A DNA stretch of 62,956 nucleotides, the filler included, from Octopus bimaculoides (taxonomy: Eukaryota): assembly GCF_001194135.2 (NCBI RefSeq). It is 4 parts of 4 records of this genome, joined end to end, with 100 filler letters (N's around TTAATTAATTAA, not from the genome) between each part and the next. Parts side by side here need not be neighbours in the genome. Positions count along the whole stretch, not along the records: positions 1 to 11,399 come from NC_068990.1; 3 more parts are not named here. One strand, 5' to 3'. The translations under genes and the position numbers were made by a program. Of this stretch, positions 1 through 62,956 are shown one piece after another; within the stretch, counting starts at the first letter, position 1, and the number at the start of each line of letters is the position of its first letter. The notes under the pieces are model-generated. The model had not been told where the DNA came from and searched no databases. It worked only from the letters and a program-made list of their open reading frames with translations.

Positions 1-12
1 GTGGTGGTGGTG

Positions 13-78
<66 letters not shown>
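1..78 (+). repeat. (GTG)n/(GTA)n microsatellite
   Basis: Direct reading. Confidence 0.95.
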
Positions 79-604
79 ACATGATTACCAGACACTCTAA
101 TTTCATTGTACGCTATTGCTAGAGATAGACTTCTCTCCCGTCATCCCTTGTGACGTAGCTATCAAAGGTCACCTGTCGTCAAGCTTTTGCAGGAACTTGT
201 GCTTATTAGACTGCGAGACTCCACACTGCTCTTTCGCTATTTTACATAATTCTGAGGTATATACTGCATAAATCGCATCTTTAATTCTGTATTAATTCTT
301 GTTACAATTTCTTCCTCTTCATTTTCAAACTTCATTTCAGCTTTACCCCGTGTATATGTCGAACTTCAGTCTTTTCTTTTTGTCTTTTCTTTTCCTTTTT
401 TTTTCTTTTTCATCAATAATCCCTTTCGTTGCTAAATTAAATTCCAGGGTATTCTAGTAACGATGTTAAATATCTACCACAAAATAGAACTGATATTTTC
501 AGCAAAATAAATTCGACTTATCTCAAGAGAAAATAGTTGTCGTTAAAAATGACATTCCTTAATAAAAGATAAATCAATATTTTTAAAAAAACTGCTTCCC
601 GCAG

Positions 605-910
605 TTATTATTTATTTATGCGCCCTTTTCAAGCCTAGCCAGGCTCATGGGCCCGGTTTCCCGGGTTCTATGGCGCATGTGCTCCCCAGCTGGACGGGAC
701 GCCAGTCCATCGCAGCTTTACTCATGAAACAGTGAGAGAAAGTTGGGGCGAAAGAGTACAACAGGGGTCACCACCACCCCCTGCCGGAGCCTCGTGGAGC
801 TTTAGGTGGTTTCGCTCAATAAACACACACAACGCCCGGTCTGGGAATCGAAACCGCGATATTCCGACCGCGAGTCCGCTGCCCTAACCACTGGGCCATT
901 GCGCCTCCAC
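605..910 (-). mobile_element. tRNA-derived SINE, V/Meta-like central domain, (ATAA)n tail
   Basis: Minus strand starts GTGGAGGCGCAATGGCCCAGTGGTTAGGG (A box) with GGTTTCGATTCCC (B box). Body contains GCGATGGACTGGCGTCCCGTCCAG. A related copy lies at 10203-10514. Domain name is from memory. Confidence 0.85.
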
Positions 911-1048
911 GCATCCCGCAGTTAAGGGTAATGAAATTTTGAGTGGATATTGCTGGTATTGTAGTTATGGCCGTCTCGTCTTTTTATCAGACATTGAATT
1001 ACATTATCATTTTCGCGATTCCCTTTCTTTAAAACAATAGCATGTGTA

Positions 1049-1092
<44 letters not shown>

Positions 1093-2522
1093 TTTATCTA
1101 CTATTTCTAGCCAGTCAAGCGACCTCATTGAGGTTCTGTCATCTTTAAATTACGTCTGATGCTATTTCATTATTATACTATTGTAGTCGCCTCATGTAGT
1201 CTTCTCAGGAATATATGCTTTTCCACGTATATCTCCGGTTTTTTATTCTTCCCCCTTTCCCCCTCCTCCCCACAGAATTCATAATTTCTGTTAAATCTCT
1301 GTAGAAAAGATGTACTTATAAGGAAATTCTCTCCCGACCACTCAGTTCTGACTTATCGACTCGAGTTGACATATAGCTTGGTTTGCATTATGTGTCTTAT
1401 CATGAAAGTAAATTCGCTTCTTTCATACCTCTGTCCAGCCTAAATATTTCCCTGTCTACGCATAAAAATTTCGTAGAAATTTTACTAGCTAGGCGCTGGT
1501 GTTTTATCGGTTTTCTGACTAAATCACTATTCCCAAGAGGACTTTTGCTTTTATATTTTATTTATAATCAAAACATTAATATGTATGTTCAAGAATTCCT
1601 AGCGTTTTATACATTACTAGACACTACGCACGGATTTATTTTAATCTTCCTCAATATGGAAGAATTGCTAACATCGCTCTCTGTCTTTCTGTCTGTCCGT
1701 CTCTCAATTTATCTCTTTCTAGTCTATTCTTTTTCTCCCATTCTCTCCCTCTTTCTCTATCTCACCCCTTCTCTCTTTCTCTCTCTCTCCATCTCTCCCT
1801 CTCTCTTTAATCATTCGTTTTTTTTCTGTTCATATCACTTTTTCTCGACTTAGATTTTTCTGAATAAGGTTTTTCACTTCATTATACAACAATCTACTCT
1901 GTTTGAAGAGTGTATTGATACCCTATTTACATAATCGACCAGTTTTCGCTATTTATCTCAATTGTTGGTGAGCGAAATAATAAAATCAAAAGTCAAACNN
2001 NNNNNNNNNNNNNNNNNNNNNNNNNNNNNNNNNNNNNNNNNNNNNNNNNNNNNNNNNNNNNNNNNNNNNNNNNNNNNNNNNNNNNNNNNNNNNNNNNNNN
2101 NNNNNNNNNNNNNNNNNNNNNNNNNNNNNNNNNNNNNNNNNNNNNNNNNNNNNNNNNNNNNNNNNNNNNNNNNNNNNNNNNNNNNNNNNNNNNNNNNNNN
2201 NNNNNNNNNNNNNNNNNNNNNNNNNNNNNNNNNNNNNNNNNNNNNNNNNNNNNNNNNNNNNNNNATGCTTTGTCTACTTCTCTTAACAGTATTTACTATT
2301 CCGTAGACAAATGGAAGATGATCATTTTGGTTAGCAGTGCTAATATATTTCTTCTTTTAACCACACAAAGACGAAATTTTGCCGCATAGAGCAGTCTTTC
2401 CGTTACGGTCCATCTCTTTAAAGCTGGTATTTCATGCTAATTTGTTCATTCAAATACATAGAAAATTCGACTTTGTGAATAAAAACAGCAACAGCAGCAG
2501 CAGCAGTGGCAGTAGTAATGGT

Positions 2523-2560
<38 letters not shown>

Positions 2561-3915
2561 TTGTTGTTACAATGTATCAGATCAACTCCAATTGAGCAAA
2601 CAAATAACAGGAGGCGATCCAGCGTATAAGACTATCAGAGTTAATCTATCGAATGACGCATCCGTTCCTTATATTAAGACAGCATGGCGTGACTTCAGAA
2701 AAAATATATTAAAAAAAAAAGTAGCTGTTATTTCTACTAGGTTGAATGACCACGTCAAGGTTACTTTCGTTGCCTCACAGAAGTTTGTGTTGTTGTCATT
2801 GATAATTTAATCCGACACCTCTCCTCGGAGACGCCATTACGCTATATATATATTATTGTATGTTGTCGTTCAGTTTCGACTTTACACGGAACAATAGCAA
2901 CATGTAAATAGTTATACGATGGAGAAAAGTATTTACTACATAGCCTTCATCCTCGACAAAATCAGCACTCCTCTTCAATCGTCATTCATTCTTTTTCTTT
3001 ATACATAGAAAGCGTTAAATCGCATTAGAGCGAAAGATTGATACCATTTCTAAGTGACAGCTGCAGTTTACCTTGAGCTGAGCTGGCATAACAAGTCAGC
3101 TTTGTCAATTTAGACGCATTGAAAGGATATGCCCATGAGATTAAAATTAAGTGTATATTTAACTAGATCGGTTGCTGTCTTTCTGTATTGTGGGTGTGTA
3201 AGAGTAGGAGTGTTTACATTGTGTATTCTATATTGTNNNNNNNNNNGGGGGGGGGGGGGGTTATACGTGAGTGATGGAGGTTGTTTGATGTAACGTGGGT
3301 GCAACAGCACACATTCGTTGCAAGTACGATGTTGTTAAAGAGAAGACTTATTTGATAGACAAGGAAGGTTATTGTTGTTGTTGCAGTTATGGCCGCCAGG
3401 CAGAACGAAGAACCATCACATTCTGTTTGTTTATGCTATCTCGACAATCAGATTTATCAACTCAACTTTAGTGGCATTGTTATGACAAGGCTTGGTAAAA
3501 GATTCTAATCCTAGTTCACCGATTAGCTGTGTATCAAATCCAAGTTTTAACCGAAAATGTCATTGTTTTTTCATAATGTTTTTATCTTGTCGGAAAAATA
3601 AGTTATTGACGACTACTCAGTCGGTAAAGTATCAGCTTTTTTCTGCAACTCGTGGTGGATCAGGTGTGTGTATCATACTATAGGCAGGATACTGTCTGAT
3701 TCAATATATTTTTCGCTTTATTTCTTGGAAAGATAAGAAAATCAACATTTTTACAGTAAATACATCTAGAAACCGTCATTATGTAAAACAATTATTTTAT
3801 CGACATTTATTTACGCTCCTCACAAATCTTAATAATGATTAGCACCAAACCGCATTATATGAGTGTGTCTGTGTTTGTGTGTATATATATGTGTGTGTAT
3901 ATATATGCGTGTACA

Positions 3916-3972
<57 letters not shown>

Positions 3973-4230
3973 NNNNNNNNNNNNNNNNNNNNNNNNNNNN
4001 NNNNNNNNNNNNNNNNNNNNNNNNNNNNNNNNNNNNNNNNNNNNNNNNNNNNNNNNNNNNNNNNNNNNNNNNNNNNNNNNNNNNNNNNNNNNNNNNNNNN
4101 NNNNNNNNNNNNNNNNNNNNNNNNNNNNNNNNNNNNNNNNNNNNNNNNNNNNNNNNNNNNNNNNNNNNNNNTATCACCCTATTGCTTCATCGGAGCTTCA
4201 AAGATGAAGAGCACTTCAGTTTTGAATCGC

Positions 4231-4338
4231 CATTGAAGCTCTGATAAAGCTCTGATGAAGCTCTGGTGAAGCTCTGATGAAGCTCTGGTGAAGCTATGTG
4301 TTCATTGCATCTTATAGCGAAACAGCTGTAAGCTAATG
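4231..4338 (+). ncRNA. Minimal type I hammerhead ribozyme motif (PLE-type) with 5x tandem-amplified core
   Basis: CATTGA-AGCT-(CTGATGA-like x5)-AGCT...AGC-GAAA-CAGCTG-TA-AGCTAATG. Stem III is palindromic (CAGCTG) and stem I is catt(ga)agct/agctaatg. Confidence 0.7.
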
Positions 4339-4494
4339 AACTTCGTTACATAATTTCTTATTCGGTGTCGTTTGTTTAATTTCTTATTACTGCTATGTAC
4401 TCGACTGACCCTTTTTTTCTTGAGACATATATATATATACATATGTACATTGAGTTCTAACACCAGGTTATTAGCATCCCTATGCTTAAATGAG

Positions 4495-4495
4495 A

Positions 4496-4527
<32 letters not shown>

Positions 4528-4549
4528 TTATCATCACCATCATCATCAC

Positions 4550-4630
<81 letters not shown>

Positions 4631-4631
4631 T
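4495..4631 (+). repeat. (TTA)n-(CAT)n compound microsatellite
   Basis: Direct reading. Confidence 0.95.
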
Positions 4632-4636
4632 GTTAT

Positions 4637-5147
4637 GAGCGTAGCTTAGTAGTCAGGGTATTCTGCTCCCGATCGTAAGCTCGCGAGTTCGATTCCTGGT
4701 GGAATGTTGTGTCCTTGAGCAAGACTCTTTATTTCACGTTGCACAGATTTGCTTGTCAGTTGTTTGACCTTAACCAGTTGAGCATATCTCTTAATGGCTG
4801 ACGATATGTGCATCTCTGATCATGAGCAGAAGTAGAAGAGGAGCATCATAGCCATGTACTGAGAGGAATTATTTTGGGTTTGGATAATTCACCTCTGGAA
4901 ACATGGGTGTTTTGTTCAACATCCTTTTGAGCGGGATGGGCTATTCGACCTGAAGAAAATTCTAACTGGGCCCCACCTGCAAGGTCATGCGCTGTTTATC
5001 TTGATACGAGATCACCATGTCTCACACATATGGTTGTGATGCATGTGTCTAGCGTACCCTTACCAGACGGGTAGTCATGGTGGGTATAATGGGCTTCGTA
5101 TATTTGTACCCCAGTGTCACTTTGAAGGACGAACTACTCTCTCATTC

Positions 5148-5180
<33 letters not shown>
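4637..5180 (+). mobile_element. tRNA-headed CORE-like SINE with long 3' body and (AAT)n tail
   Basis: Head GAGCGTAGCTTAGTAGTCAGGG...GAGTTCGATTCC, then TGTGTCCTTGAGCAAGACTCTTTATTTCACGTTGC (same domain as 59555-59881). Ends in (AAT)n at ~5148-5180. Confidence 0.75.
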
Positions 5181-5181
<1 letters not shown>

Positions 5182-5354
5182 GGCACACGGCCTGAAATTT
5201 GGTGGGAGGGAGCTAGTCAATTACATCAATCCCAGTGTTCAATTGGTACTTATTTCATCAACCTCGAAAGGATGAAGGGCAAATATATGTGTGTGTGTGT
5301 GTATTACTCTTTTACTTGTTTCAGTCATTTGACTGCGGCCATGCTGGAGCACTG

Positions 5355-5360
<6 letters not shown>
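5181..5360 (-). mobile_element. Degenerate SINE fragments (Nin-like body and 3' tail)
   Basis: Reverse complement matches the body of the SINE at 10929-11140 and the tail of the SINE at 7688-7851. Confidence 0.65.
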
Positions 5361-5397
<37 letters not shown>

Positions 5398-6149
5398 TAC
5401 ATACATGTATATATATATGAGTTATCTTTGATGGTAAAAAGGCCTTCGACTTTGTTCCGTGCGAGGTTCTTTTTTTTTTTAAAGTGAATATTCTACTCAT
5501 TCTGTATAATATTTATAGCTTTATCTACTTCAAGTTCCACCATTTTATACGATATGTATATGTATATATGTGTGTGTGTGTGCGCGCATGCACATACACA
5601 CGTATATGGTTTAGTGCTAATCATTTTAAAGATATGTGAGGAGCGTAAATAAAGATGAAGGGATTTCTTACATAACCCGTTGAAATAATTGTGTGGCAGT
5701 CATTATTATATCGTTGATAATAAGCAATTAAGTAAGAAGCTGCTTCCGTGCACAAGAATGACCATAGAAATAAATATGTATTCCTATGCATTTATTATGT
5801 TTAACTGTTTATATATTACGTAGGTAGAAAGGTGTACTTATGAGATACTGAAGAATATTTTTGCGTACTTATGGTAATAGCTGAAGATTTACAATATGGA
5901 AGACATAGAGAATGATCTCATTAAATGTATTATGCTGCATGTGTTCTGCATTGTTATAAAAAATAAGAGAAAAAAAGAGCACTCAGAGAGCGCAAACCTC
6001 CGCCAAGGCAACACCAATGTCCTCTCAACGATTAGCTATGAGATGATTCTTAAAATGAGAATATCTGAAATAAACTCAACTGCTCTCACAAACGAGAATA
6101 CTAAAAATGAACCCGACCGCTCTCAAATATTAAGTAAAAAAAAAAAAAC

Positions 6150-6356
6150 GGAACGATAATCCAGAATCCTTGTCCGGTACCTGATCGATCCCAAAGTCTA
6201 ATCAGTTTGTGCCAGTCACGAGGCCAAACATCCCTGAAAGTTTCATCCGAGTCCATTCAGCGCTTCTTGGGGTATCTTGTCCATGGACAAACAAACAAAC
6301 AAGCAAATGCGACTGAAAACAATACGTCCGCCTTAGTGAAGACGGAGGTAATAAAA
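6150..6356 (+). mobile_element. Possible non-autonomous Helentron/HINE-like repeat 3' end
   Basis: (CAAA)n run followed by terminal hairpin TCCGCC-ttagtgaa-GACGGAGGTAAT. No matching 5' end was identified. Confidence 0.3.
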
Positions 6357-6561
6357 CAGTTGAATAGAGAGATGCGATGTCTGTCGATCTTAGAACACAA
6401 GGAAGATTAATCTTTGTCTAACATGTTTTCATCCTCTCATCCACTTTATTGGGTTTAATACTTTTGTTGCCATATTTCTGTTTAAATACACCGCTTTGCT
6501 TTTGTTAATTTTTGAAAATAATTAAGAATTTAGTAATATAACTGATATTATTTAGCTGATG

Positions 6562-6812
6562 TAGGTTGGTGAGCTGGCAGAAACGTTAGCACGCCGGACG
6601 AAATGCTTAGCGATATTTCGTCTGCCGTTACGTTCTGAGTTCAAATTCCTTTCGTCTGCCGCTACGTTCTGAGTTCAAATTCCGCCGAGGTCGACTTTGC
6701 CTTTCATCCTTTCGGGGTTGATAAATTAAGTACCAGTTACGCACTGGGGTCGATGTAATCGACTTAATCCCTTTGCCTGTCTTTGTTTGTCCCAGACAGA
6801 CAAACAGGAAGA
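6562..6812 (+). mobile_element. tRNA-derived Nin-like SINE with 34-bp internal duplication
   Basis: GGTGAGCTGGCAGAAACGTTAGC head and GCCTTTCATCCTTTCGGGGTTGATAAATTAAGTACCAG body. Segments 6616-6649 and 6650-6683 are a tandem duplicate. Confidence 0.9.
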
Positions 6813-7384
6813 AAGAAAGAAAGGAAGAAAGAAAACAACTGCAGCAAATCCAGCGAATGACGTTGAATAGAACGGGAAAAAAAACGTTCACAAATTAGAT
6901 TCAGTTCATACACGTGAATATTTGTGTAATGGCAAAATAACATTATGTATAATATACATGTTCGTATTGGCAGGCCAATGTACTTTCCTGCTGCATTTAA
7001 TAGCAATTTCCTTTCTAGGAACAATAGTTCTTTTGTAAAGTATCTATTTGTGTTTGAACAGATAGTCTTGGAGTTGTGTACGAAGAGGTAATTTTCTTTA
7101 GATATTTGTGTATGAAGATAAGCTAATTTTTTCTCTCTTTCTTTTTTGTCTTATTTATACAAGTTATATAATGTTTTGTATGTGTCTTCAAAGTACAGCA
7201 ACGTTTGGTGCACGGAATGTGTAAAGGTTTTTGTACAACATCACTGACGTAAGACCAGGTACTGATGTCGATTGAAACATCGGTTTTAACTGTTTGTGAT
7301 CTCGGTAGCATTTGTGGTCAAGGCTAGACATATACTGCTGCAGTCTGAGCTCATAGGTGGACAGATCGTGATCTCGTATCGAGA

Positions 7385-7675
7385 ACAAAACAACATGTTT
7401 TAAATCTCTGAGCCAGAGAAATAAATTAACAGTACTGGATAGTAATGTTTATATTCCAACATAATGTGGTAGTCCTGTAAAGGGCGATGTTACTGTTGTT
7501 TTAGCCCCAGGAAAACATCTTTCCCAGCTGGCTAACGACACAGTCTGTGTTTGTATATAGCATTTGCAAGGGAGGTCATCGCTCCCATCTCTAGTTTTAC
7601 ATGATATTCATTGTTACTGTATTTCTCTCGCCACTGACTGAGGACGGGTAACATTCAGACAACTAGGTCTGTGAG
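7385..7675 (+). repeat. Structured-module repeat copy 1 (module 7466-7586) plus degenerate hammerhead (7638-7669)
   Basis: GATGTTACTGTTG-TTTTAGCCCCAGG...CCAGCTGGC is shared with 11548, 18618 and ~27290. Left flank (AACAGTACT..TAGTAA..CCAACATAAT) is shared with 27240-27278. Confidence 0.8.
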
Positions 7676-7687
7676 TATATATATATA

Positions 7688-8177
7688 ATCTTTTACTCTT
7701 TTACTTGTTTCCGTCATTTGACTGCAGCCATGCTGGAGCACCACCTTTAGTCGAGCAAATCGACCCCGGGACTTATTCTTTGTAAGCCTAATACTTATTC
7801 TATCGATCTCTTTTGCCGAACTGCTAATTGACAGGGACATAAACACACCAGCATATATATATATATATATATANNNNNNNNNNNNNNNNNNNNNNNNNNN
7901 NNNNNNNNNNNNNNNNNNNNNNNNNNNNNNNNNNNNNNNNNNNNNNNNNNNNNNNNNNNNNNNNNNNNNNNNNNNNNNNNNNNNNNNNNNNNNNNNNNNN
8001 NNNNNNNNNNNNNNNNNNNNNNNNNNNNNNNNNNNNNNNNNNNNNNNNNNNNNNNNNNNNNNNNNNNNNNNNNNNNNNNNNNNNNNNNNNNNNNNNNNNN
8101 NNNNNNNNNNNNNNNNNNNNNNNNNNNNNNNNNNNNNNNNCTGGGACGTAAACACACCAACATCGATTGTCAAGCGG
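7688..8177 (-). mobile_element. SINE variant (GCTCCAGCATGGCCGCAGTCAAATGAC-type tail), split by a gap
   Basis: Same family as 50255-50470 and 33195-33365. Confidence 0.8.
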
Positions 8178-8189
8178 AAAATCTATTGT

Positions 8190-10075
8190 TCGGTTATAAG
8201 ACCTCCAGGTTTCTCATCAGTTTCCAAAGATGTTTTCTTTTTCCCGTTTTTGAATAGACATTCACATCTATTGGACATCTGATCTCCACAACGGTGTACG
8301 ACCTTTGCTCGCAGTCCCGCACAACTACATCTGACTTACCCTTGTTGTGCTTACATTAGATGGCTGTTTTTATTGAAATGTTCCAACAGAATTCTTTATT
8401 TTTAAAAGTGTCGATACAATCTGGCTTTAGTGTGCTTTGGATGTTACCGTCAAAATATTCCTTCTTTTATATAGCATTGTAGACCGACTTAGTGACAATG
8501 GCATGTTTCGTTAGCAAGTAGTATCTTACGGACATTTTCTAACAGCTATTGACGATGTGTGTGAAGACTTCCACACTGTTACATCACAATCGACATTTTC
8601 TATAACAGCGCTGAGTATTAAAGGCATCCTCATCTCATTTTCTTTTTATTACATATTCAGTCATTATCTTTCATTCTTTGACAGCAAATGCATATACTTC
8701 TTGGTTAGATGTGATATATTTATTTCTTTATTAATTTATTAATTTATTAAGATGTGATATATTTATCACAAGTCCAGCAAAGGCTGTTTTTCTTTATTAA
8801 TTTATTAATTTATTAAGATGTGATATATTTATCACAAGTCCAGCAAAGGCTGTTTTTACTGTCGATATGTTTTTGGAGAGACATTTACACAATACTCACT
8901 CTGTCGTTCATCTAATCACTTTGCATCAGACTTGTATTGTTTGTTTACACTCGAGATCCCTCTCCAAAATGTGTCTGGATCATTCGAGGTAGGATCTTTT
9001 ACAACCTTTATGTTATGGCTTTCCATATTGCGATACATCGTTTCTGAGTTTCTTACAAATTTGCTATTGATGTTTTTTTGTTCTAGTAGGATTTCTTTTA
9101 TAGCGTAAGTGCTCACCTGTCGCTTACAGTTCAGGTTTAAGGGAAATTAACTTACCCGTTAGTATTTCTTGTCGACAAATCCCATAGATTTTAGATAATC
9201 CATAATATAGGTGCAGCAGGTGGTTCGTGAATTTCTTATTCACTTTGCACTTAATGATAGTCTCTAACTGTCCAATATTTTCCGTGACTCTGTCAATAAG
9301 TGTCTCGAGAGAGGAATCTATTTTCGTTGTTTCTCCTGACTGCGATCGATCTCCGCTACTTCCAACTATTGGCGAATGGTAATTGAAGAACAATATAGCA
9401 GAATATTCAATGTCCAAAAGTTAGGATTTTCAATCTCTGCCAATTGTTCTTCAACTATTTGGTCCATCGCAGATAACATCAGGTTGGTCGGTTTTCTATC
9501 GATTCGTGTGGTAATTGCTCTCTCATGAATTGTTGTTAATGTAGATGTTTTGTTTAGGCTTCACTCATTATTTCTGTTTGCTCGTAATTGATAACTACTC
9601 GCTCGTTTAATGGCAGTATGTTCGTCTCAGTTTTATTGTTGATGCATCAATCGCGTTCCACGTTGTTAACGATTTTCTCAGAAGAATTCACTGGTCTGCT
9701 CTGACTCTTATATGTTATGAGATTCGGATAGTCTATGGGAATAACAGCCAGTTTATTCCCAACTGGAACCTTAGCAAGGCTTAGTAATTTTATTGTCTAT
9801 GAGTGAAGAACAGAATCAAACGCCTTTTTTATAGTTTGGAGAGATATAGTTAGCAGATTTCGTAGGGAGGCGCTGCTTTGCTTTCTTAAGGACAGCTTTT
9901 TTGGATGAGTTCTTTAGCACAGCCCCAAACTCCTTCCTTTCCCTCTGCTCGCTTTTCATTTAACATGCTATGTGTTTCACAGTGATCCTAAAAGGAATGC
10001 ATTCGAGCAACCTGTATATAATTTCTATATAACATTCAAGCACGCTATAGACCTGTAGTTTTCGGCCACATGTGT
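8190..10075 (-). mobile_element. Degenerate RLE-type non-LTR retrotransposon (R4/NeSL-like), RT plus restriction-like endonuclease
   Basis: My minus-strand translations: VAENYRSIACLNVI*KLYTG (~10068-10010), EQRGKEGVWGC-like (~9950), YKK/AFDSVLHS (frameshifted, ~9820), CWNISIKTAI*CKHNKGKSDVVVRD...VVEIRCPIDVNV (~8390-8255). Stops and frameshifts throughout. Confidence 0.75.
8707..8857 (+). repeat. 66-bp tandem duplication (8726-8791, 8792-8857) plus a partial third copy
   Basis: Direct reading; the two units are identical. Confidence 0.9.
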
Positions 10076-10202
10076 CTGCTAGTGTTTAGCTACTATTGAT
10101 GTACGTACGTATGCTGACCAGTTCGGTGCATCTATCTCAGTGTTCATTGCTGAGGTTTCCTGATTTCTTAGTTGTCTGACACTGAAGTTCGAATAGTTGG
10201 GT

Positions 10203-10514
10203 GGTTGTTGTTGTTGTTGTTTCTCGAGCCATATCTAACACATAAGAGCCGCTTTCCCCGGTTTCATTGGCGTATTGGTTCCCCACCGGGACGGAACGGC
10301 GGTCTGTCGCAAGTAAGCTGCTAGATGCAGGAGGAAAGCGAGAGAGAAAGTTGTGGCGAAAGAGCCAGCAGAGATTCGCCATTACCTCCCGCCGAAGCCG
10401 CGTGGAGCTTAGGCGTTTCGCTCATAAACACACACATCGTCCGGTCTGAGATTCGAACTCACGATCTCTCGACCGCGTGTCCGCTGCTCTAACCACTAGG
10501 CAATGTGCCTCCAC
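10203..10514 (-). mobile_element. tRNA-derived SINE related to 605-910, (AAC)n tail
   Basis: Minus-strand head GTGGAGGCACATTGCCTAGTGGTTAGAGC...GAGTTCGAATCTC. Confidence 0.85.
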
Positions 10515-10760
10515 GTTGAGGTATCGTAGATCCCAGAAATTCTTCATCCTTTTCGTGTAAACCTATCGAAGGATCTTCCCTTGTCTTTTTTATAGAATTT
10601 ATATAAGCCTCGGTTCAATTCAAAGCTCCACTGAAACTTCTGTCCATAGTTACGTTCCTTGCGATAGTTGACCCTAGTCTCCTGTCCAGCATTGATGTCT
10701 ATATTATTAATCCTTCTTAAGGCGACGAACTGGAGTCATCATTTTTTCTACTCTAAGCAT

Positions 10761-10894
10761 AAGGCTCGAAATTTTTGGGGAGGGAGCCAGTCGATTAGAT
10801 CGACCGCAGTACGCAACTGGTATTTAATTTATCGATCGAAATACCGCTTAGCATTTCGCCCGGCATTCTAACGTTTCTGCCAGTTCACCGTCTT
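10761..10894 (-). mobile_element. Nin-like SINE with internal deletion
   Basis: Reverse complement has the AAGACGGTGAACTGGCAGAAACGTTAG head. The B box and central part are missing. Confidence 0.8.
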
Positions 10895-10928
10895 AAACTG
10901 GAGGCGTATGATATATAACCAAATATAT

Positions 10929-11140
10929 AAGGCGGTGAGCTAGCAGAATCGTTTGCACGCCGGGCAAAATGCTTAGCAGTATTTCGTCTATCCTTACGTT
11001 TTGAGTTCAAATTCCGCCGAGGTCGACTTCACTTTTCATCCTTTCAGGGTCGACAAATTAATTACCAGTGAAACACTGGAGGGTCTATGTAATCGACTAG
11101 TTCCCTCTCTTCAAAACTTCAGGCCTTCGTCTCATAAAGC
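10929..11140 (+). mobile_element. Nin-like SINE (AAAACTTCAGGCCTT-type tail)
   Basis: AAGGCGGTGAGCTAGCAGAATCG head, GAGTTCAAATTCC B box. Confidence 0.9.
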
Positions 11141-11184
11141 GAAATTTCTATACATCTTAAATTTCACAGAAGAATGTGTGGTGA

Positions 11185-11261
11185 GGGCAGTTTAGCTTGA
11201 TCGGTCTAGAGCACCGCGCCGCGTAATCACGGAGGTGTGAGTTCGTGTCTCATAGCTGGCC
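11185..11261 (+). pseudogene. tRNA-like sequence (pseudogene or SINE head; possible CGT anticodon)
   Basis: 77 nt GGGCAGTTTAGCTTGATCGGTCTAGAGC...GTGAGTTCGTGTCTCATAGCTGGCC. D and T arms are recognisable, acceptor and anticodon stems are mismatched, and a T-run follows ~10 nt downstream. Confidence 0.5.
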
Positions 11262-11522
11262 GCCAACACACTTTTTCTCTGCAAAATAGGGGTAGCTTAT
11301 CCTGTTCAGGCTATACTATATTAGCATTATCCCGCGTTTGAGAATTTAAAATCACTTCTTTAACTTTCTAAGACATCTCAACGCTTCTAAAAGCAAACTN
11401 NNNNNNNNNNNNNNNNNNNNNNNNNNNNNNNNNNNNNNNNNNNTTAATTAATTAANNNNNNNNNNNNNNNNNNNNNNNNNNNNNNNNNNNNNNNNNNNNA
11501 TATATATATATATATATATATA

Positions 11523-11669
11523 GGTGAAGTATATTTGCCACTTAAATGTGGCTGACCCCTAAGGGTAGATGTTACTGTTGCTTTTAGCCCCAGGAGAACA
11601 TCTCTTCCAGCTGGCTATTGTTACACATCTGTGTCCTGTCTGTATTTGCAAAGGGAAGTCATCCTTCCC
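11523..11669 (+). mobile_element. Left end of TIR-type MITE with structured module (copy 2), next to (TA)n
   Basis: GGTGAAGTATATTTGCCACTTAAATGTGGCTGACCC matches the left TIR and module of 18591-18773. No right TIR is seen. Confidence 0.75.
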
Positions 11670-11686
11670 AACTTGAACTGCGATAC

Positions 11687-11729
11687 GTACGGACTCGAGC
11701 TTCTGGGTATTTACCCGTCCTCAGCGTAC
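11687..11729 (-). ncRNA. Minimal type I hammerhead motif (GAAG variant of GAAA)
   Basis: Minus strand: GTACG-CTGAGGA-c-GGGT-aaat-ACCC-a-GAAG-CTCGAG-TC-CGTAC. Perfect 5-bp stem I, palindromic stem III, GUC cleavage triplet. Confidence 0.7.
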
Positions 11730-12040
11730 GGCAATCGCCGACCTTCGATGCGAAAGATTTCCCGATGCAAATACATATATCTTTTTCCAGTGAAATTATT
11801 CACGGCGGTGCATCAGCATGGCCGCATCTCTAAGCTGAAACTATAAACAACAATAAACAACAATAGATATATACATATATATATATACATATATATATAT
11901 ATATGTATATGGGATAGATTCTTGGGGTGAAGTGTTTGAATTTACTAGCCGATAAATTTTGTGAATGCCTTCCTCATGTGTTTTTGATGTCGCATGGTCA
12001 AATCCCCATGAGTATATGGACACTTTCAAATTTATCGTAC

Positions 12041-12102
12041 ATCATGCTGATGATCGGAGAAGAGTAGCTTTATACTCTTAACCGTGAAACGTCGTACATG
12101 AT
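12041..12102 (+). ncRNA. Minimal type I hammerhead motif
   Basis: ATCATG-CTGATGA-t-CGG-..AAGAGTA..TACTCTT..-CCG-t-GAAA-CGTCG-TA-CATGAT. Stem I has 6 bp; U-U mismatch at 10.1/11.1. Confidence 0.75.
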
Positions 12103-12921
12103 TAACTAAAGGCAGGTTTGTTTTTGCTTTTCTCTTCTGTTTTTGTTCTGTGTGTGCCATAAATATCGCCATCCGTTAGAGAAAAAATTTGTTGTTTGGA
12201 ATCAGTAGTTCTTTGACTGCTATTTCTAAATTTTCAGTATGTTGGTGAAGCAATTCATGCTGATCCCTATATATTTATGATTATAAATGTTTTTACTGAT
12301 AAAGGTTTTTTCATACTGAACTACTTGGCAAAATTGTTAATTATTAATTTTATTACTAATTGGCAATTCCCTGCCCTATATCTGTATATATATATATATA
12401 TATGTAGATACTCAAATTAAAACATAGGTCGTGGCAGATTGTATACATATATATATATTTTTATATGTATNNNNNNNNNNNNNNNNNNNNNNNNNNNNNN
12501 NNNNNNNNNNNNNNNNNNNNNNNNNNNNNNNNNNNNNNNNNNNNNNNNNNNNNNNNNNNNNNNNNNNNNNNNNNNNNNNNNNNNNNNNNNNNNNNNNNNN
12601 NNNNNNNNNNNNNNNNNNNNNNNNNNNNNNNNNNNNNNNNNNNNNNNNNNNNNNNNNNNNNNNNNNNNNNNNNNNNNNNNNNNNNNNNNNNNNNNNNNNN
12701 NNNNNNNNNNNNNNNNNNNNNNNNNNNNNNNNNNNNNNNNNNNNNNNNNNNNNNNNNNNNNNNNNNNNNNNNNNNNNNNNNNNNNNNNNNNNNNNNNNNN
12801 NNNNNNNNNNNNNNNNNNNNNNNNNNNNNNNNNNNNNNNNNNACATTTGATTTTTATCATTACGTTGTAATTTGCAGAACCATATACACGTTCGATTGTG
12901 AGAATTATAATTTCCTTGCAG

Positions 12922-12983
12922 TCGTGCTGAAGAGGGACAGATATTCTCGGTAGGAGAATTTTAATTCCGAAACCTGTGCACGA
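12922..12983 (+). ncRNA. Hammerhead motif, probably inactive (G at position 17)
   Basis: TCGTG-CTGAAGA-GGGA-..ATTCTC-ggtag-GAGAAT..-TTCC-GAAA-CCTG-TG-CACGA. Confidence 0.6.
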
Positions 12984-13158
12984 ATAACAATGTTTTATTT
13001 TATATATGTAATTTGCACTGTCTTGACCGCATATGGTTTGGTATTTCGCTGAATTTCTTTTGAGAACTATTAGGTTTTAGCAGACACAACATGTGATCTT
13101 CTTGTAGCACATTAAATGTCCACTTTAGTGGTCATCGTTATATATAAACATATATATG

Positions 13159-13212
<54 letters not shown>

Positions 13213-13439
13213 TGAAGATTATTTAGACACACTCACACAAACACACATGTATATATGTATATTTATATTGCTACTGTATCTGAGTTTGTCTTGCGTCCCG
13301 AGTGCCAAGCAACTGCGATCATGAAGCGAAGCAGTTGATAAAATTCGGATCGCTAGATCAACTCTCACTTTCAAGAAAATAAGGCTTTCTTTCGGCAGAA
13401 ATCGACATACGCGTGCTTGTGTTAGCGTGTGTATAAATA

Positions 13440-13525
<86 letters not shown>

Positions 13526-13790
13526 TACATACATATACATATATATAGCAGTACAGGTATGGTAGAAGACCTTTACAAAAGACTTTAGGCTTGGAATGAC
13601 CAGGTATAAATACCGTTGGAACTCACTTCCCAAGGTACAGAGAACTTATAAATATATACACCATTCTGCTTAAATAATGGAACTGCAGATACAATATCCT
13701 TACGTATCTCATGTCTTTTCCATTCCTCCACTTCACTCTGTATTTTATATCTTCTCTATAATAGCTATTGCTTAACCATTTTCTCGCACC

Positions 13791-13838
13791 GTCTCCGATG
13801 AAGGGATACATAAAATATGCCGTAAACAACTGTAAGAC
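13791..13838 (+). ncRNA. Degenerate hammerhead relic
   Basis: GTCT-CCGATGA-AGGG...GCC-GTAAA-CAACTG-TA-AGAC. Core is mutated; stem I is GTCT/AGAC. Confidence 0.45.
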
Positions 13839-15109
13839 CTCTTTATAAATGTTCTAAAATCATGTATGTATATACATGAGTACTGTTTTTGTCTCCGAAC
13901 TACCACGCACAAGAGCACCACAGGCTACGGTAGAAGACGTTTACTCAGAGTGCAAACGGAAATACTTATCTGCTCATTTTCTCCTATGCCCCAAGACTTG
14001 TTTTTGTCTTTGTACATTTGTTTTTATTTGGGATTTTATATTTAATGACGATAAAAGTCATTTCTTAAATATGTAGACCTATGTTCGTTAAGCTGTTGAA
14101 ATTATTTGAATTATCAGTGAAAAGTCTTCTGCAGAATAGTGAATACCGTCTTCTTATAATTAGTATAAATTAGATATTCAGCGAATAGTCTGTTCAATTA
14201 GGAACTAACCTAATACAGAATGCGCAACGTAATAGATTTGCGTAACTGTAAATTGCGAGTATTTGGGTTAATATGGAAAATTATGTCGACTTGCGATAGC
14301 AATGGAGACTAATTTGAAAAAGTTGGAAATTTATATTATATGGTATTTTTATGATACCCGATTTGATATATAGAGTGTAACTATAACAATATTTATATTA
14401 TGACAATTAAGTGGTTAGAGTGCAATCACATTTAGAGTAAACGCTGTCCACCAATATCAAGCTATGATTTTGGCATGATTAATCACCTAGATCTTTCATA
14501 TTGTGAGAAAAATATATTAGGCAGGAATGATGACGATCTATCACATTTAACCGACTGATATAGAATTATCTTTTATGTTGTATTGAATTAAACGTAGCTT
14601 GTTTTTTTCTAATGCTATCAATTGAGAGGATGAAGCATGATTGTGGTGTATCACGTACTTAACATATTACAAACGTTGTCTATAGTAACGAAAACTATTT
14701 CCCTTTGATCCACAATTGTAAAGCTAAATTTGATGGATGGGAAATTTTAGTTATTTATTCCTAAACATATATTTTTTATTGCAAATTCAATTTCGTAACA
14801 GCAGGGTTCTGCTTAGAATGAATATTTTTTAATTAAGTAGATTTTAGAGTTGCTTTGTTGTATTGGCAAGATTTTTTATATGAAGTGTAAATACGGAACC
14901 AGATTGACATTGCATTTGAAGTAATTTCAATAGATTTACCTCTCTAGAAATCCTTGAGTAGATATTGATGAAACAATGGAAACGTTTCCTACTTGCCTTT
15001 ACTCATCACATAACCCATAGCCTCTTATAATTGCGCTCAGTACTTCTGTTGTACGGAGCTCAATATCTATGATATTTACGCAAGGCTTCACTCCAGGAAA
15101 CCTTACCAA

Positions 15110-15900
15110 ACACAGCTGTTTTATTCTTGCAAATTTTGAAATTTTATATTTAATTTGCATCCAACGTTACCATCACAGACACACAGCTGACAATTATCTT
15201 TGAAGTTGCATTTCCTCAGATTAGATTCGGCACTGTGGTTGCTTGTAATAACTTTCGTGTTTTGCTAATTAATAAAAGAGGCGAAGATTTCACAATAAGA
15301 ATAGCTAACTTTCAGTGTTCTCCTTTTAAAAACTCTATAGAAGTTATAGCTAGATTGAAAATGTTTAGAAACTAATTTTAAGAATGTAAAGAATAAAAAG
15401 TTTTGAATGGTACAACAATGCACTATAATACAAAAAATGGACTATATACCTGTTGTAATTTAGTTATCTATAGTCCGATGATATTTCGGAATACAATTCC
15501 TTCTTCAGATATAATCTTTTCTTTTTTCAGAAGCGTCTCAGTAGTGGTCTCACGAAGCTCCTTCCGGAATTCCTCATATATTAGTTTTTACGGCAATATT
15601 AAATGCGGTGTTAAACTACAAAACTTTCCTAGTTCTAGTGCTGCGTGGTCTATTATTGTTAGAATTAGTTTGACTATATTGGATCTTCTCCGAGAATCCA
15701 CTTTTCCTTAACCTATTATTATACGGCGCGGAATTTTGAAATGCTGTCTCATCTGAAGAAATTGATGATATTCGCCTTTTTACATTAATAACTAGGTTCT
15801 TAAGAATTACGTGTGGATGATTAGATTCTTTGCTAATATAACATAGCTTATCATTGGGCTTATGGTAGGGTTTAAATTTATCTAATTGCAAATCTAAGTT
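15110..15900 (-). mobile_element. Penelope-like element relic (RT C-terminus/linker to start of GIY-YIG), inverted relative to the adjacent copy
   Basis: ORF 15616-15891 FKPYHKPNDKLCYISKESNHP...RRISSISS is a typical PLE RT C-terminus. Segment 15110-15390 is the reverse complement of ~16135-16420. About 190 bp at 15395-15580 is unrelated sequence. Confidence 0.8.
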
Positions 15901-15974
15901 ATTAAGGTTACTTTCTATTGTAATCCGTAAGCCTATAATTTGGAAGAAAGTAATCAGATTCTTCCTACCTTTAT

Positions 15975-16758
15975 CTAACTAATGCATTAAGGAAAAGTGG
16001 ATACTCGAAGATGATCCAGTATAGTCAATCAAATTCTAACAATAACAGACCACGTAGAACTAGAACTAGGAATGTTTTGTGGTTTAACCACGCATTTAAT
16101 AGTGCTGTAAAAAACTAATATAGGTAGGGGATTCTTAAAATTATTTTGTAAGCATTTTCAATCTAGCCATAAGTTCTATGGAGTTTTTAAAAGGAGAACA
16201 CTGAAGGTTAGCTATTCTTGTTGCAAAAACTTCGTCTGTTTTATAAATCAGCAGAACACGAAAATTATTACAAACAACCACAGTGCCAAATCTAACCTGA
16301 GGAACTGTAACTTCAAAGGTAAGACTTGCTGTCCGTTGGAAGGTAAATGTTTTGAAAAAGGAATTGTTTATAGAGCTAAAATGCAAGTAAATGGCTCGCA
16401 AGAAAATAAAATTTACATGGGGGCTTCGGAAAATTCATTCAAGACTCGATTCTATTCGCCCCGAAATTATTTCCCATACCTCGAGAATAGGACGGCAACT
16501 AGTCTTGCAAAGCATGTCTGGGATTTGAAAGAGAACGACACCCATCCTTTCAATGTAACCTGGGATATTCTAGAAAAAATATCATCATACAGACATGAAT
16601 CTTATAACAAAACCATGAAATGTAATCTTTGCCTCTTAGAAAAGTTCTTCATCCTGGTCAAGAATAAACATGCTTTGAACCAGAGACGTGAGCTCTTAAA
16701 TTCCTGTAGTCACGCTGTGATGGTTAAAATGTCAACCGATAAAATACCGTATGGGTAA
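15975..16758 (+). mobile_element. Penelope-like element relic: linker plus GIY-YIG endonuclease
   Basis: RNVLWFN..FNSAV (+1 frameshift in the A-run at ~16090), then LKVSYSCCKN...CCPLEGKCFEKGIVYRA...KIYMGASENSFKTRF...CNLCLLEK. Confidence 0.9.
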
Positions 16759-17133
16759 AATGTTTTGAGTTTCGGAAAATTTTAACTGTCGCATTTGAAT
16801 TAGACATTACACATTATAGTTATCTTGAATTGCAATGCTAGTGCATATTTCGACTTTACTTTTACGAAACCTTCGACTGTTTTACAAATTTAAGCTTCAG
16901 TTCCGACGAGGTTTATTTTTATTGATCAGCCTCGCATTAATCATGTTATATTAATTTATTGTGAAATTTATGGTGCAATATCCCTATTTTAACATTTTAA
17001 TATTATATATACCAGACAGTATCTTAAAACGTTTGTGTACATACGTTATGATGTATATATTTATCTTGATGTGAAGATATGTCTCTCTATGTATTGCAGG
17101 TGCGTGTATGTATGTATAGGTATGTGTGGGTAC

Positions 17134-17185
<52 letters not shown>

Positions 17186-17643
17186 NNNNNNNNNNNNNNN
17201 NNNNNNNNNNNNNNNNNNNNNNNNNNNNNNNNNNNNNNNNNNNNNNNNNNNNNNNNNNNNNNNNNNNNNNNNNNNNNNNNNNNNNNNNNNNNNNNNNNNN
17301 NNNNNNNNNNNNNNNNNNNNNNNNNNNNNNNNNNNNNNNNNNNNNNNNNNNNNNNNNNNNNNNNNNNNNNNNNNNNNNNNNNNNNNNNNNNNNNNNNNNN
17401 NNNNNNNNNNNNNNNNNNNNNNNNNNNNNNNNNNNNNNNNNNNNNNNNNNNNNNNNNNNNNNNNNNNNNNNNNNNNNNNNNNNNNNNNNNNNNNNNNNNN
17501 NNNNNNNNNNNNNNNNNNNNNNNNNNNNNNNNNNNNNNNNNNNNNNNNNNNNNNNNNNNNNNNNNNNNNNNNNNNNNNNNNNNNNNNNNNNNNNNNNNNN
17601 NNNNNNNNNNNNNNNNNNNNNNNNNNNATATATATATATATAT

Positions 17644-18387
17644 ATAGACGATAACAAAATGGAGGAAAAACAACAATAAGAAGTGTGTCTTTCGTGCTAA
17701 AAGGCCATTCATTAATTAGTTAAGCAATGTGAGAATAAGAGTAAGTTTATATCTGTTTCTGTGTACTATGCTGAGGTAAATATGTATTTACCTCGTTGCA
17801 AATGGTTGACATCATCATAACGAAGAAGTCAGAGATAGACAAAGAGGAGAAAGGAGCAAAAGATAGAGGGAGAAACCGTAAAAGAAAATGTTGAATGAAT
17901 CGGACGTCTTACATTTTAGTTAGGTTCAAAAGTTCATTAAATCCATTGTGAAGTAGATGAAGAATAGAGGTTGGTTGAATCTATGGTCTTGTAGTTAGTT
18001 ATTAGCATGACTTCTACGTGTCAGACTAATAACTAACAACAAGACTTTAGATTCAACTAACCTCTATTCTTCATCTACCTCACAATGGATTTAATGAACT
18101 TTGAACCTAACTAAAATGTAAGACGTCCGATTCATTCAACATTTTTGTTTACGGTTTATCCCTCTATCTTTCGCTCTATTCTCCTCTTTGTCTATCTCTG
18201 CCTTCGTTCTGATGATGTCAACAATTTATTTTCAGCGAGGTAAATACATATTTACCTCAGCATAGTACACAGAAACACCTGTAAACTCACTCTTACTCTC
18301 ACCTTGCTTAACTAATTAAAAAATAACTTTTTAGCACGAAAGACACACTTCCCATTCTTTTTTTCCCTCCATTTTCTAATCGTCTAT
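17644..18387. mobile_element. 744-bp foldback (palindromic) MITE in (TA)n context
   Basis: ATAGACGAT...ATCGTCTAT termini. Arms of ~360 bp are reverse complements with scattered mismatches around a centre near 18015. Confidence 0.9.
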
Positions 18388-18556
18388 GCATACATTAAAC
18401 TACGGCTTACCATTTTAATTACCTGCTGTTGTATACCTTATAACAAGGAGCATATTTACTGAGGTAATTACCAAGTGTGCCTTTGGTTACTTTAGATAGT
18501 TTAAACACATCTAACTTATACCTTATACACGCACACACACACACACACACACACAC

Positions 18557-18590
<34 letters not shown>

Positions 18591-18595
<5 letters not shown>

Positions 18596-18773
18596 GTAGT
18601 ATATTGCCACTTAAGTGTGGCTGACCCCTAGGGGTGGATGTTACTGTTGCTTTTAGCCCCAGGAGGACATCTCCTCCAGCTGGCTTATCGACACACGACT
18701 GTGTCCTGTTTGCCAAGGGAGTTATCCCTCTCACCTCGACCAGCAGCACTTAAGTGGCAATATACTACACTTT
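18591..18773 (+). mobile_element. 183-bp MITE with perfect 27-bp TIRs carrying the structured module (copy 3)
   Basis: AAAGTGTAGTATATTGCCACTTAAGTG (18591-18617) and CACTTAAGTGGCAATATACTACACTTT (18747-18773), flanked by TA repeats. Confidence 0.9.
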
Positions 18774-19996
18774 ATNNNNNNNNNNNNNNNNNNNNNNNNN
18801 NNNNNNNNNNNNNNNNNNNNNNNNNNNNNNNNNNNNNNNNNNNNNNNNNNNNNNNNNNNNNNNNNNNNNNNNNNNNNNNNNNNNNNNNNNNNNNNNNNNN
18901 NNNNNNNNNNNNNNNNNNNNNNNNNNNNNNNNNNNNNNNNNNNNNNNNNNNNNNNNNNNNNNNNNNNNNNNNNNNNNNNNNNNNNNNNNNNNNNNNNNNN
19001 NNNNNNNNNNNNNNNNNNNNNNNNNNNNNNNNNNNNNNNNNNNNNNNNNNNNNNNNNNNNNNNNNNNNNNNNNNNNNNNNNNNNNNTATATATATATATA
19101 TATGGGGGGTGCATATATTTGTGCATATATTTATTTGTTTATTTGTATGCGCGTCTATATGCGTGTTTATTTGTATTTTATTAGTGCCTTTTTATATGTG
19201 TCTGATTCGCAATCCGAATGAAGTATCTAACTTTCGTTAGATAATTATAGGAACGCTAATTATTTCATTGTCAGTACCACTGTCTCTTTTTCACTTTCTC
19301 TCTCTGTAATTTTCTGTTTCTTTTTCTTTTATATCTTTTTCTTCATTTTCTCTTTTTCTTTCTCCCCACCCCTGTTATTCTTTGTTTTTTTTCCTTTTCA
19401 TTCTTTCGCCTGTAACAACTAAGTTGTATAAGCATAAACCAGGAGGTTTTGTGTGCATGCGTGTGTGCGCGTGCACACATAATATGCATTTTTATATATC
19501 TTTTAATTTATTAATTTACTATTATTTTTAGAGCTAATTATTTACCCAGGGTATTCAGGCATTTTTCCTTCTTCATAAGCTATTCTCGATTTGGGTTGGG
19601 TTTTTTTTCGATTTTTATAATAATATGATTTGAAACCACAATTTGTTATTTCATGCAACCTGTTAGTGAAGAGACCGTTAGTTGAAAGAAGCAATGAAGC
19701 AAAACCATTTTCTAATGTGTATCTATCGAAGTAATTGTATTTCTGCATACAACTTTATCTTGTTTCATTCTAAACAAAATAGTCCGACGAACGGCAACGT
19801 GAAACTCTGGGCAACAGTTTTTGTTATATATTTGCTACTTTTTAACAAAGCCTATACTACACCTCTGATATTCAAGGAGTACGATTTTTTCTACCTTGCT
19901 TCGCATTTATGTTCTTAATCTGGCATATGTATATATATAAAGATAAGCTTACTTTGAAATGGATGCGTGGCGTTCAATCAAATAATGATATAAATA

Positions 19997-20061
<65 letters not shown>

Positions 20062-20425
20062 CGCACACACACGCACACACATATATATATATAAAAGAAA
20101 TAACTGAGATTCAGTTGAATTAGGCACTTAAGTTGAAGCACCAAGTCACCAAGTTCAAGCATCAGGCACGGACAATATAATATATNNNNNNNNNNNNNNN
20201 NNNNNNNNNNNNNNNNNNNNNNNNNNNNNNNNNNNNNNNNNNNNNNNNNNNNNNNNNNNNNNNNNNNNNNNNNNNNNNNNNNNNNNNNNNNNNNNNNNNN
20301 NNNNNNNNNNNNNNNNNNNNNNNNNNNNNNNNNNNNNNNNNNNNNNNNNNNNNNNNNNNNNNNNNNNNNNNNNNNNNNNNNNNNNNNNNNNNNNNNNNNN
20401 NNNNNNNNNNNNNNNNNNNNNNNNN

Positions 20426-20473
<48 letters not shown>

Positions 20474-20474
20474 T

Positions 20475-20712
20475 ATATGGGTACATGACGTCTCCAGCAG
20501 TAAACAACATGAATTACGAAGAGAAATGAGTCCAATACGGAAAGAACGAGAGACGCAAATGGAAAACAGGACACGTAACACAAGGAACGACCCTTCATCG
20601 ATTGTCGGCTGCCTATCTACTCATTTCAAGCATTGAAAGACAATATGAGTCTTCGAAGATAGTTGCTCCCGTAAATACTAAAATAAAATCTGGAATTTAT
20701 AGAGGATCAAAG
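20475..20712 (-). repeat. Partial copy of a TA-microsatellite-associated repeat
   Basis: Reverse complement aligns by eye to 22030-22265. Confidence 0.75.
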
Positions 20713-21154
20713 TTGGAAACAAAAGCAGGACACTGGAGACATACAAGGAAACCGGAAGAAACAATCATGGAGGGTCGTTAGACCAGAACGCAGGTAAAAT
20801 AGGGAACGCTGGAGAAATATTTCCTTCAACAAGAGAAAAGATAGAATGGAGAGATGGGATATGTCCAGTCCTTAGGTCAGTCTTGAAAGAAAAGGAAGAT
20901 GATCACGTGAGGAAAAGAAAAATGGACGATGGTCACGTGTGAGCAACGAGAGAGAGAGAGAGAGAGAAAAGGAGAAAGAGAGGGAGAGAGAAAAATAGAA
21001 AACGGTGAAGAAGAGAAAAGGGAATTGGAGAAAAGGATGAGAGAGAAAACGATGGGGGAGAAAACATTATAGAGTATAGTCGCATCAAAAAGATGAAGGT
21101 AAACATACTTGGAAATGGATGCGTGGCGTTTAATCAAATAATAATATATATAAT

Positions 21155-21185
<31 letters not shown>

Positions 21186-21888
21186 NNNNNNNNNNNNNNN
21201 NNNNNNNNNNNNNNNNNNNNNNNNNNNNNNNNNNNNNNNNNNNNNNNNNNNNNNNNNNNNNNNNNNNNNNNNNNNNNNNNNNNNNNNNNNNNNNNNNNNN
21301 NNNNNNNNNNNNNNNNNNNNNNNNNNNNNNNNNNNNNNNNNNNNNNNNNNNNNNNNNNNNNNNNNNNNNNNNNNNNNNNNNNNNNNNNNNNNNNNNNNNN
21401 NNNNNNNNNNNNNNNNNNNNNNNNNNNNNNNNNNNNNNNNNNNNNNNNNNNNNNNNNNNNNNNNNNNNNNNNNNNNNNNNNNNNNNNNNNNNNNNNNNNN
21501 NNNNNNNNNNNNNNNNNNNNNNNNNNNNNNNNNNNNNNNNNNNNNNNNNNNNNNNNNNNNNNNNNNNNNNNNNNNNNNNNNNNNNNNNNNNNNNNNNNNN
21601 NNNNNNNNNNNNNNNNNNNNNNNNNNNNNNNNNNNNNNNNNNNNNNNNNNNNNNNNNNNNNNNNNNNNNNNNNNNNNNNNNNNNNNNNNNNNNNNNNNNN
21701 NNNNNNNNNNNNNNNNNNNNNNNNNNNNNNNNNNNNNNNNNNNTTAACAGAACGAGATAAAATTTCAGAACATTTATAAATAGTAGGTCTTACAGCTGTT
21801 TCCGGTATATATATATATATATATATACAAATATATGTATGTATGTATATATAAATATATATATTTATATATATATCTATACATATAC

Positions 21889-21923
<35 letters not shown>

Positions 21924-21965
21924 TACACACACACATATATATATATATATATTTATTTATTTATT

Positions 21966-22006
<41 letters not shown>

Positions 22007-22021
22007 ATGTATATATATAAA

Positions 22022-22454
22022 TTTACAAATTTGACCCTCCATAAATCACAAAATTTTTTGGGTATTTATGGGAGCAACTGTCTTCGAAGACGCATATTGT
22101 CGTTCAATGCTCGAAATGAGGAGTAGATCAAAAGCCCACAAATAATAAAGGGGCGTTCTTTGTGTTACTTGTTCTGTTTTCCATTTGTTTTTTCTCGTTG
22201 TTTGTGTATTGAAAACATTTCGTTTCATATTTCATGTTGTTTCCTGTTGGTGACGTCCTGCACGCATATATGCATGTGTGTATATATTCAATTTTTTTTC
22301 TCCGTGTTTTTCTCCTTGTCTCCGTATTCTTTCTGTTGAAGAGCGTAGCTCGAAACGTCAAAGACTTTCCGTATTCCCGAGCGTCATACTAATACATCCA
22401 TTTGTTATTTACACCACCTGTCCTCGTCTGTTGTTGTTTTTTCGTATATTCTCC

Positions 22455-22455
<1 letters not shown>
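22022..22455 (+). repeat. ~430-bp repeat between two (TA)n tracts, containing a hammerhead-like motif at 22328-22364
   Basis: Homologous to 20475-20712. Motif TTTCTGTTGAAGAGCGTAGCTCGAAACGT recurs inverted at 50568-50596. Confidence 0.65.
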
Positions 22456-22490
<35 letters not shown>

Positions 22491-23343
22491 NNNNNNNNNN
22501 NNNNNNNNNNNNNNNNNNNNNNNNNNNNNNNNNNNNNNNNNNNNNNNNNNNNNNNNNNNNNNNNNNNNNNNNNNNNNNNNNNNNNNNNNNNNNNNNNNNN
22601 NNNNNNNNNNNNNNNNNNNNNNNNNNNNNNNNNNNNNNNNNNNNNNNNNNNNNNNNNNNNNNNNNNNNNNNNNNNNNNNNNNNNNNNNNNNNNNNNNNNN
22701 NNNNNNNNNNNNNNNNNNNNNNNNNNNNNNNNNNNNNNNNNNNNNNNNNNNNNNNNNNNNNNNNNNNNNNNNNNNNNNNNNNNNNNNNNNNNNNNNNNNN
22801 NNNNNNNNNNNNNNNNNNNNNNNNNNNNNNNNNNNNNNNNNNNNNNNNNNNNNNNNNNNNNNNNNNNNNNNNNNNNNNNNNNNNNNNNNNNNNNNNNNNN
22901 NNNNNNNNNNNNNNNNNNNNNNNNNNNNNNNNNNNNNNNNNNNNNNNNNNNNNNNNNNNNNNNNNNNNNNNNNNNNNNNNNNNNNNNNNNNNNNNNNNNN
23001 NNNNNNNNNNNNNNNNNNNNNNNNNNNNNNNNNNNNNNNNNNNNNNNNNNNNNNNNNNNNNNNNNNNNNNNNNNNNNNNNNNNNNNNNNNNNNNNNNNNN
23101 NNNNNNNNNNNNNNNNNNNNNNNNNNNNNNNNNNNNNNNNNNNNNNNNNNNNNNNNNNNNNNNNNNNNNNNNNNNNNNNNNNNNNNNNNNNNNNNNNNNN
23201 NNNNNNNNNNNNNNNNNNNNNNNNNNNNNNNNNNNNNNNNNNNNNNNNNNNNNNNNNNNNNNNNNNNNNNNNNNNNNNNNNNNNNNNNNNNNNNNNNNNN
23301 NNNNNNNNNNNNNNNNNNNNNNNNNNNNNNNNNNNNNNNNNNN

Positions 23344-23388
<45 letters not shown>

Positions 23389-25966
23389 CATAATACATAT
23401 ATCAGTATACATACTTACATATATTTACATATATATATGTATATATATTTATATGTGTGTGCATATGTGCATGTATGCATTTATATATGTATGCATAGAC
23501 TAAATTATCAATTGTGTTCTTCCTATTTTACATCAGTAAACTAGTTAACCTTTAACCATGATCTTATCTAGTGGCAATGCTTATATACATGAAAATGAAA
23601 TTATCATCATCGTGAAGTTTATTTTCTTAGAATTCACGATGGTAAACCTTAAAAACCTTTATATAAAAATCAGAATTTTCACCTAATCACAACTCAGTGT
23701 ATATCATATTAAATTTAAAAAATTACGAAGTATCGTGTAGAATTACGGTTAGTGATATCATGCTAATCCGTTTCAAATTTATTCTATTTCTGAACTGAAA
23801 CCGGTGATAGATGTAAATTTGATCTTTCAAATCTCATGTATAAATCATACTTACATGGCAATGAAAATTAATATTCCGGTTATCTTATCTGTTTGTTTTG
23901 ATAACATAATCAATATTCAATTATAATTAACTACCTGATTATATTTGATGGACCAATTGAATTACTGCCAAGAATATCAGTGTCTTATTTTATGACATTG
24001 TTATGGTTGCAGGGCAATCAAATTTGCGTATAAACTAACAAGATATATGTTTAATATTCAACACCAGATACTACAATGACGGCTCATATCAGAATAACAG
24101 ATGGCTAAAGGACTTTTATCAAAAACATTATGACTATCTCCTTCCTAATAAATATTGAAAGTATTGTGCATCTTGAGCAATACGTTGCAGTGTATTTTTA
24201 AAGTTAATAGAGGGAAATTTGGCAGAATATCTGAATTTGTATTTCTAGCAAACAGATCGAGATTGTAGATACTTTCTTATGGGTTAATATCATATTTGTG
24301 CAGACATGATATGGAAGCTACCGTTGCGAACTGATATCCTTGCTGGGCTTCTAAATGTCATAGACTGAAGTTGTGCATAGCTAAATATGATATATTTAGG
24401 AACAGACTTATATAAATGGTGTGGTGAGCCAAGAATAATTTTTAATCAATCAAAATTAATCACGTAATGTAACAAAGCTTAATGTGAAATACAAAAAGAA
24501 TAGTAAATTTATAATTTGCAAAGGTCATATGAAATGCTGTAGTACGGTGTGAGTTTCATCTTACAGCGAAAATTCCGGACACATTTTCGTCTTTTAGACC
24601 TTCTCAACCAAATATATCTAACAATGAATACTAAATCAAAGAAGAGCTTTGAGAGGGTATAGTTTATTTGTAAAGATTATTCATAGCTCACGTAGCAGAG
24701 ATTGATAGATTAGATGATTTCTAAGGGATGCATTTTGCATGAAGGGCATATTCTTAAGTGCAGACTAACATAATATAATTATAACCAGTGAAATATTGAT
24801 TAATGGATTGCAATTCAATTCCTAATGAAAACTGAAACTATAATCGTTAATGATAATAAGAAGACATGAAAGAAAACACAAAAGTTTAAAAAAAGAAACT
24901 TAAATGTGATTATGCAGTTAAAAATGAGCTTCTCTTTGACAATTGAGGTGACAACTTCAGATTTGCTTCAAACTTATAAAACCTCATCAGCGTACTGTGT
25001 TGTTACGCTACAATTATCAAAATGTTTTGCTATAGAAATAAAAGAAACGCCAAATAGAAAATGAGTTACTTTTTGAAAAGTTACCTCACACGATGCATCT
25101 TGACATAAGGTGCATCACAGCTGTTTGTACAGTAAATCACTTGAAAGGTACCGGTGCATGATAGGTCGAAGCTATAGTAGCGCTTCTGAATTTATGAGTC
25201 TCGTGAATTCAACTTTCTTTCTCTCATGTTTTTTTTTTATAAAGTCTACGGAAACAGAGAATTCATGAAGTAAATCCAGTGCCATATACCTTCACATTGT
25301 TATTGATATCAGGTAGCCGAATAGTGTGAACGGGCTTTAAACAGCATACTACAAGGTGTATTCCCAAATATAAAATTACACACAGACAGACATACTTATA
25401 CACACACACACAAACACTCACACACATACATATAGTTTACTGTTCCTTTACATGTAGGATCAGCAATAGATATACACTATCCAGTGAGAGATAAATATCA
25501 GCCAATTTGCATATTTTAAAAAGGTGCAACTAATAATTTCGTACTGTACAGATACAATAATTTGGCAGATATATACAACGTGCCATATGCTGCCAGGCAG
25601 TCTTTCGGGCTAAATGCATACCCTTAGAATTATTTCAAAAACCAATACTCTGGTCTATGAGAAAACCTATTATTCTAAACCAGTTGGACTAAATATGATT
25701 TCTAAAGACAACGGGAGTAAATATTTTTCTTTCTTCTCGTTCTACATTTTCCACGAATCTTCTTCGTGTTTTCCTTCCCCTAATTTTTTATGTCTTTTCA
25801 TAGACTAGCGTCCTGGTTTTCACACAGATTCAGCAGTATGTGCTGAGCCTGAAAGAATGCTTGCAGACACATGGCATCTTGTTGAAATATTCCAAGTTAT
25901 TGTATCTTTACTGCATGAAACCATTAAATCCTTTTTTAAAATAGTGTATATGAATTGATATATGTA

Positions 25967-26005
<39 letters not shown>

Positions 26006-26105
26006 NNNNNNNNNNNNNNNNNNNNNNNNNNNNNNNNNNNNNNNNNNNNTTAATTAATTAANNNNNNNNNNNNNNNNNNNNNNNNNNNNNNNNNNNNNNN
26101 NNNNN

Positions 26106-26156
<51 letters not shown>

Positions 26157-26219
26157 TTGTATGTACATTCGCATGTATTCATATGTTTATATGAGATGGT
26201 GCGCAAACAGCAAACAGGA

Positions 26220-26560
26220 TAACGTCAACGCGTATCAGGAAGTCCTCCACAAGTTCTTAAAAAACTATGGTCTATCTCCTTTCAAAATAGCACTAATGCT
26301 GGCAGCTTCTCGGATGTTACTCTCGATTTAGCATCTAGCCTCTTCTACTCTTACGATAAACACAGCAGTTCTTACAATTTATCAATGTCCATTCTAATCA
26401 TCCTAGATTTGTCTTAAATGGCATAATTGAAGGTATTCTCATCGGGATTTCAATGAAGACCTGTTTAAAATAAGGATAATCCTAATTGTAACCAGGAACT
26501 CCGCAATTGTAGTTTCACTGAGAAAATTTCCTGTATCTCCAATACTAACCTTAAAGCGAA
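26220..26560 (+). mobile_element. Penelope-like RT C-terminal relic
   Basis: Translation: GSFSDVTLDLASSLFYSYDK / FINVHSNHPRFVLNGIIEGI. Same motif order as the PLE at 15616-15891; frameshifted. Confidence 0.65.
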
Positions 26561-26974
26561 ACTAGAACTTCTAACTCTTTATGACAATAGGGATCCGCAC
26601 TAAAGGAAATATACCCCTACCCCTCTCTCGCTAGAACTTTCAGCACAATATTTAGTAGATCCTCAGAATTGGGAAGCTTTATTCTGTAAATCATAAGGGT
26701 AAAAAATTAGAACAATTTTTACCAGTTGTTTACTTGCGTAATAAAAGTCATGCGGTAACATATTTTCATATATAAGAGCGCATATAGATATATACATAAA
26801 GAGAAGACTTACAGCAGGTCTTCTTACATGCTAGAAAGGGCAGTGAAACCCAACCGCCAAAAATAGTTCCAAAGGCACACTAGAATGAAAGGAACTATCA
26901 CATTTAGTTAATACATACATATATATATAAATATAATATATATCTATATATATATATACAGAGAGGAGGTGTGT

Positions 26975-27050
26975 TGTGTTCTTGAGCAAAACACATTTTT
27001 TCACGTTACTCCAGACCACTCAGTTGACAAAAATGAGTAATTTTGCGAGT
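26975..27050 (+). mobile_element. CORE-like SINE fragment
   Basis: GTTGTGTTCTTGAGCAAAACAC...TTCACGTTACTCCAGACCACTCAG matches the domain in 59555-59881. Confidence 0.6.
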
Positions 27051-27252
27051 ATGTATGACGCGGGAAGGATCATTATCCTTATACTGTATTCAACGAAGTC
27101 AACCACATTATTCTCTTGTCAAAATTGTCAAATATTGGAATCCGTGGAAAAGTGCCACACTAGATTAAGTATTTCCTGGTAAACGGAACACAACATGAGA
27201 AAATTACTATTTTTAAATCTCACAACGTGAGATATTCAGCAACAGTACTTTA

Positions 27253-27500
27253 TAGTAAAGATTGTTTGCCAACATAATACGGTTGTCCTAGTTTAGGACG
27301 AATGTTGCTGTAATTTAGCCCCAGGAGACATCGTCTCCAGCTGGCTATACGACACGATCTGTATCCTTACATTTTCGAAAATGTAAGGACACAGATCGTG
27401 TCGTATAGCCAGCTGGAGACGATTTCTCCTGGGGCTAAATTACAGCAACATTCGTCCTAAACCAGGACTACCATGTTATGTTCGCAAACAATTTTTACTA
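27253..27500. repeat. 248-bp spacer-less palindrome made of two inverted copies of the structured module
   Basis: Centre TTTTC|GAAAA at 27376/27377. Ends TAGTAAAGATTG and CAATTTTTACTA are equidistant from the centre. Confidence 0.95.
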
Positions 27501-27524
27501 GAAAACAACATGTTGGTATCCACT

Positions 27525-28260
27525 AAAGTCCATCAAAATTCACCAGTGAGTCCTTCAGGTGACTGTTTGGGGCCTGTTTTTATTTTTAGTCTATATAAAC
27601 GATATCCTAAGCGTTATGAACCACAACAAAATAAATATATTCGATATGACTGTAAGGTCCAGGAAATTATCATTGGAGAAGAAGATCGAACTACAGTCCG
27701 ATCTACATGCTATAAGCCAATGGGCGGATAAAAACAAAACGTGGTTAAAGGAGGTAAAATTTGAATTGATGCATTTTGGAATAAAAACGGCTCTCAAACA
27801 CCCATATTTAATTCCTACAAGGGAACTACTCACAACATCCAATAATATCAGAAACTTAGGAGTTAGCTGTTGACAACAGCCTCAGCTGGAGTACCCACAT
27901 CAACAACAAAGTGGATATGACTTGCATAATGGCCACCCAGATCCTCAGAACTTTCTGCTATATCCTCATTCCCCTCTTCTTATTCTGTGTACATTCACAC
28001 TTAGAATACTGCTGCCCCCTGCGGTCTCCCTACACCAAACGAAGCATTACGAGAATTGAGTCTTCCCGGAGCATTGACTAAAAAAAATCAGGGCAAAACT
28101 AATCTTGATTACTGGGACTGCCTTAAAACATTGAATCTTTATTAACTCCAACGCCGTCTTCACCGCTACATGATGTGCACAATGTAAAGAATATACCGCC
28201 AGCATTGCCCACACAACCTTAACGCTAGATTCATAATTGATCGATGGCTGGGACCACGTA
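27525..28260 (+). mobile_element. Degenerate CR1/L2-group LINE RT fragment
   Basis: LFLVYINDI...LQSDLHAISQWADKN...KFELMHFG...IRNLGV, followed by HLEYCCP-like thumb region. Many frameshifts. Confidence 0.8.
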
Positions 28261-28658
28261 CCACACGCTCCTACCCAATTCAGTCTCAAAACACATAAAG
28301 TCATTTCAACACTATCCCATTTTTTTCAAAAGGCTCTGTCTGCTCCGTTTAACATTATCTCAAAACAAATCAAACAAAATGTTCCCTTCACCTTCAAAGG
28401 AAACCTGTACAAATTTCTTCAAAGGATACCAAATACACTACCTATACTTCGATACGTCTCAGTCAGCAACTACTCCCTATTTGAATGGGCCATGATGACA
28501 CAAGACTTGACTTATAAATGACTTAACAGATCCTGTCAGGTGGCGTTATTTAGTAGGACGCGGCCTGAGCCAATTTTTTGGCCTAAACATATCTAAGTTA
28601 TATATATATATAAAGAAGGGATAGCTTAACAGACAGGCAGACAGACAGAGACAGACAA

Positions 28659-28705
<47 letters not shown>

Positions 28706-30133
28706 TATGTATACATACACAAGTACGATGTCAGGTGTTGTGTGTGTGGAAACAGGTATTTTCGTACGTTCGTATATAGGTATATATGTTGGTAAGTAAG
28801 GTGTAGTTTGTTAGGAAGGTAAGTAGGCAGGTAGGAAGATAAGTTTGCTAAAAGCACGCATGCTACTAAGTAGTAGCTATATTTATAGATGATTCACATG
28901 AAGGTACATATCGAATGAAATTAGATAAACTATAAACTATAACAAGACAGACACACCCACAGGCAAGGCTTTATCTCTTCTATTCACAGAGCAACGAGGA
29001 CAATAAGAACAACAGCAACAAACAATCTAAAAATATATAACTTCGTGCGTAAATAATGTAAACAATGGGACATAAGAAAACAAATTAGGTGACGTCTATG
29101 CATATATGTATGTGTGTATGTAGGTATATATACCATATATTTATAGGTATACGTATCTATATATATNNNNNNNNNNNNNNNNNNNNNNNNNNNNNNNNNN
29201 NNNNNNNNNNNNNNNNNNNNNNNNNNNNNNNNNNNNNNNNNNNNNNNNNNNNNNNNNNNNNNNNNNNNNNNNNNNNNNNNNNNNNNNNNNNNNNNNNNNN
29301 NNNNNNNNNNNNNNNNNNNNNNNNNNNNNNNNNNNNNNNNNNNNNNNNNNNNNNNNNNNNNNNNNNNNNNNNNNNNNNNNNNNNNNNNNNNNNNNNNNNN
29401 NNNNNNNNNNNNNNNNNNNNNNNNNNNNNNNNNNNNNNNNNNNNNNNNNNNNNNNNNNNNNNNNNNNNNNNNNNNNNNNNNNNNNNNNNNNNNNNNNNNN
29501 NNNNNNNNNNNNNNNNNNNNNNNNNNNNNNNNNNNNNNNNNNNNNNNNNNNNNNNNNNNNNNNNNNNNNNNNNNNNNNNNNNNNNNNNNNNNNNNNNNNN
29601 NNNNNNNNNNNNNNNNNNNNNNNNNNNNNNNNNNNNNNNNNNNNNNNNNNNNNNNNNNNNNNNNNNNNNNNNNNNNNNNNNNNNNNNNNNNNNNNNNNNN
29701 NNNNNNNNNNNNNNNNNNNNNNNNNNNNNNNNNNNNNNNNNNNNNNNNNNNNNNNNNNNNNNNNNNNNNNNNNNNNNNNNNNNNNNNNNNNNNNNNNNNN
29801 NNNNNNNNNNNNNNNNNNNNNNNNNNNNNNNNNNNNNNNNNNNNNNNNNNNNNNNNNNNNNNNNNNNNNNNNNNNNNNNNNNNNNNNNNNNNNNNNNNNN
29901 NNNNNNNNNNNNNNNNNNNNNNNNNNNNNNNNNNNNNNNNNNNNNNNNNNNNNNNNNNNNNNNNNNNNNNNNNNNNNNNNNNNNNNNNNNNNNNNNNNNN
30001 NNNNNNNNNNNNACGTGTGTATGCATTTATTTATGTGTGTATGTGTGTTTGTGCTTCTGTGTGTGACTGTGTATGCGTGTGTGTTTCTGTGAATGGGTGT
30101 GTTTCTGAGTGTGCTGTGTGTGTGTGTGTGTGT

Positions 30134-30183
<50 letters not shown>

Positions 30184-30520
30184 TATGTGAGTGGGCGAGT
30201 GTGTGTTACAGTAGTCAAAAGACGGTTGTTTTGGTTGCTTGGAGACAACGAATCAGTGTCGGAAGAAATTATTCACGGTATATTTTCGACCCTTGACGTT
30301 CTGGTTTCCGATCTCGTCTAAGTCACACTTTAGGTGTCGTTTCCTCAGGATTAACAAAATAAATTATGATTCCAGTAACGAGTCCCAAATATTTCAGCAA
30401 CGACTAACCCCACACATCGACACTGCTGATCTTTCGTCTAAATTAGAAAACATTAAAGTGTTGGATTTGCATAATCTTGAGGACATCGAACACAATATTT
30501 TGCATTATTTCTTCCCGCTC

Positions 30521-31135
30521 CAAGGTGACGAGCTGGCAGAATCGTTAGCACGCTGGACGAAATGCTTAGCCGTATTTCGTCTGCCGTTACGTTCTAAGTT
30601 CAAATTCCGCCGTTGTCCACTTTGCCTTTCATCCTTTCGGGGTCGACAAATTAAGTACCAGTTGCGCACGGGTGTCGATGCAATCGACTTAATCCGTTTG
30701 TCTGTCCTTGTTTGTTCCCTCTGTGTGTAGCCCCTTGTGGGCAATAAAAAAATAAGAATCGTTAGCATGCTGAACGAAATGCTTAGCGGTATTTCGTCTG
30801 CCACTGCGTTCTGAGTTCAAATTCCGCCGAGGTCGACTTTGCCTTTCATCCTTTCGGGGTCGATAAATTAAGTACCAGTTACGTACTGGGGTCGATATAA
30901 TCGACTTAATCTGTTTGTCTGTCCTTGTTTGTCCCCTCTGTGTGTAGCCCCTTGTGGGCAGTAAAGAAATAGGTATTTTCTCCGTTGCTACGTTCTGAGT
31001 TCAAATTCCACCGAGCTCGACTTTGCTCTTCATCCTTTTGGGGTGGATAAATTAATTATCACTTACGCACTGGGATCGATGTAATCGATCATACTCCCCT
31101 ACCAAATTTCAGGCCTTGTGACTATAGTAAAAAGA
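30521..31135 (+). mobile_element. Head-to-tail SINE trimer inside one 17-bp target-site duplication
   Basis: ATTATTTCTTCCCGCTC at 30504-30520 and 31136-31152. Three Nin-like bodies start at ~30521, ~30756 and ~30972. Confidence 0.9.
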
Positions 31136-33194
31136 ATTATTTCTTCCCGCTCTTTACGCTCTGCATTCAACAACACATAATTTGATACAGCTACTATAAA
31201 CCACTTTACAATTACATAAACATCAAACTGATCCCTCCCAAACTAGAACCCAATGTTTTTGTACCCTCTCCATTCTTTCTTTCACTATGCTCTAAATCAT
31301 CATCTCCTTCTTCATTTTCAATCGCTACACTGCTGCCATTGACTAACCACAGTTAATAGCGTTAATCATTATTCTCGTCGCCATCATAATCTACACCAAC
31401 AACATTACTTCTCTTACTTTTACAAAATCTCATCCCACCCAGCCTGCTAATCTTCTCAACCATGGCACGCGATCAATCTACTCTCTTATATTGCTCTCTG
31501 CGTATCTATACATGTGTACATAAGGGGCTACTCCTAGTTATTTATTTATTCCTTGAATTGTCTTCGGACAAAACAAAGTGCATTTTATTGGACTGTTTAT
31601 TTTTAATGCAATATATCAACACTCGGTCCTAAGCATTTGTTTTCTCCTTATAAATGGTCTACACAAGCACATTTGAAAATGTAATCTATGATTCAAATAA
31701 TCTAATAAAGATCCTAATTGAGTAAAGTAGACCTAGAGCATGTATAAATCATTTATCCTAGGCTTTCCAACGTATAGCATACGTATATAGGCAGAAATTA
31801 CTTTTGTAACTCACCACAAATCACGCAATCTCTACAATTAAATAGATTTTGTAAATTAACTCATAAATTTCTTTTAAAAAATTATTACCTTTTCAAAAGG
31901 TCGGGGAAGTATACTTAGTAAGTCTTTTAATCTTTTTCACACACACCTATAAATATAATTGTGATTTTGTTCCTTATTCTTTCTCGGATATATGTTTGCC
32001 TGACAACACATAAATTGCATTGAGCTCCAACATCCTTTCGCATGTAGAAACGGATTACGGTCTCAGAAGTACTTTCTGTGTAAACGCTTTGAATTAGAAT
32101 AGAACGACAATGCGAACACGTAAGTGTACATATACATGTCCGTGCGTGTGCGTATATATATATATATATATATATATATCTTGAATTTCCCTAGACTTAT
32201 TGAAATTATAAACAGAGTCCCCGCAAACGAAAACGGGCTCACATTTTATATATAAGGAGAAATTTAATATAAGTGATACAGCTTATTTAAAGAAGCTCTA
32301 AGAGAATGATATAGTCATATTTGAACGAAACGTTTATTTGATAGACGCTGTTTCATTGACTGACAAAGAACAAAATCTGAAACATCACCGATCGCAGTTT
32401 GAACTCGAAAAGTAAAGATATACAACTAAATACCACCAGTTATTTTTTCTGCTGTGCTAGAATACAAACTCTACGCATCCATGGCTCTTCTAGAGAATAA
32501 TCAATTGTTTTTACATATGTCATTGAGTCAATTAAATTAGAGAAATATCTTGATAAAATATCAGTAAAAGTATTCGTCAGAGTACATCGGGATAATGCTC
32601 TCTGAGGTACACTTCACTAGAATCAGATAAATTGCTATTGGAAATTAATTATTTTATTAATTAATTTATTTATTTATTGATAATCTATGTGTTGTATCAT
32701 GTAGAAAAGCTTTCGTAAAATATAACTGGATGTTTTGAATTAATGGGGTTTTTAACAGTAGACGTCAGAAGAGGTGCAGCTATGAAGAATTCGGTCTATA
32801 CCGAGATGATGGACTACTTTGTGAGGTAAGAATAACCGTATGAAAAAGAACAACAATCAATTGAATGAGTTCAATTTAAACGTCACGGTAGATACGGTTC
32901 TATGTTAAGTTCGTAGATATATCTTCAGATATATATTGATATATATACTGAAATTGTACCAGGAGAAATTGTAGTATATTTATTTTGTTACCAGTCAATT
33001 CTAAGTAACACTTAGACACTTAGAATTAACTACTCCTTATTCATCTTACCCTCTTATGATGAGACCTTCAATCCTGATGCTCATTATTACAAAAATACAT
33101 TATAAAAACATGGCTTCATATTTAGAATATACTGCATAGGGAACAACACTAGTAGACATAAACGCAATAAAGAATATAAAATGGTAAAATTATA

Positions 33195-33365
33195 CATTTT
33201 ATCATTTCTGTTTATTTGTTTCTGTCATTCGTCTGCGGCCATGCTGGATCACCGTCTCGATAGATTTTCTCGAACAAATCAACACCAGTACATTATTTTT
33301 AAAAAATTAAGTTTTATTCATTTTTGCCGAACCGGTTGCCTAAAGCGACAAAACAACCACCACAG
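33195..33365 (-). mobile_element. Degenerate copy of the SINE variant
   Basis: GTCATTCGTCTGCGGCCATGCTGGA and TTTTGCCGAACC match 7688-7851. Confidence 0.6.
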
Positions 33366-33467
33366 TTTTTCAAGCATGCGAAAGCGAAACAGAAATGCAA
33401 AGACGCAAACATACACACATATATAATAGATAGTTAGGTAGACAGATAGATAAACAGACAGACAGAC

Positions 33468-33523
<56 letters not shown>

Positions 33524-34610
33524 GCATGGATCTGGTACAGGGTTGCAGCTTAAGAAAGCTATTATTTATACTCTTGTAATATTTTAAACTATGAATAATT
33601 TATTACTTCAAAATTCATTGGCATATTAAATTTTAATATTTTTTATCAATGTCCAGAGAATTTGAACTGAAGACCTCTATTACTATACTCGTAGTTTAGT
33701 GATTTCTTTACCGTTCCACATGTATATCAAAGCTATATTTGATAATACAACTATGTACACATCTGTCTGCCTATAACTTCGATCTTTCTTATATATACAG
33801 ACGGCGGGAAAGAGTGTGAGTGAGATGATGAGACAGAGAATACAACTAAGTGCTGGAGGTGTGCTAGAATGAGGCAGAAACCCTATAACATAGAGACTAG
33901 GAAAGAAAGTACAAGAGGTATAGACACGGAGGTAGCGAAATATCAAGACAGACAGAGAGATAGATAGATGGATAGTGTGATAGATACACACATACGTGCA
34001 TGCACATATATATATTCATTTGGACGTACGCACGTATGTACGTACATATATGCATGACTACACGAACACATGAAGGAATAGCAAGGCAGGTGGACAGAGA
34101 GATGGAGTGGTGAAAATAGAGACGTAATAAGATAGATAGATAGATAGATAGAGAGAGAGAGCGAGAGTGGGGGGAGACAGCGAAAGAGAGAGAAAGCAAA
34201 CAAAGAATGGGGGAGAAATTATTACTGCTCTTCTTTGAATTTGCATGCAGCAAAAGTATTTCGTTATAAAAATTATTAGCTATTCAAAGAAAGAAATATT
34301 TAAAACAGTACGGCTCGGATGAAGCCTTGGCTCGGGTTTCAATCTCCGGAAGATTCGTGTTCACGAAGACGTGCATGATGAATAATCTATCAACGGTGAT
34401 TAGATCGAATTTCACATTAATGCTGTCACAGGCATTCTAGCATAAAGACATATATTATATTTCTTTGTCATGTAATTAGAATATTCGATCACATCTATAT
34501 AATGAAAGATGCATCGGTAGAGACACATTCAAGCGTTCAGAAGCACTAATATATATACATATGTGTGTGCGTGTGTGCGTGTGTGTGCGTGCGTGTGCGT
34601 GTGTGTGTGT

Positions 34611-34668
<58 letters not shown>

Positions 34669-35074
34669 NNNNNNNNNNNNNNNNNNNNNNNNNNNNNNNN
34701 NNNNNNNNNNNNNNNNNNNNNNNNNNNNNNNNNNNNNNNNNNNNNNNNNNNNNNNNNNNNNNNNNNNNNNNNNNNNNNNNNNNNNNNNNNNNNNNNNNNN
34801 NNNNNNNNNNNNNNNNNNNNNNNNNNNNNNNNNNNNNNNNNNNNNNNNNNNNNNNNNNNNNNNNNNNNNNNNNNNNNNNNNNNNNNNNNNNNNNNNNNNN
34901 NNNNNNNNNNNNNNNNNNNNNNNNNNNNNNNNNNNNNNNNNNNNNNNNNNNNNNNNNNNNNNNNNNNNNNNNNNNNNNNNNNNNNNNNNNNNNNNNNNNN
35001 NNNNNNNNNNNNNNNNNNNNNNNNNNNNNNNNNNNNNNNNNNNNNNNNNNNNNNNNNNNNNNNNATATATATAG

Positions 35075-35292
35075 TCAGATAGACAGACAGGCAAGCAGAC
35101 ATACAGACAGGCAAGCAGACAGACAGACAGGCAAGCAGACAGACAGACAAGCAAGCAGACAGACAGACAGGCAAGCAGACAAACAGACAGGCAAGCAGAC
35201 AGACAGACAGGCAAGCAGACACTGACAGGCAAGCAGAAAGACAGACAGAGAGGCAGACAGGCAGGCAGAAAAAACAGACAGACAGGCAGATA
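35075..35292 (+). repeat. (GACA)n-derived minisatellite, ~16-bp unit GACAGACAGGCAAGCA
   Basis: Direct reading. Confidence 0.9.
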
Positions 35293-37287
35293 GACCGAAT
35301 GAGACAGAGGGAAAATACTAAGTAATCTGTACTATATATTATGTACCACGCACTGGTACAAATAAAAAATGAATGCTTCAATACATACGTAAAGCAAAAA
35401 ATTATCGTAGGTTCTTGAGAATTCACTACCTTGCAATGATTAGTGATTTAGTAGTTCCCCTAGGAAATCCAGAACTACTTCAGAATTGTACATATCTGTC
35501 GTATTTATAGATGATGGGTTTGCCTTACACTTGTATGAGTCGTTGCCAGTATAATGATGTGGATTGAGTGAGAATGTATTTTTTACATACTGATTTGGTT
35601 TTGTATTCTGATGAGAGTCGTACGTGTGTTTATATGTGAATTTGTGTGTGTATGATAGGCATGTGTGTGTTATTTGGACAACAGTGATTTTCTTCCTAAC
35701 TAACATGGGTTTAGACTAGGCATAAACATCATCAAGCAGGCAACGCTCCTAAAAACTAGGTATTCTATTCAATTTATGTCAGCATATGTATATATATATA
35801 TATATATATATAAACAAATAGTAAATGAGTATATGCATATATACGTACAGGTATGTGCGTACCGACATCCACCTGTATGTATAGGTGCATATCTGGGTAC
35901 AGGACATTGCAAACAAAACGTAGACGAGAAAACACACAAGCCACATAGAGAACATTCTACTTCATTAGCTACCCCTGTTTTAACACCGGGGTTTCGAAGA
36001 GCTGGGCAGGACGCATCGTTAAAACGGCTCTTCCCATGGACCGCAAATTAAATTTGTATACACAAATTAAACCTTGCCATGGAGGAATGTAGTGGCGGAC
36101 AAAAAACAAGACAGGAAGACAAACAGAAAAGGCTTTACGGCCAGACGAGAAAAAATATGTGTGTATGAACGCTGTGAGGCACGAACTTGAAAGTAGGGAC
36201 GAAGTAAGTTCGCGTGTTTGCTCGGCGATAGCCAAGGAAGAAAATGATTATAGACCGGAAGCATGTGACCATGCCGGTGTAAGGGGAAGAGAGAGAGTGG
36301 TAGAGGNNNNNNNNNNNNNNNNNNNNNNNNNNNNNNNNNNNNNNNNNNNNNNNNNNNNNNNNNNNNNNNNNNNNNNNNNNNNNNNNNNNNNNNNNNNNNN
36401 NNNNNNNNNNNNNNNNNNNNNNNNNNNNNNNNNNNNNNNNNNNNNNNNNNNNNNNNNNNNNNNNNNNNNNNNNNNNNNNNNNNNNNNNNNNNNNNNNNNN
36501 NNNNNNNNNNNNNNNNNNNNNNNNNNNNNNNNNNNNNNNNNNNNNNNNNNNNNNNNNNNNNNNNNNNNNNNNNNNNNNNNNNNNNNNNNNNNNNNNNNNN
36601 NNNNNNNNNNNNNNNNNNNNNNNATATATATTGGTATTCTATTCAAAATCACACATAATAATCAAGGGGGTTGCAGTATGGGGAGGTACGCGGCCAGACG
36701 TTAGGGGTGACGTGATCACAGAAATTGCCTACGAAATTCATTCGCATGGAATTGGTTGGCCCGGGGCTATAGCGAAGACACCTCCTCAATTTCTCCGTGC
36801 TGTGGTACTAAACCTGAAACCACGTGGTTTCAAAGCGAACTTCTCATTCATAAAGCCACTCTTGGACATAGAAAGAAAAGCAAAAAGACTTGAAATGCTG
36901 TACAGAAGCAAGTTGGAATGCTAAGAAAACACTTTGACATAGCTTTTGAATTGAAGACATTTTGACACATAAGAAATGTGTCTATTATAATTGACATAAA
37001 TGGTGTAATAGACAGCTATTTCTGTAAAGATATTCATACATTTCATAACCATACCTGATAAAAATATTACAGTATCATCATGTACTGCAAAATTCACCGA
37101 ATACAGAAAACTGTTTTCATTCATACGTGTATTCATGACTTGTATGTATTTATAACTACCCTGATTTGTAAACACAGTCAAGGATAAATGTGCAGCACTT
37201 CGATTGCTTGGCTTTTGTCATCTTTATTAGTCTACTTGGGCAGTGCTTCTCCAACTGGCAAATATTATCAGCGCACGTTAAAATATT

Positions 37288-37485
37288 GGTTTAAAATTCT
37301 GGTACAAGACCGGCAATTTTAGGGGAGTGGTAACTCGGTAACATCTACCCTAGCATTCTTGAACGGATGAAAGGCAAAGTCGGTCTTGGCGGAATTTGAA
37401 CTCTGAACTTGAGGACGGACGAAACGCCTCCAAGCATTTCCCCACGAGGTGCTAACGATTCTCCCAGCTGTCCGCCTTGCCACAC
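37288..37485 (-). mobile_element. Nin-like SINE with ~10-bp TSD
   Basis: TTAAAATATT at 37278-37287 and 37486-37495. Minus-strand head AAGGCGGACAGCTGGGAGAATCGTTAGC. Confidence 0.85.
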
Positions 37486-37849
37486 TTAAAATATTAGCGA
37501 ACATGTTTTGGTCCCAGTATATTCATTAACAAATAGAAGAAAATAGAGTTTGCATCAATATACTGTGTCCGAATAAAAGACGGCATTATCACAGCTGGAA
37601 CTTGTTAGGTTATTGATCTGCTGCATCAAAACCCCTCAGAGATTAAACAACGCCAACTGTAGCCAGTAATACCGATTAGTATACAATGCATTTCTACACA
37701 ATGGTGTTGAACAAACGTAAAAATTAATAGCCATCATAATTTCATTAAAAGTAGCAATTTGTCCCGCCCGCTTCTTAACCCTCATGCACACTCACCCTAC
37801 GAGAAATACTGATCCCGAGTCTTTTTGTACGTATTTCCCCATTTCAACA

Positions 37850-39989
37850 TCAATTATTAAGTAGCTGATTCGTCTTATTCTAGATGAAAGAGAATGCAGT
37901 CTGCGTTTCATATCAACGTTTAGTTCAGACTCACATCTTCAAATTTTTCTGCACTCGCATACCTTCTTTTCTTCTTTCTGCCCCACCCCACAGATTCCTC
38001 TCATCTTCAACCTCTAAACGACGGGAAATTACTTTTCGAGCGTGTGTATATACCATCTTTTTATGGTTGTTATTCCATAGTGTTGGCATAGTTTCCAGTG
38101 TATATAGGCCCCAGTTCTGTCGTGTTTCTGAATATACTCCTTCTTAACCAGGACTGGGCAGCCAAAGGCAATATGATTTTTTGCTTCTTCTCCATCACCA
38201 TATATTCTGCAATTACTTGTACTCCTTTTCATTATGTGTCTTTGGTGATATCAGGTGGGAAGACGTTTATCTTGTACTTCAATTAAAATTCCTTCAGTCT
38301 CTGCGTTAAGTCATAAGCTTCTCAGCCATTGTTGGGATTTTACATCGCCTATTTCTTTTCTGTTTAGCTTAACCCAATATTTGCCATGTAGGAGCGTTTT
38401 TTGTCATCATTTTATCATGATCCGTTGATTGTTCAGTTTTAGTTTGGATTTCGGTTGTTTTACAGCTTTTGTTGTTTCTTTTTTTTTTCTTCATAATTGT
38501 TAGTTACTATGACTTCATTTTTGTATTTGTCAGATTCTTTAAAGACAAAAAAACAGATGATTTGTTTTGTTCGTGTTTTGTGGCTGTCTGTATCAGTTTC
38601 CCTTGCTTCTCTAGTATTTCTGTAATCCAATGGTGGTAATTTTGCAATAATTTTCTAGCAGTATAAGGTCTCCACCACCTTCGATACGTTGTATATATAA
38701 TCTTTCTATGTTAGATTTTGGATGGTGTATCCTAAATCCTGTCATTGTTTTCCTGTCTATTTTGATTAGTCAAGTTAGAATCCAGTTAAGAATATCGTAG
38801 CTGTAACTTATAACTGGGAAGGTTAGAGTATTGATGTTTATTATCTTGTTTTTCGCATTGAGCTCTGTTTTCAGTATTAATCTAACTCGTATATAGTATT
38901 CCTTTCTTATCTTCCCTTCGATTTGTGTGTGCCTCATCGTATCTAGTTCATTGATTCCTAAGTACTTGTATGTCTGGCTTTGTTCTAATTCTGTAATTTC
39001 ATTTGCTGTGATGTTGTTACTCTTAACTAATTTTCCTCTTTTCAAGGCTGCTTTGGCACATTTTTCTAAGCCAAATTTCATGTTTATTTCGTTAGTAAAT
39101 CCATGTACTGTCTGTAGTAATGTTTCCAGTTGAGTATCATTTGTAGCATACAGTTTTAAATCATCCATATACAAGAGGTGGTTGATTGTTTTGCAATAAC
39201 AGTTTTATCCGCATCCAGTTCTGTTTAGCATTTCATATAAATGTGTCAGTGCCAAGCATAAAAGGAGTAGAGAGAGCGTGTCTTCCTGGAATATTCCTCT
39301 TCTAATTGTGATGGCTTTGGTTTTCATGAGGCCTCTTTTCGTCTGAAGCTCTAGCATTGTTTGCCTAGCATTCATGGAATGTTTTATATATTTTACGATT
39401 ATGGGTGCTAACCTGTTCATGTCTAGTGTTTGTTAGATCGATGTGTGGTGAATACTATCAAAATCCTTTCAATAATCGATCCGAGCCATGCTTAGACCCT
39501 TCTTTTTCCTTTGACAGTCTTCAGTTATGGCTTTATTGATCAATAGCTGATCTTTACATCCGTATCAGCCCTTCCAACGTCCCTTCTGCTCTTCTGGAAA
39601 CAGATTGTTTTTTTTTCCAGATGTTTCTCCATTCTCTGCGTTATTATTGCAGTAAAGGCTTTGTAAATTGCAGGGAGACAAGTTATCGGTCTGTAATTTT
39701 GTGGGTTTGCCGTTTCAGTGGATTTGGAAATAAGGATTGTTTTCACTTCCATAAGGCATTCAGACATTGTCTCTAGCTCTGCTAGTTTTTCATTAAATTT
39801 CTCAGCCAGCGTTTTATGTATTCTTGTGATATATTTTAACCACAAGCTGGAGATCTTGTCGTGCTCGGGTGACTTCCAGTTGATTAGTTTTTTGCAGTAC
39901 CTGGGTGACCTTTTCAGTTGTTATAGATGTTCCACCACTGAATTTGCTATTTTGATAATTTTTTTCTGAGGTTGTTATTTCGCCGACCA

Positions 39990-39993
<4 letters not shown>
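37850..39993 (-). mobile_element. R4/Dong-like non-LTR retrotransposon, 5'-truncated (copy A)
   Basis: ORF pieces NPQNYRPITCLPAIYK, IRRGIFQEDTLS, YMDDLKLYA...MKFGLEKCAK, and HIAFGCPVL...HDRTGAYIHWKLC (zinc knuckle region). Starts directly after (AAT)n at 39994-40062. Confidence 0.9.
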
Positions 39994-40062
<69 letters not shown>

Positions 40063-40063
<1 letters not shown>

Positions 40064-40273
40064 GTTCAGTAGTTTTATTTTTATAACGTGCTTTCACTTC
40101 ACTACCGAGCGCAGCTCTGTGCGCCTTGGGTATGTGCTGTGGTTTGCTGTGGTGCTCTTATGTTTACTGTATTGAAAGTGTTTTGCGTAGAATGTGTGCA
40201 GTACCCAGTAGTGCAATTTTCTGTATGTTATATATATTTGTAAGTCCTGGTGTTTTTGTTATGTATTTGTCTG
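40063..40273 (-). mobile_element. 3' end of another R4/Dong-like copy (B) with 3' UTR and (AAT)n tail
   Basis: SDKYITKTPGLTNIYNIQKIALLGTAHILRKTLSIQ*, then UTR running into (AAT)n. The rest lies in the gap. Confidence 0.85.
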
Positions 40274-40786
40274 ANNNNNNNNNNNNNNNNNNNNNNNNNN
40301 NNNNNNNNNNNNNNNNNNNNNNNNNNNNNNNNNNNNNNNNNNNNNNNNNNNNNNNNNNNNNNNNNNNNNNNNNNNNNNNNNNNNNNNNNNNNNNNNNNNN
40401 NNNNNNNNNNNNNNNNNNNNNNNNNNNNNNNNNNNNNNNNNNNNNNNNNNNNNNNNNNNNNNNNNNNNNNNNNNNNNNNNNNNNNNNNNNNNNNNNNNNN
40501 NNNNNNNNNNNNNNNNNNNNNNNNNNNNNNNNNNNNNNNNNNNNNNNNNNNNNNNNNNNNNNNNNNNNNNNNNNNNNNNNNNNNNNNNNNNNNNNNNNNN
40601 NNNNNNNNNNNNNNNNNNNNNNNNNNNNNNNNNNNNNNNNNNNNNNNNNNNNNNNNNNNNNNNNNNNNNNNNNNNNNNNNNNNNNNNNNNNNNNNNNNNN
40701 NNNNNNNNNNNNNNNNNNNNNNNNNNNNNNNNNNNNNNNNNNNNNNNNNNNNNNNNNNNNNNNNNNNNNNNNNNNNNNNNNNNNNN

Positions 40787-40819
<33 letters not shown>

Positions 40820-40820
40820 G

Positions 40821-40980
40821 AAGGCGGTGAGCTGGCAGAATCGTTAGCACATCGGGCGAAACTCTGTGTGGTATTTCGTCTGCCACTACGTTATTAGTTC
40901 AAATTCCGCCGAGGTCGACTTTGCCTTTCATCCTTTCGGAGTCGATAAATTATGTACCAGTCGATAGATTAAGTACTTAA
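40821..40980 (+). mobile_element. Nin-like SINE, 3'-truncated
   Basis: AAGGCGGTGAGCTGGCAGAATCGTTAGC head after (TTA)n. Confidence 0.85.
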
Positions 40981-41039
40981 TTTGTCAAATTCTTTACAGA
41001 TGTATTTTTATCAGTGTGGAAAAACTTACATCTATTAGT

Positions 41040-41330
41040 CTACAAGTATTCTCTTCTCAGTTTTTAATGATTATATCTGGTCCATTAGCCTGGATCGTTT
41101 TGTCCGTGTTGACTTGAGAACCCCAGAAAATAGTGACAGTTTTATCTTCAACAACTGGCTCAGGATAATGTTCATACCAGTAAGCAGGAGTGCTGATTTT
41201 GTAGTGTGTACATATTTTCCAATGCAAATACTATCCTACCCTATAGTGGCGATATTTGTATTCGTTTGGTGTCAGCACAGGACATCACGAGATAAGATGA
41301 TCTATTGCTTCAGGTTTTGCATCTATAGTA
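41040..41330 (-). mobile_element. R4/Dong-like RLE fragment (copy C)
   Basis: My translation: EAIDHLIS.CPVLTPNEYKYRH...YLHWKICTHY...WYEHYPEPVVE...IFWGSQVNTDKTIQANGPDIII. Confidence 0.75.
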
Positions 41331-41399
41331 GAAAGAATTATTATTATTATAGGCTTTGTGCCTAGAGGAGAAAAGGATTATTATTATCAATATTATAAT

Positions 41400-43090
41400 G
41401 TCTTTGCACAGCTTCTAACGCATGAGATGTACCACGGTGTCATTTGTTCACTACCACTGAAATAAGATAACACCCCTTATTTTTTCGAGCACCATCTGGT
41501 GTATGCGAGCGGTTTCAAGCAGTGTTGTTTTCTGAAAGTGCACAACCATTATTGCAGCTCCTATTTGTTTCATGTACTTCTCAAGATTCTTATTCATTGT
41601 TCCCAGGGCTCCGACAATTATTGGTACTACTACCACGTTTTTCATTGACCACAACTGCTTAACCTCCAAAGCTAACCTGTCATATCTATCTCCTTTTCTT
41701 TCTTCTTGATCGCTTATGTTGTTGTCAGCTGGGCATGCTACATCTATGATCCAGCATAATATGCTTTCTTTCTCAGTTAAACTATGTCTAGCAACCTATT
41801 CTCTATCTCAAGGTCGCACTGAATCCTAAAATTCCATGGGATCTTTGGATTATCAATTTCGATGATGGCTTCGGGTTTATGTTCGTACCACTTTTTTTCT
41901 CTGTCAAGTCCATACATGTTGCAAAGTGTCCAATGGACAATACTTGCTATGTTGTCATGACATCTCTTATATTCTTTATGGGCTAGTGACATATATTGAG
42001 TGGCAATACACCATACGGTGTCACCATTTTCTTCACAAATTCTGCACTTGTCACTTTCTGATGTGTTGTCTATTCTGTATTTGATGTCATTGGTTGTTGC
42101 TATGTTTTCTTCTGCTTGCTTTAATGCTGTGTACGCATTCCAATCAGTCCTCTTCGCTCTCTCTTTTTTTTTTGTTCATACAGTCTTTCAGTGTCGTTAT
42201 TGGGGGTTGACCATCCCATAGCTAGTCAGCAATGTCCTTGTCTTTCTGTCGAAGCTATTTAGTTCGTCTACTGTTCATGCGATTACCCCTGCTCCATATC
42301 TAAGGAGTGAGACCGCCCAGGTGTTGGTAGTTTCAATCTTATTTCGCCCGTTTAATTTCGACTTAAGGATCTGTCTCAATCTGCACAAGTACTCCACCTT
42401 AATTTTTTCTGTCATTTCTTTCTCCCTCAATTTATTCATTTCCAATATCCCCAAGTATATATAGCCAGTCTCTTCTATCTTCTTCATAACCTCCCCCGCC
42501 GGTATCGCTAGTCCGTCCATACATTTGCTTTTGCCTCTCTTCAAGACTAACACATCACACTTTTTCAGTCAGAACTCCATTGTGATATCAGCACTGAAAG
42601 TATACGCTGTATCAACGAGGGAACTGGCTAGGATTCATCTTTACCATAAAGTTTGAGATCATCCATGAAAAACAAGTGGTTGACTTTTCTTGGCAGCTCT
42701 TGAATATATACACGGCTTCTGCTTTCCTCAGAATTATGTTAGTGTTATCATGCATAGTACAAAGATCAAAAGGGACAGGAGGAACCCTTGTAAGGTGCCT
42801 CTCCTGTTTTCTATTGTCCTTAAACTTCTGCCATATGCTATCAGTTCCGTCCTCCACTTCATCATACTTTTTCCAAGCAATCGCTCAACATTCGATGCAA
42901 TACCAAGTAGGTTCATACGTTCCATAATCGAAGAATATGGGATCATATCGTACGAATTACGATAATCAATCCATGTGATGGCTAAGTTAGTTTTCCTCCT
43001 TTTGCAGTCTCTAAGTACAGTTTTGTCTACCTCTGCACTTACACTCGCAACCCATCTGCTCATGTGGCAGGACTCCATTTTTTTAACAGA
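41400..43090 (-). mobile_element. R4/Dong-like element, 5'-truncated (copy D, divergent subfamily)
   Basis: TNLAITWIDYRNSYDMIP, VLKRGK...GYIYLGILE...KSKLNGRNKI, EYKRCHDNIASIVHW, VVPIIVGALG...LLETARI. Bounded by (AAT)n-like tracts. Confidence 0.9.
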
Positions 43091-43159
43091 AATCCGTACA
43101 TTGACTCTGTAACTATTCCAGTCAATAATTTTCGCATTAGTGGAAATTATTGACTTATG

Positions 43160-43198
43160 TGGAAATTATCATTATTATCATTATTATTATTGTTGTTG

Positions 43199-43271
<73 letters not shown>

Positions 43272-43340
43272 CATTATTATTATTATTGTTCTTCTTCTTC
43301 TTCTTCTTCTTCTTCTTCTTCTTCTTCTTCTTCTTCTTCT
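43160..43340 (+). repeat. (ATT)n-(CTT)n compound microsatellite
   Basis: Direct reading. Confidence 0.95.
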
Positions 43341-43344
43341 TCTT

Positions 43345-43420
43345 CTTCTTCTTCTTCTTTTGTTTTTCATCATTCCTAGTGCTCCTATAACCACTGGTAT
43401 TGCAATCACCTTCAGGTATT
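43345..43420 (-). mobile_element. Short R4-like C-terminal fragment (copy E)
   Basis: IAIPVVIGALGMMKNK resembles VPIIVGALG in copy D. Confidence 0.55.
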
Positions 43421-43698
43421 ACATTTTTTTCGATTACAATAAATAAATCTTATATTTTCTTACCTAGTCAATTCTTTTGCCGATATATTATGAACACAAG
43501 GAATACTCATATCGATTACTAAACAAACTTTATTGTTTTGGTCTTTCACAACAATACCTTCGCAAGTTCGGTCCGTATGTACTGGAAAGTCTCAAAGAAT
43601 CGTCACATTTTCTTCCTCAGTTACAGCCTTAGGGTTGTTCTAAGAACACTTGTCAACAGTTTTGATTTTATAATAACATTGTCATCATCATGATCATG

Positions 43699-43733
<35 letters not shown>

Positions 43734-43780
43734 TATTATCATTAGCATTATTAGTATTATCTTTATTATTAAGGCGGCGA

Positions 43781-44164
43781 TCTGGCAGAATCGTTAGCAT
43801 GCCGTTACGTTCTGAGTTCAAATTCCGCGGAGGTCGACTTTGCCTTTCATCCTTTCCGGGTCGAGAAATAAAGTACCAGTTACGCACTGAGGTCAATGTA
43901 ATCGACTTAATCCCTTTGTCTGTCCTTGTTTGTCCCCTCTATGTTTAGCCCCCTGTGAGCAATAAAGAAACAAGTATCGTTACCACGCTGAACAAATTAC
44001 TTAACAGCATTTCACTATGTTCTGAGTTCAAATTCTGCCGAAGCCGACTTTGCCTTTCAACTTTTCGAGGTTGATAAATTAAGTACCAGTGAAACACTTC
44101 TTCGATGTTAGCGACTAGTCCCCTCCCCTTCAATTTCAGACCGTGTGCCAATAGCAGAAAAGGT
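43781..44164 (+). mobile_element. Head-to-tail SINE dimer
   Basis: Two Nin-like bodies with different 3' tails. TTATTATT on both sides is a possible TSD. Confidence 0.85.
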
Positions 44165-45450
44165 TATTATTAATATATATTTTTATCATTATCTTCTTTC
44201 AATTTTTTTTTCCATTTCTTGCCGAGTGTCCCAACACTTAGGGCAAAGAAACTCACTGTATATATTGATTTCCATGGGATTTCCAGTTGCCTTAAGAAGT
44301 GTTGAAGTTTCAATGGGACTAAGCCCAACGCTCCGATCACCATTAGATTTTAAGATATATTTTTAGATTTGAAGGTGATAGTGATTGAAGGAAAAATTAA
44401 CATAGCTAAGTTTCTCACCCAGGCTAGGGTAAAGGTATAAAGTATCACTTTCAAGTCTAGAGTAACATGTAGGAAATTAGCCGTTTTAATACTTTAACTG
44501 AAAAATACGCTACAGCCCACGTTCAAAACAAATATAGCTGATTCTTTTCTTAAGGTCTTCTATTTTACGTTCAGAATATGTATATATNNNNNNNNNNNNN
44601 NNNNNNNNNNNNNNNNNNNNNNNNNNNNNNNNNNNNNNNNNNNNNNNNNNNNNNNNNNNNNNNNNNNNNNNNNNNNNNNNNNNNNNNNNNNNNNNNNNNN
44701 NNNNNNNNNNNNNNNNNNNNNNNNNNNNNNNNNNNNNNNNNNNNNNNNNNNNNNNNNNNNNNNNNNNNNNNNNNNNNNNNNNNNNNNNNNNNNNNNNNNN
44801 NNNNNNNNNNNNNNNNNNNNNNNNNNNNNNNNNNNNNNNNNNNNNNNNNNNNNNNNNNNNNNNNNNNNNNNNNNNNNNNNNNNNNNNNNNNNNNNNNNNN
44901 NNNNNNNNNNNNNNNNNNNNNNNNNNNNNNNNNNNNNNNNNNNNNNNNNNNNNNNNNNNNNNNNNNNNNNNNNNNNNNNNNNNNNNNNNNNNNNNNNNNN
45001 NNNNNNNNNNNNNNNNNNNNNNNNNNNNNNNNNNNNNNNNNNNNNNNNNNNNNNNNNNNNNNNNNNNNNNNNNNNNNNNNNNNNNNNNNNNNNNNNNNNN
45101 NNNNNNNNNNNNNNNNNNNNNNNNNNNNNNNNNNNNNNNNNNNNNNNNNNNNNNNNNNNNNNNNNNNNNNNNNNNNNNNNNNNNNNNNNNNNNNNNNNNN
45201 NNNNNNNNNNNNNNNNNNNNNNNNNNNNNNNNNNNNNNNNNNNNNNNNNNNNNNNNNNNNNNNNNNNNNNNNNNNNNNNNNNNNNNNNNNNNNNNNNNNN
45301 NNNNNNNNNNNNNNNNNNNNNNNNNNNNNNNNNNNNNNNNNNNNNNNNNNNNNNNNNNNNNNNNNNNNNNNNNNNNNNNNNNNNNNNNNNNNNNNNNNNN
45401 NNNNNNNNNNNNNNNNNNNNNNNNNNNNNNNNNNNNNNNNNNNNNNNNNN

Positions 45451-45492
<42 letters not shown>

Positions 45493-45495
45493 GAG

Positions 45496-45556
<61 letters not shown>

Positions 45557-45769
45557 TGTATGTATGTTTGTATGTATATATGTATGTATATGTATATATA
45601 TATATATATGCATGTATATATGAGTGTGAGTGGGTGCGTGTGTATCTGTCTGTGCTGTAGAAAGCAAGGGAGTTACGGAAGGAGAAAGAGAAAGAAAAGT
45701 AAATATATAGATGCACATACGTGCATGTATATGATTGGGCATAGCAAAACAATATGCAGTTCAATGCCA

Positions 45770-46310
45770 AAAAATTTTAAGTACGGCGCTACAAGGCCAA
45801 CAGTGCCTGCCAATTGGCGTACACAGGACCCGGAGGTACTGCAATCCCAGAACCACAAGCCGTGAGAGACCTGGGCATCAACATGAGTAGTGATGCATCA
45901 TTTCACATGCATATTGTCAAGTTGACAGCAAAGTGCAGACAGCTGGCGGGGTGGATACTGAGGACATTCCGTGCAAGGGATCAAAAATCATGTTGACTCT
46001 ATGGAAGACATTTGTTCTGAGCCGCCTAGACTATTGCTCTCAGTTGTGGTCACCACACAGTGTCAAACGGACAGCAGAACTCGAGGCAATTCAGAGGCAC
46101 TATACAAAAAAGATCGCCACAGTCCAGCAGATGAACTACAGGGAGCGACTGCAGGCACAAGGTCTCTACTCCCTGGAACGCAGGCGGGAGAGATATGTAA
46201 TAATATACATATGGAAAATACTGGAAGGACTGGTGCCGAACTTTGGCATCAGGTACTACAGGAATGCCCGCACGGGTCGCCACTGCATGGTGCCAAAGGT
46301 GCCGTCCACN
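45770..46310 (+). mobile_element. CR1/L2-group LINE RT C-terminal fragment
   Basis: VRDLGINMSSDASFHMHI...GWILRTF / SRLDYCSQLWSP...LEAIQRHYTKKI...YSLERRRERY. One frameshift near 45985; truncated by a gap. Confidence 0.9.
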
Positions 46311-47802
46311 NNNNNNNNNNNNNNNNNNNNNNNNNNNNNNNNNNNNNNNNNNNTTAATTAATTAANNNNNNNNNNNNNNNNNNNNNNNNNNNNNNNNNNN
46401 NNNNNNNNNGTGTGTGTGTGTGTGAGAGAGAGAGAGAGAAAGAGAGAGAGAGATTTCGACTCAAAACTGCACCAAAGTCTCTCAGCTCACAACTCGACCT
46501 CAGAGGAAAATGTTTCCCAACAAAAGACAACGCATTCAAGTGAATTGCTTGTAAAACTAAGGGATCCACTATAGATAACGAATGTCAAAGAAAATGTTTG
46601 GCAAAAATTAACGGCCAAAACACTTGACCTTCATCACCATAAATCAAGGGAACGTTAGCCAGGCACAGCTTCACTTGTCAGCGCTGTGACCACCAAATGT
46701 TATAAACAGAGAGACATTTAGCCAAGAAAAGTTAGTTGCTGGCAGACACCACACGCTTTGCAAGGACGGTCATCTGTCTAATTGAGACGTCACGACTGCT
46801 GACTACTACTACTAACCCAAGAGTACGCATCGCTACAAAAAACTGTTATACAAGTAAGGTTCTTTTGTACACACACGCTTTGTCTATTCAAACACGCAAA
46901 AACGCATAGTTACACAAACAGCAATTCCTACATCACGAATACCACAACTGAATTTGTTTCTTGTGAGCATTTTTTCATTATTATTGTTTACCTGCTGTGA
47001 TTATAGCAAATGTTACCATTTCAAATCTTAATAAATAACTTATAACGTATTCTAGAAGTTATGTCAAATTGATGCTCTACACCGTATTCATACAATTCGA
47101 CTCTTATTTATAAACAAGCGAGACACCTAGACAGTACAGTCAGCAAACACGTAAATTGAACATCGGCTTCTTCCGTGGCAGAATCCAAATACCTTATATA
47201 TATGTATATATATATATATATATAATACAAAAACGGGACAAGAACGCAAAACATCCAGACAGTTAGGTGATACAAAAAAAAAAGGGACAACAAAACATCC
47301 AGACAGACGATATAAAGAAAACAAGGACGGGTCATTCGGAGTTTTCTTTCCTCGGTCGAGTTCCAGATTATCTTTGTAATTTCGGCTGGTTATACTCGAG
47401 ATTGCTCCAATCTAGTCAGCACTAAGGAAAAAAACTAAGCTAAGTGCACTAGATTCCTTGGAAGAAAGCAGCGAATGTATACGAAAACAAGGATGGAAAA
47501 AATAGAGAAATGGTACGCAAATACAAAGACACCCATTGTTACNNNNNNNNNNNNNNNNNNNNNNNNNNNNNNNNNNNNNNNNNNNNNNNNNNNNNNNNNN
47601 NNNNNNNNNNNNNNNNNNNNNNNNNNNNNNNNNNNNNNNNNNNNNNNNNNNNNNNNNNNNNNNNNNNNNNNNNNNNNNNNNNNNNNNNNNNNNNNNNNNN
47701 NNNNNNNNNNNNNNNNNNNNNNNNNNNNNNNNNNNNNNNNNNNNNNNNNNNNNNNNNNNNNNNNNNNNNNNNNNNNNNNNNNNNNNNNNNNNNNNNNNNN
47801 NN

Positions 47803-47885
<83 letters not shown>

Positions 47886-48397
47886 CATGAGACGTAGTAT
47901 AATTATATGTTACATCTCCTAGTAGTATAATTTATATTACATATCCTAAGCGAATCATATACTGACTCGCTCGGGACTTATTCAACTAATTAGTATTCTC
48001 CTTGTGTAACACTTTACATATGGAATAATTTATTATATATCTAGGAGGATGTTATCTACATTTAGATATAGGGTTGATTTGTATAGTTAAAAGTTTAATT
48101 TCATAATAAGTGGAAGTATTCTACCATACAATTTACAATACCCTGGTTTCACAAGTAAATTCTCCACATCCAATATTTCTAAATTATGTTTAAATATATC
48201 ACTAAAATTTATTCCTATTCGCTTTGGGCTAGTGGATGAAATATATCTTAGTTTAAGATCTAACATTCAAACCTTAGGGCTATCCTAGGATAAATCTGGG
48301 GTCAATTTTATAGCCTTATCAGGTTTATCACTATTCCTCTCTTATTCTTTGCACTCAACACTAATCGTCCTCAACTAAAATGTGATAATGTCTAAAC

Positions 48398-48696
48398 CAG
48401 GGGTTTTCAACCATTTTTTTTATCTATAGGCCCCTCTGATTACTATTTAATTCCGGCGGACCCCGCCCACATATTCATTTAAAAATTCCTATCTTGTTTT
48501 TCACACATTCACTTGTGTAAGTGGAATCGTGCAAAACCTTAGAAAAAGAAATCAAGCTGTTTCTTGCAATAAAAAAATTAAAGCAATGTTTTAAAAAATA
48601 CTAGTGTTGGTCCCCAATTTACTATTTTGTTGTGTGGACCCCCAAAATGTTATGTGGACCCTCAGAGGCCATATGGACCCCGGTTGAGAACCACTG
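48398..48696 (+). mobile_element. hAT (Buster/Charlie-type) MITE
   Basis: TIRs CAGGGGTTTTCAACC / GGTTGAGAACCACTG with perfect 8-bp TSD GTCTAAAC (48390-48397, 48697-48704). Confidence 0.9.
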
Positions 48697-48796
48697 GTCT
48701 AAACCATTATATTTCATTGTTAAAGTTCTTTCGTCACACATCCTGTGACCTCTTCAACAGCTCTTTATTCCACGTGTCTCCTCTTGTTTTGCTTAG

Positions 48797-49117
48797 TCCA
48801 GGGATTCTCAACTATTTACTTCATTTATTTTTTATGTGTGGACCCCTTTGATTACTATTTTATTCTGGTGGACGTATTTCAAAATTCCTATTTTGTTTTT
48901 CATGTATTAACTAGTATATCTTGAACTAGTATATTAACTAGTATATATTGAACTAGTATATCGTGAAAGGTTCGAGAAAGAAACCTAGTCGTTTCTTGTA
49001 ATGCAGACCAATCTATGCATTTAAAGTAAAAAAATTTCCTGGGGTCCTTAAAGTACTATTATGCAAAAATCTTATATGGAACCTCAGAGTCCATATAAAT
49101 CCCTGTTGAAAATTACT
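48797..49117 (+). mobile_element. Older copy of the same hAT MITE family
   Basis: CAGGGATTCTCAAC start, shared GATTACTATTT...AAAATTCCTAT interior, decayed GTTGAAAATTACT end. Confidence 0.7.
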
Positions 49118-50204
49118 AACAGAGGCGGACCCAAGGTGGGGGTGAAGGCACGTACCTCACTTCAAGAAAAGAAATGCGCCCTTGTAAATAATATTATTAC
49201 ACCCTTTTCCCCTGGAATTGTATTCTCTTCTGATCTTGTTGCCTCCCTTCGAAAAATTCTCGGAACTGTACCTGACTGATTTGCAGAAAGACAAAATAAA
49301 CTAAGCAAAGCAAGAGATCTATTTCAGTTCGCTTCAAACTATAATAGTGGCAGCAACTTAAAGCTGCATGAACTCGTTTTTAACCAGATCAACAAACTTG
49401 ATGCAAATATAAACCGCATTGCAAGATATCCATACAGTAGAAACATATATCGGATGGAAGTTTAAATTAAGTATGCAACATACATGACTGTAACAATAAA
49501 GACTGTATTGATATATTATTATCATAATTTATTTAAATTGTCTTGGATATACACTCAGTAAACTGTTTATAATCCGTGATTTATCCATCGGATGAAATAT
49601 ATTGGGATTGTTTTTTAGATGGTTATTATTTGTATCATGGTTGTGAAGTCATCTAAATATAACTCTACTCAGAACGCTGTAATATCATTTGACAGGAACA
49701 CGGTATAAAGAATACATAAAACAAGGCTGTAACTTTAAATGCCTTTAATGTTGGCCACACGTATATATACAAGCTGAATGATAAATGGAAATGGTTTGAT
49801 GCGTGGAGGCCATGATTTTCTCCTGTGCGTTACTTCATGCCTGCTAATCGCCGCGTGTCGTGAGAGAGAGCCAAGTAGATTATGTCTTTGCTCTTTGACG
49901 TCCTGATGCATAAAGAGGAAGAGGTGAGTGTCTGAACCTTAATGTTGCGTATGCTCTCTATTGGCAAGCTAATTAGGCATCTGCCACCAGGGAAGGTAGC
50001 TGCACCTACAGTTTTAACTCGAATAATCCTTGGTTATTCCTTACCATTTGATGCGGTTAGGCATGACTTGGATTGCACGAGATTGCTTGAACGGTACCTG
50101 CTTGTATATACTATCCCTATCTATCTATCTATATTTATGTATACACACACACACACATGGAGGCACACACGCACACACAACGCGCACGCACACACGCACA
50201 CACA

Positions 50205-50254
<50 letters not shown>

Positions 50255-50257
<3 letters not shown>

Positions 50258-50470
50258 TTTTATTCTTTTACTTGTTTCAGTCATTTGACTGTGGCTATGC
50301 TGAGCACTGCCTTAAAAGGTTTTTAAGGCCTTAAAAGCCGTAAAGGAATCGAAGAAATCGATCCCAGCACTTATTCTTTGTAAGCCTAGTACTTATTCTA
50401 TCGGTCTCTTTTGTTGAATAGCTAGGTTACGGGGACGTAAACACACCAACATCGGTTGTGAAGCGATGGT
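50255..50470 (-). mobile_element. SINE variant (same family as 7688-8177)
   Basis: TTTTACTTGTTTCAGTCATTTGACTGTGGC...GTAAGCCTAGTACTTATTCTATCGGTCTC...GTAAACACACCAACATCGG. Confidence 0.85.
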
Positions 50471-51750
50471 GAGGGGAGAAATACAGACACAGACACTGTC
50501 ACATAAATACACACACAAATATAAATATACATACATACATACATATATACATACATATATATACATAACGTTTCGAGCTATGCTCTTCAACAGAAACAAA
50601 AAACAAAAAACAAAAAACCCAAATTCATTATATTCCCTTTCTATCAATGTAAAGACAGAATCTCCACACAAGAAAGAATCAACAAGGAGAATCTTTTCAT
50701 AGAGAAATTCCAACCATTTCTTAACACACACCCCTCAGTGACCTTATTTCTCTATGAACAGACACAAACTTCCTGTTGAAAAAGAGTTCATAACTCCAAC
50801 TAAAAACACTTGTCTCCCTTTACACACACTTCCTGTTTTGACACCACATTTCCTGCTTAACACAAACTTTTAACCCTTTTTTTAAACCTAACAAAACTCC
50901 CAACTCTCATGCATCCTTATTTTTCCTACCAGTTTATACATGAACTACTATTGAACTACAAAAGCTCAAAGACAATATAATGTATGGGTATATTTATTTT
51001 CTTATATATTTATTNNNNNNNNNNNNNNNNNNNNNNNNNNNNNNNNNNNNNNNNNNNNNNNNNNNNNNNNNNNNNNNNNNNNNNNNNNNNNNNNNNNNNN
51101 NNNNNNNNNNNNNNNNNNNNNNNNNNNNNNNNNNNNNNNNNNNNNNNNNNNNNNNNNNNNNNNNNNNNNNNNNNNNNNNNNNNNNNNNNNNNNNNNNNNN
51201 NNNNNNNNNNNNNNNNNNNNNNNNNNNNNNNNNNNNNNNNNNNNNNNNNNNNNNNNNNNNNNNNNNNNNNNNNNNNNNNNNNNNNNNNNNNNNNNNNNNN
51301 NNNNNNNNNNNNNNNNNNNNNNNNNNNNNNNNNNNNNNNNNNNNNNNNNNNNNNNNNNNNNNNNNNNNNNNNNNNNNNNNNNNNNNNNNNNNNNNNNNNN
51401 NNNNNNNNNNNNNNNNNNNNNNNNNNNNNNNNNNNNNNNNNNNNNNNNNNNNNNNNNNNNNNNNNNNNNNNNNNNNNNNNNNNNNNNNNNNNNNNNNNNN
51501 NNNNNNNNNNNNNNNNNNNNNNNNNNNNNNNNNNNNNNNNNNNNNNNNNNNNNNNNNNNNNNNNNNNNNNNNNNNNNNNNNNNNNNNNNNNNNNNNNNNN
51601 NNNNNNNNNNNNNNNNNNNNNNNNNNNNNNNNNNNNNNNNNNNNNNNNNNNNNNNNNNNNNNNNNNNNNNNNNNAAAGTTCACACAGGAGAGCTAAGAAA
51701 AAGGGGAGATAACAAAAAGGGAAAGAAGCGGTGAACCCAAATACGAGAAG

Positions 51751-51783
<33 letters not shown>

Positions 51784-52944
51784 AAAGCTGGTGATCTTAA
51801 CGTATGTATGTGTGTATGTAGGTGTGAAAAACTGGGGAAGGGAGAAGGGAGTTGGTCAGTGCTAGTGTGTGCGTAGTGGTGTGTTGTGAAGTGATGTGTT
51901 GTGTGATATGGTGTAACGTGGTATGATGTGAGACTGTTGAGAGGTAGGAGTTGGGAGGTGGGGAAGGCGAAGGCGGGGGAGGTGAGAGTGGGGAAAGCAT
52001 GGATGGAGTGTGGGTTAGGCTGAGGGTGGAGGTAGAGGTAGGGGTATATGGGTAGGCAGAAGTTGGGGTGGGTGTAAGGAATTGGATGGGGTGGGAAGGT
52101 AGAGTAGGAGTGTGTTGNNNNNNNNNNNNNNNNNNNNNNNNNNNNNNNNNNNNNNNNNNNNNNNNNNNNNNNNNNNNNNNNNNNNNNNNNNNNNNNNNNN
52201 NNNNNNNNNNNNNNNNNNNNNNNNNNNNNNNNNNNNNNNNNNNNNNNNNNNNNNNNNNNNNNNNNNNNNNNNNNNNNNNNNNNNNNNNNNNNNNNNNNNN
52301 NNNNNNNNNNNNNNNNNNNNNNNNNNNNNNNNNNNNNNNNNNNNNNNNNNNNNNNNNNNNNNNNNNNNNNNNNNNNNNNNNNNNNNNNNNNNNNNNNNNN
52401 NNNNNNNNNNNNNNNNNNNNNNNNNNNNNNNNNNNNNNNNNNNNNNNNNNNNNNNNNNNNNNNNNNNNNNNNNNNNNNNNNNNNNNNNNNNNNNNNNNNN
52501 NNNNNNNNNNNNNNNNNNNNNNNNNNNNNNNNNNNNNNNNNNNNNNNNNNNNNNNNNNNNNNNNNNNNNNNNNNNNNNNNNNNNNNNNNNNNNNNNNNNN
52601 NNNNNNNNNNNNNNNNNNNNNNNNNNNNNNNNNNNNNNNNNNNNNNNNNNNNNNNNNNNNNNNNNNNNNNNNNNNNNNNNNNNNNNNNNNNNNNNNNNNN
52701 NNNNNNNNNNNNNNNNNNNNNNNNNNNNNNNNNNNNNNNNNNNNNNNNNNNNNNNNNNNNNNNNNNNNNNNNNNNNNNNNNNNNNNNNNNNNNNNNNNNN
52801 NNNNNNNNNNNNNNNNNNNNNNNNNNNNNNNNNNNNNNNNNNNNNNNNNNNNNNNNNNNNNNNNNNNNNNNNNNNNNNNNNNNNNNNNNNNNNNNNNNNN
52901 NNNNNNNNNNNNNNNNNNNNNTCTCATATATATATTTACACACA

Positions 52945-54437
52945 CCCAGAACTACGCGCTAATAGTTTAGGAGTGAAATTTAGGATTTCTCGGTTTTCTG
53001 TGAATCAATTTTGATAAAACTTTTCTCAGCTGGTGTGCACATTATGACAGCACCATTGTTATGTTTTCATTATTCTGTGTAACGTCCTTTCTTTTTTTTT
53101 ACTTCAGATTCTTCAGTTTTGGGGTGAACCACGCTAATAGCTTTTGAATGAAAATAACCCATCTAGACATTTTTTTTCAGAAAATGAAGGGTACTGATAC
53201 ATATCAAGCATACATTGAGTATATATTTAACAGAAAACCATAATAATATTATAAGATTTATTGACATAATGAATTATTTAGCCACATGAGTGCCATTTCG
53301 ACAGATAACTTCAAAAACCCTATTAGTCATGGAATCTGTCAATTCCTTAATAGTAGGAGGTGGTGCTGCAGCTTTGATGGTCACCCATAAGACATCTTTC
53401 GTCGTAAATTGGCGTCCATCGACATAAACATCTTGTTTAATGATGGAGATACTGGCAGCCATACCAACTCTTCACCTTGTATACCATAAGACCTTAGGAA
53501 TGTTTGGGTGGTCCTGGCAGAGTGTGAAGGAGTGTTGTCATGCATGAATACGAGATTCCTCAGAAGTGACAGCAGTATGTCATCTAGCCAGGGATCCAAA
53601 ACCTCCTTCAGGAGATTGCAGTAAGCGGCTGCGCTCACTTTAACCTCTTCAGGCACCCTGACTGGGCCAACAAATCTGTCCCTAATGACACAGCCCACAA
53701 CATGACTCCTCCATCCTATTGTTGATGTCGTAAATGTTGGTGACGTTCATCTCCAAAATAGACCCAACCATTTGCCCAACCGTCAGGTTCGTCAAGGATC
53801 GCCCTGGTTTCGTCAGTGAACAGAACACAACTCATGTCTAACGTCATGTACTTTTGGGCCCATTGAAGCCTCAAACTCCTGTGAGGAGACAGTTTCAGGG
53901 GTTCTTACACGGAAGTCATGGTCCTGAGAATGCGATTTCTGGTGGTTTTCGGTACATGAGGAAATCTGGAGGCGGTGAAAATGGCTTTGCTTGTTTGTTC
54001 AGGTTTCCCACGTAACTTGCAGCCAATATTCCTTAAATCCCTAGCTGTCACAGTCTTGAATGTCCCACAATCGGATCGTTTCTTCCTTGTCGCTCATGTG
54101 GCTAAATAATTCATTATGTCAATAAATGTTATAATATTATTATGGTTTTCTGTTAAATATATACTCAATGTATGCTTAATATGTATCAGTACCTTTCATT
54201 TTCTGAAGAAAAAAAATGTCTAGATGGGCTATTTTCATTCAGAAGCTATTAGCATGGTTCACCCAAAAACTGAAGAATTTGAAATAAAAAAAGAAAGGAC
54301 GTTACACAGAATAATGAAAGCATAACAATGGTGTTGCCATAGTGTGCAAACCAGCTGGGAAAAGTTTTATCAAAATCGATTCACAGAAAACCGAGAAATC
54401 CTAAATTTCACTCCTATGCTATTAGCATGTTTCTAGG
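52945..54437 (-). mobile_element. Tc1-like DNA transposon derivative with ~345-bp inverted ends and decayed transposase
   Basis: Inverted repeats ~52945-53290 and 54093-54437. Minus-strand transposase pieces TRKKRSDCG..., LFTDETRA (D1), FMHDNTPSH (D2). The SPDLNPIE-type motif carrying the catalytic E is deleted. TA at 54438. Confidence 0.9.
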
Positions 54438-54441
54438 TATA

Positions 54442-55320
54442 CGAAGTCTGATCAATAAGTATGCGGATTGTTGCCATAGTAACGAAGCTAATGCACTCAG
54501 AGTAAAGCCGCTTGGCACAGATTGACCTTGAACTCAGCTGTGTATGCGCACTAAGTTTTAACATTCTAGCTCACTTTTGTTGTCAACAGCAGTGCTTGGA
54601 AGGAAGGTATGTAGCGTGTGATCGTCGCGTTGACCATTACAAAGTTGTCATGGCGATACCTGCTCTCAGAGGCCTACTCATAGTTGCGGAAAGTGTATGG
54701 AGAGGAGTGTATGGGCCGCACACGAGAGTACGAGTGGTTCAGACGTTTCCAAGATGGCCGAAAAAATGTCGATATTGACGAGCGTTCTAGGAGACCCGCA
54801 ACCAGCAGAACTGTGTAAAACATCGTGGATGTGCGCTCAGCTGTGAGGGAAATCTTCGAATAACCATCCGTGAGTTATCACAGGATGTGCAGAATAGTTA
54901 CGGTTCAGTTCAGTCCATTATCGCTGAAGATTTGGTTATGAGACGCGTGTCTGCTAAGTTTGTGCCAAAATTAGCTTTTAGCTGACCAAAAAGACATTCG
55001 GGTTTCAGTTGCACAAGATCTCCATGATTGTGTCGAGGACGATGAATACTTTTTTAAAACTTTGCGTAGGCCTCTGAGCAGGTATCACCCAGCTTTTGGC
55101 AAGATTTGATGCAGATTCTCTGCTTAACTTTCTCTGTCATTGTCACTGCGACGATCACCCGCTACAGACCATCCTTCGAAGCACTGCTGTAAACAGCGGA
55201 AGTAAGCTAGAAGGTTAAGGCTTAGTGCACATACACAACAGCGTTCAAGGTCAATGTGTTCCAAGTAGCTTTACTTTGCATGTTTTAGCTTCATTACTAT
55301 GGCAACCATCCGGATACTTA
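54442..55320 (+). mobile_element. Internally deleted mariner element
   Basis: Left end CGAAGTCTGATCAATAAGTATGCGGATTGTTGCCATAGTAACGAAGCTA and right end TAGCTTCATTACTATGGCAACCATCCGGATACTTA. Interior encodes a decayed mariner N-terminus (WFRRFQDGRKNVD, MRRVSAKFVPKL). No DDD domain. Confidence 0.85.
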
Positions 55321-56634
55321 TATATATATATACACACACATACATATGTATGTATACATCTTTCTCTATTTCTTTCTCTCACTCCACCTCTCCCCCACTC
55401 CACCTCTCACTCACTTTACTTCTCCCTCTCTCTAACTAAATAAAGCGTAACGTGTGAACGAAGGACCAAGCAGAATTATAATATAAATACTTTGAATATT
55501 TAGAACCATTCTTGATTAGAAGATTTAGCCACCCCCTGGTTATTGATCTTTTTTGCAGTCGAACGAGGTCTTCAGTCTAAGAATAATTTTCTCTTTGATT
55601 CCTCCAGTCTTAGAGGCCGTAAAAAGTGTCATGGCCGTTGTACCTCTTCGCTGACTAAGTAATGTAAAATGAAATAGATAAATGATGTGAATTTCTCCAT
55701 TTTAAATAATTTAGTTATATATCTGTTGCATCTTGTAAATCTTCATTTTTTAATAACAGTAGAAGATGGTTGGAGCTAAAGCAATTACTTCTGCTCACCG
55801 AGGAGAGATACTTCGATTTAAGTTACGTTATAATCTAAATTTTGGGGAGTGAAGAGTGGATTAGAAATGAACGATTATGAGTTTGAAGTTATGGTATTCA
55901 GGATAATTAATGTTCATTAAACTGTTATCGGATTTAACAGATGGAAAAGCTAGATAATGAAGGAAGCAAAGGAAATAAAGCATTTTGCACATGTCTTGAT
56001 TGTATAGGTTTAAATGAGATTCAGAAAATGGAGTAAAGATCAGTGTGTTCAGTGTTGGTCGTGATTATCAGAAATTCTTTGGTGTGCAGCTGAAGGATAA
56101 TAAGGAATAAATGGCAACTCTTTAGGTATTCATGAGAGGAATGGATTATTTTCAGACCTAGTCTGCATACGTTCAACAATGAATTCCATTATAGGAACCC
56201 TCAGCTAGGTGGTGTTGTTAATCTGGGTGATAGATTAAGTCTACCACCTCAAATAAAGAACAGTCCCTCTGTCAGATTTCAACACAATGCTTTAATTGAC
56301 TTGAGGCTAAGATAGAATTGGAACCACACAGTTGCAATGCGAACTTTTTAAGCACACAGGTTTATGAAATATTGAAATGCGTATCAACTTAAGTTAAGAA
56401 TCATGTTGTCTAACATGATCGACCTAACTTTATTAAGAGGAAAAACAGAATTTTCTTCCCAAATTTCATAGAAGCTACGGTTTTTAAAAAACAACAACAA
56501 CAACAATAACAACTAAATAATACATATTAGCTTATCATTAACATGGCTTCACTCATAAACCAGGATCCACCTATAATGCCGAGTCCACTTATAAACCTAG
56601 CTCTAATTCTTCATTTTCCAAAAATTTCTAATTA

Positions 56635-57407
56635 AGGGATCTTTTCTGTTTGGCTGCTACTTTTCAGTTTCTTCAATTTTTGTTCCAATTGATTTCATAT
56701 TTGGTGTATTGCTGTAGTTTTGTATGGTAATCATTGATATGAACTTCACATTCGCCATAAATCAATAATTAAAGCTTTTAAAGTTTGCAAATTTTGGGTA
56801 ATTTTAGCCAATCAAAAGCCATTCATATAGGTGTCTGTTTCCATAGTAACAAGCTAAGCTGTTACCAAGATGCTTATTTTGTCCTGTCAAGCTACACCGT
56901 AATTTTTCACTTATTAAATGCTTAAAACACGAGGTATGAGGTGGTCGTGGGATGTGCTAAAAGTAACAGCTAAATAGGCCGTAAATCACGCATCAAAATT
57001 TTTTTGTTTTGGTTTTTGCATAATTATGTTTGGATTCCCGTGTGTAGAATACAAAGTCGCAAATATTTTCTAAAAATTCCCCAAAATAATTAAAGTTATG
57101 AGGAGTTATATGTCGTGCGTAAAACAAATTTTCGCCAATATTTCATTTGTTTACAGTTGAAAACACATGTTGTCATGCACAAAATAACAGCTTATTTTCT
57201 GACTGGGTAAAAATGATCAAACTGTTAACCTCTGTAACGTTTTAAAAGATATTTTGGAAAAAGTTAAATATCCTCTGAGGTTCAGCGTGGAAAATTACAC
57301 CAATACACCAAATTTTAAAATTTTCACTAAACTTTAAAATTTCCAAAGGTGCAGTCAAACAGAAAAAGTTCGAATCAAGAGATGTTTTCATATATTTGTG
57401 GCGGTAC

Positions 57408-57491
<84 letters not shown>

Positions 57492-58677
57492 TAAAGTTGC
57501 GGACAAGATAAAAATCAACAAAGTCTGATGGAAATAGATGGAGAAAGGACGAAGACTGATGGAAACAGGTTTTCGATTTTAGTGTTTGTTAAAAGCAATG
57601 ACGAGTATCGTTTCTTCGATCTGCTTTGATTTCTCAACCATCCCCTTTCTGTCAATCTGCCTGTCCAAGCCGTATACCATCAGTCTGTCTACATGTCTAG
57701 TTTGCTCATTCTCAGTATATAGATTTAATAAGCAATCAACACCGTCTGTATAACAACAGAAATCATTAAATGAATGAAAACCATTCAGATAACTGGAAAC
57801 AGTTTGTAAATATATACAGAAATATGTGCGCGCATGAACATACATACACTCAGACTTTATGTCCACACACACGCGCGCGCGTTTGTGCATGATGTCTGCT
57901 GCATTATTTAGTTTCTTTTATCCATCATAGGATTATTTTGAGTGGACATTTTCAGTTTGGCTGCCAAGTTTCGAAAATTCGAAGTTTATTGAAAATTTTA
58001 AAATTTGGTACATTAATGTAGTTTTCCAAGCTGAATCTCAGGAGTTATTTAACTTTTTCCAGAAAATTTGAAAAAAAAAAAAAAAAAAAGAAAGGTTATT
58101 AAGGTTTAAAGTTTCATCATTTTCACCCAGTTAGAAAACAAGATTTGGAAACTGTCATTTTGTGTGTGACAGCACGTGTTGTCAACTGTAAACAAATCAA
58201 ATTCTACTCTACACGAACAATTTTTTTGAATTTTCAGAAAATGTTTGTGAATTTGTATTCTACACACGGGAATTCATGCGATTACCCAAAAAATAAAATA
58301 AAAGAATTTTTAGTGCGTGATTTAGGGCCTATTTGGCTGTTATTTTTAGCACATCTGACGTCTACCTCAATGAGTAGATCTTTTCAGTTTGGTTGCCAAT
58401 ATTTTTCAACACGTACTTTCTCGTAGACAAAAGAGTTCTCATGCTTGGCTTGTTACTATGGAAACAGGTATGAATGTATCTGTGGTTTACGATTGGCTAA
58501 AATTACCCAAAGTTTGCAAACTTTAAAAGGTAATAACTCTTTATTTATTGATCTATTGCGAAAATGGATTTCAAAGCAATGATTAGCATATAAGACCTTA
58601 TCATTACACCGTATATGAAATCAATTCGAGCAAGAATTGAATCGATTGAAAATTGGCTGCGAAACAGAAAAGATCCT
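56635..58677. mobile_element. ~2-kb foldback element with ~735-bp arms; TTAA|GG terminus suggests Kolobok-like
   Basis: 56635-57370 is the diverged reverse complement of 57950-58677 (checked in five blocks). Left end TTAA-GGGATCTTTTCTGTTT, right end AAACAGAAAAGATCCT. The spacer contains (GA)n. Superfamily call is tentative because the right TTAA is decayed. Confidence 0.8.
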
Positions 58678-58865
58678 TTTGAGTTTTATACTATTCGATC
58701 ATTACTGAGTAATGTGATATTGAGCACAAAGAAGAATTTCTATCCACTTCCGTTTGAAACAAAGTAATTTTGGAAGTATTTTGTTAGTTAAAACCGCAAA
58801 TTATTGTCAAAGGTAGGTAATTGAAAAATTAAAGAAATTATGTCCCTTAAGAAAATCTAGGCCCA

Positions 58866-59444
58866 TCTATATAATACTAAAAGTCTGTGATTGCTTCCGT
58901 GCTTGTCTGTAATTTAACACCGCCAAACCGGCGCATAACCGGAAAATACTCCGATATGTGAATACAAACAGAATAAATCGGACCACGGATTCCCGAGGTA
59001 CACGATTTTTTGGGGTTTGTTTCCACAAATTTAAGTAGTGAAACCTGGAGTTATTGCTCTCTACTATGAACACCTGGATAGTTTTGTTTGGGTGTTTGCT
59101 AGTGTGCATTCTTGTCTGTAATTTAATACAGCCAAACTGGCCCATAATGGGAAAATACTTTGAAAGTAAGGTAACCATTGAAATGTGAATACAAACGGAA
59201 TAAAACAAATTTCACGTAAATCGGACCACGGGTTCCCGAGATACGCGTATTTTTTTTCGGGTACCTTTATAAATAACCAAACCGGCACATAATGGGTAAA
59301 TACTCTGAAAGTAAGGTACCATTGAAATGTGAATACAAACAGAATAAAATAAGTTCAGCGTAATTCGAACCGCAGGTTCCCGAGATATGCAGTTTTTTCG
59401 GGTACCTGAACTATTGGTAACCCAACAGGTCACGGATAGTCTAG
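58866..59444 (+). mobile_element. Non-autonomous Helitron-like element with internal subrepeats
   Basis: 5' A|TCTATATAATACTAAAAG and 3' ...ACCCAACAGGTCACGGATAGT-CTAG. Two motifs (CCAAACCGG..CATAA and ATGTGAATACAAAC..GGACCACGG.TTCCCGAG) each repeat three times. 3' hairpin is decayed. Confidence 0.65.
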
Positions 59445-59554
59445 CTATATTTTAGAATTGAAATCAAGGTAGCATTGAAGAAGATAAGTTATTAAGAATT
59501 ACCGTTCGCAAAGAAAATAAAGTACGTAGTTATAGTTTATCTACCAGATAATAA

Positions 59555-59881
59555 AACTGACACTCCGTCGCTTACGACGACATAAGTTCCAGTCGATCGG
59601 TCAACGGAACAGTTTGCTCGTCAAATTAACGTGCAAGTGGTTGAGCACTCCACAGACACGCGTACCCTTTCACATACTTCTCAGGGAGATTCAGCGTGAC
59701 ACAGAGTGTGACAAGACTGGTCCCTTGAAATACGAGTACTATTCATTTTTGCCAGATGAGTAGACTGGAGCAACGTGAAATAAAGTGTCTTGTTCAAGGA
59801 TACAATACGCCGCCGGGAATCGAACTCACGACCCTACGATCGCGAGCCGAATGCCCTAACCACTAAGCCACGCACCTTCAC
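59555..59881 (-). mobile_element. tRNA-derived CORE-like SINE
   Basis: Minus-strand head GTGAAGGTGCGTGGCTTAGTGGTTAGGGC...GAGTTCGATTCCC, then TCCTTGAACAAGACACTTTATTTCACGTTGCTCCAG. Confidence 0.85.
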
Positions 59882-60300
59882 TTCTCTAGATACAGGCTCA
59901 CACACCACACATCATCAGGCGCAATTATAAGTTGAAGAAAGCTGTCCTCATGAAATGAGGTTATTTGCATGCCTGAACTTTTCGAAAGTCTCAGACACAT
60001 CAGTTACATATACTTTTTGTTGTAATGAGAAGTTTTTTTAAATACTTCTTTCTCCGATTGATCTGTTTCTTTTTTAAGGTGTAGTCAATGATAGATGTAC
60101 TATTAGTGACATTTTTAGGCCTTCGTTTTTCGGCAGTTTTCCAGTTAATGTTTAGTTTGAGGCGTTTTTGGTTAATGACCAGGTATTATGACGGTCATTA
60201 ACAAGAGAATTTTGTTGTCTTCTGCTTTTCAGTGTTTCTGGTTCTGAAACTATCTTGAATTATTTTTCCTCTAGCCACTTCTTAGGGCATTGTCCTTCCA

Positions 60301-60584
60301 TTCTTAATAATTCTCCAATATCTTGACCTAAATTCCCTTACCTTAAAGTTTCCTCTAACCACTCCTTAGGGCATTGTCCTTCCATTTTCATTTTTATTTC
60401 TATATATATTTTTTCTTTCTTCTTATCTCTTTGTTTTCTTGCTTGATTTACCCCTAACCTGCTGTCCCTTACTATTTAATCTACCTTCCTCTAAATTGAA
60501 ATTACTACTATCTTACCCCTCCAATTAGAATATATAGAAATTAAATTCTTGTTTGATTCACTAGACTGTTGATTAACAGCCCAG
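60301..60584 (+). repeat. Direct repeat copy 1 (pLTR-like) of the Penelope element; copy 2 at 62668-62956
   Basis: Near-identical from TTCTTAATAATTCTCC to GATTAACAGCCCAG. Segment 60266-60300 is an extra partial unit. Confidence 0.9.
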
Positions 60585-60665
60585 TCAAGATGGTATTTTC
60601 TTCTTCTCCTACTCTTGTATTTGCACACAACTACAAAATGATTTCCTGAAATGAACTTCCATTAT

Positions 60666-60753
60666 GCATCTGAGGAGTACATTTTCATTGCACATCTTAT
60701 GTGGTGTTCTCACTACATAAATAAATGAAGTTTGTACGAAACGTACGTACTGC
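60666..60753 (+). ncRNA. Type I hammerhead motif with extended stem II
   Basis: GCAT-CTGAGGA-GTAC-(53 nt, including TTCATT/AATGAA)-GTAC-GAAA-CGTACG-TA-CTGC. Palindromic stem III. Confidence 0.75.
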
Positions 60754-61086
60754 TATAACCTAATGCATTTTTGTTGCTTTTCTTCAAATCTNNNNNNNNN
60801 NNNNNNNNNNNNNNNNNNNNNNNNNNNNNNNNNNNNNNNNNNNNNNNNNNNNNNNNNNNNNNNNNNNNNNNNNNNNNNNNNNNNNNNNNNNNNNNNNNNN
60901 NNNNNNNNNNNNNNNNNNNNNNNNNNNNNNNNNNNNNNNNNNNNNNNNNNNNNNNNNNNNNNNNNNNNNNNNNNNNNNNNNNNNNNNNNNNNNNNNNNNN
61001 NNNNNNNNNNNNNNNNNNNNNNNNNNNNNNNNNNNNNNNNNNNNNNNNNNNNNNNNNNNNNNNNNNNNNNNNNNNNNNNNNNNNNN

Positions 61087-62195
61087 NNNNNNNNNATAAT
61101 CATATTAACACCAATAAAATACCTAGGTTAAGAAATTATAATAATGGCCATAAGAGTAGGAAAATTACTTCACATAACAAGATAGATCCCAATAAGAAAA
61201 CTACAAATGATAGTAGAAGCAATAATATAACCCCAAATACTTATGATAACCACAAATCCCTATTACATCACAAATTTAAAAGAAAAAATTCTATATGGTT
61301 TAACATCCCTTACAACTATGCAGTATCTACGAACATCTATAAGAAATTTATGGATATCTTACAAAAATAATTTCGACCCTAACCATAGATATTATAAAAT
61401 CTTTTCTCAACACACAATCCATATCTCATACTCTACTCTCCCCAATATAGGACCTATCATCAATAAGTTGAATAAAAAGAACATTGAATTAGCTAGGATC
61501 CTTGAAAATAAAAATTGTCTTATTATTGATAACAATACAAATAACTACCAGACAATTAATAACACCAATGCAACCAATAATCATGTACATGTTAATGAAC
61601 ATAATAATACTTCAACTGTTAACATTAGTTGATGAGATAAATCTTCCTAGCTCAAACAATATCAATTGCATATCCAGTAATACAACCAACAATATTGATA
61701 TAACCAATTTAGATATTTGTATCAACAATCAACATAGTAATATATATATATAGCTAATAATCCCCTTGATTGCAATTGTGGAATTAAGGCCCGCTGCCCG
61801 GTATCTGGCCGTTGCTTAGCCCTAATGTGGTCTATAAATGTACAGTAGCTACTCCAACTAATAATTACATTTATGCTGGTTGCACAATCAATCTTAAACA
61901 ACGATTATACAATCATTTTTCCTCGTTTAGACTTAAACATAAGGCCAATAGCACATCAGTATCTAATAAAATTTGGGAATTGAAGGAAAATGGTATCGAT
62001 TTTAATCTTAAATGGGAAATCATCAGGAGAGCACAACCCTATAGAAATAGTAGATACGGCTGTGGACTGTGCTCTATAGAAATTTATGAAATTTTAAAAC
62101 TTAAGGATAATCCTAATCTAATTAATAATAGATCTGACCTTAGGGTTCTATGTGTACATTGTTACTCTCGCACCTTTAAATATTTTAAAAAGTAA
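61087..62195 (+). mobile_element. Penelope-like element: linker, Asn-rich insert and GIY-YIG endonuclease (frameshifted)
   Basis: KRKNSIWFNIPYNYAVSTNI, HISYSTLPNIGPII, CNCGIKARCP, NVVYKCTV...YIYAGCTINLKQRLYNH...CGLCSIE...LCVH. Confidence 0.9.
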
Positions 62196-62667
62196 ATCTT
62201 GCTAATAATATATTATTTTAATTCATTTCGCTTCCCAGACTATTAACTACTTTATTTGAGTTATAGCTTTAAAGTATAAATTTTGGAATGCATTTTAACC
62301 TTTCCCAACCCACTGATAATATTCCTACATTTCTCTAGCTAATTCAAAGTCTCTTCTACCATATTATCAATTCTGAAACCTTAGCTTTAATACTCTTAGT
62401 TTAGTCCTGATTTTCTAACTTTATTCCTCCCCTTTTTTCCTTCTGCTTCTTTCCCCCCCTTTCACTTTGATTTGTTTTTGGCCATTGATATTATGGTTTT
62501 ATTTATAAATAATATTTCTCTTCTACTACCCCACATTAATGTATATCTTATTTTAACTATAAATGTTTGTCTTGTTCTAATTTAACTATTAATGTTCTCT
62601 ATGGTTTTAAATTTAGTACTTTAGTGTTTTGTTGTATTATTCTAAATATACTGACGAATAGATAATA

Positions 62668-62956
62668 TTCTTAATAATTCTCCAATAGCTTGACCTAAAT
62701 TCCCTTACCTTAAATTTCCTCTAGCCACTCCTTAGGGTATTGTCCTTCCATTTTCATTTTTATTTCTATATATATATTTTTTCCTTTTTTCTTATCTCTT
62801 TTTTTTTCTATTGCTTGATTTACCCCTAACCTGCTGTCCATTACTACTCAATCTACCTTCCTCTAAATTGAAATTACTGCTATCTTACCCCTCCAATTAG
62901 AATATATAGAAATTAAATTCATGTTTGATTCACTAGATTGTTGATTAACAGCCCAG
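62668..62956 (+). repeat. Direct repeat copy 2 (3' pLTR-like), cut by the window end
   Basis: Matches 60301-60584. Confidence 0.9.

What the first reader, a model, noticed from the sequence alone, without database searches (positions are those of the whole stretch)
7466..7586. Candidate undescribed structured RNA/ssDNA module with compensatory stem changes (copies at 7466, 11548, 18618, ~27290)
Seen: four diverged copies keep stems by covariation. Hairpin B: GGAAA-acatc-TTTCC / GGAGA-acatc-TCTTCC / GGAGG-acatct-CCTCC / GGAGAC-atc-GTCTCC. Hairpin A: GTCC..GGGC / ACCC..GGGT / ACCCC..GGGGT / GTCCT..AGGAC. Hairpin D: GGGAG..CTCCC / GGGAAG..CTTCCC / AGGG..CCCT. There is also a GACACA..TGTGTC hairpin. 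ACATC is invariant in all four copies and is complementary to an upstream GATGT (AATGT in copy 4); pairing these would compete with hairpin B, suggesting a switch or pseudoknot. TTTAGCCCCAGG and CCAGCTGGCT are invariant. Inference: ordinary MITE interiors decay without covariation, so this looks like a structure under selection, possibly a ribozyme or a replication/processing signal. I could not map it cleanly onto HDV, twister, pistol or hammerhead.
Basis: partly seen in the sequence, partly recalled or inferred. Interest (0 to 1): 0.8.

Follow-up and report, generated by a model that had tools for sequence, protein, structure and literature searches.

The report
Hairpin-rich interior of octopus repeat
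A 120-base stretch of octopus junk-rich DNA really does carry several small hairpins and sits between two 20-base inverted repeats, so it is most likely the inside of a small mobile element; whether its stems are kept by selection could not be tested because no second copy could be reached.

Summary
The window is octopus-type genomic DNA packed with SINEs, microsatellites and assembly gaps. The two "invariant" boxes are the two arms of one longer hairpin (7492-7544), whose tip is "hairpin B". "Hairpin C" competes with that stem and is predicted to form rarely. This copy reads TGTGTT, not TGTGTC.

My piece holds only one copy. None was found in about 70 kb of other cephalopod DNA that I could fetch, or in three public contig collections. 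The covariation claim therefore could not be tested.

Single-copy statistics are modest. Hairpin density is in the top 1.5% of local windows. The central hairpin scores z -2.4 on the plus strand and -3.4 on the minus strand, but 15 windows in this same piece fold as well. Rfam gives no match, so no known ribozyme, miRNA or tRNA is present.

A 20-nt inverted repeat (7412-7431 / 7612-7631; 1 of 500 shuffles reach it) with a 5/6 flanking direct repeat brackets the module. My best reading (confidence 0.45) is the interior of a MITE-like non-autonomous transposon. The rivals are a Helitron or Helentron end, a retroposon tail, chance, and a free-standing RNA. Interest is low to moderate.

The parts
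7406..7411 (.). CTCTGA, left copy of a possible 6-bp target-site duplication
   Evidence: Lies directly outside the left inverted-repeat arm. It matches CACTGA at 7632-7637 in 5 of 6 positions (read). The chance of this at a fixed position is about 0.005, but several duplication lengths were tried.
7412..7431 (+). Left arm of the inverted repeat, GCCAGAGAAATAAATTAACA
   Evidence: Found. Local alignment score 25 against shuffles of 15.5 +/- 2.4; 1 of 500 shuffles reach it. Inverted repeats of this quality occur about once per 5-8 kb in octopus DNA.
7472..7485 (.). Hairpin A, GTCCT-gtaa-AGGGC
   Evidence: Pair probability 0.96-0.99.
7486..7491 (.).
   Evidence: Seen in the sequence. The alternative helix has probability 0.004, and forcing it costs 3.1 kcal/mol.
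7492..7544 (-). Central long imperfect hairpin (inverted repeat). It has three stems: outer ACTGT/ACAGT, lower TTAGCC/GGCTAA, and the tip GGAAA/TTTCC. It contains both 'invariant' boxes, 7500-7511 and 7524-7533.
   Evidence: Plus strand -17.0 kcal/mol, z -2.42. Minus strand -21.7 kcal/mol, z -3.40, with 0 of 200 shuffles as good; there it has 8+6 contiguous pairs, including two G-U pairs that are A-C mismatches on the plus strand. Against the genomic background it ranks at 0.6%.
7510..7524 (.). Hairpin B, GGAAA-ACATC-TTTCC, which is the tip of the central hairpin. The loop ACATC is at 7515-7519.
   Evidence: Pair probability 0.96-0.97.
7537..7551 (.). Hairpin C, GACACA-gtc-TGTGTT. It is an alternative to the outer stem of the central hairpin.
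   Evidence: Present as a possible stem, but pair probability is only 0.01-0.03.
7570..7586 (.). Hairpin D, a 17-nt palindrome GGGAG-gtcatcg-CTCCC
   Evidence: Pair probability 0.97-0.99.
7591..7594 (+). CTAG followed by T, with its last base 8 nt past the end of hairpin D. This is a possible Helitron-type 3' end (rival reading).
   Evidence: Seen in the sequence. The criteria are quoted from PMC4067079. It could easily be chance.
7612..7631 (-). Right arm of the inverted repeat, TGTTACTGTATTTCTCTCGC
   Evidence: 17 of 20 bases are complementary to 7412-7431, with 180 nt between the arms.
7632..7637 (.). CACTGA, right copy of the possible target-site duplication
   Evidence: 5 of 6 identical to 7406-7411 (sequence).
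7656..7671 (.). Small palindrome CAGAC-aactag-GTCTG, 25 nt past the right arm and followed by a (TA)n run. It is relevant only to the Helentron/HINE reading.
   Evidence: Seen in the sequence. HINE criteria are from PMC4067079.

Best explanation
The stretch 7466-7586 is the interior of one copy of a short, non-coding, MITE-like mobile element of about 220 bp (7412-7631) in an octopus genome.

Proposed anatomy and mechanism:
- The unit is bounded by 20-nt inverted repeats and probably by a 6-bp target-site duplication.
- Such elements are moved in trans by a transposase that recognises the ends.
- The interior is built of short palindromes around one central 53-nt imperfect inverted repeat.
- These palindromes can fold as hairpins in single-stranded DNA or in read-through RNA. 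They are a property of the element's DNA, not an independent RNA gene.
- If the arms really change together between copies, the likeliest causes are descent from a few diverged master copies that each kept the palindrome, plus palindrome-correcting template switching or symmetric protein-binding half-sites.

Shown here: the hairpins, the inverted repeat, the octopus origin, and the absence of any known RNA family.
For: - The window shares SINE families at 75-97% identity with O. vulgaris and O. bimaculoides loci. It is full of microsatellites and gaps.
- An inverted repeat at 7412-7431 / 7612-7631 brackets the module: 17/20 complementary, score 25 against 15.5 +/- 2.4, reached by 1 of 500 shuffles.
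- The same inverted-repeat criterion picks out a mariner-type MITE in the O. vulgaris rhodopsin locus.
- A 5/6 direct repeat lies directly outside both arms.
- There is no coding capacity; the longest ORF is 40 aa.
- The 236-nt unit folds with z -2.5 as RNA and -1.8 as DNA.
- The two 'invariant' boxes are the two arms of one palindrome, as expected of a DNA-level inverted repeat.
- There is no Rfam match.
- Template switching is documented to create and maintain perfect hairpins with apparent compensatory changes (PMC8794818).
Against: - No second copy was seen by me. None is in the other 11 kb of the window, in 24-kb loci of O. vulgaris and O. bimaculoides, or in a decapodiform contig. Repeat status and boundaries are therefore unproven.
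- The inverted repeat is imperfect. Repeats of this quality occur about once per 5-8 kb, so chance bracketing has a probability of about 0.01, not zero.
- A 6-bp duplication fits no common superfamily neatly, and the superfamily is unknown.
- The central hairpin is clearly better on the minus strand because of G-U pairs. That hints at RNA rather than DNA.
- A Helitron-like end at 7594 would contradict the proposed boundaries.
Confidence: 0.45

Rival explanations
1. It belongs to a rolling-circle transposon (Helitron, or a Helentron-derived HINE). The hairpins would be single-stranded-DNA signals, with hairpin D acting as the 3' terminator palindrome.
For: - Hairpin D is a 17-nt palindrome (7570-7586). 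The element would end 8 nt later in CTAG (7591-7594) followed by T. Canonical Helitrons have a 16-20 nt palindrome about 11 bp from a 3' CTRR and insert between A and T (PMC4067079).
- Alternatively, the anatomy resembles a HINE: subterminal inverted repeats, a small palindrome (7656-7671) 25 nt past the right arm, and a microsatellite.
- Helitrons and unclassified repeats are reported in O. vulgaris (PMC13282606).
Against: - The Helitron reading and the HINE reading exclude each other.
- CTRR followed by T within a few bases of one of several hairpins is expected by chance in tens of percent of cases (my estimate).
- No 5' TC end could be located.
- HINE subterminal repeats are 12-15 bp and lie 2-4 nt from a T-rich 5' end. 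Here the arm is 20 nt and no T run precedes it.
- The (TA)n and T run at 7674-7694 belong, at least in part, to the tail of the neighbouring SINE.
Confidence: 0.15
2. It is the 3' part of a retroposon (a LINE 3' UTR or a SINE body or tail) transcribed from the minus strand. The central stem-loop, with its constant GAUGU loop, would be the RNA structure recognised by the partner reverse transcriptase.
For: - The central hairpin is stronger on the minus strand, with G-U pairs (z -3.4).
- SINE/LINE 3' tails with conserved stem-loops and compensatory changes are documented in molluscs (PMC4824008). So are conserved SINE stem-loop domains (PMC4758252).
- LINEs and SINEs make up about 25% of an octopus genome.
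- 8150-10100 on the minus strand carries a few RT-like motifs by eye.
Against: - No tRNA, 5S or 7SL head, and no RNA family match.
- No A-rich or short-repeat tail at the minus-strand end.
- The RT-like region gives no Pfam hit, either per frame or stitched, and no phmmer hit among 1.8 billion proteins.
- A SINE and a gap separate that region from the element.
- The flanking inverted repeat and direct repeat are left unexplained.
Confidence: 0.15
3. There is nothing special here. It is ordinary AT-rich non-coding octopus DNA in which several short hairpins and one inverted repeat occur by chance, and the 'copies' are weak or over-read similarities.
For: - I found only one copy anywhere.
- The 121-nt fold is not better than shuffles.
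- 15 windows in this piece fold as well as the central hairpin.
- 1.5% of windows reach the same hairpin count, and the region was chosen by eye from about 30 kb.
Against: - Three independent oddities coincide within 230 nt: hairpin density in the top 1.5%, a central hairpin in the top 0.6%, and a bracketing inverted repeat with p about 0.002-0.01.
Confidence: 0.15
4. It is a free-standing structured RNA (a self-cleaving ribozyme, a switch or another non-coding RNA) carried by a repeat.
For: - Several stable hairpins with high pair probabilities.
- Strand asymmetry caused by G-U pairs.
Against: - No match to any of 4227 Rfam families at E<=10, including all the ribozyme classes held in Rfam.
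- No multi-helix junction or pseudoknot is predicted; the fold is a row of independent hairpins.
- The proposed switch helix has probability 0.004.
- Not among the octopus miRNA sequences held in the supplement of PMC9699675.
Confidence: 0.05

Closest known systems
MITEs (miniature inverted-repeat transposable elements, non-autonomous class II)
   Same: Small size (about 220 bp), no ORF, AT-rich, 20-nt inverted repeats at the ends, a possible short target duplication, and a palindrome-rich interior that folds as a hairpin.
   Different: The superfamily is unknown. The inverted repeat is imperfect (17/20). A 6-bp duplication is unusual. Multi-copy status and boundaries were not demonstrated here. 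The interior is a row of separate hairpins rather than one long palindrome.
Helitron 3' terminal hairpin, and Helentron/HINE (DINE-1-like) elements (PMC4067079)
   Same: A 17-nt palindrome a few bases before CTAG followed by T. Alternatively, subterminal inverted repeats plus a small 3' palindrome and a microsatellite. Stems that vary while the hairpin is kept are typical of these ends.
   Different: No 5' TC or T-run end was found. Arm length and distances do not fit the HINE ranges. The covarying hairpin B lies about 75 nt from the putative end, not at it.
LINE/SINE 3'-tail stem-loops recognised by reverse transcriptase (for example CR1-type tails in bivalves, PMC4824008) and the conserved Vhc stem-loop of mollusc SINEs (PMC4758252)
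   Same: A stem-loop in a dispersed repeat with a constant loop and a variable, compensated stem. It is better formed as RNA on one strand.
   Different: No pol III head, no tail repeats and no partner LINE were identified. Inverted repeats flank the unit.
Hairpins made and maintained by replication template switching (PMC8794818)
   Same: Perfect short stems whose two arms change together without any need for selection on RNA.
   Different: That is a mutational mechanism rather than an element family. It was not testable here without the other copies.

Membership tests
MITE (TIR-bounded non-autonomous DNA transposon) | Terminal inverted repeats | tested here: met
   7412-7431 / 7612-7631, 17/20 complementary; 1 of 500 shuffles reach the score. 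The background rate is about 1 per 5-8 kb.
MITE (TIR-bounded non-autonomous DNA transposon) | Target-site duplication directly outside the TIRs | tested here: inconclusive
   CTCTGA 7406-7411 against CACTGA 7632-7637, 5/6 identical. The length was chosen after looking at the sequence.
MITE (TIR-bounded non-autonomous DNA transposon) | Many copies with the same boundaries | tested here: inconclusive
   No second copy in the window, L002, L003 or L005. A whole octopus genome could not be searched.
MITE (TIR-bounded non-autonomous DNA transposon) | Short and non-coding | tested here: met
   About 220 bp; the longest overlapping ORF is 40 aa.
Canonical Helitron | 16-20 nt palindrome about 11 bp from a 3' CTRR end, with host T after it | tested here: met
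   17-nt palindrome at 7570-7586, CTAG at 7591-7594, T at 7595 (criteria). This could be chance.
Canonical Helitron | 5' TC end after a host A; copies end exactly at these termini | not testable with these tools
   Needs other copies or empty sites.
Helentron-associated HINE / DINE-1-like | 12-15 bp subTIRs lying 2-4 nt from a T-rich 5' end and 38-60 bp from the 3' end; a 5-10 bp palindrome 8-35 bp from the 3' end; insertion in TT | tested here: inconclusive
   Right arm to the T run at about 7691 is about 59 bp. The palindrome 7656-7671 lies about 18 bp before it. However, the arms are 20 nt, there is no T run at the 5' side, and the 3' region overlaps the neighbouring SINE tail.
SINE | Pol III head derived from tRNA, 5S or 7SL | tested here: not met
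   No tRNA by ARAGORN. No Rfam hit in 7380-7700 at E<=10.
SINE / LINE 3' tail | Tail shared with a partner LINE, or A-rich or short tandem repeats at the 3' end | tested here: inconclusive
   No tail repeats at either end of the unit. The neighbouring RT-like stretch is not confirmed by Pfam or phmmer.
Known self-cleaving ribozymes and other Rfam families (hammerhead, twister, pistol, hatchet, HDV-like and others) | Match to the family covariance model | tested here: not met
   The only hit is a structureless lncRNA model at E=7.8 and 9 bits. Nothing was found in the whole-window scan.
Annotated octopus microRNA precursors | Sequence present among published precursors | tested here: not met
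   Core strings are absent from the 10 supplementary files of PMC9699675 held as text. There are no Rfam miRNA hits at this site.

The most novel reading that the evidence does not exclude
The central 53-nt hairpin (constant lower stem, constant ACATC/GAUGU loop, covarying tip), together with the flanking hairpins, is a cis-acting folded signal. It could act as single-stranded DNA or as minus-strand RNA. An as yet undescribed cephalopod mobile-element family would need it for its own propagation, and it would be kept by selection across diverged subfamilies.
Probability: 0.2. Interest if true: 0.5.

Novelty: new member of a known kind. Interest (0 to 1): 0.25.

Why it matters
Octopus genomes are about half to two-thirds repeats, and many of their families are unclassified (PMC13282606). 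If this module is a selected fold shared by diverged subfamilies, it would mark the cis-signal of an uncharacterised cephalopod transposon. It would also give a handle on that element's mechanism: rolling-circle terminator, transposase site, or RT recognition loop. If it is only a palindrome-rich MITE interior, it is routine repeat annotation. In that case it is a useful caution that the arms of a DNA palindrome can mimic RNA covariation.

Tried and rejected
Attempts to find more copies:
1. Translated the element (52-aa open minus frame) and a SINE frame and searched the 5.8-billion protein index. No candidates.
2. Ran phmmer of a neighbouring 97-aa ORF against 1.8 billion representatives. 0 hits.
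3. Scanned exact DNA patterns for the two boxes:
   - Metagenome contigs gave one chance hit inside a bacterial gene.
   - Prokaryotic genomes and viral contigs gave nothing.
4. Scanned for an abundant octopus SINE to find host-contaminated contigs. Nothing.
5. Fetched octopus DNA through rhodopsin, using the sequence from memory. This gave O. vulgaris, O. bimaculoides and O. sinensis loci and a decapodiform contig. No copy was found. The O. sinensis locus was not saved to the scripting folder, so only the exact pattern was checked there.
6. Looked up window ORFs by exact sequence. Not on record.
7. Searched the literature and supplements for the sequence strings. Only unrelated primers turned up, with none in the octopus repeat and miRNA papers.

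Rejected ideas:
- Known ribozyme or RNA family.
- tRNA-derived head.
- A confirmed LINE next door.
- The GATGT/ACATC switch as a favoured fold.
- The mir-297, mir-466 and mir-1277 hits elsewhere in the window, which are TA/TG microsatellites.

Full report
**Context.** The piece (1-11399) is animal DNA at 16-49% G+C. It has four runs of N, many microsatellites and several tRNA-like SINE copies. Its repeats match O. vulgaris and O. bimaculoides loci at 75-97% identity, but they match nothing in a decapodiform cephalopod contig. The window therefore comes from an Octopus-type genome. Published annotation puts such genomes at 43-66% repeats, with LINEs and SINEs near 25% and many families unclassified (PMC13282606).

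**The observation.**
- Hairpin A at 7472-7485.
- GATGT at 7486-7490.
- TTTAGCCCCAGG at 7500-7511.
- Hairpin B at 7510-7524, with the loop ACATC.
- CCAGCTGGCT at 7524-7533.
- GACACA..TGTGTT at 7537-7551.
- Hairpin D at 7570-7586.

Three corrections matter.
1. TTAGCC (7501-7506) pairs with GGCTAA (7530-7535), and ACTGT (7492-7496) pairs with ACAGT (7540-7544). The two "invariant" boxes and hairpin B are therefore one long imperfect hairpin, 7492-7544.
2. That long stem uses GACACAG.
3. The proposed GATGT/ACATC pairing has probability 0.004 and costs 3.1 kcal/mol to force.

**Chance.** The 121-nt stretch does not fold better than shuffles (z -0.95 and -1.64). Its hairpin count of 5 is reached by 1.5% of 783 octopus windows and by 0.1% of shuffles. 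The central 62 nt scores z -2.4 on the plus strand. On the minus strand it scores z -3.4, because two A-C mismatches become G-U pairs there and give 14 stacked pairs. Only 0.6% of 5984 background windows fold as well, but 15 of those lie in this same 11-kb piece, mostly inside G+C-rich SINEs. For a site chosen by eye, this is suggestive and no more.

**Copies.** There is one copy in my piece.
- Translated searches.
- Pattern scans of three contig collections.
- Octopus DNA reached through the rhodopsin gene.
- Exact ORF look-ups.
- Full-text and supplement searches.

None produced a copy. The covariation claim, which is the core of the finding, is therefore untested here. The tools hold no searchable eukaryotic genome.

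**Anatomy around the module.** A 20-nt inverted repeat, 7412-7431 / 7612-7631 (17/20 complementary), brackets the module almost symmetrically. Its alignment score is reached by 1 of 500 shuffles. Repeats of this quality occur about once per 5-8 kb in the octopus DNA I hold. One of them, in the rhodopsin locus, is a recognisable mariner-type MITE. Directly outside the arms lie CTCTGA and CACTGA, identical in 5 of 6 positions. The 236-nt unit folds with z -2.5 as RNA. No ORF longer than 40 aa crosses it.

**Two other anatomies can be read into the same bases.**
1. *Helitron.* Hairpin D is a 17-nt palindrome, and the sequence reaches CTAG plus T 8 nt later. This is the canonical Helitron 3' end as defined in PMC4067079. 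It could also be chance, and it contradicts the inverted-repeat boundaries.
2. *HINE.* The arms, a small palindrome at 7656-7671 and a (TA)n run loosely resemble HINE/DINE-1 elements. However, arm length and the 5' end do not fit, and the (TA)n run is at least partly the tail of the adjacent SINE.

**A retroposon tail remains possible.** It is favoured by the better minus-strand hairpin and by published mollusc precedents. Against it, there is no pol III head and no tail repeat. The RT-like motifs I saw by eye at 8150-10100 are not confirmed by Pfam or phmmer.

**Known RNA families.** Rfam gives nothing at this site, either in the whole-window scan at E<=1 or in a focused scan at E<=10. The site is not a member of any described ribozyme, riboswitch, miRNA or tRNA family. 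It is also absent from the octopus miRNA supplement I could read.

**Mechanism.** My best reading (confidence 0.45) is a palindrome-rich interior of a MITE-like element mobilised through its inverted ends. If the arms of hairpin B do change together between copies, three causes need no RNA selection:
- A few diverged master copies, each amplified many times, so four copies are not four independent tests.
- Template switching at replication, which copies one arm onto the other (PMC8794818).
- Symmetric half-sites of a dimeric DNA-binding protein.

A selected fold, whether an ssDNA signal of a rolling-circle element or an RNA loop read by a reverse transcriptase, is the interesting alternative. 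I put the probability of a genuinely selected cis-fold at about 0.2 and of a free-standing RNA or ribozyme at about 0.05.

**Verdict.** The interpretation cannot be judged with these tools. The site is most likely a new member of a known kind, namely hairpin-bearing non-autonomous transposons. Interest is 0.25.

Noticed in passing
window 6559-6772, 10925-11106 (+), 5182-5283 and 10744-10890 (-): Several copies of one tRNA-like octopus SINE family, 84-85% identical to each other. They match O. vulgaris and O. bimaculoides loci at up to 93-97% identity over short stretches. Two neighbouring copies at 10744-11110 lie in inverted orientation.
   Followed up: partly
window 640-910 and 10240-10510: Two copies (83% identical over 81 nt) of a second, G+C-rich SINE-like repeat on the minus strand with a tRNA-like head. 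These account for most of the best-folding 62-nt windows in the piece.
   Followed up: no
window 7691-7860 / 8141-8176 and 5303-5358: A third repeat family (TTTTACTCTTTTACTTGTTTCAGTCATTTGACTGCGGCCATGCTGGAGCAC...) matches octopus loci at 85-94% identity. In both copies it abuts a TA/TG microsatellite, which looks like its minus-strand 3' tail. One copy is interrupted by an assembly gap and lies only about 50 nt from the inverted-repeat unit.
   Followed up: partly
window 8150-10230, minus strand: Scattered RT-like motifs seen by eye (NYRSIACLNVI..KLYTG, IKKAFDSVLHS) suggest a badly decayed LINE. Neither Pfam (per frame and stitched) nor phmmer of the 97-aa ORF confirms it.
   Followed up: yes
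window 11186-11261 (+): An Rfam tRNA hit exactly at the gathering score (29 bits) that ARAGORN does not call. It is probably the head of another SINE or a tRNA pseudogene.
   Followed up: no
window 8723-8854: A perfect tandem duplication of a 66-nt unit (100% identical), so it is recent.
   Followed up: no
window 4223-4299: An 11-nt tandem array (TGAAGCTCTGR)n of about seven units directly after an assembly gap.
   Followed up: no
window 3237-3260: A 10-N gap followed by a run of 14 G. This looks like a sequencing or assembly artefact rather than biology.
   Followed up: no
window 3886-3975, 5286-5424, 5542-5624: Sub-threshold Rfam hits to mir-297, mir-466 and mir-1277 are TA/TG microsatellites, not miRNA genes.
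   Followed up: yes
L002 12252-12402 (O. vulgaris rhodopsin gene range): A 150-bp unit with mariner-type inverted ends (..TTAGGTTGTCCCAAAAGTTCG..) lies inside the rhodopsin gene range. It appears to be a mariner MITE in the intron.
   Followed up: no
L005 (ENA metagenome assembly ERZ21867824, contig ctg122970l, 450 kb): A contig filed in a metagenome assembly encodes a cephalopod rhodopsin (77% identical to octopus) and is covered with short prokaryote-style gene calls. It is host (decapodiform) DNA in a metagenome assembly.
   Followed up: partly
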